A DNA stretch of 59,520 nt, the filler included, from Stramenopiles sp. TOSAG23-2 (Eukaryota): NCBI GenBank assembly GCA_900128395.1. It is 6 parts of 6 records of this genome, joined end to end, with 100 filler letters (N's around TTAATTAATTAA, not from the genome) between each part and the next. Parts side by side here need not be neighbours in the genome. Positions count along the whole stretch, not along the records: positions 39,768 to 49,594 come from LT650069.1; 5 more parts are not named here. One strand, given 5' to 3'. Shown here piece after piece: positions 1-59,520 of the stretch. A program made the position numbers and the translations under genes. The notes beneath the pieces are model-generated. The model made no database searches and was not told the origin of the DNA. It saw only the letters and a list, made by a program, of their open reading frames with translations. Position 1 is the stretch's first letter; each line of letters opens with the position of its first letter.

Positions 1-106
1 AAAATGGTTGATTCTTTTCTTTATAATTATGATTAATTTGTCGTATATATTGATTCGTATTATATTGAATTTTTTGTTTTACATATTGTTTCATACGATT
101 TGTCAT
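1..106 (-). CDS. possible 5' end of a gene running off the window start
   Basis: ATG at 106 opens a stop-free frame (MTNRMKQYVKQKIQYN...NQPF) to position 1; too short to assign. Confidence 0.25.
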   Translation of the reverse strand, partial: MTNRMKQYVKQKIQYNTNQYIRQINHNYKEKNQPF

Positions 107-787
107 TGTGGTATGATGGCGTGGTGGTGGTAATGTTAGAATATATATATATATATATGTGATCGCAGATGATGTATGTTTCGTTGTTTTGTTTTGTTTT
201 TTTGTTCCATTACTATTGTGATATGAAAAAATGTTTTATTTATTTTATGTTTTTTGTTTGTTCTATAATAAAAAAAATAATAATATATAAGAAGTTGTTT
301 GCCAGTTTGCCAGTTTGCACAATAATTGAAATTATTAAAAAAAAAAACCCGATGATTATTAATTTTTACTCAAAATCATGTATTTTAATTCTATTTCTAT
401 GCTAATTATTAGTATTTTTTTTTTTGTCTCTCTGTCTCTCTCTCTCTCACTACTGTCCGGTGTTGGTTGCAAACCTCTTCATCAATAACTTTAATACGAT
501 GCTATGTGCCTGTAAAATACCTTAAGTAGGTAAATACAATGACCAACCAGATGAACCACATCATAGGAATGCCATATGATAATTTGTACTTAAAAGGGAA
601 ATTAGAATACCAGATAATATAATAACTTTATTATCCTGTATAAATCTAAAAAAAAAAAATCTTTTTTTTTTTTTTTATCCATTTTTCCATCCTTTATATT
701 GACATTTAGTGCTTTATTGAGAGAGATTATATAAAGATAGTCGAGTGAGTGAGTGAGTGAGAGAAGACGACTAGAATAGAAACTGTA

Positions 788-1001
788 GGTATATATATAT
801 ATATAGATGCATATGTACATATCATTACATTACACAAGAATAAGCATTAAGTAATTAAAAAAAGAAAATAAGATACAAAAAGTTACGTGGGGAAGGTATA
901 TATATATATATAGATGCATATGTACATATCATTACATTACACAAGAATAAGCATTAAGTAATTAAAAAAAGAAAATAAGATACAAAAAGTTACGTGGGGA
1001 A
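788..1001. repeat. exact 107-bp tandem duplication (788-894 / 895-1001)
   Basis: GGTATATA...AGTTACGTGGGGAA read twice at offset 107. Confidence 0.9.
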
Positions 1002-1011
1002 AAAAACAAAT

Positions 1012-2538
1012 ATGGGAAATGCTGATGGAGTACAAGCTGCATGTTATTGTTTGATGATATGCATTTCATTAATTGTATTTATTATACAAATGGCAACAGA
1101 TCCACCACCGGAACCTGGTCCAAGTGGCGGGGTGGTGGACAATAATACAACGATTCATAGTTGCAGGCATTTTATAACTGTGAACAATGTGACGTATCCT
1201 ATGGAATGTGGTGGCGAATGCAAAGTAGAAGATGGTATGTGTAATCCAGAATATGATGGTTGCGTAGGGAAAAAATACAAGAAAATATTATGCCCAAATG
1301 AACAACCTTGTGTTTATACACAAAGTTTAAAATCTGATTGTGAAGGATTATGTTATCCAGATGGAATGTGTGGAGATAAATTCACATCAATATCAAAAGG
1401 TGAGATGGAATTTCATTTAACAATGTCAGTAGTGTATACAATACTATGTATAACTACTCTCGTTGTTGTATTGCCACAATTTGGTATTATTGTTGATACC
1501 AGTAAACGTAAAAATTTATATCATTGGCCATTTTTTACTGGTGTTTTTGTTATAATTTCTTGGTCTTTCACAATTGCCTCTGCTGTTGGGCAAGATAAGG
1601 GGGGAGCAAGTGAATATAGTAAGTACTTTGTCTCTTAACATATATGTACATTGTCATATCTATTTTATGCTAACACACACACACACACACATATTATAAT
1701 ATATATTCATATAGATAATCGATTTATTACCATGTTAGTATTTGCTATTTGCTATTTTATGTTTATTACTGGTTTTACTGCAACCAAGGTTCAAAATGAT
1801 AGAGCAAACCGATTTTCTCATTATAAATTAGCAGCCATGTTTACAATATTGGTAATTATTGATATCATGCATTGTTCTATTGGTCAATCTCAAGGATGGT
1901 TGAAGGAAATTGGCGGATTGCATCCATATGTTTCGAAAGAAAGTAAATGTTACGAGGAAGAATACTTAGCTTATGTATATGGTATGTTAATCTTTGGATT
2001 TTTTACATATGCATTAACTTTAGTAGATTTTATTGCAACTGCTCGCCAAATGAAACATCTTGAAAGCATTCATCTCTTTCTATTTCAACTCAGTATACCA
2101 TCTTTCATCACATGGATATTGTACATTTCATTTTGTTACAACTGTAAAGATACTGGAATTACGAAATTGTATACGTTTGGAATAACATTTGTAATATTTT
2201 ATGCAATGTTTCTTTCGTTTTATGTATATGATTGGTTACATCATCATGTATTCAATAAAAAACATCAACCTACAACTGATGATGCTGTTGCTATTGCAAC
2301 CGTGCCTGCAATTAAATTAGAGGAAAATGATACTACTTCTAATGAAAATTCAGATGCACCTCCAATTGCAAGAGCTTGGTCTGAACATTATGAAATATTG
2401 CATGAAGAAAACAATCCAATATGTGGTACGTTTATGAATATTTCTGTACTTGGTTTATTGATTGTAGGTTTACAATTTATGCTTGTCGGTTGGTACATGT
2501 ATGTCATTCGGGAAAGGTTAAAATCAAGGCATTTATAA
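1012..2538 (+). CDS. two-exon polytopic membrane protein (~9 hydrophobic segments) with a Cys-rich loop; exons 1012-1618 and 1715-2538
   Basis: ORFs 994..1638 and 1651..2538 join in frame through a phase-1 intron 1619-1714 (GTAAGT...CATATAG); first ATG at 1012; Cys-rich segment after the first TM. Confidence 0.8.
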
Positions 2539-2974
2539 ATTTTATTTTAATATAAATATTCAAATCAAAAACAACAACAAAAAAAGTGGGGTGTGAACAT
2601 GAAAGTTTCATACACATCACGAACACAAAAATAATTCATTTACATGTTTATCCCAATATGCCAGGGAGGAATATATATATATAATATATGAGTAAGAGAA
2701 AATTATATACATGTATATATATACATCACGCGCACGTGTACGAGAGTATAAAACAATATCTCCATAAACACAAGTTCAAAAGAGAGTCAAAAAATTTTTA
2801 ATTTTTAGTCCATAATCTAAGTACATATTTAGTATAGCTTTATTTTACAGTTTGATAGGAATTTTGTCTATTTTTTTAAATATATATATGTATTTTGAAT
2901 TAGAAGATGGGGAACCTGACTAGGAGGGTTTATGGATGTAAAAAACAAACATTCTATAGAAACACATAAAGAAA

Positions 2975-4627
2975 ATGGGACGTGGAAAAACGAAACGAAA
3001 AAACATGGCGAAGAAGCAAAAGGAACCGCTTGCGAAGAAGAAGAAGCGCGTGACGAAAGCGGTGAGGACCAATAAAAATGGTAGTAATAAAATTAAAAAA
3101 AAGAAAAAATCGTCTAAATCACGTCCAGCGGCATTATTATCAAGTGATGATGAGGATGGTATGGACGATGTTTATGGTGGTTTGGATGCAGATGCACCGA
3201 GTCCTGGCATGATGAATTTAAGTAATGGAATTATTGGTACTAATACATCAAATGGGGCAATGATGATGATGATGGCAACAGGTGATGGAACATCTACAAA
3301 TGATAATAATAATAATAATAGTAATAATCTAAGTAGCAATAATAATAATAACAACAACAACAATACTAATAATAATAATGATCCAATGACAGAAAGGTTA
3401 GAAGATAGAGAAGGTAATAACTATTTCTTAGCACATTCAAAATCAAATAGATCGAAAGTAACATCAACAAGAACGATGGAATCATTAAGAATACCAGGTG
3501 ATGTAGAAGCAAGAGACATTGTTAGCAAATTACGCTTGAAAAATAAGAAAGATATTGGAATATTATATCAATATTACCTCAACCAATTTCCAAGGTGGAG
3601 GTTTCGTTTACGAAATGGATTTAATATGATGTTTTATGGTCTTGGTTCGAAGAAATGGTTATTAGAACGTTTTGTTGAATATTTGGACGATGGTACTGTT
3701 GAAAGTGCTGGTGATGTTATTGTAGTAAATGGTTTTTCCCCAAATCTATCAATACGTGAAATTTTAAATACGATTGCTAAAAAGATTGTTAAACATACAT
3801 TAAAAGGTAAAACAAATGTAGAGCAAGCAAGAGAAATTTCAAAAATTGTTAATGGTACCTATCCTAGCGTATTTGGCGGTGGTTATGGTAATAATAATAA
3901 TAACAATTATAATAATTTAAATGGTCATGCATCTTCATTCAATAATGAAGGTGTTGTAGATTTAATAAATGGTCCAATGTCGCGGAAAAAGAAACAAAGA
4001 AAGAAATATTCTAAAAGGATATCATCTGGAGGACGACGTCATAAAAATATAAATGATAATCGATTTCCAGAACGTAGATTATATCTAATTATTCATAATA
4101 TTGATGGACCATCATTACGTTCACCAAAAGCGCAAGAAGTGTTAAGTTTTTTAGCAGAAAGTCGTGGTATACATTTAATTGCATCGATTGATCATATTAA
4201 TGCAACATTTTTATGGGATCAACGAACGTTACAACGTTGTAATTTTTTATGGAATGATGTAACTACATATGAATCTTACAGTGTTGAATCGGTGTACGAG
4301 GAACCTATCATTGGAGGTACAGGCTCCAATGCTGCACGGGGTGCGATGTTTGTTCTCCGTAGTTTAACACCAAATCATCGTGATATCTTGCGTTTATTAG
4401 CTAAATATCAATTAGAAAACCCGAATAGTAAAGGTTTAGATTTTCATGAATTTTACACTCGTTGTAGAAATGAAATGTTATGTAATAGTGATCAAACACT
4501 ACGGCATCATCTGACGGAATTTATGGATCATGCATTAGTATTAACAAGCCGAGGGGTAGATGGGAAAGAATATTATTCAATACCTTTAAGTGAAGATGTG
4601 ATTCGTAATGTAATTTTACCAAGATGA
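2975..4627 (+). CDS. ORC2: origin recognition complex subunit 2
   Basis: motifs GFNMMFYGLGSKKWLL, LIIHNIDGPSLR, LIASIDHINA, WNDVTTY, C-terminal winged-helix LTEFMDH; basic and low-complexity N-terminus. Confidence 0.93.
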   Translation: MGRGKTKRKNMAKKQKEPLAKKKKRVTKAVRTNKNGSNKIKKKKKSSKSRPAALLSSDDEDGMDDVYGGLDADAPSPGMMNLSNGIIGTNTSNGAMMMMMATGDGTSTNDNNNNNSNNLSSNNNNNNNNNTNNNNDPMTERLEDREGNNYFLAHSKSNRSKVTSTRTMESLRIPGDVEARDIVSKLRLKNKKDIGILYQYYLNQFPRWRFRLRNGFNMMFYGLGSKKWLLERFVEYLDDGTVESAGDVIVVNGFSPNLSIREILNTIAKKIVKHTLKGKTNVEQAREISKIVNGTYPSVFGGGYGNNNNNNYNNLNGHASSFNNEGVVDLINGPMSRKKKQRKKYSKRISSGGRRHKNINDNRFPERRLYLIIHNIDGPSLRSPKAQEVLSFLAESRGIHLIASIDHINATFLWDQRTLQRCNFLWNDVTTYESYSVESVYEEPIIGGTGSNAARGAMFVLRSLTPNHRDILRLLAKYQLENPNSKGLDFHEFYTRCRNEMLCNSDQTLRHHLTEFMDHALVLTSRGVDGKEYYSIPLSEDVIRNVILPR

Positions 4628-4780
4628 GAGATTGAAAAAGAAGGGGTTGTCTCGCATTTTCAAATCTTACAAAAAGAAGTTTTTTAAAAAGAGGAGAGAT
4701 AATTTATTTTTACAAATATGCTTACTAAAATATATATATTGTGTCTTGTTGTTGATGAAGAGGTCACAGGTCACACGAGG

Positions 4781-5443
4781 TCACTCTTCTTCCGCAATTT
4801 CTATTATATCAAAAAATAATGTGAAATCATCTAATGGTGCAGGATTTAAACTGATTTCAATGATATCAAAATTTGTAATGCAATTATTTAACTTCATTTC
4901 AATTTCTTTTTGTATGCTCTTTCCAATGTACGGAAATGCTTTAATATTATTGTTACATGCAGCAAATGCTATATCAAGATTAGATTGTAATTCCTTAGAT
5001 GCGCAACGTATTACTGTACCGTTATGTTGTACAGCATGTAAGACAATATCATAATTATTTTGTATACTTTCAGAACAATATTGAATTGCAAAGGGTGTTT
5101 GAAATACCGCTGCTTTACAAATTTCTATATTAGATCTTAACTCGTTAGATGCAAATTGTAAAGCATTTCCATCTTGTTTAACTGCTTGTAAGACTATTTT
5201 TTTATGATCGCGTAAACCTATTGCATACCTTAAAGCGCGTCCATTATATGTTACAGCTTCAAATAAAACATCAACATCTTTTCTCATATTATCGGAAGCC
5301 CAAAGCAATGCATCTCTGCCTGTTTTTACAGCTTCCATAACAATTTCTTTATCATTTCTAAGTTTTACATTAGTACAAGTCATTAATGCATCGCCATTAA
5401 TTTTAACCGCGGCAAGCATTGCTTCCCTTGATGAATTCGACAT
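4781..5443 (-). CDS. DUF4116-type helical repeat protein
   Basis: about 7 repeats of ~25 aa (D.EIV..AV...G.AL.YAS..LR). Confidence 0.8.
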   Translation of the reverse strand: MSNSSREAMLAAVKINGDALMTCTNVKLRNDKEIVMEAVKTGRDALLWASDNMRKDVDVLFEAVTYNGRALRYAIGLRDHKKIVLQAVKQDGNALQFASNELRSNIEICKAAVFQTPFAIQYCSESIQNNYDIVLHAVQHNGTVIRCASKELQSNLDIAFAACNNNIKAFPYIGKSIQKEIEMKLNNCITNFDIIEISLNPAPLDDFTLFFDIIEIAEEE

Positions 5444-5535
5444 GTTTTATGTATATATACCTTTTGTCATGCATGTCATAAAATGTGAAAACAAAAAAAC
5501 GCATGTATAAAAGAGAGACAATTTATTTATATTTC

Positions 5536-5796
5536 AATGGGTGTTGAAGTTATATTATATTATAGTTATCATATTGTATCATCAAATACCGGTATCAAAT
5601 AATGAGGAAAAAAGGCGACGCACGTTTTGAAAACATATTTTTGATGAAGAAAAAAAATAAAGTATAATGGGTGTTGAAGTTATATTATATTATAGTTATC
5701 ATATTGTATCATCAAATACCTGGTATTTATTATATCAAATGAGAAAAGGCGACGTTTTGAAAACATATTTTTGATGAAGAAAAAAAATAAAAGTAT
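5536..5796. repeat. imperfect ~130-bp tandem duplication (5536-5665 / 5666-5796)
   Basis: AATGGGTGTTGAAG...AAAGTAT occurs twice, with small indels in the middle. Confidence 0.85.
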
Positions 5797-5823
5797 CATA
5801 TGTATGTACACGTAATACACAAA

Positions 5824-6095
5824 ATATATATATATAATACTGTACACAATCATTGGTCATTGCTACTACTATTACTAGACTTCTTTGTATCATATACCTC
5901 TTCTTCTTCTTCTCTATAAACTGGAGTAGTCGCTCTTCTGTTAAACACTCCATTGATTTATATATATATATAATACTGTACACAATCATTGGTCATTGCT
6001 ACTACTATTACTAGACTTCTTTGTATCATATACCTCTTCTTCTTCTTCTCTATAAACTGGAGTAGTCGCTCTTCTGTTAAACACTCCATTGATTT
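5824..6095. repeat. exact 136-bp tandem duplication covering the 3' end of the 5986-8103 gene
   Basis: 5824-5959 equals 5960-6095. Confidence 0.9.
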
Positions 6096-8103
6096 CTTTA
6101 TAAGTTTTCAATTGACCCTCTAAACTATAAATCGTCTTTTTAGCATCCTCGAGCTTTTTCTGCTTAGATTTACGATATATTATTTCTTTATCAAGTTGCT
6201 CTCTCTTATGTTTCAATTTTCCAGCTAAATTATCATAATTTGATTTAAGTTCTTTGTATTTTTCTTCCTGTCGCTCATTTTCCAGCATAAGATCTTCCAC
6301 CCGTAATCTATATGCTTTTATTTCTTGTAAATGTATTTCCCGTTCTGCAAACAAACTTTCAACTGTAATATTTTGATTTTGAAGTTTTTGGCTTTCTAAC
6401 TCTACTTCTTGATCAAAAACACTCATTTCATTTCCAGGGTCGTATACATCATCTTGATTGTAGTCATATTCCATCATCATATTGTTAATATTGTTATTGT
6501 TGTTAAAACTGCCGTCCATGTTACCATAACCATCAATCGGAATGTTATTGTTATTATTATTATTATTATTAATACTACTACTTTCATTCACCACTTTATT
6601 TACTTGAAGTTTTTGGCTTTCTAACTCTACTTCTTGATCAAAAACACTCATTTCATTTGCAGGGTCGTATACAGCTTGGTGATTATTGTCATATTCCATC
6701 ATCATATTCTGAATATTGTTATTGCCGTTCCTACTACCAATCGTAATGTTATTATTACTACTTTCATTTACCACTTTATTTACCATCTTCCCATCATCAC
6801 CTGCTATTGTTTTCTGTTTTTTTCGCTGTTCTTCTGTGGAATTATATTCATTAGCATCATCAGAAAACTTCCTTTTCTTATTACTATTATTATCATTATT
6901 TGCAAAGTTTGAGGTATTGGTGGTAGTAGTGGTTGTGGTCGATGAAGCGAAAGCCTTGTTGTTGCCACTGTTGCTTCCACTATTGTACTCTCCTTCATCA
7001 CTTTTCCATCGCCGGACAGCAATTGGGTGTATTTTCTCACTAAGTAGCATATTATTATCTTCATTTTCTTGTACAGGTACTATCATTGGTAATCTATCGT
7101 GATAATCTTCCCAATTACTATCATGAAGAATCTTTATTAACTTTAAATCAAGCAATGGTCGTTGGTGTTCATAGCGATAGGATGTAATAGCAACTTGAAC
7201 TACGTTGCCACTTACTACATCCGTATGATATGGTATAAAACCATCTTTACTAAAACCAAAATTGACAAAACAACGACCATTTCTTGAAGACACAACTATG
7301 CCAATATATATCTCAAATGAGTTTAATATAATATCTGAATGATCCCAACGACATCCAGAACAGCTATTTCTGTCAATCGCAAAATCTACACAGCATCTCC
7401 TCCCCCCCCCCCCATAACGATGAACAATTTTCTTCCGTGCAGGTGGTTGTTGTTTCCCTCCATCGTCTGAGCGAGGATTCATTGAATTATTTTTATTATC
7501 GTTAAAAAATGAATGCTTAACTTCTTCCAGACGCAATTGTGGAAGTTTTGCCGATGCGTTTTTTGCTTCTTCATCTACAGCTGTTGTGGCCTCTTCCATA
7601 TCTATACCATCCATGGATGCACATATATGTTTATCATTCTTGCTAAAAATTCTAATGCAAATTTTCGAACCTGTTCTTATGTTCCTTTGGTAATACGGGG
7701 TCATCCGTTTCCTTCCTAATATAATATTGGTTCTAATATTAGCTTGTTCTTCAAGACCAATTATATGCAGGTGAGCTGAATTTACATGTTCCGTTTTTGA
7801 GAATTGTTTTTGCTTAGAATATGTAATTTTTTTTACAATTGCATCATATGCGCAGGTCCCTATTACAAGATCGTCTATTGTCATTTTTTTCTTTGTAAAT
7901 TTACCATCAATAATATCGCTCAATGTCATAGTACTCGCCATATTTGTTGCATGATCCCTCTTCTTGCCAACAGCTGTTTGACTTGTTTCATTATTGTTAT
8001 TTTCACGCCACCTTCTTCTAGTATAGTCTAAACCTCCTGAAGATGTTGATGATGCATGTGATGCAGAACGTTCTTCTTGTTCGCCCCAACGTTGTCGTGG
8101 CAT
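5986..8103 (-). CDS. putative RNA-binding protein: two S1/OB-like regions, a CCCH-like finger, an internal duplication and a C-terminal coiled coil
   Basis: first ATG 8103 (MPRQRW); S1-like YIGIVVSSRNGRCFVNFGFSKDGFI...GNVVQVAI; CVDFAIDRNSCSGCRWDH; duplicated VNKVVNESS...VYDP.NEMSVFDQEVELESQKLQ; E/K-rich heptads. Confidence 0.6.
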   Translation of the reverse strand: MPRQRWGEQEERSASHASSTSSGGLDYTRRRWRENNNNETSQTAVGKKRDHATNMASTMTLSDIIDGKFTKKKMTIDDLVIGTCAYDAIVKKITYSKQKQFSKTEHVNSAHLHIIGLEEQANIRTNIILGRKRMTPYYQRNIRTGSKICIRIFSKNDKHICASMDGIDMEEATTAVDEEAKNASAKLPQLRLEEVKHSFFNDNKNNSMNPRSDDGGKQQPPARKKIVHRYGGGGRRCCVDFAIDRNSCSGCRWDHSDIILNSFEIYIGIVVSSRNGRCFVNFGFSKDGFIPYHTDVVSGNVVQVAITSYRYEHQRPLLDLKLIKILHDSNWEDYHDRLPMIVPVQENEDNNMLLSEKIHPIAVRRWKSDEGEYNSGSNSGNNKAFASSTTTTTTTNTSNFANNDNNSNKKRKFSDDANEYNSTEEQRKKQKTIAGDDGKMVNKVVNESSNNNITIGSRNGNNNIQNMMMEYDNNHQAVYDPANEMSVFDQEVELESQKLQVNKVVNESSSINNNNNNNNNIPIDGYGNMDGSFNNNNNINNMMMEYDYNQDDVYDPGNEMSVFDQEVELESQKLQNQNITVESLFAEREIHLQEIKAYRLRVEDLMLENERQEEKYKELKSNYDNLAGKLKHKREQLDKEIIYRKSKQKKLEDAKKTIYSLEGQLKTYKEINGVFNRRATTPVYREEEEEVYDTKKSSNSSSNDQ

Positions 8104-8631
8104 CTTCGTTTTCAAAAATCTTTATTATTATTATTATACAAGAGTCCAAGATTTCTTAGAGTTAACAAATAAATGAAATTGCCCCTCGTATATGTGCTTT
8201 TCCGGTACACTATTATTGTTTTCCTTTCTTTGCACACACCTTTCTGTGATAAATATTATTACATAAATCAATATATGAAGTGATTATAGAATTTGTTTTG
8301 TTGTTTATGTTGTTTGAGACGACTTTTTATTTTGGTCGTCGTTTTTATAGAGTGATTGATGGATTAAGACTACCAAAAAGGAGCTTATAAGGAGCTCAGC
8401 TCCCGAATATCCGATAATTAGCTCTAGCAACTCAATTATTATACAACTTTTTGATGATTATTTAAGAGGATAGAAATTCCTGAAATGTTATTGATTTTTT
8501 TAAGGAGGCAAAAATCCATTGCCGCGGCATCATAAGGGCTGATGGATTTAGAGATTTACACCATTCCTTCGTAATTTTTTTCACACACACCAGATGTTTT
8601 CAATCATTTTAATCGTAATTTCTTCTTTTTT

Positions 8632-9633
8632 TTATAAATCATTCACAACAACATTTGCAATAAATGGTTCTGCAACCCACTTGCCTGCAAATGAAAACAA
8701 AGTTTGATTAACGGAAACTTGTAAATCATAAATACCACCATTTAAAGATAAACATATTGCAAGATAAGTTGAAGCGTTAGTAGATTTGCATTCATTACAT
8801 ACGGCAGAGTATTGTGTGCAATATCTATATGATGTTTCTACAGTTGGATGCAGTTTAATACCATCTGCAACACTAAACCATGCATCACCATTTGTAATTT
8901 GTTTTGGTGGCTTCACAATAACAGTTTCATTGTAAGAAGCTTCATCACTTAAATATGTAACTTCACCCCATTTACTTGTATTTATTTCCAAATGAATGCA
9001 TAAAGGCATATTGGACCAACCTTTTGGTGTATTTACACCACATTGAATTGGTGGTTGAGAATTGCATTTTTTTCCATACCAAAAGCAACGGAAATCTTCA
9101 GTAGGGCATGTGGTCTTTGACTCATATGTTGGGCATGCTGGAGGTGGGGTTGGAAATGGTGTTAAACGTCCAGTCATTCCAGACAATACATTTTTTTGAT
9201 GAATTATTCGTGTAATACCATAATCGTATGCCGTGCATCTTAATGTGACTTGTCCTTTATGCGTTTTGGAGTCGCCTAGAATTTCCAAAGACCAACCAAT
9301 TGGGTTTGTACTATTTTTTGAGCGGTGCCCAGCAGAATTTGTAGCAGATGAACAACAGATAGCCACAGCACCTCCTTCAATATAAATATAACGTGGTTGT
9401 AAATCAAATGTAAAATTTAATAATTCTTTCCCTTTCCAGCTTGTTGAATTCGTGTATCCTTCACAATATCCTGCATCAAAATCACCGACCGTATCAATAT
9501 TGAACAATGGCATTTGCATCAGTTTATTCGCTTCAATAATATTCTCTGATGATGTGTGAATGCATTTTATTTCATAGAATGATAATATTACCAAAATTGT
9601 AATTAATAATAATTTACAAGAAGAAGTCGACAT
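8632..9633 (-). CDS. secreted Cys-containing protein of unknown function
   Basis: first ATG 9633; hydrophobic signal-like N-terminus; Pro-rich linker and small Cys knot (CPTYESKTTCP...CFW...C); several NxS/T sites. Confidence 0.75.
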   Translation of the reverse strand: MSTSSCKLLLITILVILSFYEIKCIHTSSENIIEANKLMQMPLFNIDTVGDFDAGYCEGYTNSTSWKGKELLNFTFDLQPRYIYIEGGAVAICCSSATNSAGHRSKNSTNPIGWSLEILGDSKTHKGQVTLRCTAYDYGITRIIHQKNVLSGMTGRLTPFPTPPPACPTYESKTTCPTEDFRCFWYGKKCNSQPPIQCGVNTPKGWSNMPLCIHLEINTSKWGEVTYLSDEASYNETVIVKPPKQITNGDAWFSVADGIKLHPTVETSYRYCTQYSAVCNECKSTNASTYLAICLSLNGGIYDLQVSVNQTLFSFAGKWVAEPFIANVVVNDL

Positions 9634-9854
9634 TTTTTTATGATACAACAGCTTCAGTGTATACTAATATTCGCTAATTTCAATAACCAGGAAGTGAGAG
9701 CAAGCCCAGCAAAAGAGACACTATTATATGTACGAGGATAATGAAGAAGAATATTCAAAAGTACTATATCTTACAAATGTGTTTGTATTAATCATTCTTC
9801 CAGAGTAATATGTATATTAATTCCCTGTTGGGCACCTGGTAATTGTTGAATTCC

Positions 9855-9954
9855 NNNNNNNNNNNNNNNNNNNNNNNNNNNNNNNNNNNNNNNNNNNNTT
9901 AATTAATTAANNNNNNNNNNNNNNNNNNNNNNNNNNNNNNNNNNNNNNNNNNNN
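9855..9954. other. artificial contig linker N44-TTAATTAATTAA-N44
   Basis: identical 100-bp spacer with six-frame stops. Confidence 0.98.
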
Positions 9955-9984
9955 CTGGAGTTCAGGACGTGTGCTCTTCCGATC
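9955..9984 (+). other. Illumina TruSeq adapter remnant
   Basis: CTGGAGTTCAG(G)ACGTGTGCTCTTCCGATC matches GTGACTGGAGTTCAGACGTGTGCTCTTCCGATCT with one extra G, at a contig end. Confidence 0.95.
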
Positions 9985-12900
9985 ATGCTAGAATGAACTT
10001 TTTTGATACATATAGAGATACTAGCTTAAAACGAATTTTTCGAGGATCAGAAGAAGAAATGATAACAATTATAGATCGTCCTATATCCCCTCGCCGAACA
10101 TACATTGATGAATGCCATCATATGGCACTTTCCCCGGAACCACTATTTGTCAGAAAGAATGATCGAAATCGTTCTTTAAATTTATCGCATTACAGTCTTG
10201 GAAATTTAAAAGCAAATGCATTAGCAAAATCATTGTCCATGTTGCCTAATTTACATCATTTAAACTTATCAGATTGCCGAATTAAATCATTTGCTATGGT
10301 TAATATTATTAAATCCATACAAGATCGTTCAAAGTTAGATACATTAGTATCTTTAAACCTATCACATAATGGTTTGAATTTAAAAAGTGCCAAGTTATTG
10401 TCCGATATTATTGGAGGGTCGAAAGACGCTAAATGTCAATTAAATCATATTTTGTTAAAAGATTGTAGTATAACAGATCAAATAATGAAAGTTTTATGTA
10501 AAGGATTGAAAAAAAATGAAAGCTGTACTGCTTTGAATTTGTCAAATAATAAATTAGGAAGCTTAAGTGGTAGTCATCTAGCATCGATTTTAGAATTCAC
10601 GGACGTCTTAACAGATTTAGACATTTCATGGAATAATATACGAGCAGAAGGTGCAAAAACGTCTGTCGAATCATTGCCAAAATCACAGATTATAAAATTA
10701 GATGTTTCCATGAATAGTTTCGGCAAATCTTCTGCAGCTGCGACATTTGGAAGGGTGTTGCCAAAGACATTAATAGAATGTTTAAATTTAACCGGTAACT
10801 TGATTGACTCATTTGCCACCTGCATATTGATGAATGGCGTGGTCTTTCATACAAAATTGAAAAAATTAATTCTTTGTAAAAATACGATTGGTAAGTTGGG
10901 TATATCTTCCGTTTTAAGGGCGTTAGATCATGTCTTCCAAGATCATACGCGTCATGACTTAGTTATAGATTTAGAAGACACTGCTAGCGATATACATGAA
11001 AGTTTTTCAGGCGGCTCCCAAAAACTAGCTCAATTTGATTTCACTGAACCTGCTGGATCTTACGAATTGTTTTTAGATAGACCGGAAGAATATGCACTAG
11101 CTTGTGAAATCTTGCGTGTAGCAAATTCTAGAACTGGATGCCAATTAAACAAAGTATTATATGCAATGCCTGGTAAGAAAAAGTTTTCCAAAGTGAAGCT
11201 ACGGAGGGAAGATTTTGGAAAAAGAGATGCAATGATGGGACGACCAGTCCCGATTGTACATATTGATACTGGTAAACCATTTGAAATACCTCATGAAGGG
11301 ACATTAAAATGCAAACTAAAACTCATGGAGCATATGCCGAAATTTTTCAATGCTGTTAGCAAAGTTGGGTTTAAAGAATTGCATGCCATAATATCGGAAC
11401 CTCAAGGTGCTTTGAATCGCATTTCAACATTAAAAGCTGCTTGTGAATCTTTTTTTTTTAATTATGAGCAAGCCGAAAATCTGTTAGAATGTTTTCCTGA
11501 GGATGATTGGCATGAAGTTGCACCTATTATTCTAATGCGCACATGCATTTCTGACCAAGCTGACGAAATGTTTGAACGACATCGAAGCATCTTAACAGGA
11601 AAATATGCTAAATTTGTACGCGTCATTCCAACAGATCATTATGAATTGGATCTGGCAGATAATTTGCAACGACATCTTTGTATGACACTGATACGGATTA
11701 GTAATGACGAAAATATTTTAGCATTGCGCGATGATGATTATCAAGACTTGAGTCAACATGGTGATAAATCTAGTTTCAGAAATGTCAAATTGGATGATAA
11801 GGATTATAAGTTAACAGCATGGTTTGATGAGAATAATCATTTACCACGAAAAGGATATTTAACATTTGATTTTGTTTCTCGTACTATGGCAGCATTGGAC
11901 TCCAAACCAATCACAGAAGAAGAAGAGGAAGAGCTACTATCAGAGGATGTAATTGATGATGCGCTAAAATTTAGATTCTGGTTAAGGACGAGATACATTA
12001 CTTCGGAGCAATTGAGGAAAGTTATTTTAAAATTGCCAAAACCTGAAGATTTTATGACATTGAATCAAAAAATTGAAGGTTTGTTTCATATTTTAGATGA
12101 TGATGATGGTGGTGAGGTTGACAAATTAGAAGTGATGAAAGCTATATTAGAAAATCCTGACGTTGGTGATTTTATGTGTCAGATTCCAGAGCTAGAACCA
12201 CTACTGGAGCCGAGAACGTTTGGCCCTGCCTTTGATGCAATTGATCAAGATGGAGGCGGAAGTTTAGATATAGATGAGTTCAAGCAAATGTGTGGCATTG
12301 CAACAGATATAGCAGAAGTTGCAGAGCAGATGTTCGAAGCAGATAGTGACGATGAATGGGACGAGGAAGAAGATGCAGAATTGCGTGCACGTTTGCAACA
12401 ATTAGTTGCAGATAAGTTAAATGTGGCAGCAAAAGGTGCCCGAGAAAGAATGAGCGCAGGATCGTTAGACGAACAGCTAGATGCTGTAATGCATATGTTT
12501 AATGATTGCGATATCGGTAACAAGGAGTACTTAACGCCAGAGGAATTTTCTGAGTTAAGTAAAAATTTAGGTGTGATTTTAAGTCCCAGCGAGTTGGAGA
12601 CAGCTGTCGAGGAAATTGATGAAGATGGAAATGGCCAAATTGAAGTTGATGAGTATTTAGATTGGTGGGGAGATGAACGACTTATTGAATTATACGAATT
12701 AAGATGCGACGCGCTGGAAAATGGTAAGCCGTATAAACTACTTGGCAAGAATTATAAAGGAACCGATGAGCAACGATTAGCATCTATAAGAAATTTGTTT
12801 AATCATCAAGATATAGGCAATAAAGGATATTTAGAACCTGAAGAATTTGGTAGATTGTCGTTAGAATTAGGTGTTCGCTTAGGTCCTGCAGAACTTGCAA

Positions 12901-14353
12901 GAGCAGTAGAAGATATCGATGAGGACGGAAATGGACAAATAGAAGTTGATGAATATTTAGAATGGTGGGGCGACGAGGCTTTGGCACAATTATACATAGA
13001 TCAAAAAAATGCATTGGAGGCTAAAAAGCCATATCGTATGATGGGGAAGAGCTTAAGCAAAGGAACGGCCCATGAACGATTTTCCATTGTAAAGCATTTA
13101 TTTGATATGTTTGATGTGGGTGGAAAAGAATATTTAGAGCCACAAGAATTTTCACAATTATCAGAGGAATTAGGAGTACATCTATCACCATACGAATTAA
13201 TGATAGCAATAGAGGAAATTGACGAGGACGGTAATGGACAAATAGAAATAGATGAATATTTAGATTGGTGGGCTGATCAGGAATTAATTGAATTGTTTGA
13301 AAGTGGCGAGCATGTGCATTCAAGTGAATTTGCAGCTGAATGGTTTGAGGCCAGGGAAAAAGAAAAAGAGGAATTGCGTAAAGCAGTGGAAGCGGAACAT
13401 GAAGCAGAATTAGATAAGATTGGTGGTAATGACACTGCGTGTAGAGCCAATAGATACATGCAGGCTAAGGAGGCTGCTGAGAAAAAAACTGATCGTATTG
13501 ACTACATCGTCGCAGCACATTCACGTGTTGTCGATATGTACAATTTCCATGTTATATGGGAACATTTAAGCAAGAGTGAGCAATTGTCGATGATGAATCG
13601 CTTAGGCTGGTTGAATACGTTTGATCCAGTAACACCAGAACGTCGACACTATTTAAATTTAACTGTAAGAGAAGAACGTGTTATTACTATGATGCTTGTT
13701 CGCTTAGCAATGGTAGAACCAGGTGAAAATTGGTTACATGAACATTATTTTAATCCAAATTTCAGGCCAGGATGGGAGCTGCCATTGACTTGGGCTAAGG
13801 ATGCCTGCCTATATGGAGTGAACGCATTAAATTACGGAAATATACGTGTATACCAATATCCGCACCTTTACCAGAAGGTGTTGAATATGATATGGATAGT
13901 ATTTTAGGGTATCCTATGTCATATACGGCATTCATCCGCTTAGTTTCTACCCAAGAAAATTTATTAGAAACATTGAATCATGCGATGGAGGTTAATGAAG
14001 GCTTTTACCAAAAATTGAAATATGAAGATGAAGATAATGATGATACCAACAACAATCAAAGTTCATCAAGTGAATATGAAAGTACATCAGAAGAGGAGGA
14101 TGATCTTGAGGATTTGCATCATGATGTTACGAAATGGAACCCATCTACACACGAGGAAAAACGATTTTATCATATGATTATGAAATACAAGAAAAATATC
14201 AGTAGTGCTGACGAAGATATGGACATGGAGCAAGTGTTGCAAGTTGAATGGAATTCATTTATTAAAGAATACAAAGCTGAGAAAGAAAAGCATCCAACTT
14301 TAGCTGCCGTTTCTAAACGATTTGATAAATTATTTGAAAGTTTAGATTGGTAG
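9985..14353 (+). CDS. 5'-partial large LRR (ribonuclease-inhibitor-like) + 8 EF-hand protein, with an apparent frameshift near 13799
   Basis: LxxLNLSxNxL repeats in the N-terminal third; EF loops DDDDGGEVDKLE, DQDGGGSLDIDE and three pairs D.G.K.YL.P.E / DEDGNGQIE.DE; a second frame is open 13799-14353. Confidence 0.8.
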
Positions 14354-14807
14354 AGAAAAAGTAGAGGGAGAGAGAAAAAGACGATATTTATTCTAGTAAA
14401 AAGAGGAACACATTTAAAATATGCCTATTGATATTATTTTAATTTTTATAAAAATATATATATGCATCAGAGAATTTTTTATATGCATCATATGCATCAT
14501 ATAAAAAAAATATGCCTACTTTACGAGTAATATTTAACACTCTAATGATAGGGGACTTTAAAATATTATAAAATATTATAATAATTCTCTTATTTATTAA
14601 TTTAAAAAGAGATTTTATTTACTCCAATTATAAAATATATATATTTTATATTCGTATGTTCGTATTTGTTTTGAAAAAAGTCTCACCCTAGACCCTAGAA
14701 ATAGGGTGTGTGTGTGTTGTGTACATACAAAAAATAAGACACGTGCCGTGTACGCGCGTAGCTTTGATCCTCTGTAATGTATGATATGTCTCCCTTTATA
14801 AAAAATA

Positions 14808-16409
14808 TTATTGCTTCCATATTACCAATGGTGGTCGATCACATTTCATTTGATGGCTCCAAGATCCATTCTTGGTATCCCATGGTAGACGCGAAACGAC
14901 TTTCCCCTTCAATTTACTAACAAATAATGTAGGCTTGCCTAATTCCCAATCTTCAACACCCCCAAATTTCTTTTTCCGCGCAAGTGCATGCCCTTCTAAT
15001 GCTAAATGTGAATTCTGACAATCATATACAACTTGATCAACTGTTGGTATATGCTTGATGTTGGTACGTTTTAAAATAAATATACGAGCTCTAATTTTTG
15101 AAAATAACATGAATGAAAATTTCAATTGAACATTCCACAAATCGCATAGTTTTTGTGTTATATTATCATTTATTATTTTGTTGGCATTTCTTTCTTCAAC
15201 CTTTGCTAAGCATGATCTTATGATATTTTCATTTTCGCTGCTAGTTAAAATTACAGCTCTTCCATTTTCACGAATAACTCGAGCCATTTCAAGCAAAATT
15301 TTCGGATACAACGATAAATTATTTTCAACAGTGCCAAATTTTTTTCCGTATGGTAGATCAACAGCAATTTTATCAACGGATTCAGCTAGCAAAGGTATTC
15401 TATATGCTGTATCGGCATTAATTAATGAAATACGATCTAATAGAGTAGCATTGGAAACATTTAAATATGCCGCTTCAAGTTGTTTTGTATTTATATCACA
15501 ACCAATAAATGTAGATTGATTTTTCCAATGCAATGCTGCTTCAATCAAAATATTACCATGCCCACACATCGGATCTAAAATAACATCTGATGCTTCTATA
15601 GATAACGATTTCGCTATAGCCCATGAAATAGATGGGTGTAATCCACCAGAACTAGTTTGCCAGCTTCCATGACTATATTTATCGCTTTGAATGAAAATTG
15701 GGATACTTATAAATAATAACACCTTCTCATTTTTGTCTTTATCTTCTTTATTAGTAATAGTAATGAAATGAATATTAATTGTAATATCATAATTTTCAAA
15801 ATTCACTTTTAATATATTTGAACATGTTTTTTCTATATGTATTCCAAATAATTTTGATATAAAATTAGAAGAAAAAACAGTTTTCCCATTAAAACGCAGG
15901 CGTTTTGAAATGCATTTAAAGGTAAGTTGATGCTTTTCATGAATTGTTTTACATAGTAATTTACAATAATTAATATTATTAACAAGTGATTCCTTGAATG
16001 TTGTTGTTGTTGGATTATTATTATTATTATTTTCTATGATATATTTAACAGTATTTTCAAGTTTTGTTACATCCTTTGTTTTAATAATATCTATTTCAAG
16101 TTCAGTTTGAAAAATTTCCAAATGTATCGATTCAAACAATTTTGCTTTGATTAATCGTTTGCAAATAATATCTTTGAAATCAGATGTATCTTTATTAAAA
16201 TATATAGTAAAAAATACTTTACCAATAATTATTTTTGTACATTCAACGTGGATTACATTATTCTCATTATTATTAATTATTAATATTTCAATAAGTTCTT
16301 TTGATGCTTCTTTTGCATCATGCAAACCAGGGCGCGATACAATTGCTACCATGGGTATTGAACACGGTAGTCGGGTATTGTTATTATTATTATTTACAAA
16401 TGTAGTCAT
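14808..16409 (-). CDS. THUMP-domain m2G RNA methyltransferase (THUMPD2/THUMPD3 family)
   Basis: THUMP-like TFKCISKR...LKVNFENYD; SAM motifs LDPMCGHGNILIEAA, GCDIN, DLPYGKKFG. Confidence 0.85.
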   Translation of the reverse strand: MTTFVNNNNNNTRLPCSIPMVAIVSRPGLHDAKEASKELIEILIINNNENNVIHVECTKIIIGKVFFTIYFNKDTSDFKDIICKRLIKAKLFESIHLEIFQTELEIDIIKTKDVTKLENTVKYIIENNNNNNPTTTTFKESLVNNINYCKLLCKTIHEKHQLTFKCISKRLRFNGKTVFSSNFISKLFGIHIEKTCSNILKVNFENYDITINIHFITITNKEDKDKNEKVLLFISIPIFIQSDKYSHGSWQTSSGGLHPSISWAIAKSLSIEASDVILDPMCGHGNILIEAALHWKNQSTFIGCDINTKQLEAAYLNVSNATLLDRISLINADTAYRIPLLAESVDKIAVDLPYGKKFGTVENNLSLYPKILLEMARVIRENGRAVILTSSENENIIRSCLAKVEERNANKIINDNITQKLCDLWNVQLKFSFMLFSKIRARIFILKRTNIKHIPTVDQVVYDCQNSHLALEGHALARKKKFGGVEDWELGKPTLFVSKLKGKVVSRLPWDTKNGSWSHQMKCDRPPLVIWKQ

Positions 16410-17094
16410 CGTGCTGTGTTATATTAAATACTACTAAAAAAAACTACCAACCATATGCAGTTTGTTTTATTCACACACATATGTTAAAAAACATATATAT
16501 GATGCAATATAATAAATCTACGGAAACAAATAATACGGTCATTATTATTATTACCCTACCATAAATTAATGCCATTTGGTAGGAAATTAATGCCATTAAT
16601 TTATACTTGACGTGAAAATTAGAATACTGCAGTCGTCACGATTCCTTCAATATCATTAGCATCAACATATTTTTCATCTTCTGTGGAAGGCTGACTTTCT
16701 AAAGAAGAGCGTGTTGATGCATAATGATATGTTCCTATTATTATTAGAATTATATTTATTCGATTTTTAACAACATTTGTTGCCTTAGCACCTTTCACTT
16801 TTTATACAATAGTACATAGTGTTAAAAAAATCGTTCCTTCATTCCCAGCGTATAGGCATCATCAAGTGCCATAAATTACTTTAATAACATGTTTACTTAT
16901 ACTGTAAATTTAAATTAATTAGTCGAGGACGAACATATACAATGTACGATTCTTAATATATCATATGTAATATAAGAATAAGAAATAATATATATATATA
17001 TATTCTTTTTTTTTTTTCGTTGTGATCTTTTAATTTCTGTGTTGTTGTTGTTATTGTTGGGTGATATATATATATATATATATTTGTTTGAAAT

Positions 17095-19383
17095 ATGGGT
17101 GCTAGAGGTAGTAAAAGAAGAAGAAATTCTACAAATAATAATAATAATGTTGTACCAAATATGCAAAATAATCCACAACAAACAGGAGGTCAAGGAAGAA
17201 ATAGCTATCCGGGTATGGCGCCACGAAGGCAATCAAATTCACAAATGTATGTAGTTACAATACCACAAGGTGTTAATCCAGGACAAAATTTTGCTGTGAT
17301 GTTAAATGGTCAACGTCATATATTTCGATGTCCACCAAATGCATCAGCAGGTTCACGTGTACACTTATCAATACCAACTGGTGGTAATAATTCACAACCG
17401 AATAATAACAGCAGTGGAACAAACTTAATGCGTCGTGGTACTTCAAATCAACCACCAACTAGGGCGCCTACTGGAGGTCAACAACGATATCGTGTTGTAA
17501 TTCCTCAAGGCGTTCGACCTGGGCACAATTTTGCCGTTGTCGTGAATGGTCAACGTATGGTTGTCACATGTCCTCCCAATGCACATGCAGGGCAAACAAT
17601 TGAAATTGTTGTCGGTGGCGCTCAAAACAATCATCATAATATGTCCTCAAGAGATTTAGGTTTTACGAATCAAAATATTGGTCAACCGGCCGTCAACCGG
17701 ACGCAACGATATCGTGTTCGCGTTCCTAGTGGCGTTCGTGCAGGGCAACGCTTTCGCATCAATGTTGCTGGAAGGTTATATGAAGTTGTTTGTCCACCTA
17801 ATGCAAATGCAGGGCAACTATTGGAGTTAGAATTACCAGCCATGACACAAGAAGGTTTATTAGCTGATTCTGGAGACAAATTAGATCAATTTTTAGCACA
17901 AGAGAAAAAGAAGGGTGGTGGGAAAGGAGGGAAAGATGATTTCAGGAGAGAATTGAAAGATGGCAAAGTTGTTTGGGTTGCCGAGGCTACAGCTATCGAT
18001 GGTAAAGATGGAGGAGAAGGAGGACTTAAATCAGATCTTGTTGTTGCATCTGCAACTGCTGTTGGTGGTGGTCTTGTTCGACAATTATCCGAAAATGGCA
18101 CGATCTCGTTAGTAAGAGCATCGGAAGCAGAAATGGATATGAAAATTCATTCATGGCAAGGTGTAATTGAATTGGATGGGCAACAATTAATCACTGCATC
18201 GGCGCAACCATTAAGTAAAAAAATAGGATTCTTTTGGGGCATTTTATCCTCACGCATGAATGTACCGTGGGAGCAAGGTCATGTTAAAATTGAAATAAGA
18301 CGACAATCCATGTTAGAAGATAGTTTAAATGCATTTCAAAAATTACGTGGACAAGATTTCCATAAAATATTTCGTTTTAAATTTGTTGGTGAAGAGGGTT
18401 TGGATGCTGGAGGCTTAGCCAGGGAATGGTTTACATTAGTTGGGAAAGAATTGTTTAACCCAGACTTTGGCTTATTTTCCCATACCGGTGTTGGTGGAGA
18501 AGTAGTAATGATTAATCCAAACTCAGGGCTTGCAAATGAACATCATTTGCAATATTTCCGCTTTGCTGGACAATTTATGGGAAAAGCATTGTTTGACCAT
18601 CAAAATATCCCGATACATTTAATCATGGTCATGTATAAGCATATGTTGGGTATGCCGATCACAGTAAATGATTTAGAAGCGATTGATTACAGCTTGAAAC
18701 AAGGCTTAATACAAATGAAAAAGTTGGAAGATGTAAGCGTAGTTGGTGAAGGTTTTGTTGTTACTGAGAAAATTTTTGGTGCAAACGTACAAAAAGAATT
18801 AAAACCAGGTGGGAACGACATAGATGTAACAAATGATAATTTTGATGAATATGTTGAATGCATGGTTCGTTACTATTTGATGGGACGTATTGATAAGCAA
18901 TTGTCAGCTATGCTAAAGGGTTTTTATGAAGTAATTCCATCTGTCCTCTTGTCCGTTTTTGATTTCCAAGAATTGGAATTAGTTTTGTGCGGTTTGCCAA
19001 ATATTGATCTTGATGATTGGGAACAAAATACAGAGTATAGTGGTGATTATAAACGTCGAGGTCGATCACATAAGGTTGTGAAATGGTTTTGGAAATTAGT
19101 TAGAGAGGATAAAGATTTTTCAGATGAAGAGCGTGCGAGACTGTTGCAATTTGCCACTGGTACTTCTCGTGTACCTGCATTAGGTTTTAGAGCATTGCAA
19201 GGACGTGATGGTGATATACGTTTGTTTACCATTGAAAGTTGTAAATTGAAAGAAAGCGTTTATCCACGTGCACATACATGTTTTAATAGGATTGAATTGC
19301 CGTTGTACAAATCATATGATGAATTAAAATCAAGAACCATGGATGCTATACAAATGGAATTGACTGGATTTGGTATGGAATAA
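17095..19383 (+). CDS. HECT E3 ubiquitin ligase (NEDD4-like HECT) with three N-terminal ~42-aa repeats
   Basis: GEEGLDAGGLAREWF, LLQFATGTSRVP, catalytic PRAHTCFNRIELP; MGARGS myristoylation-type start. Confidence 0.93.
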   Translation: MGARGSKRRRNSTNNNNNVVPNMQNNPQQTGGQGRNSYPGMAPRRQSNSQMYVVTIPQGVNPGQNFAVMLNGQRHIFRCPPNASAGSRVHLSIPTGGNNSQPNNNSSGTNLMRRGTSNQPPTRAPTGGQQRYRVVIPQGVRPGHNFAVVVNGQRMVVTCPPNAHAGQTIEIVVGGAQNNHHNMSSRDLGFTNQNIGQPAVNRTQRYRVRVPSGVRAGQRFRINVAGRLYEVVCPPNANAGQLLELELPAMTQEGLLADSGDKLDQFLAQEKKKGGGKGGKDDFRRELKDGKVVWVAEATAIDGKDGGEGGLKSDLVVASATAVGGGLVRQLSENGTISLVRASEAEMDMKIHSWQGVIELDGQQLITASAQPLSKKIGFFWGILSSRMNVPWEQGHVKIEIRRQSMLEDSLNAFQKLRGQDFHKIFRFKFVGEEGLDAGGLAREWFTLVGKELFNPDFGLFSHTGVGGEVVMINPNSGLANEHHLQYFRFAGQFMGKALFDHQNIPIHLIMVMYKHMLGMPITVNDLEAIDYSLKQGLIQMKKLEDVSVVGEGFVVTEKIFGANVQKELKPGGNDIDVTNDNFDEYVECMVRYYLMGRIDKQLSAMLKGFYEVIPSVLLSVFDFQELELVLCGLPNIDLDDWEQNTEYSGDYKRRGRSHKVVKWFWKLVREDKDFSDEERARLLQFATGTSRVPALGFRALQGRDGDIRLFTIESCKLKESVYPRAHTCFNRIELPLYKSYDELKSRTMDAIQMELTGFGME

Positions 19384-19648
19384 AAATAATTAATTTTATT
19401 TTATATACGAAGTAATAAAAAATTGAAAATATTTGAGAGAGAGAGAAGAGAGAGATTTAAAAAAAATTCTTTTTTAAAAAAGGAAGTCGTAGTTTTTTTT
19501 CTCTCTGTTTTCAAGTGTGTACAGTAAAAAAGATTAATTTTGTACGTACACACATGTAATATCACTTTGTGTGGTGTTATCTTTTTTATCATCTTCCATT
19601 ATTTTATAAAATACTCACTTTTTCTCTTTGAAATATAAATATACATCA

Positions 19649-19800
19649 TCACTGATCTAATTGTGCTTCAATGCTTTGTTTATATTGCATTTTTACTGCA
19701 GCGTCTTTTAACATCGTTGATCTAAATTTCTTTGTTAAATTATCTTCATAGTCTCGTTTCTTTACATCATACTCTTTATTATTGTTTACATTACCTTCCT
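19649..19800 (-). CDS. 3' end of a gene entering from the contig edge
   Basis: open frame EGNVNNNKEYDVKKRDYEDNL...IEAQLDQ* from the edge to TGA at 19649-19651. Confidence 0.5.
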
Positions 19801-19900
19801 NNNNNNNNNNNNNNNNNNNNNNNNNNNNNNNNNNNNNNNNNNNNTTAATTAATTAANNNNNNNNNNNNNNNNNNNNNNNNNNNNNNNNNNNNNNNNNNNN
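19801..19900. other. artificial contig linker
   Basis: N44-TTAATTAATTAA-N44. Confidence 0.98.
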
Positions 19901-20080
19901 GAGCGTAAAAATTTTATTATATTTTTACATATATGTATACATTTTTTTTAAAATTTTTACTCTGGGCTGATTATATTATATAATACTCGCGAAGTATGAT
20001 AAAAAATATATTTAATATATACGTATATGGTTACCTTCATTTGGTATTCTCGATTGTGAGAATATCAACACACTAGTGTG

Positions 20081-20145
20081 AGATAGATTATTTCAGTTAT
20101 GATATTGTATTCTTTTGAAGAGTAGGAATTATCATGAGTAAATTA
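20081..20145. repeat. dispersed repeat related to the unit at 34533-34756
   Basis: shared AGATAGAT...CAGTTA...ATTGTATTCTTT..G.AGAGTAGGAATTATCATGAGT.AATTA. Confidence 0.75.
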
Positions 20146-20260
20146 AAACAATTCATAAATTATGCGTAAATTAAATATATATATGTGGTTAAAATGCTTT
20201 TTATATAAATATCATTACTCGTGTATTACTTCATATATATATAATAAATAGAGAGATATT

Positions 20261-21211
20261 TTACAAAATACTACATGCTATACTATTTATTTGCCCACCA
20301 CCTTTTCGTCTTAATGATATTGAATTCTGAAATACAATTAACATTGCCGTCATATTATCTTTTGATCCTAAATTTAAACAATGATCTAATAATTGATTGA
20401 CAACGTTTTCTATGTGATCTGCATCTATTTCATTACGCGTGCCACGAAATTTACGTCTAATTCGATTTCTAACAAAAGTGCATGCTTCTTGATTAGACAT
20501 AACATCCCAAATACCATCACATGCTAATATTAAAAATTCATCTTCCACATCATCTCGATTTTTTTCAAAAATTTCTGGTGAAGCAGATACTAAAAATTTA
20601 TTTGGTGGTTTATTTGTATCTTTGAAATTAAAATCTCCCAATGCTCTGGAAACTGCTAAAATTCCATTGACACGGCCATTCATCACGTGCCCGCCATTTT
20701 CTTCAATACGTTTTTTTTCGTTTTTTAAATTTGGTTTGTGATCATGGGTTGTTAATGGTATTGCTCTTCCTTTTCTACACAATACAACCCTTGAATCGCC
20801 AGCCCAACCAGTTACAAATTTGTTTTCATCATATATACATACACAGGCTGTCGTTCCTGCATTTTTTTGGGCATTTGTTTTAGCTTCTTCAAAAATTGAA
20901 CGGTCTATATTTAAAAAGCTTTCTTTAATTAATTCTGCAAAAAAAGTGTCACTTGAAAGGGCAGACAAAGATTTATTGGACGATAATTCTTTCATGGATT
21001 TGACAAGGTGTTTTTTTAAAAATTTAGCTGCAAAAGTACCACCATGGCCATCGAAAACACCAAATATGCCGTTCGCTTTTGCTGGAAAAGCAGTTTTTAC
21101 AATATGTTCATCTTCCTGTTCGGCACGCCAACCTTGCATATTTGATACTGCATAGACAACATCATGAAAAGTACCTGACTCAACCTCTTTTTTTGTTATC
21201 GGTGAATACAT
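20261..21211 (-). CDS. protein phosphatase 2C (PPM family) with C-terminal CaaX
   Basis: MQGWRAEQED, FDGHGG, GDSR, DHKP, LAVSRALGD, LACDGIWD, GSKDN; ends CSIL. Confidence 0.95.
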   Translation of the reverse strand: MYSPITKKEVESGTFHDVVYAVSNMQGWRAEQEDEHIVKTAFPAKANGIFGVFDGHGGTFAAKFLKKHLVKSMKELSSNKSLSALSSDTFFAELIKESFLNIDRSIFEEAKTNAQKNAGTTACVCIYDENKFVTGWAGDSRVVLCRKGRAIPLTTHDHKPNLKNEKKRIEENGGHVMNGRVNGILAVSRALGDFNFKDTNKPPNKFLVSASPEIFEKNRDDVEDEFLILACDGIWDVMSNQEACTFVRNRIRRKFRGTRNEIDADHIENVVNQLLDHCLNLGSKDNMTAMLIVFQNSISLRRKGGGQINSIACSIL

Positions 21212-21732
21212 GTGTTATATACTTTTGTACTTCTGGATTTGTATGATCAAATACATAAATAACACCTACCCTCGTTTTCCCATTCAGGATTGAAATATCC
21301 AATTACATTTGCACTTTATAAATGTGGTATACAACTGATATTAATTGAAATAATATGTGAGTTTGCCACAACATAAACAGTACATAGTATCCATATTACT
21401 AGTAGTTATAACAGGTGTATAATATTAGGGCTAATAATGCTGTATTAAATAATAACAGATTTTGTTGCACCCCCCTGGCACCATCTTGCTCTTTCGAATA
21501 GCACAGGCAGAAGAAGAAGAAGGTTGTAGATTTATACTGTATATACATATATATATCTATTAATATTATGTGAAAAAAAAAAAAAGTAAAAGGGGCTTTT
21601 TTTTTGGTTGAATCTATACATATAATATAAAGATAGGAAATGTTAATACATTTACAAATGGAACAAAACATTTCTTTTTATCAATAATTACCGACACCAA
21701 AATCGATATATTTATATTATTATCATACCAAT

Positions 21733-22788
21733 ATGCCAAACAACGCAGTACTACTAACCCTATCTTGGGTAATATGTACATCCACTACATTGTCAGTCTT
21801 TTTAATGTTTGCATTTCATCATCACGTTGTATGGAACGCACCATTTTCGTCCGCGTCTGAAAAAAATAATTATAACAATCTTGTAAAAATAGTCTCTTTA
21901 ATTGACAATGATAATGTAAATAATAAAGTACAAAAATTGATTGAACAACTGCTCAAAGAATACTATGATCTGGGGAAACCATTGCTTATTAAAGGTGGTG
22001 TAAAACATTGGCCTGCTTTTAATAATTGGAATTCATTTGATTATTTATTAACAACGGTTGGTTCGAAAACAGAAGTAGTTTTACAAACGGATGTAACAGA
22101 GCAACGAGCAAATCCATTTGTAGCAACAACTTTCCAAGCTTTTACAGATTGGTTAAAGAAATACCCCACATTGAAAGAGACAACAGAATATAAGGAAAGA
22201 GTAGGCGCTACATATTACATTGCAGAAGAATTTGATTTTTTAGAAAAATATTCACAATTATACAAAGATATGATTAATTTGACTGATTTTGATTTTTTTA
22301 AAAATAATTTAAACATGGTTGGTGGCGATGATAATCATACTATAAACTATGGTTTTGAAACGGCATTTTGGATGGGTGGTGCAGGTGCAAAAACTGGTTG
22401 GCATTACGATTATGATTATTCGTTTAATGTCTTATGTCATTTAAAAGGGGAAAAACAATTTTATATAGCCAAACCAATAGCGACACAATTTTTATATCCA
22501 TCTTCCAAGTTTGATCCTGGTGCTATTTTATCATCTGTAAATTTTTGGTCACCTGATTTGGAAGAATATCCAAAATATGCAAATATACAATTTGAAGAAA
22601 TAAAATTAGATGCTGGTGATATGTTTTTTATACCTGCTGGTTATTGGCACGCAGTGGAAAGCAAATCGCATTCAATAAGTGTTTCCATACGTTTAATGCC
22701 GCGATATTTATGGATTGTAAATTCAATCGATCGTTTATGGGAAATGTTTTATTTATTAGGATGGTATGAACCAAGTGAAGGTACATAA
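21733..22788 (+). CDS. JmjC/cupin-like 2-oxoglutarate oxygenase with an N-terminal hydrophobic segment
   Basis: GKPLLIKG..HWPA, FWMG, HYD, GEKQF, GDMFFIPAGYWHAV (HxD...H triad). Confidence 0.88.
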   Translation: MPNNAVLLTLSWVICTSTTLSVFLMFAFHHHVVWNAPFSSASEKNNYNNLVKIVSLIDNDNVNNKVQKLIEQLLKEYYDLGKPLLIKGGVKHWPAFNNWNSFDYLLTTVGSKTEVVLQTDVTEQRANPFVATTFQAFTDWLKKYPTLKETTEYKERVGATYYIAEEFDFLEKYSQLYKDMINLTDFDFFKNNLNMVGGDDNHTINYGFETAFWMGGAGAKTGWHYDYDYSFNVLCHLKGEKQFYIAKPIATQFLYPSSKFDPGAILSSVNFWSPDLEEYPKYANIQFEEIKLDAGDMFFIPAGYWHAVESKSHSISVSIRLMPRYLWIVNSIDRLWEMFYLLGWYEPSEGT

Positions 22789-23022
22789 TATTATATAATA
22801 TCATATTTATCATGCGAGTTCGTAAATTATATAAAAAAAATACGCGATTACGTTTCGACGTTTCGTAAAAAATTATGCGTCGTGTATAAAATTAAATATT
22901 TAAATATATATATGCATATTACGAGAGTCTGAGATATGTATTTTTTTATATATGATGCATATAATTTTTTTATATATAAAGATAAGCGTAGCGAGGTGTT
23001 TCCTCTGAGTACCTTCTCTCTC

Positions 23023-24606
23023 TTACTTCATAATGAAATCGTCTAAATCGTCTAAACAACGATGGATAATTTCACACCCTTCTTTAATTTCATCTTCATT
23101 AATAATTAATGGTGGTGTACAATGAACGTGATGTCCTCGCATTAATGTAACCAAACCTTCCTCTTTAAAACGTTCTTTTAAAAATTGTACACCTGGATGA
23201 ACTTCATGCATGTTCATTAAAAAATTACCATCCTTACCGGCAAGATCAAACCCAGCACCTAAACCAACTACACGTGCTTGTTTCACGGATGGATGTAAAT
23301 CAACAATTTTAGCTAATTCATGTTCCATTACTTTTTCCATTTTTTGAACATGGCCAACAATATCATTATCAATAGTATATTTCAAAGTTTCATATGCAAC
23401 TGCACAGCATACAGGGTGAGCAAAATATGTGGAACCATATCCTAATGGATTTGTACGAAAATAATTGAAAATATCATCAGACATTCCAACTCCACTTAAT
23501 GGTAAATAGGCAGAAGTAACACCTTTTGCAAATGAAATCATATCTGGCATGACACCATCAAAATGTTGAAATCCAAACATTTTTCCAGTACGACCAAAGC
23601 CATTCATAACTTCATCTGAAATTAATAATATTCCATATTCATCACATAATGCACGTACACCTTGCATGAACGATGTTGGTGTCTTTAACCATCCATTTGC
23701 ACCGGTAACTGCTTCTAATACAATCGCAGCAATAGTATGCGAGCCTTCGAATAAAATTTGATCATGCAATGCATTTAAACATTTTTCACTTGCTTTTTCT
23801 ACATCCTCATCCCATTTATAATGTAATGGAAATGGCTCTACCATTTTCACAAAACCAGATGCAGTTCCATCAACAAACCAATTGCGTTGATCACCTGTCA
23901 TTGCTAATGAGGACGTACTACCACCATGGTAAGAACGAGGGCGGCTCATGATTTTTGGCCTTCCTGTGTATCTTCTTGCAGCACGTATTGCACATTCATT
24001 TGCTTCGGAGCCACCACTAGCGAAAAAGAAACCATTTATATCGCCTGGTACCATTTCACTTAATAAATTTGCTAAACGTGCACGTGGATTATTTATTGCT
24101 AAGTCACCATATACAAATGCAACATTTTCCATTTGTTTTGAGGCTGCATTTTGTATTTGCTCTGGTACAGTATGACCAAGGTTAGAGCACACAGCGCCTG
24201 CACTCCAGTCAATGTATTTTTTGCCATCCGTGTCGTAAAAATATACACCTTCTGCACGTTCTACTTGCACTGCTAAAGCATGGATTGGGTCTGATGCACC
24301 CCAAGAATATACAGAGTTATCAACTATAGCTTTATCTATCTCATCTGCACCCCATTCTTCTTTATGATGTTTAGCCATATCTACAGTGACTGAACTATTA
24401 TCCATAGCACGAAATTCAGGCATTTTTGAACCAGGTGCATTTGGCTTAAAAGATTGATCAAGTGGTGGTGGTTGATAATCTGCTAACGGTTCTGAAGATC
24501 GAAACCTTGTTTGTCCTAAAATTGTTGTTGTTTGTTTATTGATATTATTTTTCATAATATGTTTCATTACAACATTTTGTTTTTGTATTGTATTTCGTAA
24601 TAACAT
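23023..24606 (-). CDS. class-III PLP-dependent aminotransferase with a mitochondrial-type presequence
   Basis: SGGSEANE, SYHG, DEVMNGFGRTG, FAKGVTSAYLPL (PLP Lys); basic, acid-free N-terminus ending TRFRSS. Confidence 0.92.
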   Translation of the reverse strand: MLLRNTIQKQNVVMKHIMKNNINKQTTTILGQTRFRSSEPLADYQPPPLDQSFKPNAPGSKMPEFRAMDNSSVTVDMAKHHKEEWGADEIDKAIVDNSVYSWGASDPIHALAVQVERAEGVYFYDTDGKKYIDWSAGAVCSNLGHTVPEQIQNAASKQMENVAFVYGDLAINNPRARLANLLSEMVPGDINGFFFASGGSEANECAIRAARRYTGRPKIMSRPRSYHGGSTSSLAMTGDQRNWFVDGTASGFVKMVEPFPLHYKWDEDVEKASEKCLNALHDQILFEGSHTIAAIVLEAVTGANGWLKTPTSFMQGVRALCDEYGILLISDEVMNGFGRTGKMFGFQHFDGVMPDMISFAKGVTSAYLPLSGVGMSDDIFNYFRTNPLGYGSTYFAHPVCCAVAYETLKYTIDNDIVGHVQKMEKVMEHELAKIVDLHPSVKQARVVGLGAGFDLAGKDGNFLMNMHEVHPGVQFLKERFKEEGLVTLMRGHHVHCTPPLIINEDEIKEGCEIIHRCLDDLDDFIMK

Positions 24607-25203
24607 GATATATATATTTATGCGTGTTTATAATTATACACTTGTTTGTATATTTTCTTTCAATTTATCTACAATCTAAATGTACATTTAGTTTAATTAT
24701 ATATATATATGTAAAAGGTTTGTTTTATTTTCCATTATTGTCCATCCATTTTACTAATACATGTAATATATTGATGTGCAACATGTGCATGTTGCATATG
24801 TGGTGTTTTGTTTTTCGCTCCACACAACAACAACTCACAAACAACAGTGGCACAAAATGTATGTTGCCTATCAAAATCCTTAACTAATACCTATATAGAG
24901 GTAGCTAGCTCTATACTATCTACACTGTATATCGGCTAGCAGTATAGCTACAGTAAGGACCTATTACCACCTAGTCTACAAAATTATTTGTATCTGTACC
25001 TCTTCTTTTGCTGGCATGCAAAAGCCAGCAGCCAGCATGCATGGAATATAATAATAATAATCATCAACATCTCACGTATAAATTTAAATTATATATGGAT
25101 GTATGGCCAATATATTATAATGATTGGACAGCTGTAAACAGAAATGTAGCGAACAAATATAAATATAGACAAGGTACAATATACAATATAATAACAAAGA
25201 AAT

Positions 25204-26262
25204 ATGAGTACAACAGAAGTAGTAAACAATAATGACGACATGGTTCCAACTACTACGGATTTAAATAATTTTAAAGGTGGTTCAACATCTTCTGAATCAT
25301 TCCAAGCTCCTGAAAATATTGATGATATATTAAAAGAAAATAGTAAAGGTATATTTACATGCTCAAATATTCCTGGTGCAAAATTTAATAATGCACAATT
25401 GCCATTTATTGGTGGCGCTGAAATCCAAAATGACGATGATTTGCCACCATATGCAACTGATAACTTGTATAAAGAAGAGGAATATGTTGAATTCGCGAAA
25501 AGAATAGATGAACATATTAATAGTAAATATGAGAACAATGATGTTATGGTTATTAAAAGAAGGCAAGAAATATGGATAAAATTTTTTCATTATTATGGTG
25601 GCAAGAAGTCAGCTTTATCTCGTTTTTTATGCGCCCGGGAAGGCCAAGTAGACAAAGCGATGGAAATGATTATATCGTGTGTTGAATTTAGAGAAGAAAA
25701 TGATGTGGCAAATATTTTAGTTGAAAATGATAGCAGAAATGATATTGTCAAATATATTAGACAACACTGGACTGCAACTGTTTTTGGATTAACATATGAC
25801 GGTAGTCCAGTTCAATACCACCATTTGCGAAATATTGATGTTGGGCAATTATGTGCTCCTGGAGAAAACAATTTACGTATTTTTTACTTATGGTGGATGG
25901 AAAATTGTTTACAAGTGCAACGTGCTGGGCATAAAGCAAAAAGAGATTGTAAAGGTCCTATGTGTCAAAGTATTGAAATTTATGATTTTAAAAACGTCAG
26001 TCTATGGACGATGACGTATAATATTTTTGGTTTGCGCATATTTAGTCGTGCATTAGATGTAGGACAAGATAATTATCCAGAAAATCTACGAAAAGCATTT
26101 ATAATTAATGCCCCTACAATAGTAACAATACTTTGGTCAATTGTATTGAAAACACTATCAGAAAGAACAAAAAGTAAAATTTCTTTAACTAGTCATGATA
26201 ATAGGGAAGGATTGAGAGAGTTTGTAGATGATGCAACCATTGACAAAATGTTTTCTATGTAA
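25204..26262 (+). CDS. CRAL-TRIO (Sec14-like) lipid-binding protein
   Basis: RFLCAREG.V..A, DGSPV, IYDFKN, QDNYPENLRKAFIINAP, LSERTKSKI. Confidence 0.9.
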   Translation: MSTTEVVNNNDDMVPTTTDLNNFKGGSTSSESFQAPENIDDILKENSKGIFTCSNIPGAKFNNAQLPFIGGAEIQNDDDLPPYATDNLYKEEEYVEFAKRIDEHINSKYENNDVMVIKRRQEIWIKFFHYYGGKKSALSRFLCAREGQVDKAMEMIISCVEFREENDVANILVENDSRNDIVKYIRQHWTATVFGLTYDGSPVQYHHLRNIDVGQLCAPGENNLRIFYLWWMENCLQVQRAGHKAKRDCKGPMCQSIEIYDFKNVSLWTMTYNIFGLRIFSRALDVGQDNYPENLRKAFIINAPTIVTILWSIVLKTLSERTKSKISLTSHDNREGLREFVDDATIDKMFSM

Positions 26263-26603
26263 AAAAATATGAGATCATGACCCGGTTTATGCAACTTATC
26301 TGTGATGAGCTGAGCTGCGAGAGAGACGAAGGAAGACTCTGCGCTTGCCAGAGTAAGACTATAATACTGCAACTAGCCAGCTAGCTCTAGCTACTGTGCT
26401 ACTGGCCGTACCTGGTACCAGGTATAATTTAAATAATTGAAATTGTATATTGTCAAATAGTGCACGAGGTATGATAGTAAAATATGTGTAATTTGTACTT
26501 ATTAGTATACTAAATTTTATTTATTAACTGGAAGCCCTCTCTCTCACTCAGATAAATCATCGGGTCATATTCATTAATATATAAATGCATATATGAATTT
26601 TTA

Positions 26604-28622
26604 CTACAAAATATCACCATCAATACCATCATCATCCACAATTTGCCGATATGAAGAATCTCTACTACCATCACCACCTTGAATATTATTGCTAGTATCA
26701 AGGAATAAAGAAGCTGGTGTTTGTTGCTTACCACCATTGCTACAAAAAATAAAAAAACTTAAAAACAATGTTGATAATCCAAAGATAACAACCAATGATA
26801 TCAATAATATGTTATTACCATGAGAAGGAATATCAGATGGACAATTATTACCATTGTTTTTATCACTTGCAAAATTATATGTATCACAGTAATCAGGCAT
26901 CATTGGTCCAATATACAAGCTTCCACGTCTGACCGTTTTGCAACGAAATTCGGCTAATCGAATCCTCGCATTATTAATATCAAATGCAGAGCTATCGCCA
27001 ATAGACCATAATCGCTCTGCAACTGCATTGCCTCTTTGGAATATTCGCGTTTCTATATTAAGAAAATCTGCGTTTTCATCCCAACTGCTAATTTCACCAC
27101 CAATAACATTTAATTCAAAATTCATATTGTAAATATCATCATACATATCTGTCCATGTAGATTGATACATCCAATGGCCAGTTTTTTTACCCTTAAACAC
27201 TGGCCCTAATGGAGATTGGCGGTCCATATATGCGCCAAAGCTAACAATTATATCATGACCATCCCTAGTTGCATTTTCTAAATCATCGAAACTTTTCCAT
27301 AAATTAACTACCGCTTCTTTATGTTCATCTAACGATCCAGCATCATACGCTTCTTCCCACAAGATTGGTAAACGTTTTTTTTCATTGACTACATAATTTA
27401 ATATTTTTTTCGTAAACCATGCTTGCAATTTAGAGACGGATCCAATCTCTTTATGCTCCTTTGCAAACTTGACGATTCTTGGTATAGAGTTCCAACATTT
27501 TGGCATGACTTCATCACCTCCTAAATGAATATATGGATCTTGAAATAAATCTAATACTTCAGATAGTAACTTCGTTACAATTTGATCAATGTTCTCTTGA
27601 GTAACATCCATACTGATAACATTAATAGCTCTTTCCATAACACCACCACTATTTCCTTCCACATAATCAAAACAATGTGTAATTACATTTTCCATACTTT
27701 TTGAAAACCCCCAACTTGCTGTATGGCCTGGTAAATCAAATTCAGGTACCAACCGTATTCCACGTTCAAGGCTATATTGTATTAAATTTTTAATTTGATC
27801 TTGTGTATAAATTAGCTTTGGATATGAATAGGAGCCATATTTCGCAAGGTCAGGGAAAATATGAGAATCATATGGAAAACTTTGAGAATCAACTATGTGC
27901 CAATGTAAAACATTTAATTTAACAAATGCCATAGTTTCAATAACTTTTTCGATCGATTCAATATCAAAATAATGCCTCGCCGTATCTAATAAGACACCAC
28001 GCCATTTAAATCTTGGAGCGTCTTCGATTTCAATAGGTAAATTAGGTAAAAGAAAACCTTCGCCGGTATAAACAATAAGTTGTGATAATGTTTCTAACCC
28101 TCTTAAGGCACCAACCCAGGTTAGGGCTTCTAATGTACCACTTTCTGTATCTAAATTCAAAGTATAATCTTCTTCCATACTACCCAACGTATCTGCACGT
28201 ACAGTACCATCTGTATTTTTTATAACAATGTTTAAAGTATTAAAAAATGGAGTGTTATCGTTAACATTTGAAAGAAATTTCAAAGCAGGATTAGTTGTGT
28301 TAACTAAAGGCGGTAATTTCACCTTTAAATATGGTAGTGTTTCGCCAACCTTAATATTATTTGTCATGCTATCAAAAACTCTTTTCGCACCACTCGTCAC
28401 AACCGACGTAACCGAAATATGGCAACCTTCTGCAATATTTATGTTAATGTTTGCAGGTTTGACACGAGAAATGGTTTTAAAATGTCGTTTTATTGATTTT
28501 GGTTTTGGAGTGACGCTTGGATATGTTGCTGTCGAAAAGGTTGCGTCAACATGATAAAATATGGAATGTATCAATATTATAAATATTGATGAAACTATTG
28601 TTAATTTTATGGAAAATGGCAT
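26604..28622 (-). CDS. beta-N-acetylhexosaminidase (GH20) with signal peptide and C-terminal TM anchor
   Basis: first ATG 28622; DAPRFKWRGVLLDTARHY, KLNVLHWHIVDSQSFP, PEFDLPGH, HLGGDEV, AVAERLW; TM ILLISLVVIFGLSTLFLSFFIF. Confidence 0.95.
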   Translation of the reverse strand: MPFSIKLTIVSSIFIILIHSIFYHVDATFSTATYPSVTPKPKSIKRHFKTISRVKPANININIAEGCHISVTSVVTSGAKRVFDSMTNNIKVGETLPYLKVKLPPLVNTTNPALKFLSNVNDNTPFFNTLNIVIKNTDGTVRADTLGSMEEDYTLNLDTESGTLEALTWVGALRGLETLSQLIVYTGEGFLLPNLPIEIEDAPRFKWRGVLLDTARHYFDIESIEKVIETMAFVKLNVLHWHIVDSQSFPYDSHIFPDLAKYGSYSYPKLIYTQDQIKNLIQYSLERGIRLVPEFDLPGHTASWGFSKSMENVITHCFDYVEGNSGGVMERAINVISMDVTQENIDQIVTKLLSEVLDLFQDPYIHLGGDEVMPKCWNSIPRIVKFAKEHKEIGSVSKLQAWFTKKILNYVVNEKKRLPILWEEAYDAGSLDEHKEAVVNLWKSFDDLENATRDGHDIIVSFGAYMDRQSPLGPVFKGKKTGHWMYQSTWTDMYDDIYNMNFELNVIGGEISSWDENADFLNIETRIFQRGNAVAERLWSIGDSSAFDINNARIRLAEFRCKTVRRGSLYIGPMMPDYCDTYNFASDKNNGNNCPSDIPSHGNNILLISLVVIFGLSTLFLSFFIFCSNGGKQQTPASLFLDTSNNIQGGDGSRDSSYRQIVDDDGIDGDIL

Positions 28623-28801
28623 GCTATATTCTTGATTTATTTGGATTTTATTCAATCGTGCAATATTTAGTTTCCGTATGTATATTATATTATCTATATC
28701 ATATTATCCGATATATTGAATATATATAATTTAGAATATAATATATATATAATAGTTGCAATAATAATGGCAGTAGTAGTTGTCTCCCCTTGGTGGTGCA
28801 A

Positions 28802-28920
28802 CCAATCTGGCAATCCTGGCAATCCTGGCAATCCAGCAATCCAGCAATCCTGGCAATCCTGTGGCAATCCAGGCAATCTGGCAATCCAGCAATCTGGCAA
28901 TCTGGCAATCTGGCAATCCA
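28802..28920. repeat. minisatellite of ~14 imperfect 8-9 bp units (core GCAATC)
   Basis: GGCAATCCT / GCAATCCA / GGCAATCT units in tandem between divergent genes. Confidence 0.9.
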
Positions 28921-29253
28921 TAATGTAAATGATGCTCTGTGGTAGACTTGGATATAATATGGTGATTCTCATTTAGATTAACAATTAGTGTACTTAGATA
29001 TATGGTATTTTCCTACCATATTGCAAGATAATATAATAGTTGCTAATAATAATAATAATAGTGCAATAATAATATTATTATTATTATTATTAGTAGAAAT
29101 AATATGGAAGTAAAAATTTGTATCGTAAAAGATATAATTTAAAAAGAAGAATGTTATAACATCCGGACATATATACCAGCATCATCAATAACATTATTTT
29201 ATCTATCCAATGCAATTCATCAATTAGCACAAACAAACAAAAACAATAAGACA

Positions 29254-29738
29254 ATGTCGTCCTTGTCTGGAATATCATATTTAAGTAAACTAGTAAAAAA
29301 TTTAGCAAAAAGGAAACCAAAGTATTTAAATTCTGAAAAACGAGCATCTGTATGTTTAATTTTAAGGCTTCAAGAAAATTCAAATAATAGTTATAATTAT
29401 AATAATGATAATAATAATAGTAATAATGGAATAATAGATAGTAACATGTATGATTTATATGATAAAAATGAAAAAAAAATCATCCTTGATGACAACAATT
29501 TTGATCACTTTAACGAACTGGAATGTTTGTTTATTAAACGTGCTATCATTCAACAAGATCCGTGGTCTGGCCAAGTCGCTTTACCTGGTGGTAAACAAGA
29601 AGAACAAGATAATAACTCCGATTATAATACTGCAGTTAGGGAAACTCACGAAGAAATAGGTATTGATTTAACAAATCAAGATAATTTTCATTATTTAGGC
29701 CAATTAGATGATCGCCAAATTACTGGGCGGGGTATAGC
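29254..29738 (+). CDS. Nudix hydrolase, CoA-diphosphatase-like; 3'-truncated at the contig end
   Basis: RASV, LFIKRA...DPWSGQVALPGG; Nudix box TAVRETHEEIG. Confidence 0.88.
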
Positions 29739-29838
29739 NNNNNNNNNNNNNNNNNNNNNNNNNNNNNNNNNNNNNNNNNNNNTTAATTAATTAANNNNNN
29801 NNNNNNNNNNNNNNNNNNNNNNNNNNNNNNNNNNNNNN
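29739..29838. other. artificial contig linker
   Basis: N44-TTAATTAATTAA-N44. Confidence 0.98.
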
Positions 29839-30211
29839 GTACTTAAAACTATAGTATGGAGATTTTTTGTTATTTTATATAGTAATGATAATTTTTCCTA
29901 TCAAGTGTTTTTAATATATGAAAATAGCATTATAAAATTAGCATCGACACAGGCCTTTCAACATTTTACACTTGAAAAGTGTGTTTTTCTGCCATGTTTT
30001 CTGTTTTTCATTTCCTATCATATTTATACTTAATATAGTCCTTTTCATATACTCAGTAGATTTGTAGTGTTTGATATATTTGATAGGCCAGATTAGGTAT
30101 TTTTTGTACTTGAGAGGAGGGTAATTACATTTCATTTTAACAAAAATTTTAAATTTCTATAAAAATCATTTGTAAATTTCAAAAACCAATATTTTAAAAT
30201 TTCTATAAAAA

Positions 30212-32290
30212 TCATGCTTTGTAAATTTGTGTAATATTTGTTACAGCATTTCTACAAATTGGACATTTTGTATTTCTTGGATTTCGTCTCAATAGATTCT
30301 TTGCACAGTCAATACATAAAGCAAAGTGTCCACATGGTAAAATGACAGCATTTATCTTTTCTGTAAAACAGATTTTACAAGTGTCTTTATCATCCGCATC
30401 ATTGTTATCCCCATCATTTGCCAATAATGCATTAAAATCTCCTTTAGAATATCCAATATTTCTAATTACACGCCAATGTTCATCCTCTGTTATTGAATTT
30501 TGTTTTCGAAATGTCGCTAAATTATATTGATCTTTGGCATTTAATTGACGTCCAGAGGATAACATACCTGCTAGAAACATTTCATATTTTTGTAGCCTTA
30601 AATCATCAGCATCGAAAGTCGAAGATTTTTTCTTATTATCGTCTTTACTTTTCTTCTTGTTGTGGTTATTAGTATTATTATTACTTTTACCATCCATTTC
30701 ATCCCCTACAAACAATACCTTTTTGTTCAAATCCTCCTCCTCCTCTCCCCCTCCTTCTTCTTCATACTCATCGTTTTTACGACTATAATCACTCTGGCGA
30801 CTCATACTTGCAAACGAAAACCCACCCTTATTTGAAAAATCCCGTCGTTTTGTTAATGAAATCACACCTTTTGCATATTTACCTTCAATTTTCCAACCTT
30901 TTTTTGAATTAATTATATCATCCAAATTGCTATTGACTAATGACCTAATCAATGTAGAAGTTGGTGATGAGGATTTACTACTACCACTACCACTCGTGTC
31001 AGCATTACTACTCGTTTTGCTTCCACTTCCACCACCAATATTACCACCACCACGTTCTCTTAACCAGCCGCTATATTGTATTCGATTTGTATATCTTCCT
31101 TTATGTTGCTTATGTAAATTAATTTCTCGTGTATTCCAATTAAATTCACCCTTCACAGAAAAATCAATGCTCATTTCCCTCCATTCAGACACACCTTCCC
31201 CATCAATGGTACCTTCCATCGTCACCGGATTCAATTTGAATCTTATCCCAGTTTCCGTCCACAAAGTGACATTATTATCACTATCAATACTTTCTCCTTC
31301 CCATATTCCACTAAGTAGACTTTCAATCTGACGAGCTTTTGCAGCACGTTTTCTACCTTGTTCCTCTCGTCGCTTGATTTCCTCTCGCTGTTCATCTGTC
31401 ATAGACATTTTACGTATATCCTCGATGGATGGTAAATCTAAAGGTTCTAATCTCTCTAAATGTATTGTTCCATTTTGATATTGACCTTCAATCGTGCCAT
31501 TTTCCGGCAAAACAATACCGTCATAATTAACTGTGTTTGTATATCTACCTAAGTGCTGTTTGCGTAATGAGATTTCCTTCGTTTGCCAATTATATGTACC
31601 TTCAACGATGAATTCAATTTGCAAATTTCGCCATAACGATAAACCATGCCCAGTGATTCTCCCAGTAGTAGTATTTAAGCCAAACGTATCATCTGTATTA
31701 CGTTCGAATTTGAGTATAGTTTCTGTCCATGTTGTTGGTTCATTACGTTGACTACTACTTTCACCACCCCACATTCCAGTCAAGGCAACCTCAGCATTTT
31801 CCATATCTTCTTTACTAACATGTTTTAAAACGATGACCCCACTTGCATATTCACCAGATATAATTCCTTTATTTGGCAAAATTATTGTTTTATATTCAAC
31901 TGTATTTGTATAGTCACCTGTATGTGTTTTTCTTATAACCATTTCTTTAGTAAATAAATTTAAAGTACCAGATACTTTGAATGAAATTCTTTTTGACCTC
32001 CAAAATGAGATACCTTGACCTGTAATTTCTGCTTCGACATCAGATACAACTTTAAAATTTAACGTAGACTCTTTCCAATAGGTTGGATCATTTTTTTCAC
32101 TTAAACTTTTCCCTTCCCAACGTCCTGATAATCCAGACGGGTCAATTGGAGTTCTTTTTTGATTGCTATTATTATTATTATTATTATTATAATTGTAATT
32201 ATCTTTATTATCATCATCTTCACCATCATTATTCTTCACACCAACCGATGATGATGATGACGTTTCATTCGTACTATATTTCGACGCCAT
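30212..32290 (-). CDS. C-terminal C3HC4 RING protein with three ~110-aa beta-rich repeats
   Basis: first ATG 32290; CKIC...LPCGHFALCIDC...CPICR; three copies of L.G.W.G.S...W.E..L.F...G.G.S.WR...F.V.G...K.H.G.YTN. Confidence 0.85.
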   Translation of the reverse strand: MASKYSTNETSSSSSVGVKNNDGEDDDNKDNYNYNNNNNNNSNQKRTPIDPSGLSGRWEGKSLSEKNDPTYWKESTLNFKVVSDVEAEITGQGISFWRSKRISFKVSGTLNLFTKEMVIRKTHTGDYTNTVEYKTIILPNKGIISGEYASGVIVLKHVSKEDMENAEVALTGMWGGESSSQRNEPTTWTETILKFERNTDDTFGLNTTTGRITGHGLSLWRNLQIEFIVEGTYNWQTKEISLRKQHLGRYTNTVNYDGIVLPENGTIEGQYQNGTIHLERLEPLDLPSIEDIRKMSMTDEQREEIKRREEQGRKRAAKARQIESLLSGIWEGESIDSDNNVTLWTETGIRFKLNPVTMEGTIDGEGVSEWREMSIDFSVKGEFNWNTREINLHKQHKGRYTNRIQYSGWLRERGGGNIGGGSGSKTSSNADTSGSGSSKSSSPTSTLIRSLVNSNLDDIINSKKGWKIEGKYAKGVISLTKRRDFSNKGGFSFASMSRQSDYSRKNDEYEEEGGGEEEEDLNKKVLFVGDEMDGKSNNNTNNHNKKKSKDDNKKKSSTFDADDLRLQKYEMFLAGMLSSGRQLNAKDQYNLATFRKQNSITEDEHWRVIRNIGYSKGDFNALLANDGDNNDADDKDTCKICFTEKINAVILPCGHFALCIDCAKNLLRRNPRNTKCPICRNAVTNITQIYKA

Positions 32291-32956
32291 CTTGTATGTC
32301 CACAATATCTGATATGGTAAGTTTATATTTATATGATGTAAATATATATATAAATTTTCATTTCTTTCCTGATATTATTTTGTATCCTATATAATTAATT
32401 CTAAATAATATTAATAATATAAAAAATGATAACTGGATAACACAGGGGGAAGTAATATTGTAATCCTGGTAATCAAAAAATGCCATCATCCAGTTGTTGT
32501 GACCCCAGAAGAGATCTGCTCTGAAAATGCTCTGTAGACTTGCAAGTGTAAGATCCTATTTAAAATAGTGGAAAAAGTGTCAAAATATGAAAAAAATAAC
32601 AATATTCATAATGGATATTGGCCTTCTGGTGTCCAGAGTCCTCGTAGATCTGCTCCTTTTGTGAAATGAATTGAGATCTAATTTCACTAATTGAAGATTG
32701 ACTATAGTAAAATTAAAAGTGTAGTATAATTGATCGATGGAAAGAGTTAATTAGCATGCCAGCATGAACACAGGCTATGAAATGCAAATGTCAAAAATTT
32801 GCCACACCAAACCGGATTCGATGCCATATCTATCAATCAAAGCACAAAAAATAGTTTTATAACCCAAAAGTAAACATTGAGTTGTAAGTGTGTTAGAGTT
32901 GTATATCATATAAGTTTTTTTTTTTTATTAGAAAAGAAGACAAGAATCATTTAAAC

Positions 32957-34303
32957 ATGTTTTTACAACGTATTATAAAACATAATTGTAAAAAGACATT
33001 ATACAATGTAAAAAATAAAAACAGTAATACACATATTAAAAATAATAATAATAAGATCAATGTAATTACTGCTGTAAATAATAATAATAATAATTTCACA
33101 GAGATTAAATCAATCAAACGAATGTTCTACTCAACATCTAAAAGTACTGGAGATGACTGGTCTCGTCAAAATTCCATTTCTGCTGACTTTAAACGTACAA
33201 AATTTCGCGAAACGATTAAAAGAAATGGATATGAAGTGATCAGACCTTTAGGATATGGTGCTTTTGGGCATGTAACATTATGTAAAGGAATAGCTGAAGA
33301 AGATGCTGATGGATATTATGCTATTAAAACACAACGGTTGAAAGGTTCAGAGCTAACACCAGATCAAGCGGCGAAAGAAAAGAGCCAAAAAGAGGCAATA
33401 AGGGATCATGTGTCCAATTTAAGCGACGGTATTGTAAAAACACATTTGTTAAAAGCGTTAACAGAAATAACCGATATAATTATTAATGCATCACCTAAAG
33501 AAGGTGAATTTCGATTATATAATGGTAGACAAGTTCGTCGTGCAGTAGCTGAAACAGAAATTTTAGAATATGTAAAAGAATGTCCATTTGTTATTACGAA
33601 ACATAGTGAATTTATAGATGGACAAGAAATTTTTTTAGTCACTGATTTGATTGAAGGTGGAAGTTTGGAAAGATATTTAAATACTAGGGATCGATCAGCT
33701 GTAACAGAGGAAGAAGCAAAATTTTATGCTGCCGAATTAGTTGTTGCCATGTCATGTTTAAGTGAAAAAAATGTTACGCATCGTGATATAAAACCTAGTA
33801 ATATAATGTTAGATCGAGAAGGACATATTAAAGTGATGGACTTTGGATTAGCAACTACGAGAAGGGAAGATCTTGTTTTGGTATGTGGCACACCAGAATA
33901 TATTCCACCAGAAGTGTTATTATCTAAGAGTTGGAATGCTCATACACTCGATCGATATGCATTAGGGATCCTGATTTATAGAATGATACATGGTGTCACA
34001 CCTTATGAAGGTGAAAACGCTAAAAGTGTTTTTTTCAACATTTTAACCTCGAAAATTGAATTTCCAACATTACATTCTGGTGGTGGTGGTAGTAGTAGGG
34101 AAATATCTGAAGAAGCAAAATCATTAATATTAAATTTAATAGACCATAAACCAGAAAATCGATTAACATTAGATGAGATTAAAAATCATAAATGGTTTGA
34201 AAATATCAATTGGGAGGATGTTAATGAAAGAAAATTGGAACCGCCATATAAACCAGAATCATTAGAAGATGGTTATGCATCGAGACCAATACCTTTGCTA
34301 TAA
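32957..34303 (+). CDS. AGC-group Ser/Thr protein kinase with a presequence-like N-terminus
   Basis: LGYGAFGHV, YAIK, AKFYAAE, HRDIKPSN, DFG, CGTPEY, IKNHKWFENINW...LEPPYKP. Confidence 0.92.
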   Translation: MFLQRIIKHNCKKTLYNVKNKNSNTHIKNNNNKINVITAVNNNNNNFTEIKSIKRMFYSTSKSTGDDWSRQNSISADFKRTKFRETIKRNGYEVIRPLGYGAFGHVTLCKGIAEEDADGYYAIKTQRLKGSELTPDQAAKEKSQKEAIRDHVSNLSDGIVKTHLLKALTEITDIIINASPKEGEFRLYNGRQVRRAVAETEILEYVKECPFVITKHSEFIDGQEIFLVTDLIEGGSLERYLNTRDRSAVTEEEAKFYAAELVVAMSCLSEKNVTHRDIKPSNIMLDREGHIKVMDFGLATTRREDLVLVCGTPEYIPPEVLLSKSWNAHTLDRYALGILIYRMIHGVTPYEGENAKSVFFNILTSKIEFPTLHSGGGGSSREISEEAKSLILNLIDHKPENRLTLDEIKNHKWFENINWEDVNERKLEPPYKPESLEDGYASRPIPLL

Positions 34304-34307
34304 TTAT

Positions 34308-34339
<32 letters not shown>
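34308..34339. repeat. (AG)n microsatellite just after the kinase stop
   Basis: about 15 AG units. Confidence 0.9.
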
Positions 34340-34342
<3 letters not shown>

Positions 34343-34532
34343 GAAGTGTACTTTGCACTGTCACGAGTGATATTACTAGGACTGCCGCTAATTGTACAGA
34401 AGATTTTATTTTTTTTTATAAATTAAAATATTACGAGTAGTAAATTGAAAATATATGATGCAACCACATATATATTATACCTTGCATGTATATATACTCG
34501 TACGAATATTTTTAAAAAGTTTATATCATATG

Positions 34533-34756
34533 ATAGTAAGATAGATATTATTGTCTCAGTTATTGTATTCTTTCTGGAGAGTAGGAATTATCATGAGTGA
34601 ATTATAAAAAATAAGTGTTATGAGATGCACTAATTAAATAATTAATAGTAAGATAGATATTATTGTCTCAGTTATTGTATTCTTTCTGGAGAGTAGGAAT
34701 TATCATGAGTGAATTATAAAAAATAAGTGTTATGAGATGCACTAATTAAATAATTA
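34533..34756. repeat. exact 112-bp tandem duplication of a dispersed-repeat unit
   Basis: 34533-34644 equals 34645-34756; related to 20081-20145. Confidence 0.9.
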
Positions 34757-34950
34757 AAATATAATAAAAAAATATATGTAAAAATGTGGGTGATATAATA
34801 TTAATATGCATATTTTCTCGTGTGACATAAAAAAGTTACTGAGGTGGTATTCTCAATATTATCAAAATAATCAAAGCGTAATAAATGGCACGCGTTTTCT
34901 ACAACACCCTTTTAATGTTCCAGTATAAAACACCACACACACTTTCTCCT

Positions 34951-36492
34951 CTAAATAGAGCAAATATGGGCAGTGGTAGGTTTATTACAATCAAACCATG
35001 GATCATTTGTCACTTGTCTCCATTCATTTAATGCATTTTGTAGATCAGAAAATATTTTCCCGTATTTTTCCGTATTTGATGCTTGATTATGTAATGATAA
35101 TGGGTCTGCTTCAAGATCATATAATTCCCATTCAGGTCGTTTCATATATTTATTATAATCATAAATCCATCCAGTAGGTTTTCCACTTTCACCATCAGCC
35201 ATTAACTTTGCCCAAGTTGGAGTATTATACACATCTTCTAAAATGCCATATTCTAGATTATAGTTCAAATTGTGTACTAGACGATAATTACCAGATGTGA
35301 TACTTCTCATTGGATAATAGCAATATAACGAATGAAATTGATGCGATGCAAATGCTGGTTTATCTACGTTAAAAGAACTGGATAACAATGACATGCCAGT
35401 TAATATTGCAGGCTTGTGACCAGCTTTAGCATGTGTAGGATACCTCATTTTTACTGCATCTAATATTGTCACAGCAAAATCTAATGAAGATACAATTTGT
35501 TTACTACGATGTGCTGGAGTTGTAGATAACGGATTTACAACAATACATGGCTCACCTTGACCTTGATTGGTAAATAGATTTGTTTTTCCACTTGGAAACG
35601 GCAGACCATTGTCAGAAAAGAATATAATAAGTGTATCATCTACCCTTCCAGCAATTTTTAACTCATTTAAAATTAATCCAACACCTTGATCCATTCGATT
35701 TACGGCTGTATAAAATCTAGCTAAATCATCTCTTACAAGATCATTATCTGGTAAAAATTTTGGTACTATCATTTCTTCTTTTGTAAACCATTTTGGTTTC
35801 CAATCTGGAATAATACCTTGATCATTTTTGCCACTCCCGAAATATTCACAAAAAGTACCAATAGTCGAATTTTCATGACAACGATGTGTATCTCCAAAAC
35901 CAACATATAAGAAAAAAGGATCAGATGGTTGAAGTTTCGAAAAAAATTCATTTGCATAATTTTTCATATTTGTAATATTTCTAGAAACTTGATTATAATC
36001 GCTTTTACATGGTTGCGATGCACCTGCCCAACAATCATCTCCATGATATCCTAAACCATATGTAAAATTATAATTATCGACTGGTCCAACATGATATTTT
36101 CCAATGATACCAGTTGTATAATTGTGCTTGTTTAATAAATTCGGTAATGATAGAACGTCACTGTTACTTTGAAAGTTACCAGGATATTGATGCAGTCCAT
36201 ACATACCGTTTTGATGAGTTGGTAGGCCGGTAAGTATTGCAGAGCGTGATGGTGAGCAAGACGAAACAGCTGTATATGCATTATCATATATTACAGCACC
36301 TGAACGACGACCAAGGGCATCAATATTCGGTGTTGCGGTAACATTATCGTCATACAAACCAAGTTGAAAACCACCATCATCTACTAACAAGAATAGGATG
36401 GACATTTTTTTGGATGAATTTGCATTGGTAATAGTAAAACATAAAATAATACAAATACTTGCAATGATTAACAGTCGTTGATATATTTCCAT
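34951..36492 (-). CDS. SGSH: N-sulfoglucosamine sulfohydrolase (sulfamidase)-like sulfatase
   Basis: signal peptide; LLVDDGG, formylglycine motif CSPSRSAILTG, HQNGMYGLHQ, GKYHVGP, SDNG.PFPSGKTNL, YYPMRS, DPW. Confidence 0.88.
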   Translation of the reverse strand: MEIYQRLLIIASICIILCFTITNANSSKKMSILFLLVDDGGFQLGLYDDNVTATPNIDALGRRSGAVIYDNAYTAVSSCSPSRSAILTGLPTHQNGMYGLHQYPGNFQSNSDVLSLPNLLNKHNYTTGIIGKYHVGPVDNYNFTYGLGYHGDDCWAGASQPCKSDYNQVSRNITNMKNYANEFFSKLQPSDPFFLYVGFGDTHRCHENSTIGTFCEYFGSGKNDQGIIPDWKPKWFTKEEMIVPKFLPDNDLVRDDLARFYTAVNRMDQGVGLILNELKIAGRVDDTLIIFFSDNGLPFPSGKTNLFTNQGQGEPCIVVNPLSTTPAHRSKQIVSSLDFAVTILDAVKMRYPTHAKAGHKPAILTGMSLLSSSFNVDKPAFASHQFHSLYCYYPMRSITSGNYRLVHNLNYNLEYGILEDVYNTPTWAKLMADGESGKPTGWIYDYNKYMKRPEWELYDLEADPLSLHNQASNTEKYGKIFSDLQNALNEWRQVTNDPWFDCNKPTTAHICSI

Positions 36493-36947
36493 AATTTTTC
36501 AATATATTTTTTTTTAGTCAGTGTTTGTAACTATTGCGTTTTTATACATGTGATAATATACGTTTCGTATTCTTGTTTTTACTTTGTTGTGACGAACTGT
36601 ATTATACGTGTGTATCTATCCGATATCTATTATAATATATATGGTTTATTTTGAATTTACAGGTATTATCAGATGGTGTGCTGGTATTATTAGCTCTCAA
36701 GCTAAAATGAATGAATAATAGTTATGTACTTGGTAATGCTATTTACAGCTTAAGTTTATAATGATGAACAGCCATATTTTAATTTTACAAAATGTTCTGC
36801 AGGTGCTTCTGCCAGTCCGAAGAAAGAAGCTCTGTTTGCACACACGGCACTAAAAAATTTAAACTCTAGATAATATTTTGTATATACTTTTTATCACTCT
36901 CTTCTCAGTACCTCTCCTTCTTCTTAAAAAATTAACTCTCTTGTATC

Positions 36948-37226
36948 TTACATCCATTCAAGGTCACTACCTGCAGATGCAGCAGCTGCTGCCGGTTTCA
37001 TTGGCGAGGCTTGTTTTGCTCCCATATTTTGTTGGCCTCGTCCCATCATGCCACCCATAGGATTTCCTCCTCCTCCCATTTGACCCATACCGGGCTGTCC
37101 ACCACCCATCATGCCACCCATAGGATTTCCTCCTCCTCCTCCCATTTGACCCATACCGGGCATTCCACCACCCATTCCTGGCATTCCACCGCCTTGTCCC
37201 ATTTGCTGTTGCAGCAAGAAGATTCT
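36948..37226 (-). pseudogene. orphan Gly/Met-rich 3' coding segment (last exon or gene fragment) with a ~63-bp internal repeat
   Basis: QQQMGQGGGMPGM...GSDLEWM*; in-frame TAG immediately upstream (CTTAG, a possible acceptor); PGMGQMGGGG(G)NPMGGMMG occurs twice. Confidence 0.45.
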
Positions 37227-37422
37227 CTAAGACCAGAGGTAGATATAGTTATTGTTGAAGACATTGAAAATGAATCAGATTTTTAATGTATCTCTCTAGA
37301 TTTTAGAGAGAGAGAGAGATAGAGATAGAGAGAGAAAGTGTCGTGAAGAGGATGGAAATCGTTAATACGGACGACTTCGTACGTAGTATGACATTATTAA
37401 ATCATATTTTAAGTACGAAGTA

Positions 37423-38163
37423 TTAAAATATGTATAAGATGGTTAAAATCTTCGTAGTTATTGCTAATATATCAGTTTCCCATTTTCCAATATCATCTTT
37501 ATATCTTTTAAAAGTAGACACTTGTGCTTCAGTGATTCCACGAAACGATGCTAAACGATTTAAAATAGCACGTTTAGCCATTACATGCTTAGCAGTTTGT
37601 TTGAATTGAGCAACCGGCGTAGCAGAAGATCGCATACCTCTGAAATTAAATGAATGAGCATTTGCTTGAATATTATCCGTGCTTTCATCTAAATTTCCTT
37701 GTTTTATATTTACCGTATATTGTCCCGTCTGTGCACGTATTAAATTTTTAATGACATTAGCATCTTTACCACCTGTAGCTTCTAATACTGTTGTAACCGT
37801 GTTTTCATTTAATGAGGATGAATGTTTTAACAGGTCTTGCATTACCTCTTCTAAGCTTGTACTCAGCTCATCATCTTCGTTATTTTGTGCGTACGTATTC
37901 ATAATATTCAATTTGTCCAAAATGGATCCTAAACGTGTAGTAACTTTCACGTTACTGCTAAAACCTTCTTTTCCATCAACTTGCGAATTTGCTGTCACTT
38001 TGGATAAGCTTATTCGTAATTGTTTTACTTGCGTTTCAACACCAAGAGTATATAAAAATTTAATACGATCTGATTTTTCCCACATATGAGACCCGGCCAA
38101 TACTAATAACACATTTGCAGCAACCCATATAAATTCACGAAATATGATAGAAGATATTCGCAT
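37423..38163 (-). pseudogene. fragment resembling the TM-to-catalytic linker of a membrane cyclic-nucleotide phosphodiesterase
   Basis: TM then WEKSDRIKF; DIGKWETDIL resembles the W-x-F-D start of class I PDE domains; no HD catalytic region follows. Confidence 0.4.
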
Positions 38164-38375
38164 TTTCCCACACACACACACATCATACGAATCGTACGAG
38201 TATCATAATACTTCGTATATTTTATTATATAATATACCCCGACGTATGAGAAAATTATATATATTATATATTACGAGCGTATATATTATATATATATATA
38301 CGAGTATATATTATATATATATATGTTAATTATAAGACAAACACGAGAATTAGAGAGTTTTTTTGCTCTTCTTTT

Positions 38376-39667
38376 TTACACACCTTCCACACCTAGATTT
38401 GCAAGTTCTTCATCTAAATCGTCTAGGTCATCATCATCATCATCATCATCGTCGTCATCATATTCATTATTAAAACCAGGTATGTAATCTTCATCATCAT
38501 CATCATCCTCATCATCCGAATTTTCTTCTCCCGTATAATGTCGAATAGTACGTGGTATCGTTTTTTCTCGAATGATTAAAGCCATTTCAAGATCTAAATC
38601 AAAAATATCACAACGATCATTATATTCTTCTTCATCTTCAATATCTTCCATTGTTGGAGCATCGAAAAAATTGAAGAAACTAACACGTGGTTTTAAAACC
38701 ATACGAGTTTCACTTGTTCCTTTTTTACGTTGTTTTACTAATTTATGTGTTAAATCTTTACCATCATACCAATTAATTCTAGTGCCATTAATTGTTTTCA
38801 ATGTTGGCTCACTTATTGTACTATCATACATGCTTAAAATGAGATATTCTTTGGTCAATATTGAGTTTGAAAAGTATGGATTATTTGCACTATCAAATAA
38901 AAAATCTAATGCGAAACCAACTTTTTGAGTACCATCTTCATCCATATTGATTGCATCACCACCATCTGCTGAAGGCAATAGACGATGTTGAATATCAACT
39001 AAATAATTTAAGCATTCAATATCATGCTTTGCTATTGCTTCTCGTAACAAGGAGCTATTTTCCATTGCTACACGCCAAAATCCTGGCAATACTTGGGACT
39101 TATGAACAATACCTTCATATTCCAATTTTTGTGCATCTACTTTACTAGGTTTTAATTCTGTATTGCCATCTCGTCCATGTAATACATTTAAACGTTGATT
39201 ATATAAAATTCTTAACTTGTCATTGTACTTTGCTTCCAACGCTTTTCTTTCACTTTCATATGATGCTAAAGCATCAGCTACTTCCATATCCATTTCTTGT
39301 AAATTACTTATCAATGCTTGTGCACCACGAGGTACAGCATCTGCCTCTTCCTCATCATCCGCATCGTTGTCTACACCTTCCTCTTTTTCGTTATCATTAT
39401 TATTATTTGCAAGTTGTGACAAACGTTGGGAAACTAATGCAGGTGGTAATTGCGACATACCATTATCATTTACTGCATTTGAGCTTACAGCTTTACCACG
39501 ATGACCTTGAGGTGTCATAGCTTGCTGCGGAGTATTTGATGGTGTAATAGTACCAACCGGTGGTGAACTATTATTGTATGAATCCGAACGTGTTTTATTA
39601 ACTTGTGCTTTTTCTGCATTATTAATTATACCAGGTGATAATGTATTTGTTGTTCGATTGTTTTTAT
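38376..39667 (-). CDS. nucleosome assembly protein (NAP family), 5'-partial
   Basis: LEAKY...LYNQR, LPGFWRVAM, NPYFSNSILTKEY, INWYDGKDLT, SFFNFF, YTGE plus acidic tail; frame stays open from 39518 to the contig edge. Confidence 0.92.
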
Positions 39668-39767
39668 NNNNNNNNNNNNNNNNNNNNNNNNNNNNNNNNN
39701 NNNNNNNNNNNTTAATTAATTAANNNNNNNNNNNNNNNNNNNNNNNNNNNNNNNNNNNNNNNNNNNN
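39668..39767. other. artificial contig linker
   Basis: N44-TTAATTAATTAA-N44. Confidence 0.98.
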
Positions 39768-40523
39768 CAAGTCTCGTTTACTTTTGCTACTACCATTTGA
39801 TGGACTTCGTTTAGCATGATGAGTCTTGCTTTTTGAAAGTCGGCGTTTGGATACTGATTTGCCACTGTTACTGCTACTTTTGTTTAATAATTTATGGCGT
39901 GATTTGTTGCTACCTCCAAGAATGCTGCGTTTTGATGAAGATTTGAGGGAGCTACTACCACCATTACTTGCACGAGGAGTGCCTTCACTACTGCTATTTC
40001 TACGAAATGAGCTTCTTCTTCGTTTCTTGCCTGTTGTATTGAAGCCGTCTCGTACAATTATACCTTCATTTTGTCCAACAGAAGTTTCTGTATTGACTTG
40101 AACCATATATTTAGTTCCAGGATTAAGTCCTTTCAAAACTAAATTATTAACTGTTGCATTTAAAGGTGCTGGTATACTTTCTGGCCACACAGTCCAATTT
40201 TGTTCTTTCACCGTTTTGTACTTTATTTGATATCCAGATATAATGATTCCATGCGTTTTGGGAGTTGCCCATTGTAATTCCAAACTATCGTCAGTTATAT
40301 TTGATGCTGTGACTGTTTTAACTTGATCAGGCTCATCGATACTGGTCCGGAGTGTATTGCTAGCCGGGCCTAATGAACCTAAACCGGCTTCGTTATGGCC
40401 GCGAACGCGGAATTTATACATAGAATTTGGAATCAAGCCATCGATGATCGTAATATAATGATTCTCTTTCGTCGGATCATGTGTCTGGTAAGAAGCACCA
40501 CTTTTGGTTTTTGGTGGTATCAT
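39768..40523 (-). CDS. fibronectin type III domain coding segment (starts mid-domain; 3'-truncated at the contig edge)
   Basis: GLIPNSMYKFRVRGHNEAGLG; LQWATP...GYQIKY...GLNPGTKYMVQV; Ser/Lys-rich tail. Confidence 0.8.
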
Positions 40524-41505
40524 ACTGTTAATTTTACGTTTTATGAGAGTAACCTACTTGTTTCTTTTTATTCAAATAAACTTTTTAATAATATCTGCAA
40601 AAGCTTTACAAAATAAAATCAAACTAAGAGTCATGAATACGTATCTCCCATTTTTTTTACCAATCGCCACCATTTTTTCGTATTTTGTATGCTTTTCAAT
40701 CTTCTTTTTCTTTTGCTGGATTCAATAGTAATTGTATGCGCTCATACGCTTGTCTACCTGTGATACCTACAATGATTAACAAGAAGAAAAAAGTACCCCC
40801 ATAGATTAAGTACATCAAATCTAAAGTGCCTCTACAAATGTCAGCGTATTCAAAGTCAAACTCCGGTGTTTTTTGCTTGATGCAGAAGACATTGCCCACT
40901 GTCGAAACAATATAAAATACAACAGAAATTAAGAGGGGTGATATTCACATTGTTCCACTAGAGAGTGATAATTTTTCATCCGAGCTCAGATATTAGCATA
41001 TAAATAGCATACTATACGGCTGCTATTTACCTTCTTACTAAATGTGATAGCAGTTGCGATAATGGACGTTATTGCAGTAACTCGGTGTGATTTTGGCATT
41101 ATCCTAAAAGCATGCTAAGTCTCCAATTTTAGGCTTTATTCATTTTCTTAGTCTAATTTGCCGGAAGTCTAAACATCCAAAAAAATGGTCATTTTGGGAA
41201 GTAGGGTTGAGTGTTTATAAATACCTTAATTATTACATTTTTTTTGTGCAGAAAAAATATAATATAATTTTTGTTGTGAAAAAAAATTGAATGACATGAA
41301 AGCAAAAAAGTTTGCAAAAATGTTATAAAAATATTAATATTATTATGTACCAACTGAAGACAACTGTCTTTAATAATAAATTTTGATATAATATTATAGT
41401 ATTCATATACAATGCGCATTGCAAATTATATTATATTGCTACAGCTTGCAGTACTGCTGCCAATGCAACAAGTCCCATTGCTTTTGGCAGCAACATATGC
41501 TTTCT

Positions 41506-41943
41506 TCACTTTCCGCAAGCAAGAGCACCATCATGGTAAGGGCTGTACCCAGAATTACCATATCCATATTGTGGCTGGTATGGAGATGGTGGCGATTCAT
41601 CACTCTCTGAGGAGGAGCTGCTAAGTGCAGCAGAATTTTGAGCTTGATAAAGATCATATGCACGCTGTTCCTCCTCCGAGAACTGAGGGTTCCCCGTGGG
41701 CCGCCCTCTCGTGACCTTCAAAGTCATCTTTGCTAACACTTTAGACAATTTTCCAAAAGTGTAGCAAGCGGCTTGCCCTCGTGTCAATTGCACACGAGTT
41801 AACGCTTCCGATGCTGCTGCTGCACGGGCCGCCGGGCCAGCTCCACGCCCTGGCAGCTCCAAGTTCCGCTCCATAATTGTAAGTAAAGCTTGAACTATTT
41901 GTAGCCCTACTCCTTCTTTCCAATTTGCTTTTTGTGAAGACAT
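41506..41943 (-). CDS. transposon-borne ORF1, 145 aa, possibly a degenerate Myb/SANT-like helical protein
   Basis: ATG start; GC-richer than host genes; ANWKEGVGLQIVQALL...YTFGKLSKVLAKM helical pattern; Ser/acidic then Pro/Tyr-rich tail. Confidence 0.55.
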   Translation of the reverse strand: MSSQKANWKEGVGLQIVQALLTIMERNLELPGRGAGPAARAAAASEALTRVQLTRGQAACYTFGKLSKVLAKMTLKVTRGRPTGNPQFSEEEQRAYDLYQAQNSAALSSSSSESDESPPSPYQPQYGYGNSGYSPYHDGALACGK

Positions 41944-41951
41944 TTGTCTTG

Positions 41952-41996
<45 letters not shown>
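41952..41996. repeat. (ATT)n microsatellite directly upstream of ORF1
   Basis: about 15 ATT units. Confidence 0.9.
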
Positions 41997-42003
<7 letters not shown>

Positions 42004-42258
42004 ACTATTATTATTCTTGTTGTTGTTGTTATTGTTCTATATCAATATATCTCACCACCACACCATTTTTTTATACCATTTTTTTAAAAAAAGCCTAAGA
42101 TATAGCTGATTTAAGAGTTGCTGACAGCCACCCAATCCGTCAGCGCAAAATGTCAGCCACTGATGACTGATCGATCACAGGCAATTGCAATTGATTGTTT
42201 ATTATTTTTTCTTAGATGCCTAGATGTATTTTTAGAATTTATTAATGCAAAAAATATA

Positions 42259-42635
42259 TAAATTTCCATTAAGGGCTAAATATTCCCTTAGTATACATAA
42301 TTTCATGCCTACCAATCTGTCAAAACTATATTTCATATTTAAAACTAATTAAAATGTAAAAATTAAATTATATTTTGTGAACATGTATCGCATTTTTGTA
42401 CTAAAAAGTGACTTTCCCTTAATGTATTTTGGCCGTCTGATTTATTTTTAGAAATTCATGTCAATTTTAATAAATTTCCATTAAGGGCTAAATGCACCCT
42501 TAGTATACATAATTTCATGCCTACCAATCTGTCAAAACTATATCTCATATTTAAAACTAATTAAAATGTAAAAATTAAATTGTATTTTATGAACATGTAT
42601 AGCATTTTTGTACTAAAATGTGACTTTCCCTTAAT
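42259..42635. repeat. two ~165-bp imperfect direct repeats inside the transposon (42259-42423, 42471-42635)
   Basis: TAAATTTCCATTAAGGGCTAAAT...GTGACTTTCCCTTAAT twice at offset 212, with scattered substitutions. Confidence 0.9.
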
Positions 42636-42825
42636 CAAAAGTCACAACAAAAGTCGTAAAATACCTTAATTATTCTCGAAAAATTACAACACCAGCTTTT
42701 TTTTTTCTCCTCTCTGTTTTTTTTATACATAAATATATATTTAACTTTTGTTTTAAATTAACTTAGTCAACGTTGTATACATAAACACTGTATGTTTAGA
42801 GAAATAATCATAAATAGAAATAACT

Positions 42826-43632
42826 ATGGCAACAGATAAACCACATTACTCATCAGACCCAGATTTTTCAGATGATCTTTCAGATGAAGATATAGCTATG
42901 TCTGATCCCAATTATAAAAACAGCAGAGAAGCATATATGTTACGCTTAAAAAAAAGGAAAAACAAGGGTGGTAAATCTCCAAGATCTTCCATTGCATCAA
43001 TAATAGAAAAAGAAACACAAGTAGAAGAAGGAAATGCTGCAAGATCCAATGAAGTAGGGGGAAATCAAAAGAGAAATAAGAAGAAGAATAATAAGAAGAA
43101 GAATAATAATAAGAAGAAGAAGAAGAAAAGTAAGAGCAGGATGGGAGATACAAAAAAAAAAGGAAAAGATGGAGCTGATGGAGCTGATGGAGAAGATGCA
43201 ACAGCTGTAGCTGCAAAAAGTATGTCGTCTCAATATCACACCAATTCTCCATTAAGCAGTATGATGAAGGGAGCTTATTTGAAAAATAAGAAAGATTTTA
43301 ATTATCAAAAGTTTTATGATGAAGAAATTAAACCAAGTGAAGTTAAATACAGAAAAGTATTTATAGCTGAAGTATGCTTTGCTGGTTTTCCCTTTGAGGA
43401 AACATTTGCCTTGAAACAGCAAATGGAGCAAGGAAAATGTCCGTTCTTCAAAATGCGAATTCCAAAAATAAATTGCAAAAATTGCAAAAATCAAACCAGA
43501 AATGCATGCTTCCAGCATGGCCCACTGTGTGGGCTGTGCTGGAAAGCAACACATGTTGAGTGTAGGAAAGTCCCCCCTGAAAAATTTTTTCAAAGGAAAA
43601 AACAACGTCTTGGAAAAAGTGGAAGTATCTAA
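42826..43632 (+). CDS. transposon-borne ORF2, 268 aa: acidic N-terminus, Lys-rich NLS-like tract, C-terminal Cys/His zinc-binding domain
   Basis: SSDPDFSDDLSDED; KRNKKKNNKKK...; CKNC-x7-CFQH-x3-CGLCWKATH. Confidence 0.75.
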   Translation: MATDKPHYSSDPDFSDDLSDEDIAMSDPNYKNSREAYMLRLKKRKNKGGKSPRSSIASIIEKETQVEEGNAARSNEVGGNQKRNKKKNNKKKNNNKKKKKKSKSRMGDTKKKGKDGADGADGEDATAVAAKSMSSQYHTNSPLSSMMKGAYLKNKKDFNYQKFYDEEIKPSEVKYRKVFIAEVCFAGFPFEETFALKQQMEQGKCPFFKMRIPKINCKNCKNQTRNACFQHGPLCGLCWKATHVECRKVPPEKFFQRKKQRLGKSGSI

Positions 43633-43740
43633 AATAAATATAAAATATAATTTTTTTATTTAAATATAATTTTTAGTTTTTTTGTTCCGGATCGCTGTTT
43701 TTTTTAGGCGATTTTATCATTTCTTCCCAAAAAACACAAT

Positions 43741-43889
43741 AGCAGGGACACAGTAAAAGAAATTGAATAGTATAGAAATAGCACTCTGTTTTTTCTGGAA
43801 ATTTCCCCTCCAAAAAGCAGGGACACAGTAAAAGAAATTGAATAGTATAGAAATAGCACTCTGTTTTTTTTGGAAATTTCCCCTCCAAA
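43741..43889. repeat. 75-bp subterminal tandem repeat (2 copies, 1 mismatch) inside the transposon
   Basis: AGCAGGGACACAG...TTTCCCCTCCAAA at 43741 and 43816. Confidence 0.9.
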
Positions 43890-44303
43890 GCATCATGACA
43901 CTGGGCCAAAAAACCGCTTGAGTGTCCTTTAAATTTCTAATTTTCCAGGCCTTAAGATTTTTTTTTAAGGAAATCGACAAAAAAAACAATTATTTACAAC
44001 ATTTTCTGTTCCGTCCCTCACAATGATATTTACCTGCTAATAACATGCAAAAAGTTACTGCAATAACGTCCAATACGCGTGCCTCTGGGAGTGCTTTGTA
44101 ATTTGTAATCGGTTACGTATATATATGAAATATATAAAGCATCAAATAATCTTCTTTCGTAAAAAAATATCATAGCACCACTACCACATATGTAAAATAC
44201 AAGAGAGAGAGACATTGGACGTACATATACATATATAGATATATATAAACAAATACAACATAGAAATAGAAAATGAATGGAACATCAATCACATGGTGGT
44301 ACG

Positions 44304-45069
44304 ATGATATATCGCCGCCATTTCCATCAGCACCAGTAGTGTCACCAACATCAAGACTGAAGCTACCACCGTTACCAACATTACCTGTACCAATTTTAAA
44401 TGTCATATCACCAGCTTTGCCTCCAGTTGCATCACCAGTTAGTGCGATCTGACGTTGGTGTTAATGAATAATGTTTTGCAGATCTAAGTATTAAATCTCC
44501 ATCTAAATATTCGTGTCCAACAATGTGGACTTTTTCGATTGGATTCAAAGTACCAATACCTAATTTTTCAACATTACAACCACATCTGGTGCTAGTACAA
44601 CTGTAAAAGCTGGGAGTAACATAGCCATTACAGCTTCCTCTGGTAATTTCCAAGCAACAGCTGGTACCGCAATATCAATGAATGCTGGAAGTGCAATATC
44701 AACTACTTCTGGAACATCAACCACATTAAATGCAGGAACAGATATGAACTTTGTTGCTGGAACTTTGAAGATTCCAATAAAACACAAATTGGATTGATCG
44801 CTCAAGATGTGGAAAAAGTGTTCCCAGAGTTGATCCATACGTGGACTGCAACAAATAACGTAGCTAATGAAACCAATACTACAAAAAACAGTACAAATGT
44901 TGAAGAACAAGCAACAGAAGTAGAAAAGTCAGTCAAGGATGAGTTTAAAGCAGTCGATTATTCCAGATTGAGTGCTGTAATTGTAGAAGCAATGAGAGAA
45001 CAAAGATCAATGATGGAAGATCTGGAAGCAGAAATTAAAAAATTAGAAAATCAATTTAACAAACAATAA
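44304..45069. pseudogene. scrambled fragments of a tail-fibre/beta-helix-like gene ending in a peptidase S74 (intramolecular chaperone) domain
   Basis: minus: GDATGGKAGDMTFKIGTGNVGNGGSFSLDVGD and KLGIGTLNPIEKVHIVG; plus: TTVKAGSNIAITASSGNFQATAG..., then in another frame QIGLIAQDVEKVFPELI...AVDYSRLSAVIVEAMREQ plus coiled coil, stop at 45069. Confidence 0.7.
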
Positions 45070-45350
45070 AAAAGAAGAAATGTGTGTGTGTATTAACTAG
45101 TGTTTTAAAACACAATTATATTTAATTAATGCACATAATTTATTTTTAATAAAATCTAAAATATTATAAATACGGTCGTATATAATACTCGTACATATAT
45201 ATAAAATGTTCTCTTACTCATATATTATATATGATATAAATTTCTTTTACTCCCGTTCATTAACATCTCAAATCAAAAATGATTTATAAAGTTTTAGTAA
45301 AAATTATTTAGTATTCAAAAGATTGTTCCTCTGTCTGTGATTCAGAGTTA

Positions 45351-45382
<32 letters not shown>

Positions 45383-45521
45383 TATATATAAAATGTTCTC
45401 TTACTCATATATATATATATATTATATATATATTATTTTATCAAAATAACTATAGCGTAAAAAAGAAATTAAAACCATTTCGGTACACTTTTTATTTTTC
45501 TTCTCTACACGACGTACACAT

Positions 45522-46765
45522 TTACTTGGATAATATTTTTCCTAAGTTATGTGGTAAAACTTGTGGCATTTGCAAGGGTGGTTTTCTGACAGAGATTAGA
45601 ACAATAATATGTAACAAGACACCAAATTTTCTAGGTGTCAACGATTCATCAATACTGATGTTACATAATCTATAAATTTTCAATAATTCTTTTTCTGTAA
45701 TTTTATTTTTGAAGAAACGGGTTTTCTGACAGAGATTAGAACAATAATATGTAACAAGACACCAAATTTTCTAGGTGTCAACGATTCATCAATACTGATG
45801 TTACATAATCTATAAATTTTCAATAATTCTTTTTCTGTAATTTTATTTTTGAAGAAACGAAATGCTTTCTTACCTGAACAAATGCCTGTCTTTTCATCTT
45901 TTAAGTTTACAAATGTTGTATTAATGTATTTTTTTGCATCTTCTGTTGTTAATTTCCATTGACTTTCATCTATTGCTGATATTTTTTTCTTTAATTCTAC
46001 ATCTTCTGCTATAAAAATATTTTTTTGCATATCATTATTAATATTGGTATTAGCAGCTATTACTTTCCTTTTTGAAAATTGATGTGCAAAATTTATTTGA
46101 AATACATCGTGTGCCGGATCGTCTCCATATAATACATTAATATTATTGCTGGTTGACAAACGCATATTTTTCCACACATGACCTACATCTGTTGCATCAT
46201 TCGCACCCTTGCGTAAGCTAGTGGAGCCTCTTTTATTTGATATCTTTTTTTCACTTGACAAATCTAAACCCAGCATTCCATTATTTTTAGCTGTAATGAA
46301 ATTACTTCCATGAACATCATCGAATCTCAGCAAAAGTCGTTTTAATAATAGTAGCAATTCCCCATGTAATTTTTCTATACGTTTTTGTGTTGGCAATTTA
46401 AAATCTTTCTTATTACTCATGTTAATATAAGATTGCTCCACCATATTTTGTACCTTTTCTAATAAACGGTGGGATTCAAAAGGATTATCATTGCTTTCTG
46501 ATATTGCAACAAGCGCTACTGCATTATTTAAAATGATACGATAATGTCCATGGAACAAATGCAAATCATTGCTATCATTTAAAATTAATGATCCATACAT
46601 GTGTTTATTATTACTATTATTATTATTTACATTGTTGATATGTGGTATTACTTGATAGATATTCTCAAATGCTACTTTTTTTGTCATGACACCACGTTGC
46701 TCCACTATTAATGGTGTATATTTATTATTTCCTTGCAACAATAAAATGGCTACACATAGTACCAT
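45522..46765 (-). CDS. longin-like N-terminal domain + C-terminal EH domain protein; true 3' end masked by a 140-bp duplication
   Basis: EH motif WKLTTEDAKKY...TGICSGKKA...LLKIYRLCN...LTPRKF; collapsing the duplication gives ...ISVRKPPLQMPQVLPHNLGKILSK* (stop 45522-45524), which fits the EH P..LP..L end. Confidence 0.7.
45580..45859. repeat. exact 140-bp tandem duplication inside coding sequence
   Basis: 45580-45719 equals 45720-45859. Confidence 0.92.
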
Positions 46766-47347
46766 ATTTTACTTTTATTTTTCTCTCTAAATTCTATCTT
46801 TCTTAAATAGTTTTTTCTCACACCCCCAACGGTGATGTTGCATATTCTTGTTTGCCCTGCATACATTATTATCTAAAATTATAAAAATATAAAATATTAT
46901 ATAAAAAAGATTTATTATTCAATCACTACTAATAACTACGAGGACTATTTATTTATTAAAATACCGAAATCCAGGAAATCACGACGAAATCTGGAAATCA
47001 CACACGCACACACCACCACATCATTTTTATATTAAAAGTACAATGAAATCAAGGTGCGCAAAAAATTATTAAGCCCAAAGCAAAAAAAAGCTATTTTAAA
47101 AAGTTCGCAAATTAAGCGAGATCACAGATTAGCATTGACACAGCACGTATAATAAAATTAATTCGCTCCAGGTTTTTTCTGTTGTTGTTGTTATTTTATT
47201 TATACATACAGGCCTTCTTTGCTGGTTTTTTTGACGATATTAATAATTATAAATTGAAACATAGAAGTGAAAAGATATATATACAAGTATTTAAATATTG
47301 TAACAAGATTATATATATATATATACGGTGTGCGATACACAAATAAT

Positions 47348-48022
47348 ATGAAAATGAAAAATAGGATAATAATATTGTCCATGCAATTTGTTCTGTTTAT
47401 GGTATTGTCGTTCTTAATCATTTTTGTTATATCAATACCACCATCAGAAGAAGAAATTAAACAATTACCTGATTTAAGCAAACCAGCGACAAGAAAAGAA
47501 CTACGTTGTTCCGCTTGTCGAGCAGTAACATTAGAAATTTTTGAAGGATTTATGAAAGCTGATCTTAAAAAAGGCAGTTATAAATATGTAAAGGAATATG
47601 ATCGACTTGAAATCCTAGATGCTGTATGTGCTGATGTAAAAAATGCCCGTGCACATATAATTCATAAAACAAAACAAAATAAATTGCCATTTTATCCATT
47701 AAAAAATTGGGGTTTACAACGCCGTAATAATGTTGCAACGACATCTTTTTCACGAGATAAGACAATAAGCATGTTACAAGGGAATTGGGTGTCTCAGTTT
47801 ATTATTAATATGTGTGGCGAAGTTATTGGTGATTATGATGAAGAGTTAATTTCATTTTATAAAGAAAATGTTCAAGATGATCGTTATGAAACTCATGTCT
47901 TTGTAAATGATATATGTGGAAAAAAAGTTTTGAAGGTATGCAAGCCGGATGATGATTTGCTTGGTGTTGAAGATCTTTTTAAAGTAAAGGCAAGACCTGT
48001 TGAATTTGCTGTCGATCTGTGA
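47348..48022 (+). CDS. Canopy-like (saposin-fold, DUF3456-type) secretory-pathway protein
   Basis: first ATG 47348; signal/TM; LRCSACRAV, EILDAVC, CGEVIGDYDEEL, DIC...VC (6 Cys). Confidence 0.75.
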   Translation: MKMKNRIIILSMQFVLFMVLSFLIIFVISIPPSEEEIKQLPDLSKPATRKELRCSACRAVTLEIFEGFMKADLKKGSYKYVKEYDRLEILDAVCADVKNARAHIIHKTKQNKLPFYPLKNWGLQRRNNVATTSFSRDKTISMLQGNWVSQFIINMCGEVIGDYDEELISFYKENVQDDRYETHVFVNDICGKKVLKVCKPDDDLLGVEDLFKVKARPVEFAVDL

Positions 48023-48288
48023 GATAAACGGGGTGTGTGTAAGTCTTAAAATATTCGTCCGTGTATTTCACTGCAAAAATAAACGTGTATCATAAATATA
48101 TAAAATAATGTGTATGTTGTAAAAACATAATTTTATTTATTATACTTCGTATAAAATTTTTAATATTTTTATTATATAAAAAGATATAGCGCATATTAGT
48201 AATACTTAGCACGCACGGGAAGTAAAATTATTATAAAACTTAGATTTTAACCATTAAAATATTTAAAAAAAGATTTTTAAATAATATT

Positions 48289-49572
48289 TTAACTCTTTTG
48301 TAAACCAACACCATGAATATTAGTACCAGTTGGAGCAACAGTGGAATCAATCTTACCATCTCCAGTTGTATCAAGTGAATCGATTATACCATCTCCCGTT
48401 GTATCATATCCCATCGCATTTGCAATACCATCACCAGTTGTATCAACAGGTATAGGTTTCATAAGACTTTGATTAGTAGGTTGAAATTGATTTTGCAAAT
48501 TTACATTAGGATTATACGGAATTGCGCTAGCTATCGGAATTTGCATGCCTCCTGAAGCATCTACGTCAGGACTGGACTGATAGCTTTGCACAATTGCTTG
48601 TACCATCATTTGGCCTTGGTTTGCGCTTGCTGTTTGATATAAGGTCACCGGAATTTCCACTTTCGGATTTGATATACAACTTCCAGTCATCGCTTGCAAA
48701 CGTAGAACGTATCTTGTTGAAATAGTTGGAGTTTCACAAGTACTAAATTCCACCATAGGTATTTGCATTTGCACTTGTAATGCCGGAGATGGTGGAGAAG
48801 CTTTTGAACCAAAGCCACTATTTGCTTCAATACTGCCACAGCGTAATTGTACCACCTTTGCATTAGACCAACTACCATGTCCTCTTGCTCGGTAAGTCAT
48901 CGCACGCACTAATTCCACATTGACTGAAGTTATCTTTTGAGAACTGTTGTTGGATACTTCATATATAATATTCGCTATTTCATTCGATGCATATGCATTT
49001 TTATCAGTTCGTGCTGCTAAGCTCACATTACCTTTAGCAAAACAACAACAAAAACTTACTTGCCTTACATCCTCGATCATCATTGCGTTTACTGCGTGGT
49101 TTAGTGGTGATAACACTTGAAAAGGGCATGCCTGTACATAATAGACTTTCCCTTTTACTTGTACACCAACAGCTACTGAGTGAGTAATTCGAGCACTATT
49201 TCTTCCTGTCGTGGGTAATATAAAACTGGCAGGTGCATTTTTTGGAACTTCGAATTGAAATGGAATTTGATATTGTCCTGGTGGAGCTGTCCCATTTGGA
49301 TATTGTGCTGCTATCATACGTAAGGTATATAAAACACTATTTTCTCTTGCTGTACGCCTTCTTCTTCTTTTCCCCGAACCACTTGAATATCCTACTGTTG
49401 TATATGCTTCACCTTTCAAATCAATTAATATTTGTTCACATTTAATTGGTGCAGTAATATTAAGCTGAATATAACCAACACACATAGTACCAGCTGTTAC
49501 TGTTTGCTCCCGCAATGCTATTTGACATTGTGCATTTGATAAATCTTTTGGTATTGAAGAAAAAGCACCCAT
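48289..49572 (-). CDS. arrestin-domain protein with three C-terminal DTTGDG motifs
   Basis: LKGEAYT, PGQYQIPFQFEVP..APASF, CCCFAKGNVSL...DKNAY; MGAFSS start. Confidence 0.88.
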   Translation of the reverse strand: MGAFSSIPKDLSNAQCQIALREQTVTAGTMCVGYIQLNITAPIKCEQILIDLKGEAYTTVGYSSGSGKRRRRRTARENSVLYTLRMIAAQYPNGTAPPGQYQIPFQFEVPKNAPASFILPTTGRNSARITHSVAVGVQVKGKVYYVQACPFQVLSPLNHAVNAMMIEDVRQVSFCCCFAKGNVSLAARTDKNAYASNEIANIIYEVSNNSSQKITSVNVELVRAMTYRARGHGSWSNAKVVQLRCGSIEANSGFGSKASPPSPALQVQMQIPMVEFSTCETPTISTRYVLRLQAMTGSCISNPKVEIPVTLYQTASANQGQMMVQAIVQSYQSSPDVDASGGMQIPIASAIPYNPNVNLQNQFQPTNQSLMKPIPVDTTGDGIANAMGYDTTGDGIIDSLDTTGDGKIDSTVAPTGTNIHGVGLQKS

Positions 49573-49594
49573 GATTCTTGTTTATGTAATTGGG

Positions 49595-49694
49595 NNNNNN
49601 NNNNNNNNNNNNNNNNNNNNNNNNNNNNNNNNNNNNNNTTAATTAATTAANNNNNNNNNNNNNNNNNNNNNNNNNNNNNNNNNNNNNNNNNNNN
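49595..49694. other. artificial contig linker
   Basis: N44-TTAATTAATTAA-N44. Confidence 0.98.
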
Positions 49695-49994
49695 CCCTTG
49701 TAAACCAGCCTGGCCAGCAACATCATCAGTAATATTATTATAATATCTTTTTCATCAATTTCTTGCGCAGACTTCAACTTTTGCAAATTGAAGAATATCT
49801 TTTTATCTTTCAACAACATATTATACAATAAGTATTATCTATGACTAATAAATGAATGAATGTTAGAAAATATTATTAGTGGAATGACGAGAGTTATATA
49901 TATATATATATATATATACATATACACACACTTTGATATACAAGCGATTTACTTATTTTAATAATACAAGAATTAGTTTTATAAACTATCAATC

Positions 49995-52900
49995 ATGACT
50001 AAATATCGAAATGTATCATTTTTCTTTATAAGTATATTTATAATTGTAACAGTAATAACAACCATTGTTCAAGGGAAAAAAATTCAACCTGCCAGAATAG
50101 TTAAAAAAAAAAGCAAAAACAGCAACAATGATGATCTTTTAGATATTCATATGCTACCACATGCTCATTGTGACACTGGATGGTTACAAACTGTGCAAGG
50201 ATATTATGATTCATCAGTACGTTCCATTTTAAATACTGTTGTTTCATCTTTATATGCAGATAAAAATTTACGTTTTATTTGGAGTGAAATAAAATGGTTA
50301 GAAATGTGGTGGGGCGAAGCTACTGAGACACAAAAAAATCAAATGCGTAAGATAGTTTCAACGGGACAATTGGAATTTGTTGGTGCTGGTTGGAGCCAAA
50401 ATGACGAAGTTACAACTACATGGTACGATGTAATCGACAATGTCAATTATGGAACGGAATATTTAAAAAAAATTGGTTTGCAAGATTTATGTCCACAAAA
50501 AGGACGATGCGTACGTGTTGGTTGGCAAATTGATATGTTTGCTGGTTACAGCGGTGTAACACCATCTTTATGGGCATTGATGGGATTCGATGCTATGTAT
50601 ATGAGATGGGCTGGTACAGCAGAAATGTTCAAAGACTGGACGGATGTGAAAGGATTTGAATTTATTTGGGAAGGATCTTCAACAAAAAATTTAGCATCTA
50701 ACTTTTCAAGAGGAGTGAATAATCGCATATTTGCACATATCATGAAACATAATTACGGCGATATGTCTGGTAAGTATAATAAATTCTATTCCCCTAAACC
50801 TGATAGAAAAGGACACATCCTCTCTAACACATCACTCATTCATATGCTACGCTCCACAGGCTACGTCGATCAGAAAACAGGATTAAGATTAGATTGGGAC
50901 GATCCAAATTTTGAACAAATACCAGTCACGAAAGATAATATAGAAGCATATGCACAATTAGTGATTGAATTTGCAAAAAACAGGACAGATATTTATCAAG
51001 GACCAATTTTGACGGTATGGGGTAGTGATTTTGAGTTTCATCAAGCACAACCCATGTTTGGTAATATGTCATTAATACACGAAGAAATCAATTCGAATCC
51101 AGAAAAATACGGTGCTAAAATACGTTATACGACACTTGGTGAATATACAGATTTTATTCATAAAACGAATTTAAAATTTAAATTGCGACCATTTCCACAA
51201 GATTTTGAGTATGGATGGCCACATGTCATTCCACAATATTTAACTGGTAATGACACTGTCCAGTACCAAACTGGGGCACCAATTTCTCATGCATCCTATA
51301 AGCAAAAAGCACGTTTAACGTCATCAAAGCATCGATCAGCGGAAACAATATTAACAACAGCATCTGTTAGTGACCAGATCAACGATGATAATGCGAAAAA
51401 GATGGTTCAAGCACTGGAGAAAGCATGGGATGGAATAGGTATAGTACAACATCACGATTCCATGCCAGGAACAATGAGCGCTGAAGGAATGTACACTACA
51501 TGGGGTACATCAGATCTAAATTCAACAAAATTACAAGATTCAATATGCAAAACTAGCACTTGTAAAGTTTTAGAAGATTATACTCATATGTTGGATGTAG
51601 CGGAAGAGGTTAGTATGATGGTTTTAAACAAAGCTGCTACTATTGCTAATATTGATGCTGCTGCTGAAGTAGCAACAAATAAAAAAATGCTAACGACTAC
51701 AAAAAATATTGCAGTTTTTAATAGTCTTGCACATACCCGTATTACAACAGTTTCCTTGCCAAAAGATTTATTTGTCTATGAAAAGGATAAAAACGTAGTT
51801 GTATATGATTTTGATACGAAAAAACCTATACGTGAAGTGCAATTTTCAAAGGATGGTAGGACATTATTTTTTTTAGCAAAAATGAATGGTTTAAGTTTGA
51901 AGCAATTTTCTGTTGAAATTTCTCCTAAAAATAATAATATACGTAGTGGAAAAAAGAATGAAAACGAATTTGCTGCAAAGCTGCCGTTGATTATTAAAAA
52001 CAAAGAAGATTCTTCTTCAACAATTGATCCAATATCAAATGCTAATTTTAAACTTTCATTTGATTTAAATGGATTATTGGAAAGTGTAACTGAATTATCA
52101 AACGGCGTAGTGACAAAAATACAAAATACATATGGTGAATACCATACGACGCAAGGTGGCCCATATGTTATGATTGAAACAGATAGCTCATTTGATATTA
52201 ATCCACCAACATCAACGGAAGTGAATGAAGGTGCATTATATACAGAAATAGTACAACATTTTACAGATTATTTAAAAAATAATGATGGTGGTAGTGGTGG
52301 TGAATTAAGTCAAATCATTCGTATATATCATAATGCTGACGTTGAGAAAAATCAAATCATTGAAGTTGTTCATGAATTACCAGCTATTAAACCAAATACT
52401 GAAATCATATCAAAAATAACAACTGATTTTAAAACAGGGCAACGATTTTTTAGTGCAGATAGTGGAATGGAAATGCATGAAAGAGTTTTCTATCCAACTT
52501 TACCTATTTCTGGTAATTATCGTGCGATGGTTATGCAATCATTATTGAAAAATACCGAGGACGACAGAGCAGTAGCAATCAGTTGCAAGCATACCATGGG
52601 CGCAGCAAGTTTTAAGGATGGACAATTGGAATACATGATGATGAGACGCATTGAAAATGGAACGGATGATCAAGGTCCATGGCCATTAAAAGAAGTTACA
52701 GCAATGACTATTCCTACGTGGATGACGATTGGTACCTTTGATGAAGTCGGTCTAACGCGTATGAAACATGCATTGCATTTACAATATCCATTGGATGTTA
52801 TTACCACATCTAGTGGTACTATTGGTAAATTTGATGTAAGTGTTGAATGGCCAGAGGAAATTCATTTATTATCGTTTCTCATAAGAGATCATTTTGAAAA

Positions 52901-53219
52901 TGGCAATAAGTTGGAGTACGTAGTTCGACTACAAAATGTTGTGGAAGATGGCGCTGTAGTGAAAAATTTGGATATAAAAGATTTATTTCCAGGAAATACT
53001 ACTAATATTCAATGTATGGAAATGACATTAAATCTTCAACAAGAAAGAAATGAGAATGGCCATATTAGGTATACCTGGCCGGTTGATGATGATGATGACA
53101 ATGTTCGTACAAATTTGGTCAACGAAAAGAGAGAGGAAGACAAAAGCAAGGATGAGGATTTTTGTGTCATTAACATTGGTCCAATGGATATAAGAACATT
53201 CATAGTGAAAACTGTTTGA
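49995..53219 (+). CDS. alpha-mannosidase (GH38), lysosomal-type
   Basis: signal peptide; PHAHCDTGWLQT, GQLEFVGAGW..NDE, GWQIDMF, WGSDF, QHHDSMPGT, IGPMDIRTF. Confidence 0.93.
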   Translation: MTKYRNVSFFFISIFIIVTVITTIVQGKKIQPARIVKKKSKNSNNDDLLDIHMLPHAHCDTGWLQTVQGYYDSSVRSILNTVVSSLYADKNLRFIWSEIKWLEMWWGEATETQKNQMRKIVSTGQLEFVGAGWSQNDEVTTTWYDVIDNVNYGTEYLKKIGLQDLCPQKGRCVRVGWQIDMFAGYSGVTPSLWALMGFDAMYMRWAGTAEMFKDWTDVKGFEFIWEGSSTKNLASNFSRGVNNRIFAHIMKHNYGDMSGKYNKFYSPKPDRKGHILSNTSLIHMLRSTGYVDQKTGLRLDWDDPNFEQIPVTKDNIEAYAQLVIEFAKNRTDIYQGPILTVWGSDFEFHQAQPMFGNMSLIHEEINSNPEKYGAKIRYTTLGEYTDFIHKTNLKFKLRPFPQDFEYGWPHVIPQYLTGNDTVQYQTGAPISHASYKQKARLTSSKHRSAETILTTASVSDQINDDNAKKMVQALEKAWDGIGIVQHHDSMPGTMSAEGMYTTWGTSDLNSTKLQDSICKTSTCKVLEDYTHMLDVAEEVSMMVLNKAATIANIDAAAEVATNKKMLTTTKNIAVFNSLAHTRITTVSLPKDLFVYEKDKNVVVYDFDTKKPIREVQFSKDGRTLFFLAKMNGLSLKQFSVEISPKNNNIRSGKKNENEFAAKLPLIIKNKEDSSSTIDPISNANFKLSFDLNGLLESVTELSNGVVTKIQNTYGEYHTTQGGPYVMIETDSSFDINPPTSTEVNEGALYTEIVQHFTDYLKNNDGGSGGELSQIIRIYHNADVEKNQIIEVVHELPAIKPNTEIISKITTDFKTGQRFFSADSGMEMHERVFYPTLPISGNYRAMVMQSLLKNTEDDRAVAISCKHTMGAASFKDGQLEYMMMRRIENGTDDQGPWPLKEVTAMTIPTWMTIGTFDEVGLTRMKHALHLQYPLDVITTSSGTIGKFDVSVEWPEEIHLLSFLIRDHFENGNKLEYVVRLQNVVEDGAVVKNLDIKDLFPGNTTNIQCMEMTLNLQQERNENGHIRYTWPVDDDDDNVRTNLVNEKREEDKSKDEDFCVINIGPMDIRTFIVKTV

Positions 53220-53918
53220 GAGAGTAAAAAAGTGTGTGTGATGTGTTTCTATTTATAATTAAATAATCAGTAAACTACGAGTACTATAAAATATATAAAA
53301 TAATAATACGAGTATATAAATATTACATTTTCCTTTTACTGTATGTCAAAGTGTAATACTAGTATATATACTAGTGTACTACCACTGGTATAGCTAAATA
53401 CTTAATACAGAGGTATTGTGGTATTGTGTAATATTTATTACTCTCTTAATATAAATATGCTATAGATTATAGATATTGTGTATAATATTATGGTATGGTA
53501 TTCTATGGAGTTCAAGTATAAATATTACAGTATATAAATTATTGTCATTTGATAGGAAGATCAGTCAAAATCCAATTGCCAATAAAAATGTTGGTCCATT
53601 ATTCTGGCATTTTTTATTTTTTTTTCTTCTTCATCATTTTGCTGGATTGCACCATTTGTGCATTTGTTGCATTTATTTATTATTATACCTGGTATTGAAT
53701 TTATTTATTATTTAAAAAATTAGGGAGATAGATACATGGATACTGTAGATAAAGTGTAATAGAAATAGAACAGATTTAAAAAAACAAAAACAAAAACCAT
53801 ATTGGAGATTACATATATATCAAAACTATTATTACTACTATTTTATTAAAAGAAAGAACATTATTATATATACATACATATATATATAATTATCCCAGGA
53901 AGAAAAATAATAAAAATC

Positions 53919-55706
53919 ATGATATTATTAAAACAAACTACTACCGGGATAAAATTATTATTATTATTATGTATAATAATGATATTTTTATCAAGTGTTG
54001 TTGTGAAAGTAAATGCAAAAAGAGGTTTCATGTCAAAGGTTGTACGTGGTTTACATGATCTTGATGTTATAAAAACGAAATTCTTAAATGACATGGAAGA
54101 TTTTAAACATGACGTTGTTGTCAATTCAAAACAAGAATATGGGGATAAAGATGAAGTACATAGTTTTGCATCAACCGGCGAATGGCATTGTTTACCACAA
54201 GAAAATAACTATAATATATTTAAGCTTGGAATGAATCTTTTTAGAACCGTGAACTTCAATGTAACCGCAGATAACTGGGAGGATGGACAAGGTTATATGA
54301 GTTTCGATGTTTCAAAAGATCGTAATAGATTATGTGGTTTATGGAATAGTTATCACCCAGCGTTGCCAAAATTAATATTCAATGAAACACGAATTGAATG
54401 GATATACTTAACGGAACGCCCAATAAGTATTAAACAAACTGTTGAAAGTGTATTAGCATTTATTCCAATCCTTCATCCATCATTTATATCAAAAATCAGT
54501 AGTTTTTTTGGTATGTGTGCTGATTGCGATCAAGATAATTACGTTGATGGTGGGAAATGTGGTTATACTGCAGAGCAATGCAATACATATTGGGTAAGCT
54601 CAAAAAGTAGGAAATGTCCATCTAATAATGAATTATTGCCAACAAATGTTGGTACTTTAAGATGTATTAGTGATGACGTGCAAGGGGAAAAAGGATGGTG
54701 CTCATTACGCATTGGGCCATGGCATAATGTGTGCGTGCGTGTTAGAAGCATGGAAGATGTTTCAGAAGATGCAACGGAGAAAGTAAATTACAGCATGAAT
54801 ATATATACACAATACGATTTATCATATTTACACAATTTCGTAGTTGGTGCAATATTAGTTGCCAATGCACATTCAGTAGCTAGTTGGCGTCCTGCACATT
54901 ATATCATTGGATATTCATTTGGTGCAATAGCGGCTATTGTAGTGTTAATACGTTCTTTTTTTAAAAGTACGCAAGAAGCAATGATGCCATCGCCATTACG
55001 ATCACTTGCATCGTTGACCCCTTTATTTACATTTGCCTTTGTCGGCCCTTTGTGGAATAATTTAGTAATGCCAGCATTAACGCAAGTTTTGCATTTGTAT
55101 TTCTGCACTAGGCGTACATGTTTAGTTTATGAACCAAAAACATCGTCAGAATTTTACATGTCATGGTTCACAAAGTTAACTATAACCATATCTGGATTTA
55201 TTGGTATGTATTTAGTATCTTATTTTAAAATATTTAAAACAATTGTCGCAGAAGATCCTGAATTAGATGAATTCGACCGTGAACATATTGTAACAAGTAG
55301 ACCAGCTAGTCAAATATTATTGTGCACTGTTATGGAATATGCTGGATATGGTATCCTGTGTCATTGTACATCGAATGGTTTTATATCAGCAATTATCATC
55401 ACAATGTTATTTTTCCGCAGTTTCCTCGACTATCGTGCAAAGTTATTGTGGTTATGGTATTGGTCTAGATCACCAGCAGAATACCGTGAATTATTGAATG
55501 AAGAAGAATGGAATCGAATAGGGAAAAACCATACAGATCACCATATTGCAAAGTTACAGGAATATTTACGTACACCAGAAGGAAGAAAATCGATGGGTAG
55601 AGTGAAAGAATATGAAATGACTCAAAGATTTGCTAATGGTGGAAATCATATTGATTTCGATGAGGATGAAGAGGGAGAAGGTAGTTCCTGGTGTACTATT
55701 ATGTGA
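53919..55706 (+). CDS. NEMP-like nuclear envelope integral membrane protein
   Basis: signal peptide, about 5 TM segments, and ELLNEEEW..IGK.HT...IAKLQEYLRTP...RFANGGNHI resembling the conserved NEMP nucleoplasmic region; ends CTIM. Confidence 0.7.
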   Translation: MILLKQTTTGIKLLLLLCIIMIFLSSVVVKVNAKRGFMSKVVRGLHDLDVIKTKFLNDMEDFKHDVVVNSKQEYGDKDEVHSFASTGEWHCLPQENNYNIFKLGMNLFRTVNFNVTADNWEDGQGYMSFDVSKDRNRLCGLWNSYHPALPKLIFNETRIEWIYLTERPISIKQTVESVLAFIPILHPSFISKISSFFGMCADCDQDNYVDGGKCGYTAEQCNTYWVSSKSRKCPSNNELLPTNVGTLRCISDDVQGEKGWCSLRIGPWHNVCVRVRSMEDVSEDATEKVNYSMNIYTQYDLSYLHNFVVGAILVANAHSVASWRPAHYIIGYSFGAIAAIVVLIRSFFKSTQEAMMPSPLRSLASLTPLFTFAFVGPLWNNLVMPALTQVLHLYFCTRRTCLVYEPKTSSEFYMSWFTKLTITISGFIGMYLVSYFKIFKTIVAEDPELDEFDREHIVTSRPASQILLCTVMEYAGYGILCHCTSNGFISAIIITMLFFRSFLDYRAKLLWLWYWSRSPAEYRELLNEEEWNRIGKNHTDHHIAKLQEYLRTPEGRKSMGRVKEYEMTQRFANGGNHIDFDEDEEGEGSSWCTIM

Positions 55707-55932
55707 TCGTGTAGTTTGTTTTTGTACGAACGTATTATACGCATATTTTTATTGCGCTTGAAAAAGGAACACACACTATATGATAATTACAAAATGTGTG
55801 TTTAAAAATTATTTCTATATATATACGAAGTTAATTTATATAGACAGGCGGAGTCCTTCAACATTTTTTTAAAATCCTTAAAATTAGGGAAAATACTTAA
55901 AATTTATTAAGCGAAATTCGTGTATTATTTTA

Positions 55933-56670
55933 TTAAAAAAGTATCCTTGCAATAGCATTTCCCATCTCAACTTCCTTCTCTAGCTGCATTCCATGTCCAC
56001 AATCTTCAATAACAACTGTTTTGATTCCGTTTGATTTTGCCCTATCAACTCCAACTTTAGGATCTGTAACAGTTTCAAGTTCTGGCATAATTAAAACGAC
56101 GTTGGCTGCTGAACTTAATTGTTGAAGCTCTTTATCAGAAAACGAATATGGCGAGATACCAAGATCATATTCATAACTTACATCCATCATTGCAAGTTGG
56201 TATTTCAATGCACTTTGAAGATGTTCATTTTCCAAATCATAGTTTGGGCTTGTCACATAATCATAATACCACTTTACATCGAACCCCATTGTGTTTTGAA
56301 AGATAGCAGGCATTAAAACATGATACCAAAATCCTACTCTAACTGGCGTGACAACAGCTGCTGGTGCATTTAATATAATATTTCTACCTTTTACTAAGTC
56401 GGGCGCTTCTATCCCAACAGAAGTTGAAACAAAACTACCATTTGAATAACCAACTAAATCAGCATTTTCAATTTTTAAATATGCCATAAGATCTTTAACC
56501 CATTTTCCATGATCACCTTTCTCTGATGGGCATTTAATGGGTAAACTTCTACCTGCATCACAAATATAATCAACAGCAATCATATGAAATTTAGATTGCA
56601 TCTCAGTTGATTGTACTTGATATTTCCATGATGTTGAAGTATCACGTGCACCATGAAAAAATAAAACCAC
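55933..56670 (-). CDS. alpha/beta-hydrolase, lacking an evident start (5'-incomplete or pseudogenised)
   Basis: PVVLFFHG, nucleophile elbow GYSNG, catalytic His in CGHG; in-frame TAG TAA just upstream and no ATG. Confidence 0.75.
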   Translation of the reverse strand: MVLFFHGARDTSTSWKYQVQSTEMQSKFHMIAVDYICDAGRSLPIKCPSEKGDHGKWVKDLMAYLKIENADLVGYSNGSFVSTSVGIEAPDLVKGRNIILNAPAAVVTPVRVGFWYHVLMPAIFQNTMGFDVKWYYDYVTSPNYDLENEHLQSALKYQLAMMDVSYEYDLGISPYSFSDKELQQLSSAANVVLIMPELETVTDPKVGVDRAKSNGIKTVVIEDCGHGMQLEKEVEMGNAIARILF

Positions 56671-57078
56671 TGGTACACTGGTAAATTACTAATTAGGATT
56701 TTTATAGACAAAAATACCACAGGCCAGGCCTACGCGTAGCTGGGCTAGCCAGCTAGCAGGCAGCCAGGCAGGTAGATCTAGCCTGGCTAGCACAATAACA
56801 ATTTACAATATTAATATTATTATTGTACCGCAACCACACCACCAGGTATTATACAAATTAATGTAGTTTTAATTTTGTATTATTATCTATATATATATCA
56901 TTTTAACTCCGTACACACACACTCTCTCTCTCCTGTCTATATATATACACATTGTAACAAATAATCTTCAAGTATATAATTAACATTATCATCAATAGTA
57001 TCCTGATTGGTTCACCCCCCTTAAATTTTTGATAATATTGATTTCTTTTTTTAAAAAAAGGTTCTATATATATAACAA

Positions 57079-59076
57079 ATGACATCTCTATCAACACAAA
57101 ATCCTATGGATGCTATAAGAAACGTAGTAAAGGCAAAGAAGGAAGGAAAACAAACTAATACTGAGCCACTCCCGGTGACTGTATTGTCTGGATTTTTAGG
57201 TGCTGGAAAAACCACAACGTTGAAACATATTTTGGAGAATCGTGATGGTCTACGTGTAGCTGTTGTTGTAAATGATATGGCAGACGTAAATGTAGATGCG
57301 AACCTTATAGCAGATCAAGGCACGTTGGTAAAAGCAGAAGAAAAAATGGTAGCACTTTCAAATGGTTGTATTTGTTGTACGTTAAGAGAAGATTTATTTG
57401 TAGAGCTAGCTAAACTTGCTGCAAGGCCAGAAGGTCTTGATCATATTATTATAGAAAGTTCAGGGATATCCGAACCAATGCCAGTAGCAGAAACGTTTAC
57501 TTTTAAAGATGCAATGGGTACATCATTAAGTGATGTTGCAAGATTAGACACTTTAGTAACAGTAGTTGATGGCGCGTCATTCCTTGATGAATTATATGCA
57601 GCAGATTCATTACGAGTACGAGGTTGGGAAGCATCTGCAGATGATGAAAGAACTGTGGCACAACTTTTTTGTGATCAATTAGAATTTGCAAATGTAATAA
57701 TAATGAATAAAATGGATCTAATGGATGATGAAGAACGTGCACGTCTTCGAGCAATTTTGACACGATTTAATCCTAGTGCAAAATTAATTGAAGCTACATA
57801 TGGTCGTATTGAACCAAAACAAATTCTTGGAACTGGGCTTTTTAATTTTGAAAAGGCGGAACAACATCCAGAATGGCTCAAGGAGGCACGAATTGGTGAA
57901 CATGTACCAGAAAGTATTGAATATGGTATTTCTTCGTTCACATTTTTTAGCAACCGCCCTTTCAATGTGATACGTCTTGAAGAACTTACAACAGTTATGG
58001 AAAAACGTACTACGTTTAAAAAAAAAGTAAAAGATGATGATGATGGTAATAATAATAACAATAATAATGATGAATTAAAAGAAGAAAAAGTAGTATCAGA
58101 CGAGACGACTCCGTTGGCTAGTGTGTTAGGTTTAAAAAGTTCAGTTACAGAAGATGCACGGAAAGCTGCACTGCAAGTTGTTCGTGCTAAAGGATTAGTA
58201 TGGCTTGCTAACCGTCGTAGCCATTGGCAACAAGGTATTGCATCTTTAGCTGGTCGTGATTTCACTATTGATTTTGGTACACCATGGAAAGCAGCTGTTG
58301 ACTTAGCAGGACATCAGGAGGCGCCGGAGGAGAAGAAAATAGGACAGATTTTAGAAGAAGATCAACTTTGGGGTGATCGACGAACAGAATTAGTTGTCAT
58401 AGGTCAAGATATGGACCATGCTGCTATGATGGAGGCATTACAAGCATGTGTAGTAACAGACGAAGAAATGGCTTTTTACACTTCAACCTATAGAAATGAC
58501 GTACCATTTTTCACTCCATCAGATAAGAAAATGCCAGGTAATCAAGATGATTTGGAAGAACGAATTAGACGGTATAACATTGAAATTCTTGCACCAAAAA
58601 AGAAAAAGACACAAGTTTTAAATATGACACCAAAATCTACTTTGGTTCTGTCTGCTCATAGTTGTATTGCTGAATTCTTAGGCATATCTAAAGAAGTAGC
58701 ATCTTTTCAAATTAAACAATATCTTAGATATGCTCATTTATTTCCGGAACTTGCAAGTGGACTTGTAAAAAAATTTCAATTTCCTTTAGCAACTGCTGAT
58801 AAGCAAACTTCCATCTTGGCAGATCAAACTATCGGACTTGCATTGTCTAATGCGATTAAAGCATTAAATGTTGGGGATAAAGTTGAACTTGAATGGCGAC
58901 AAATCCGAGTAGAAATGGAAACTACTGTAGATGAAGATCGTTACAGTATCATTGAGCAATGTAATAAACTTGTCGAATTAGATGAAAATGCAGAAGCTGC
59001 TTTACTCAAACAATACCCACAACCACAAATTATGATTCGTAAACTTCAAAGTACAACAACATCATCATCATCATCA

Positions 59077-59111
<35 letters not shown>

Positions 59112-59169
59112 GAAACAGAAGAAAAATAAGAAGAACAAAAAAAAAGGAAAGAAGGGAAAAAGAAGATGA
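57079..59169 (+). CDS. COG0523/CobW-family zinc metallochaperone GTPase with an extra C-terminal domain
   Basis: GFLGAGKTT, GCICC, ESSG, NKMD; CobW_C motifs EYGISSF, VRAKG, WGDRRTELVVIG; ~200-aa additional domain and a basic tail. Confidence 0.93.
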
Positions 59170-59520
59170 TGAGGACAAGAGAGAGAGATGATGTGTGTGT
59201 GTGATTAATATTAATATATTTATATAATATATTTTGTACATTATATAAAGACAGGGGGCTTGTATGATACGTTTCGTATTCAGTTTTTTATTTTTTTGTG
59301 TACGAATACAAAAAAATAATATGCGCTACTATGCATACTACAAATTATTTATCAGACGCTTTTTGTATTTTATCTTAGTTTTTATTTTTTATTTTAAAAT
59401 ATTGAACAAAAAATATGCTTATACATTTATTAAAATATATTTTTTATATAAAATATAAAATGCATAATAAATATTTTTGTTTAATCTCTCCATTCAACTC
59501 GTAACAAAGATTTACTCATG

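Follow-up and report, generated by a model that had tools for sequence, protein, structure and literature searches.

The 3008 bp at positions 41064-44071 of the window, by which we mean the whole 59,520-nucleotide stretch of Stramenopiles sp. TOSAG23-2 DNA analysed here, probably represent one copy of a cut-and-paste (class II) transposon of low copy number with terminal inverted repeats (TIRs) and no transposase gene. The element is an ordinary kind of mobile DNA with an unusual cargo, and its host is a marine, AT-rich, single-celled eukaryote. It is bounded by a perfect 19-bp inverted repeat with AAT on each side: the left TIR (41064..41082, plus strand), GGACGTTATTGCAGTAACT, which begins with GG, was read directly and recovered in both inverted-repeat and pattern searches, and the right TIR (44053..44071, minus strand) is its exact reverse complement. 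The left target-site duplication (TSD), AAT, occupies 41061..41063, and the same 3-mer forms the right TSD at 44072..44074. Direct reading confirms in this respect the initial annotation of the window, which had placed the TIR pair and its AAT flanks at these positions. The inverted-repeat listing gives the pair (as I19) a length of 23 nt rather than 19, at 96% complementarity, because the T and A adjoining the arms pair too; across the whole window it is the sole inverted repeat of at least 19 nt within 6 kb that is not low-complexity. With up to three mismatches allowed, the TIR pattern matches the window twice, both times at the element ends, against a mean of 0.01 in shuffled sequence, and two or more matches arose in none of 100 shuffles. 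The chance of two equal 3-mers in this region is 0.024, and moving the boundary by one base gives TAA versus ATA, with no duplication. The complete AAT duplication is seen in one full copy only, together with two half-sites.

That this is a mobile, TIR-bounded element, as first annotated, is borne out by copies that have unrelated flanks and whose similarity stops at the repeats. A second copy lies on a metagenome contig, L001, which is 99.6-100% identical to the window through the right TIR and AAT and unrelated past them: there are 3 substitutions in 42897-43586 and no differences in 43659-44075, after which similarity ceases. The independent right flank of L001 likewise opens with AAT. Similarity extends past the 19-mer in only this one of the eight metagenome loci that contain it; the other seven were rejected as chance matches, the similarity covering 19-23 nt, except in L003 and L006, where 29 nt align at 90%. 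All three TIR matches in prokaryotic genomes were likewise rejected, as chance 19-20-mers in archaea, and the viral contig collection held no match to the TIR, to either of the two open reading frames (ORF1 and ORF2) or to the L001 junction DNA. Sequencing runs X3 and X4, from organisms B and C, match 41063-44041 at about 99% identity, and their depth is zero across the window flanks 39770-40979 and 44126-45093; a lack of cover in X3, X4 and the marine metagenome run X6 is taken as evidence only where contigs run into unlike DNA. Outside 41063 such unlike DNA extends for 1911 bases in X3 (record 7) and 221 bases in X4 (record 14). Since identity is about 99% inside and there is no alignable flank outside, the copies are not orthologous. 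The X3 and X4 flank abutting 41063 ends in T, which differs from AAT and is compatible with an ANT target. On the other side the match ends at 44041, 30 bases before the right end, and the contigs continue for 1755 and 167 bases; the right terminus of these two copies, which lies outside the matched part, may differ from that of the window. In the source run, X1, contigs span both element ends with no differences (records 1 and 4), and therefore the junctions are not an artefact of the window assembly. Because these contigs cross both ends unbranched, the source organism appears to carry a single copy, read depth not being equal to copy number.

The insertion is intergenic, since no long host frame reappears when the element is cut out and a single AAT left; the longest frame across the junction is of 95 codons and low-complexity. 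The initial annotation had also suggested a search for empty sites. We carried this out on assembled contigs, not reads, and no contig in four runs joins 41063 to 44075, the relatives' assemblies being of 5.9-8.6 Mb.

The longest stop-to-stop frames in the element are of 272, 148, 135 and 133 codons, in agreement with the earlier statement that there is no ORF of a size to encode a DDE transposase. None of the 22 stop-to-stop frames scanned, a set that omitted 16 frames of 40-54 codons, reaches the Pfam cut-off for a transposase or any other family. As no scanned frame contains a transposase, the copy is non-autonomous, or an internal-deletion derivative. Nor was a transposase found among the 32 other ORFs scanned in the window. 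We observed no autonomous copy, and no transposase associated with the same TIR, in the metagenome, viral and prokaryotic-genome collections; these contain almost no eukaryotic genomes, and for this reason the missing partner means little. We infer that the transposase is supplied in trans. In the mechanism that we propose, a DDE transposase from an autonomous relative elsewhere would bind the 19-bp TIRs and excise the element, which would then reinsert where an A-N-T target is cut with a 3-nt stagger, and repair of the stagger would yield the AAT duplication. Judged from the element ends, that transposase may be of the PHIS/Pangu type, to which we give slightly less than an even chance.

Within the TIRs the element carries two ORFs, ORF1 (145 aa, 41506..41943, minus strand) and ORF2 (268 aa, 42826..43632, plus strand), arranged head-to-head with their start codons 882 bp apart; both were found as initially annotated. 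The left subterminal non-coding segment (41083..41505) has 30% GC and, with the TIR, belongs to what we call segment A (41064-41526), which recurs at 99-100% identity in L001 (41442-41526), X3, X4 and X6. An (ATT)n microsatellite (41953..42000) lies directly upstream of the ORF1 start. The internal direct repeats reported earlier are present at two places: a pair of roughly 200-bp units between the ORFs (42223..42635, family D2), of which 42223-42423 and 42439-42635 are 90.5% identical over 201 nt with a 166-nt core at 95%, and, in the right subterminal part, a tandem pair of 75-nt units (43738..43887, family D4, 97%), which L001 has too. At the 3' end of ORF2 the window and L001 differ in an indel-rich divergent patch (43587..43658) flanked by stretches that are 99.6-100% identical. 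A search for subterminal binding motifs gave homopolymer-rich 8-10-mers only, and no convincing repeated motif.

Positions 41524..41527 form a recurrent rearrangement breakpoint and the putative site of a lost segment. L001 departs from the window sequence after 41526, is without 41527-42896 and has 43 other nucleotides at the junction; P0002, one of the two proteins in which part of ORF1 recurs, stops agreeing with ORF1 at the codon of residue 141-142; and in X3, X4 and X6 the contig matches end or begin at 41524-41526. Because the breakpoint recurs in these five sequences, a longer parent suggests itself, and the present copy may have descended from it by loss of DNA at 41526|41527, a reading that we advance tentatively. 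L001 would be a further internal-deletion derivative, with other DNA at its junction. Ds, derived from Ac, and the deleted P elements are internally deleted derivatives of autonomous DNA transposons. L001 and the window resemble them in sharing ends and differing by an internal deletion with extra DNA at the junction; they differ in that the autonomous parent is unseen here, so that the direction, deletion versus insertion, is itself a matter of interpretation.

ORF1 differs in composition from its surroundings, with 50% GC against about 32% for the genome and a GC3 of 0.39 against 0.18-0.27 in 15 host ORFs. It contains an RGRP motif, and its N-terminal half is possibly a Myb/SANT-like three-helix domain. 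In the atlas search, 8 of the 10 best family-bearing matches belong to a single clan, and Myb/SANT-like families are named, at scores of at most 0.77, under the guide value of 0.9. An AlphaFold2 model made without an alignment (pLDDT 49.6) places helices at residues 7-27, 37-51 and 58-79, with low confidence; the Foldseek check that had been recommended returned, for this low-confidence model, no matches at E <=0.001. No Pfam family and no match in a PDB sequence search were found for ORF1. The exact ORF1 protein is present in a protein collection, from a eukaryote-proteome source, and its C-terminal half was found again in P0002 and P0003. Protein searches by shared words took in 5.8 billion cluster representatives, as 'near' and 'longer' searches for ORF1 and a 'near' search for ORF2; none of 2106 candidates passed in the longer search with ORF1. 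Against the X3 and X4 copies, 4 of 5 differences in ORF1 are synonymous (p 0.014-0.05), a hint of purifying selection in the coding sequence. One antisense frame, which is not open, likewise has 4 of 5 synonymous. We regard ORF1 as a candidate, though a doubtful one, for a Myb/SANT-like DNA-binding accessory protein of the type carried by PHIS elements.

ORF2 has an acidic N-terminus, a middle rich in Lys and Asn, and a C-terminal Cys/His module, C217-x2-C220-x7-C228-x2-H231-x3-C235-x2-C238-x4-H243-x2-C246 in ORF2 residues (43474..43563, plus strand). P0005, at 75% identity, retains all eight Cys and His residues, and the module is weakly matched (E 0.26) by a zinc-finger peptide of DNA polymerase alpha, the PDB sequence searches giving rows at E 0.26-0.84 only. 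The relatives found for ORF2 are the fragments P0004 and P0005 only: a HMMER search of 1.84 billion representatives returned one low-complexity match and, from other copies, two fragments, none of 428 candidates passed the near search, and there was no Pfam family, no family in the atlas search with residues 165-268 and no match in prokaryotic genome contigs. The protein is mostly low-complexity, and its AlphaFold2 model, made without an alignment, is largely disordered (pLDDT 44.4). In L001 the frame of ORF2 is unbroken from residue 25 onward, and L001 and P0005 have in common an alternative C-terminal tail. Among close copies, 1 of 7 changes is synonymous and 6 of 7 are non-synonymous, which is compatible with neutrality. 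We infer that ORF2, an orphan, is a nuclear zinc-binding protein. Of the two intact accessory genes claimed initially, ORF1 shows a hint of constraint in its synonymous changes, and ORF2 shows none; the description 'unannotated' fails for ORF1, whose exact protein is in the collection, and holds for ORF2, which has no entry, not even itself. The DNA-binding, targeting or anti-silencing roles that had been proposed for the two ORFs found no support beyond the weak Myb/SANT-like lead for ORF1. The initial annotation had staked its case on the existence of further TIR-bounded copies and on the ORFs not being host genes elsewhere; such copies there are, and the searches met with the two ORFs in this element family only.

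The ends of the element invite comparison with Pangu, which the available part of PMC4482050 describes as having ANT TSDs, TIRs of 11-40 bp that usually start with AG or GG, an autonomous consensus of about 3487 bp with two ORFs, and hosts among heterokonts, algae, animals and fungi. As set against that partial description, the likenesses are that AAT fits ANT, both in the AAT/AAT of the window and in the AAT at the right end of L001, that the 19-bp TIR starts with GG, that the size is near 3.5 kb, and that there are two ORFs, the second ORF in Pangu being Myb/SANT-like or without a recognisable motif, as may be so here. The comparison is with the published account of Pangu ends, not with the TIR sequences of the 34 catalogued families. 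The differences are that no DDE transposase was found in this copy or among the ORFs scanned in the rest of the window and that neither ORF matches any known family. Because the group is defined by its transposase, we do not file the element as a PHIS/Pangu member and call it Pangu-like at its ends only; of the placement proposed earlier, the fit of the ends stands, neither membership nor the undescribed status of the family finds support, and the AWT target given for Pangu yields to ANT in the same source. PIF/Harbinger elements, in those parts of the literature available to us, have TWA TSDs (PMC4482050) and two genes, of which one encodes a DNA-binding partner, Myb/SANT or MADF, that mobilisation requires (PMC4482050; bioRxiv 10.64898/2026.05.26.728016). 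The element resembles them in its 3-nt duplication, its two-gene layout and in having non-autonomous copies, which here would be moved in trans, and differs in having AAT rather than TWA, the Myb-like nature of ORF1 being a weak lead. ISL2EU, as described in the accessible text, makes a 2-nt AT duplication in an A|AT|T target (PMC4482050), so the left flank should read AAT and the right flank ATT; in the element the right flank is AAT. The available portion of PMC11071193 makes no statement on TSDs.

A TIR transposon of another superfamily with 3-bp TSDs (Zator, CMC/Chapaev/Mirage or Academ), or of an undescribed one, with coincidentally Pangu-like ends, would account for the same structure, and we consider this unlikely though well worth weighing. 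The defining transposase is absent, and relatives of the two ORFs were detected within the element family only. TSDs of 2-4 bp occur in several superfamilies. TSD length or composition also varies inside some superfamilies, according to the part of PMC4482050 at our disposal. Against this, AAT fits ANT, which a random 3-mer of the region does with P = 0.106, the half-site in L001 is AAT also, and the GG start and 19-bp length suit Pangu. Zator, the alternative named initially, shares 3-nt duplications and perfect TIRs with the element and can carry cargo between its arms, but Zator-1 of amphioxus, the one Zator family compared, has 33-bp perfect TIRs and TAA/TTA duplications in the available text (PMC12905397); it fits less well because of those duplications, and there is no transposase here by which to assign the element.

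It is improbable that the segment is instead a host two-gene cassette, segmentally duplicated or rearranged, bounded by a chance inverted repeat and moved by recombination. One apparent copy in the source, no empty site or transposase found, and an exact ORF1 protein catalogued, as any predicted gene might be, from a eukaryote-proteome source are what such a cassette would show; however, similarity among copies stops at the repeat ends (41063 in X3 and X4, 44075 in L001), a 3-nt direct duplication surrounds the complete copy, copies that are about 99% identical inside have no alignable flank, and neither ORF turned up outside the element family in the 5.8 billion representatives searched by shared words or, for ORF2 only, in the 1.84 billion searched with HMMER. 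It is still less probable that the element is autonomous by unconventional means, the zinc module of ORF2, alone or with ORF1, being a new small recombinase or a recruiter of host nucleases. Neither ORF is interrupted in the window, nor is ORF2 over most of its length in L001, the Cys/His pattern persists in P0005 at 75% identity, and no autonomous partner appeared in the collections searched, yet a mostly low-complexity, largely disordered protein with 6 of 7 changes non-synonymous has no catalytic-domain-sized fold or acidic triad region evident, and the absent partner says little in collections nearly devoid of eukaryotic genomes. To a small, linear, TIR-bearing replicon of plasmid-like or virus-like type that has integrated we give hardly any credence: the TIRs, the pair of small divergent genes with unusual composition (ORF1 at 50% GC) and a wide occurrence in marine metagenomes, where 12 DNA runs contain 19-28% of the sampled words, would suit it, but no polymerase, capsid, Rep or integrase was found in the 22 frames, the viral contigs gave no match, and a 3-nt TSD is typical of DDE transposition.

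A class II transposon moved in trans, the reading that we prefer, changes nothing known about the working of such transposons. Gene-dense, intron-poor marine protist genomes are thought to be poor in mobile elements, and the catalogue of their DNA transposons is thin. An element that is young and clean-ended is a usable marker for its autonomous partner and for Pangu/PHIS activity in the lineage, and also for tracing exchange between related marine organisms, and its two orphan genes are candidate accessory transposition factors. We speculate, with little confidence, that the family may maintain and spread two genes rather than a transposase, as a recently and horizontally spread gene shuttle in which ORF1 would be a new, highly divergent Myb-like factor that binds the termini and, more boldly, the zinc module of ORF2 would cut DNA or recruit a cutting activity. 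Three marine organisms of different names carry copies 99-100% identical at loci unrelated to one another, and fragments turn up in numerous ocean metagenomes. X6 is among the 12 marine metagenome DNA runs; its joints 41346>45196 and 43653>44121, with sides of 22-23 nt in AT-rich DNA, were taken as spurious. Three metatranscriptome runs contain 6-8% of the sampled element words.

The element at 41064-44071 (3008 bp) is a genuine, young, low-copy DNA transposon with Pangu-like ends, two private genes and no transposase. It is bounded by perfect 19-bp terminal inverted repeats (TIRs), GGACGTTATTGCAGTAACT at 41064-41082 on the plus strand and its exact reverse complement at 44053-44071 on the minus strand, with an AAT duplication on the outer side of each (41061-41063 and 44072-44074). 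Inside lie two head-to-head genes, ORF1 (41506-41943, minus strand, 145 aa) and ORF2 (42826-43632, plus strand, 268 aa), and sequence comparison delimits two direct-repeat units of ~200 bp (42223-42635) and two tandem 75-nt units (43738-43887). The TIRs, AAT flanks, paired ORFs and direct repeats of the initial annotation are all present as it described them; its label 'unannotated' holds for ORF2, which has no entry, and fails for ORF1, whose exact protein is in the collection with a eukaryote proteome as its source. Allowing up to three mismatches, the 19-mer occurs at only two sites in the 59,520-base window, both of them element ends, and two matches at this tolerance appeared in none of 100 dinucleotide-preserving shuffles. 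Among inverted repeats of at least 19 nt in the window with arms within 6 kb, it is the sole one that is not of low complexity. Random pairs of 3-mers from the element region are equal with a frequency of 0.024, which bears on the AAT/AAT match. The inverted repeat reaches 20 nt if an extra T/A pair next to the TIR is counted; that pair is an automatic product of an A-N-T duplication.

Three lines of evidence identify the element as mobile DNA: a metagenome copy, copies in two other named organisms, and junctions confirmed in the probable source run. Eight metagenome loci contain the 19-mer; seven have no further likeness to the window, and the eighth, the 3230-bp contig L001, is a true copy: it departs from the window at 3 bases by substitution within 42897-43586 and across an indel-rich patch (43587-43658), then matches it exactly over 43659-44075. 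Beyond 44075 L001 and the window do not align, and the right flank of L001 likewise opens with AAT. We placed Logan contigs over 39770-47000 from four runs: the probable source (X1), two other named organisms (X3 and X4) and a marine metagenome (X6). X3 and X4 cover 41063-44041 at ~99% identity and have zero depth over both host flanks, with unlike DNA outside 41063 (1911 bases in X3 record 7, 221 in X4 record 14). Identity of 99-100% that ends at the TIRs, with unrelated DNA outside, is predicted by transposition and not by orthology or segmental duplication. An artefact of the window assembly is likewise not the source of the junctions, since X1 contigs (records 1 and 4) span both element ends with no differences. 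Both ends are visible in one copy only: alignment of X3 and X4 breaks off at 44041, still 30 bases inside the right end, and the contigs continue, leaving the right terminus outside the match. No contig bridging an empty site was found in any of the four runs, and no further copies were found in the viral contigs searched with TIR, ORF1, ORF2 and L001-junction queries or in the prokaryotic genomes searched with TIR and ORF2 queries. The source organism seems, from its unbranched contigs, to have a single copy, contig depth not being equivalent to copy number. The sequencing runs containing this DNA are marine.

The L001 flank is missing from the window save for one short resemblance: read towards the element, 15 of the 22 bases of its right flank (1920-1941) agree with the left flank of the window copy (41042-41063), whereas among 9678 22-mers tested from the window only ~0.01% agree so well. 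The right flank of the window copy resembles neither of these two flanks (7 and 8 of 22 positions). The likeness could come from a broader target preference, or from insertion into opposite-oriented copies of another short repeat; an extended TIR was rejected as its cause, the copies diverging at the 19-bp repeat. The product of the gene neighbouring the L001 copy (L001 579-1451, minus strand) is 270-290 aa long, opens like a signal peptide and contains Gly/Asn/Thr-rich repeats; we found no Pfam family for it and nothing related in the window.

The claim that the element lacks a transposase is borne out. Neither ORF1 nor ORF2 has a Pfam match, even with the E threshold relaxed to 10, and, of the 38 stop-to-stop frames of at least 40 codons inside the element, the 22 scanned (the 16 omitted have 40-54 codons) gave no match at the curated cut-off and none to a transposase family; the longest frames have 272, 148, 135 and 133 codons. 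As transposase is absent from the scanned frames and both ORFs, the window copy is non-autonomous. Non-autonomous DNA transposons usually arise by internal deletion, with extra DNA at the junction. Five independent records break at the same position, 41524-41527. L001 is window-like to 41526, continues with 43 other nt and is window-like again from 42897; the protein P0002 is 96% identical to ORF1 residues 78-141 and thereafter has an unrelated Gly/Ser-rich tail; and the X3, X4 and X6 contig matches begin or stop at 41524-41526, with unlike DNA beyond (277 bases to one side, 72 to the other). The most economical reading of these sequences is that related copies have extra DNA, at least ~350 bp, between 41526 and 41527. 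The window copy would then have lost this DNA from a longer parent; in L001 the loss would take in most of it as well as 41527-42896.

The PHIS superfamily of transposons includes PIF/Harbinger, ISL2EU and Pangu; its Spy group is not known to leave a target-site duplication (TSD). According to PMC4482050, the six PHIS groups are defined by their duplications, namely TWA in PIF/Harbinger, AT within an A|AT|T target in ISL2EU, CWG in NuwaI, TNA in NuwaII and ANT in Pangu, with Spy also set apart by TSDs; the rule for Pangu replaces the AWT target given in the initial annotation. The same paper catalogues 34 Pangu families and gives Pangu TIRs of 11-40 bp, mostly with an AG or GG start, and an autonomous consensus of ~3487 bp with two ORFs. 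By that description the element resembles Pangu in its AAT, which fits ANT, its 19-bp TIR with a GG start, its 3008-bp length and its two ORFs, whereas its AAT breaks the published TWA rule of PIF/Harbinger and it departs from the AT-within-A|AT|T rule of ISL2EU. It also differs in TIR length and duplication sequence from Zator-1, for which PMC12905397 gives 33-bp TIRs and TAA/TTA duplications. Groups are assigned by transposase, which the window copy lacks, and we therefore describe the element as Pangu-like at its ends only and do not file it as a Pangu member. That its autonomous partner belongs to PHIS/Pangu has a little under an even chance. The element is useful to catalogues of protist mobile elements and as a handle on that partner, and it leaves the known workings of TIR DNA transposons unchanged.

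Between the window and the X3/X4 copies ORF1 has five differences, four synonymous (T22, Y61, S112, S114) and one A58T, a synonymous excess with p 0.014 under neutrality when all changes are considered and 0.05 for transitions only; one antisense frame equals its score, and the ORF1 frame alone is open. A language-model search gave weak matches (≤0.77) to Myb/SANT-like and MADF clusters, one clan taking 8 of the ten best family-bearing matches, and Pfam, PDB sequences and Foldseek gave no support for a Myb/SANT-like assignment. The predicted model, of low confidence (pLDDT 49.6), has helices at residues 7-27, 37-51, 58-79 and 90-106, and residues 79-82 read RGRP, which we take to be an AT-hook-like core. 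Sequence like the C-terminal half of ORF1 is also present in P0002 and P0003, proteins from contigs of 6638 and 13452 bp. Because a Myb/SANT or MADF partner is a usual requirement of PHIS elements, according to PMC4482050 and bioRxiv 10.64898/2026.05.26.728016, ORF1 is a tentative candidate for a terminus-binding factor of this type, with the balance somewhat against it.

ORF2 has an acidic N-terminus, a Lys/Asn-rich middle and a C-terminal pattern of C217-x2-C220-x7-C228-x2-H231-x3-C235-x2-C238-x4-H243-x2-C246, and is probably a zinc-binding nuclear protein. A search of 1.84 billion representatives yielded just two relatives, both of them pieces of other copies: P0004 (92% identity to residues 1-53) and P0005 (75% to residues 210-268, with all eight Cys/His residues retained). 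The Cys/His region weakly matches (E 0.26) a DNA polymerase alpha zinc-finger peptide, a likeness that is only a hint. Close copies differ by six non-synonymous changes and one synonymous, compatible with neutrality. The divergent patch at the 3' end contains several indels, yet both versions finish ...GS(I/V)-stop, and the alternative tail is common to L001 and the diverged P0005, which suggests exchange between subfamilies. L001 also has a 289-codon open frame (2361-3230, minus strand; window equivalents 41412-41535 and 42896-43632) that consists of a hydrophobic leader, encoded by the plus strand of the left TIR and subterminal segment (41064-41526), 43 other nt and ORF2 from residue 25. 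In the window, a putative splice pair (GT at 41536, AG with its last base at 42895) would link the leader to ORF2 in frame.

The window has ~29-39% GC and densely packed, long, uninterrupted eukaryotic ORFs, among them ORC2, HECT ligase, NAP, arrestin, PP2C, JmjC, GH20, GH38, sulfatase and an FN3 protein; a scan of 32 ORFs of the window besides those of the element turned up no transposase. Removing the element and one AAT in silico restored no long frame across the junction, so the element is intergenic. ORF1 is foreign to its host in composition (50% GC and GC3 0.39, against 29-39% and 0.18-0.27 in 15 host ORFs); ORF2 is host-like (35% GC, GC3 0.27). Paired 44-base N runs recur about every 10 kb (9855-9954, 19801-19900, 29739-29838, 39668-39767 and 49595-49694) and look like masking, not assembly gaps; one pair interrupts the FN3 gene immediately left of the element. 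Two more perfect inverted repeats, of 18 nt and AT-rich, lie at 15903-15920/18324-18341 (~2.4 kb apart) and 32089-32106/33756-33773 (~1.7 kb). To the right of the element, summed contig depth peaks at 45094-45335 (core ~45192-45290) and 45379-45412, reaching 50,346 in X1 against ~40 alongside, 3854 in X3, 2020 in X4 and 8422 in X6. Contig ends cluster there at 45196-45200 and 45276-45290, and a 34-nt unit (a TA run, then AAAATGTTCTCTTACTCATATAT) occurs twice, 187 bp apart, beside (TA)n tracts. The peak reflects either a short repeat at very high copy number in all three organisms or a TA-microsatellite effect. A 140-bp tandem duplication, whose start can be read twice in the sequence, follows at 45580-45760, where X1 and X6 contigs jump from 45579 to 45720, the 140 letters fitting either side.
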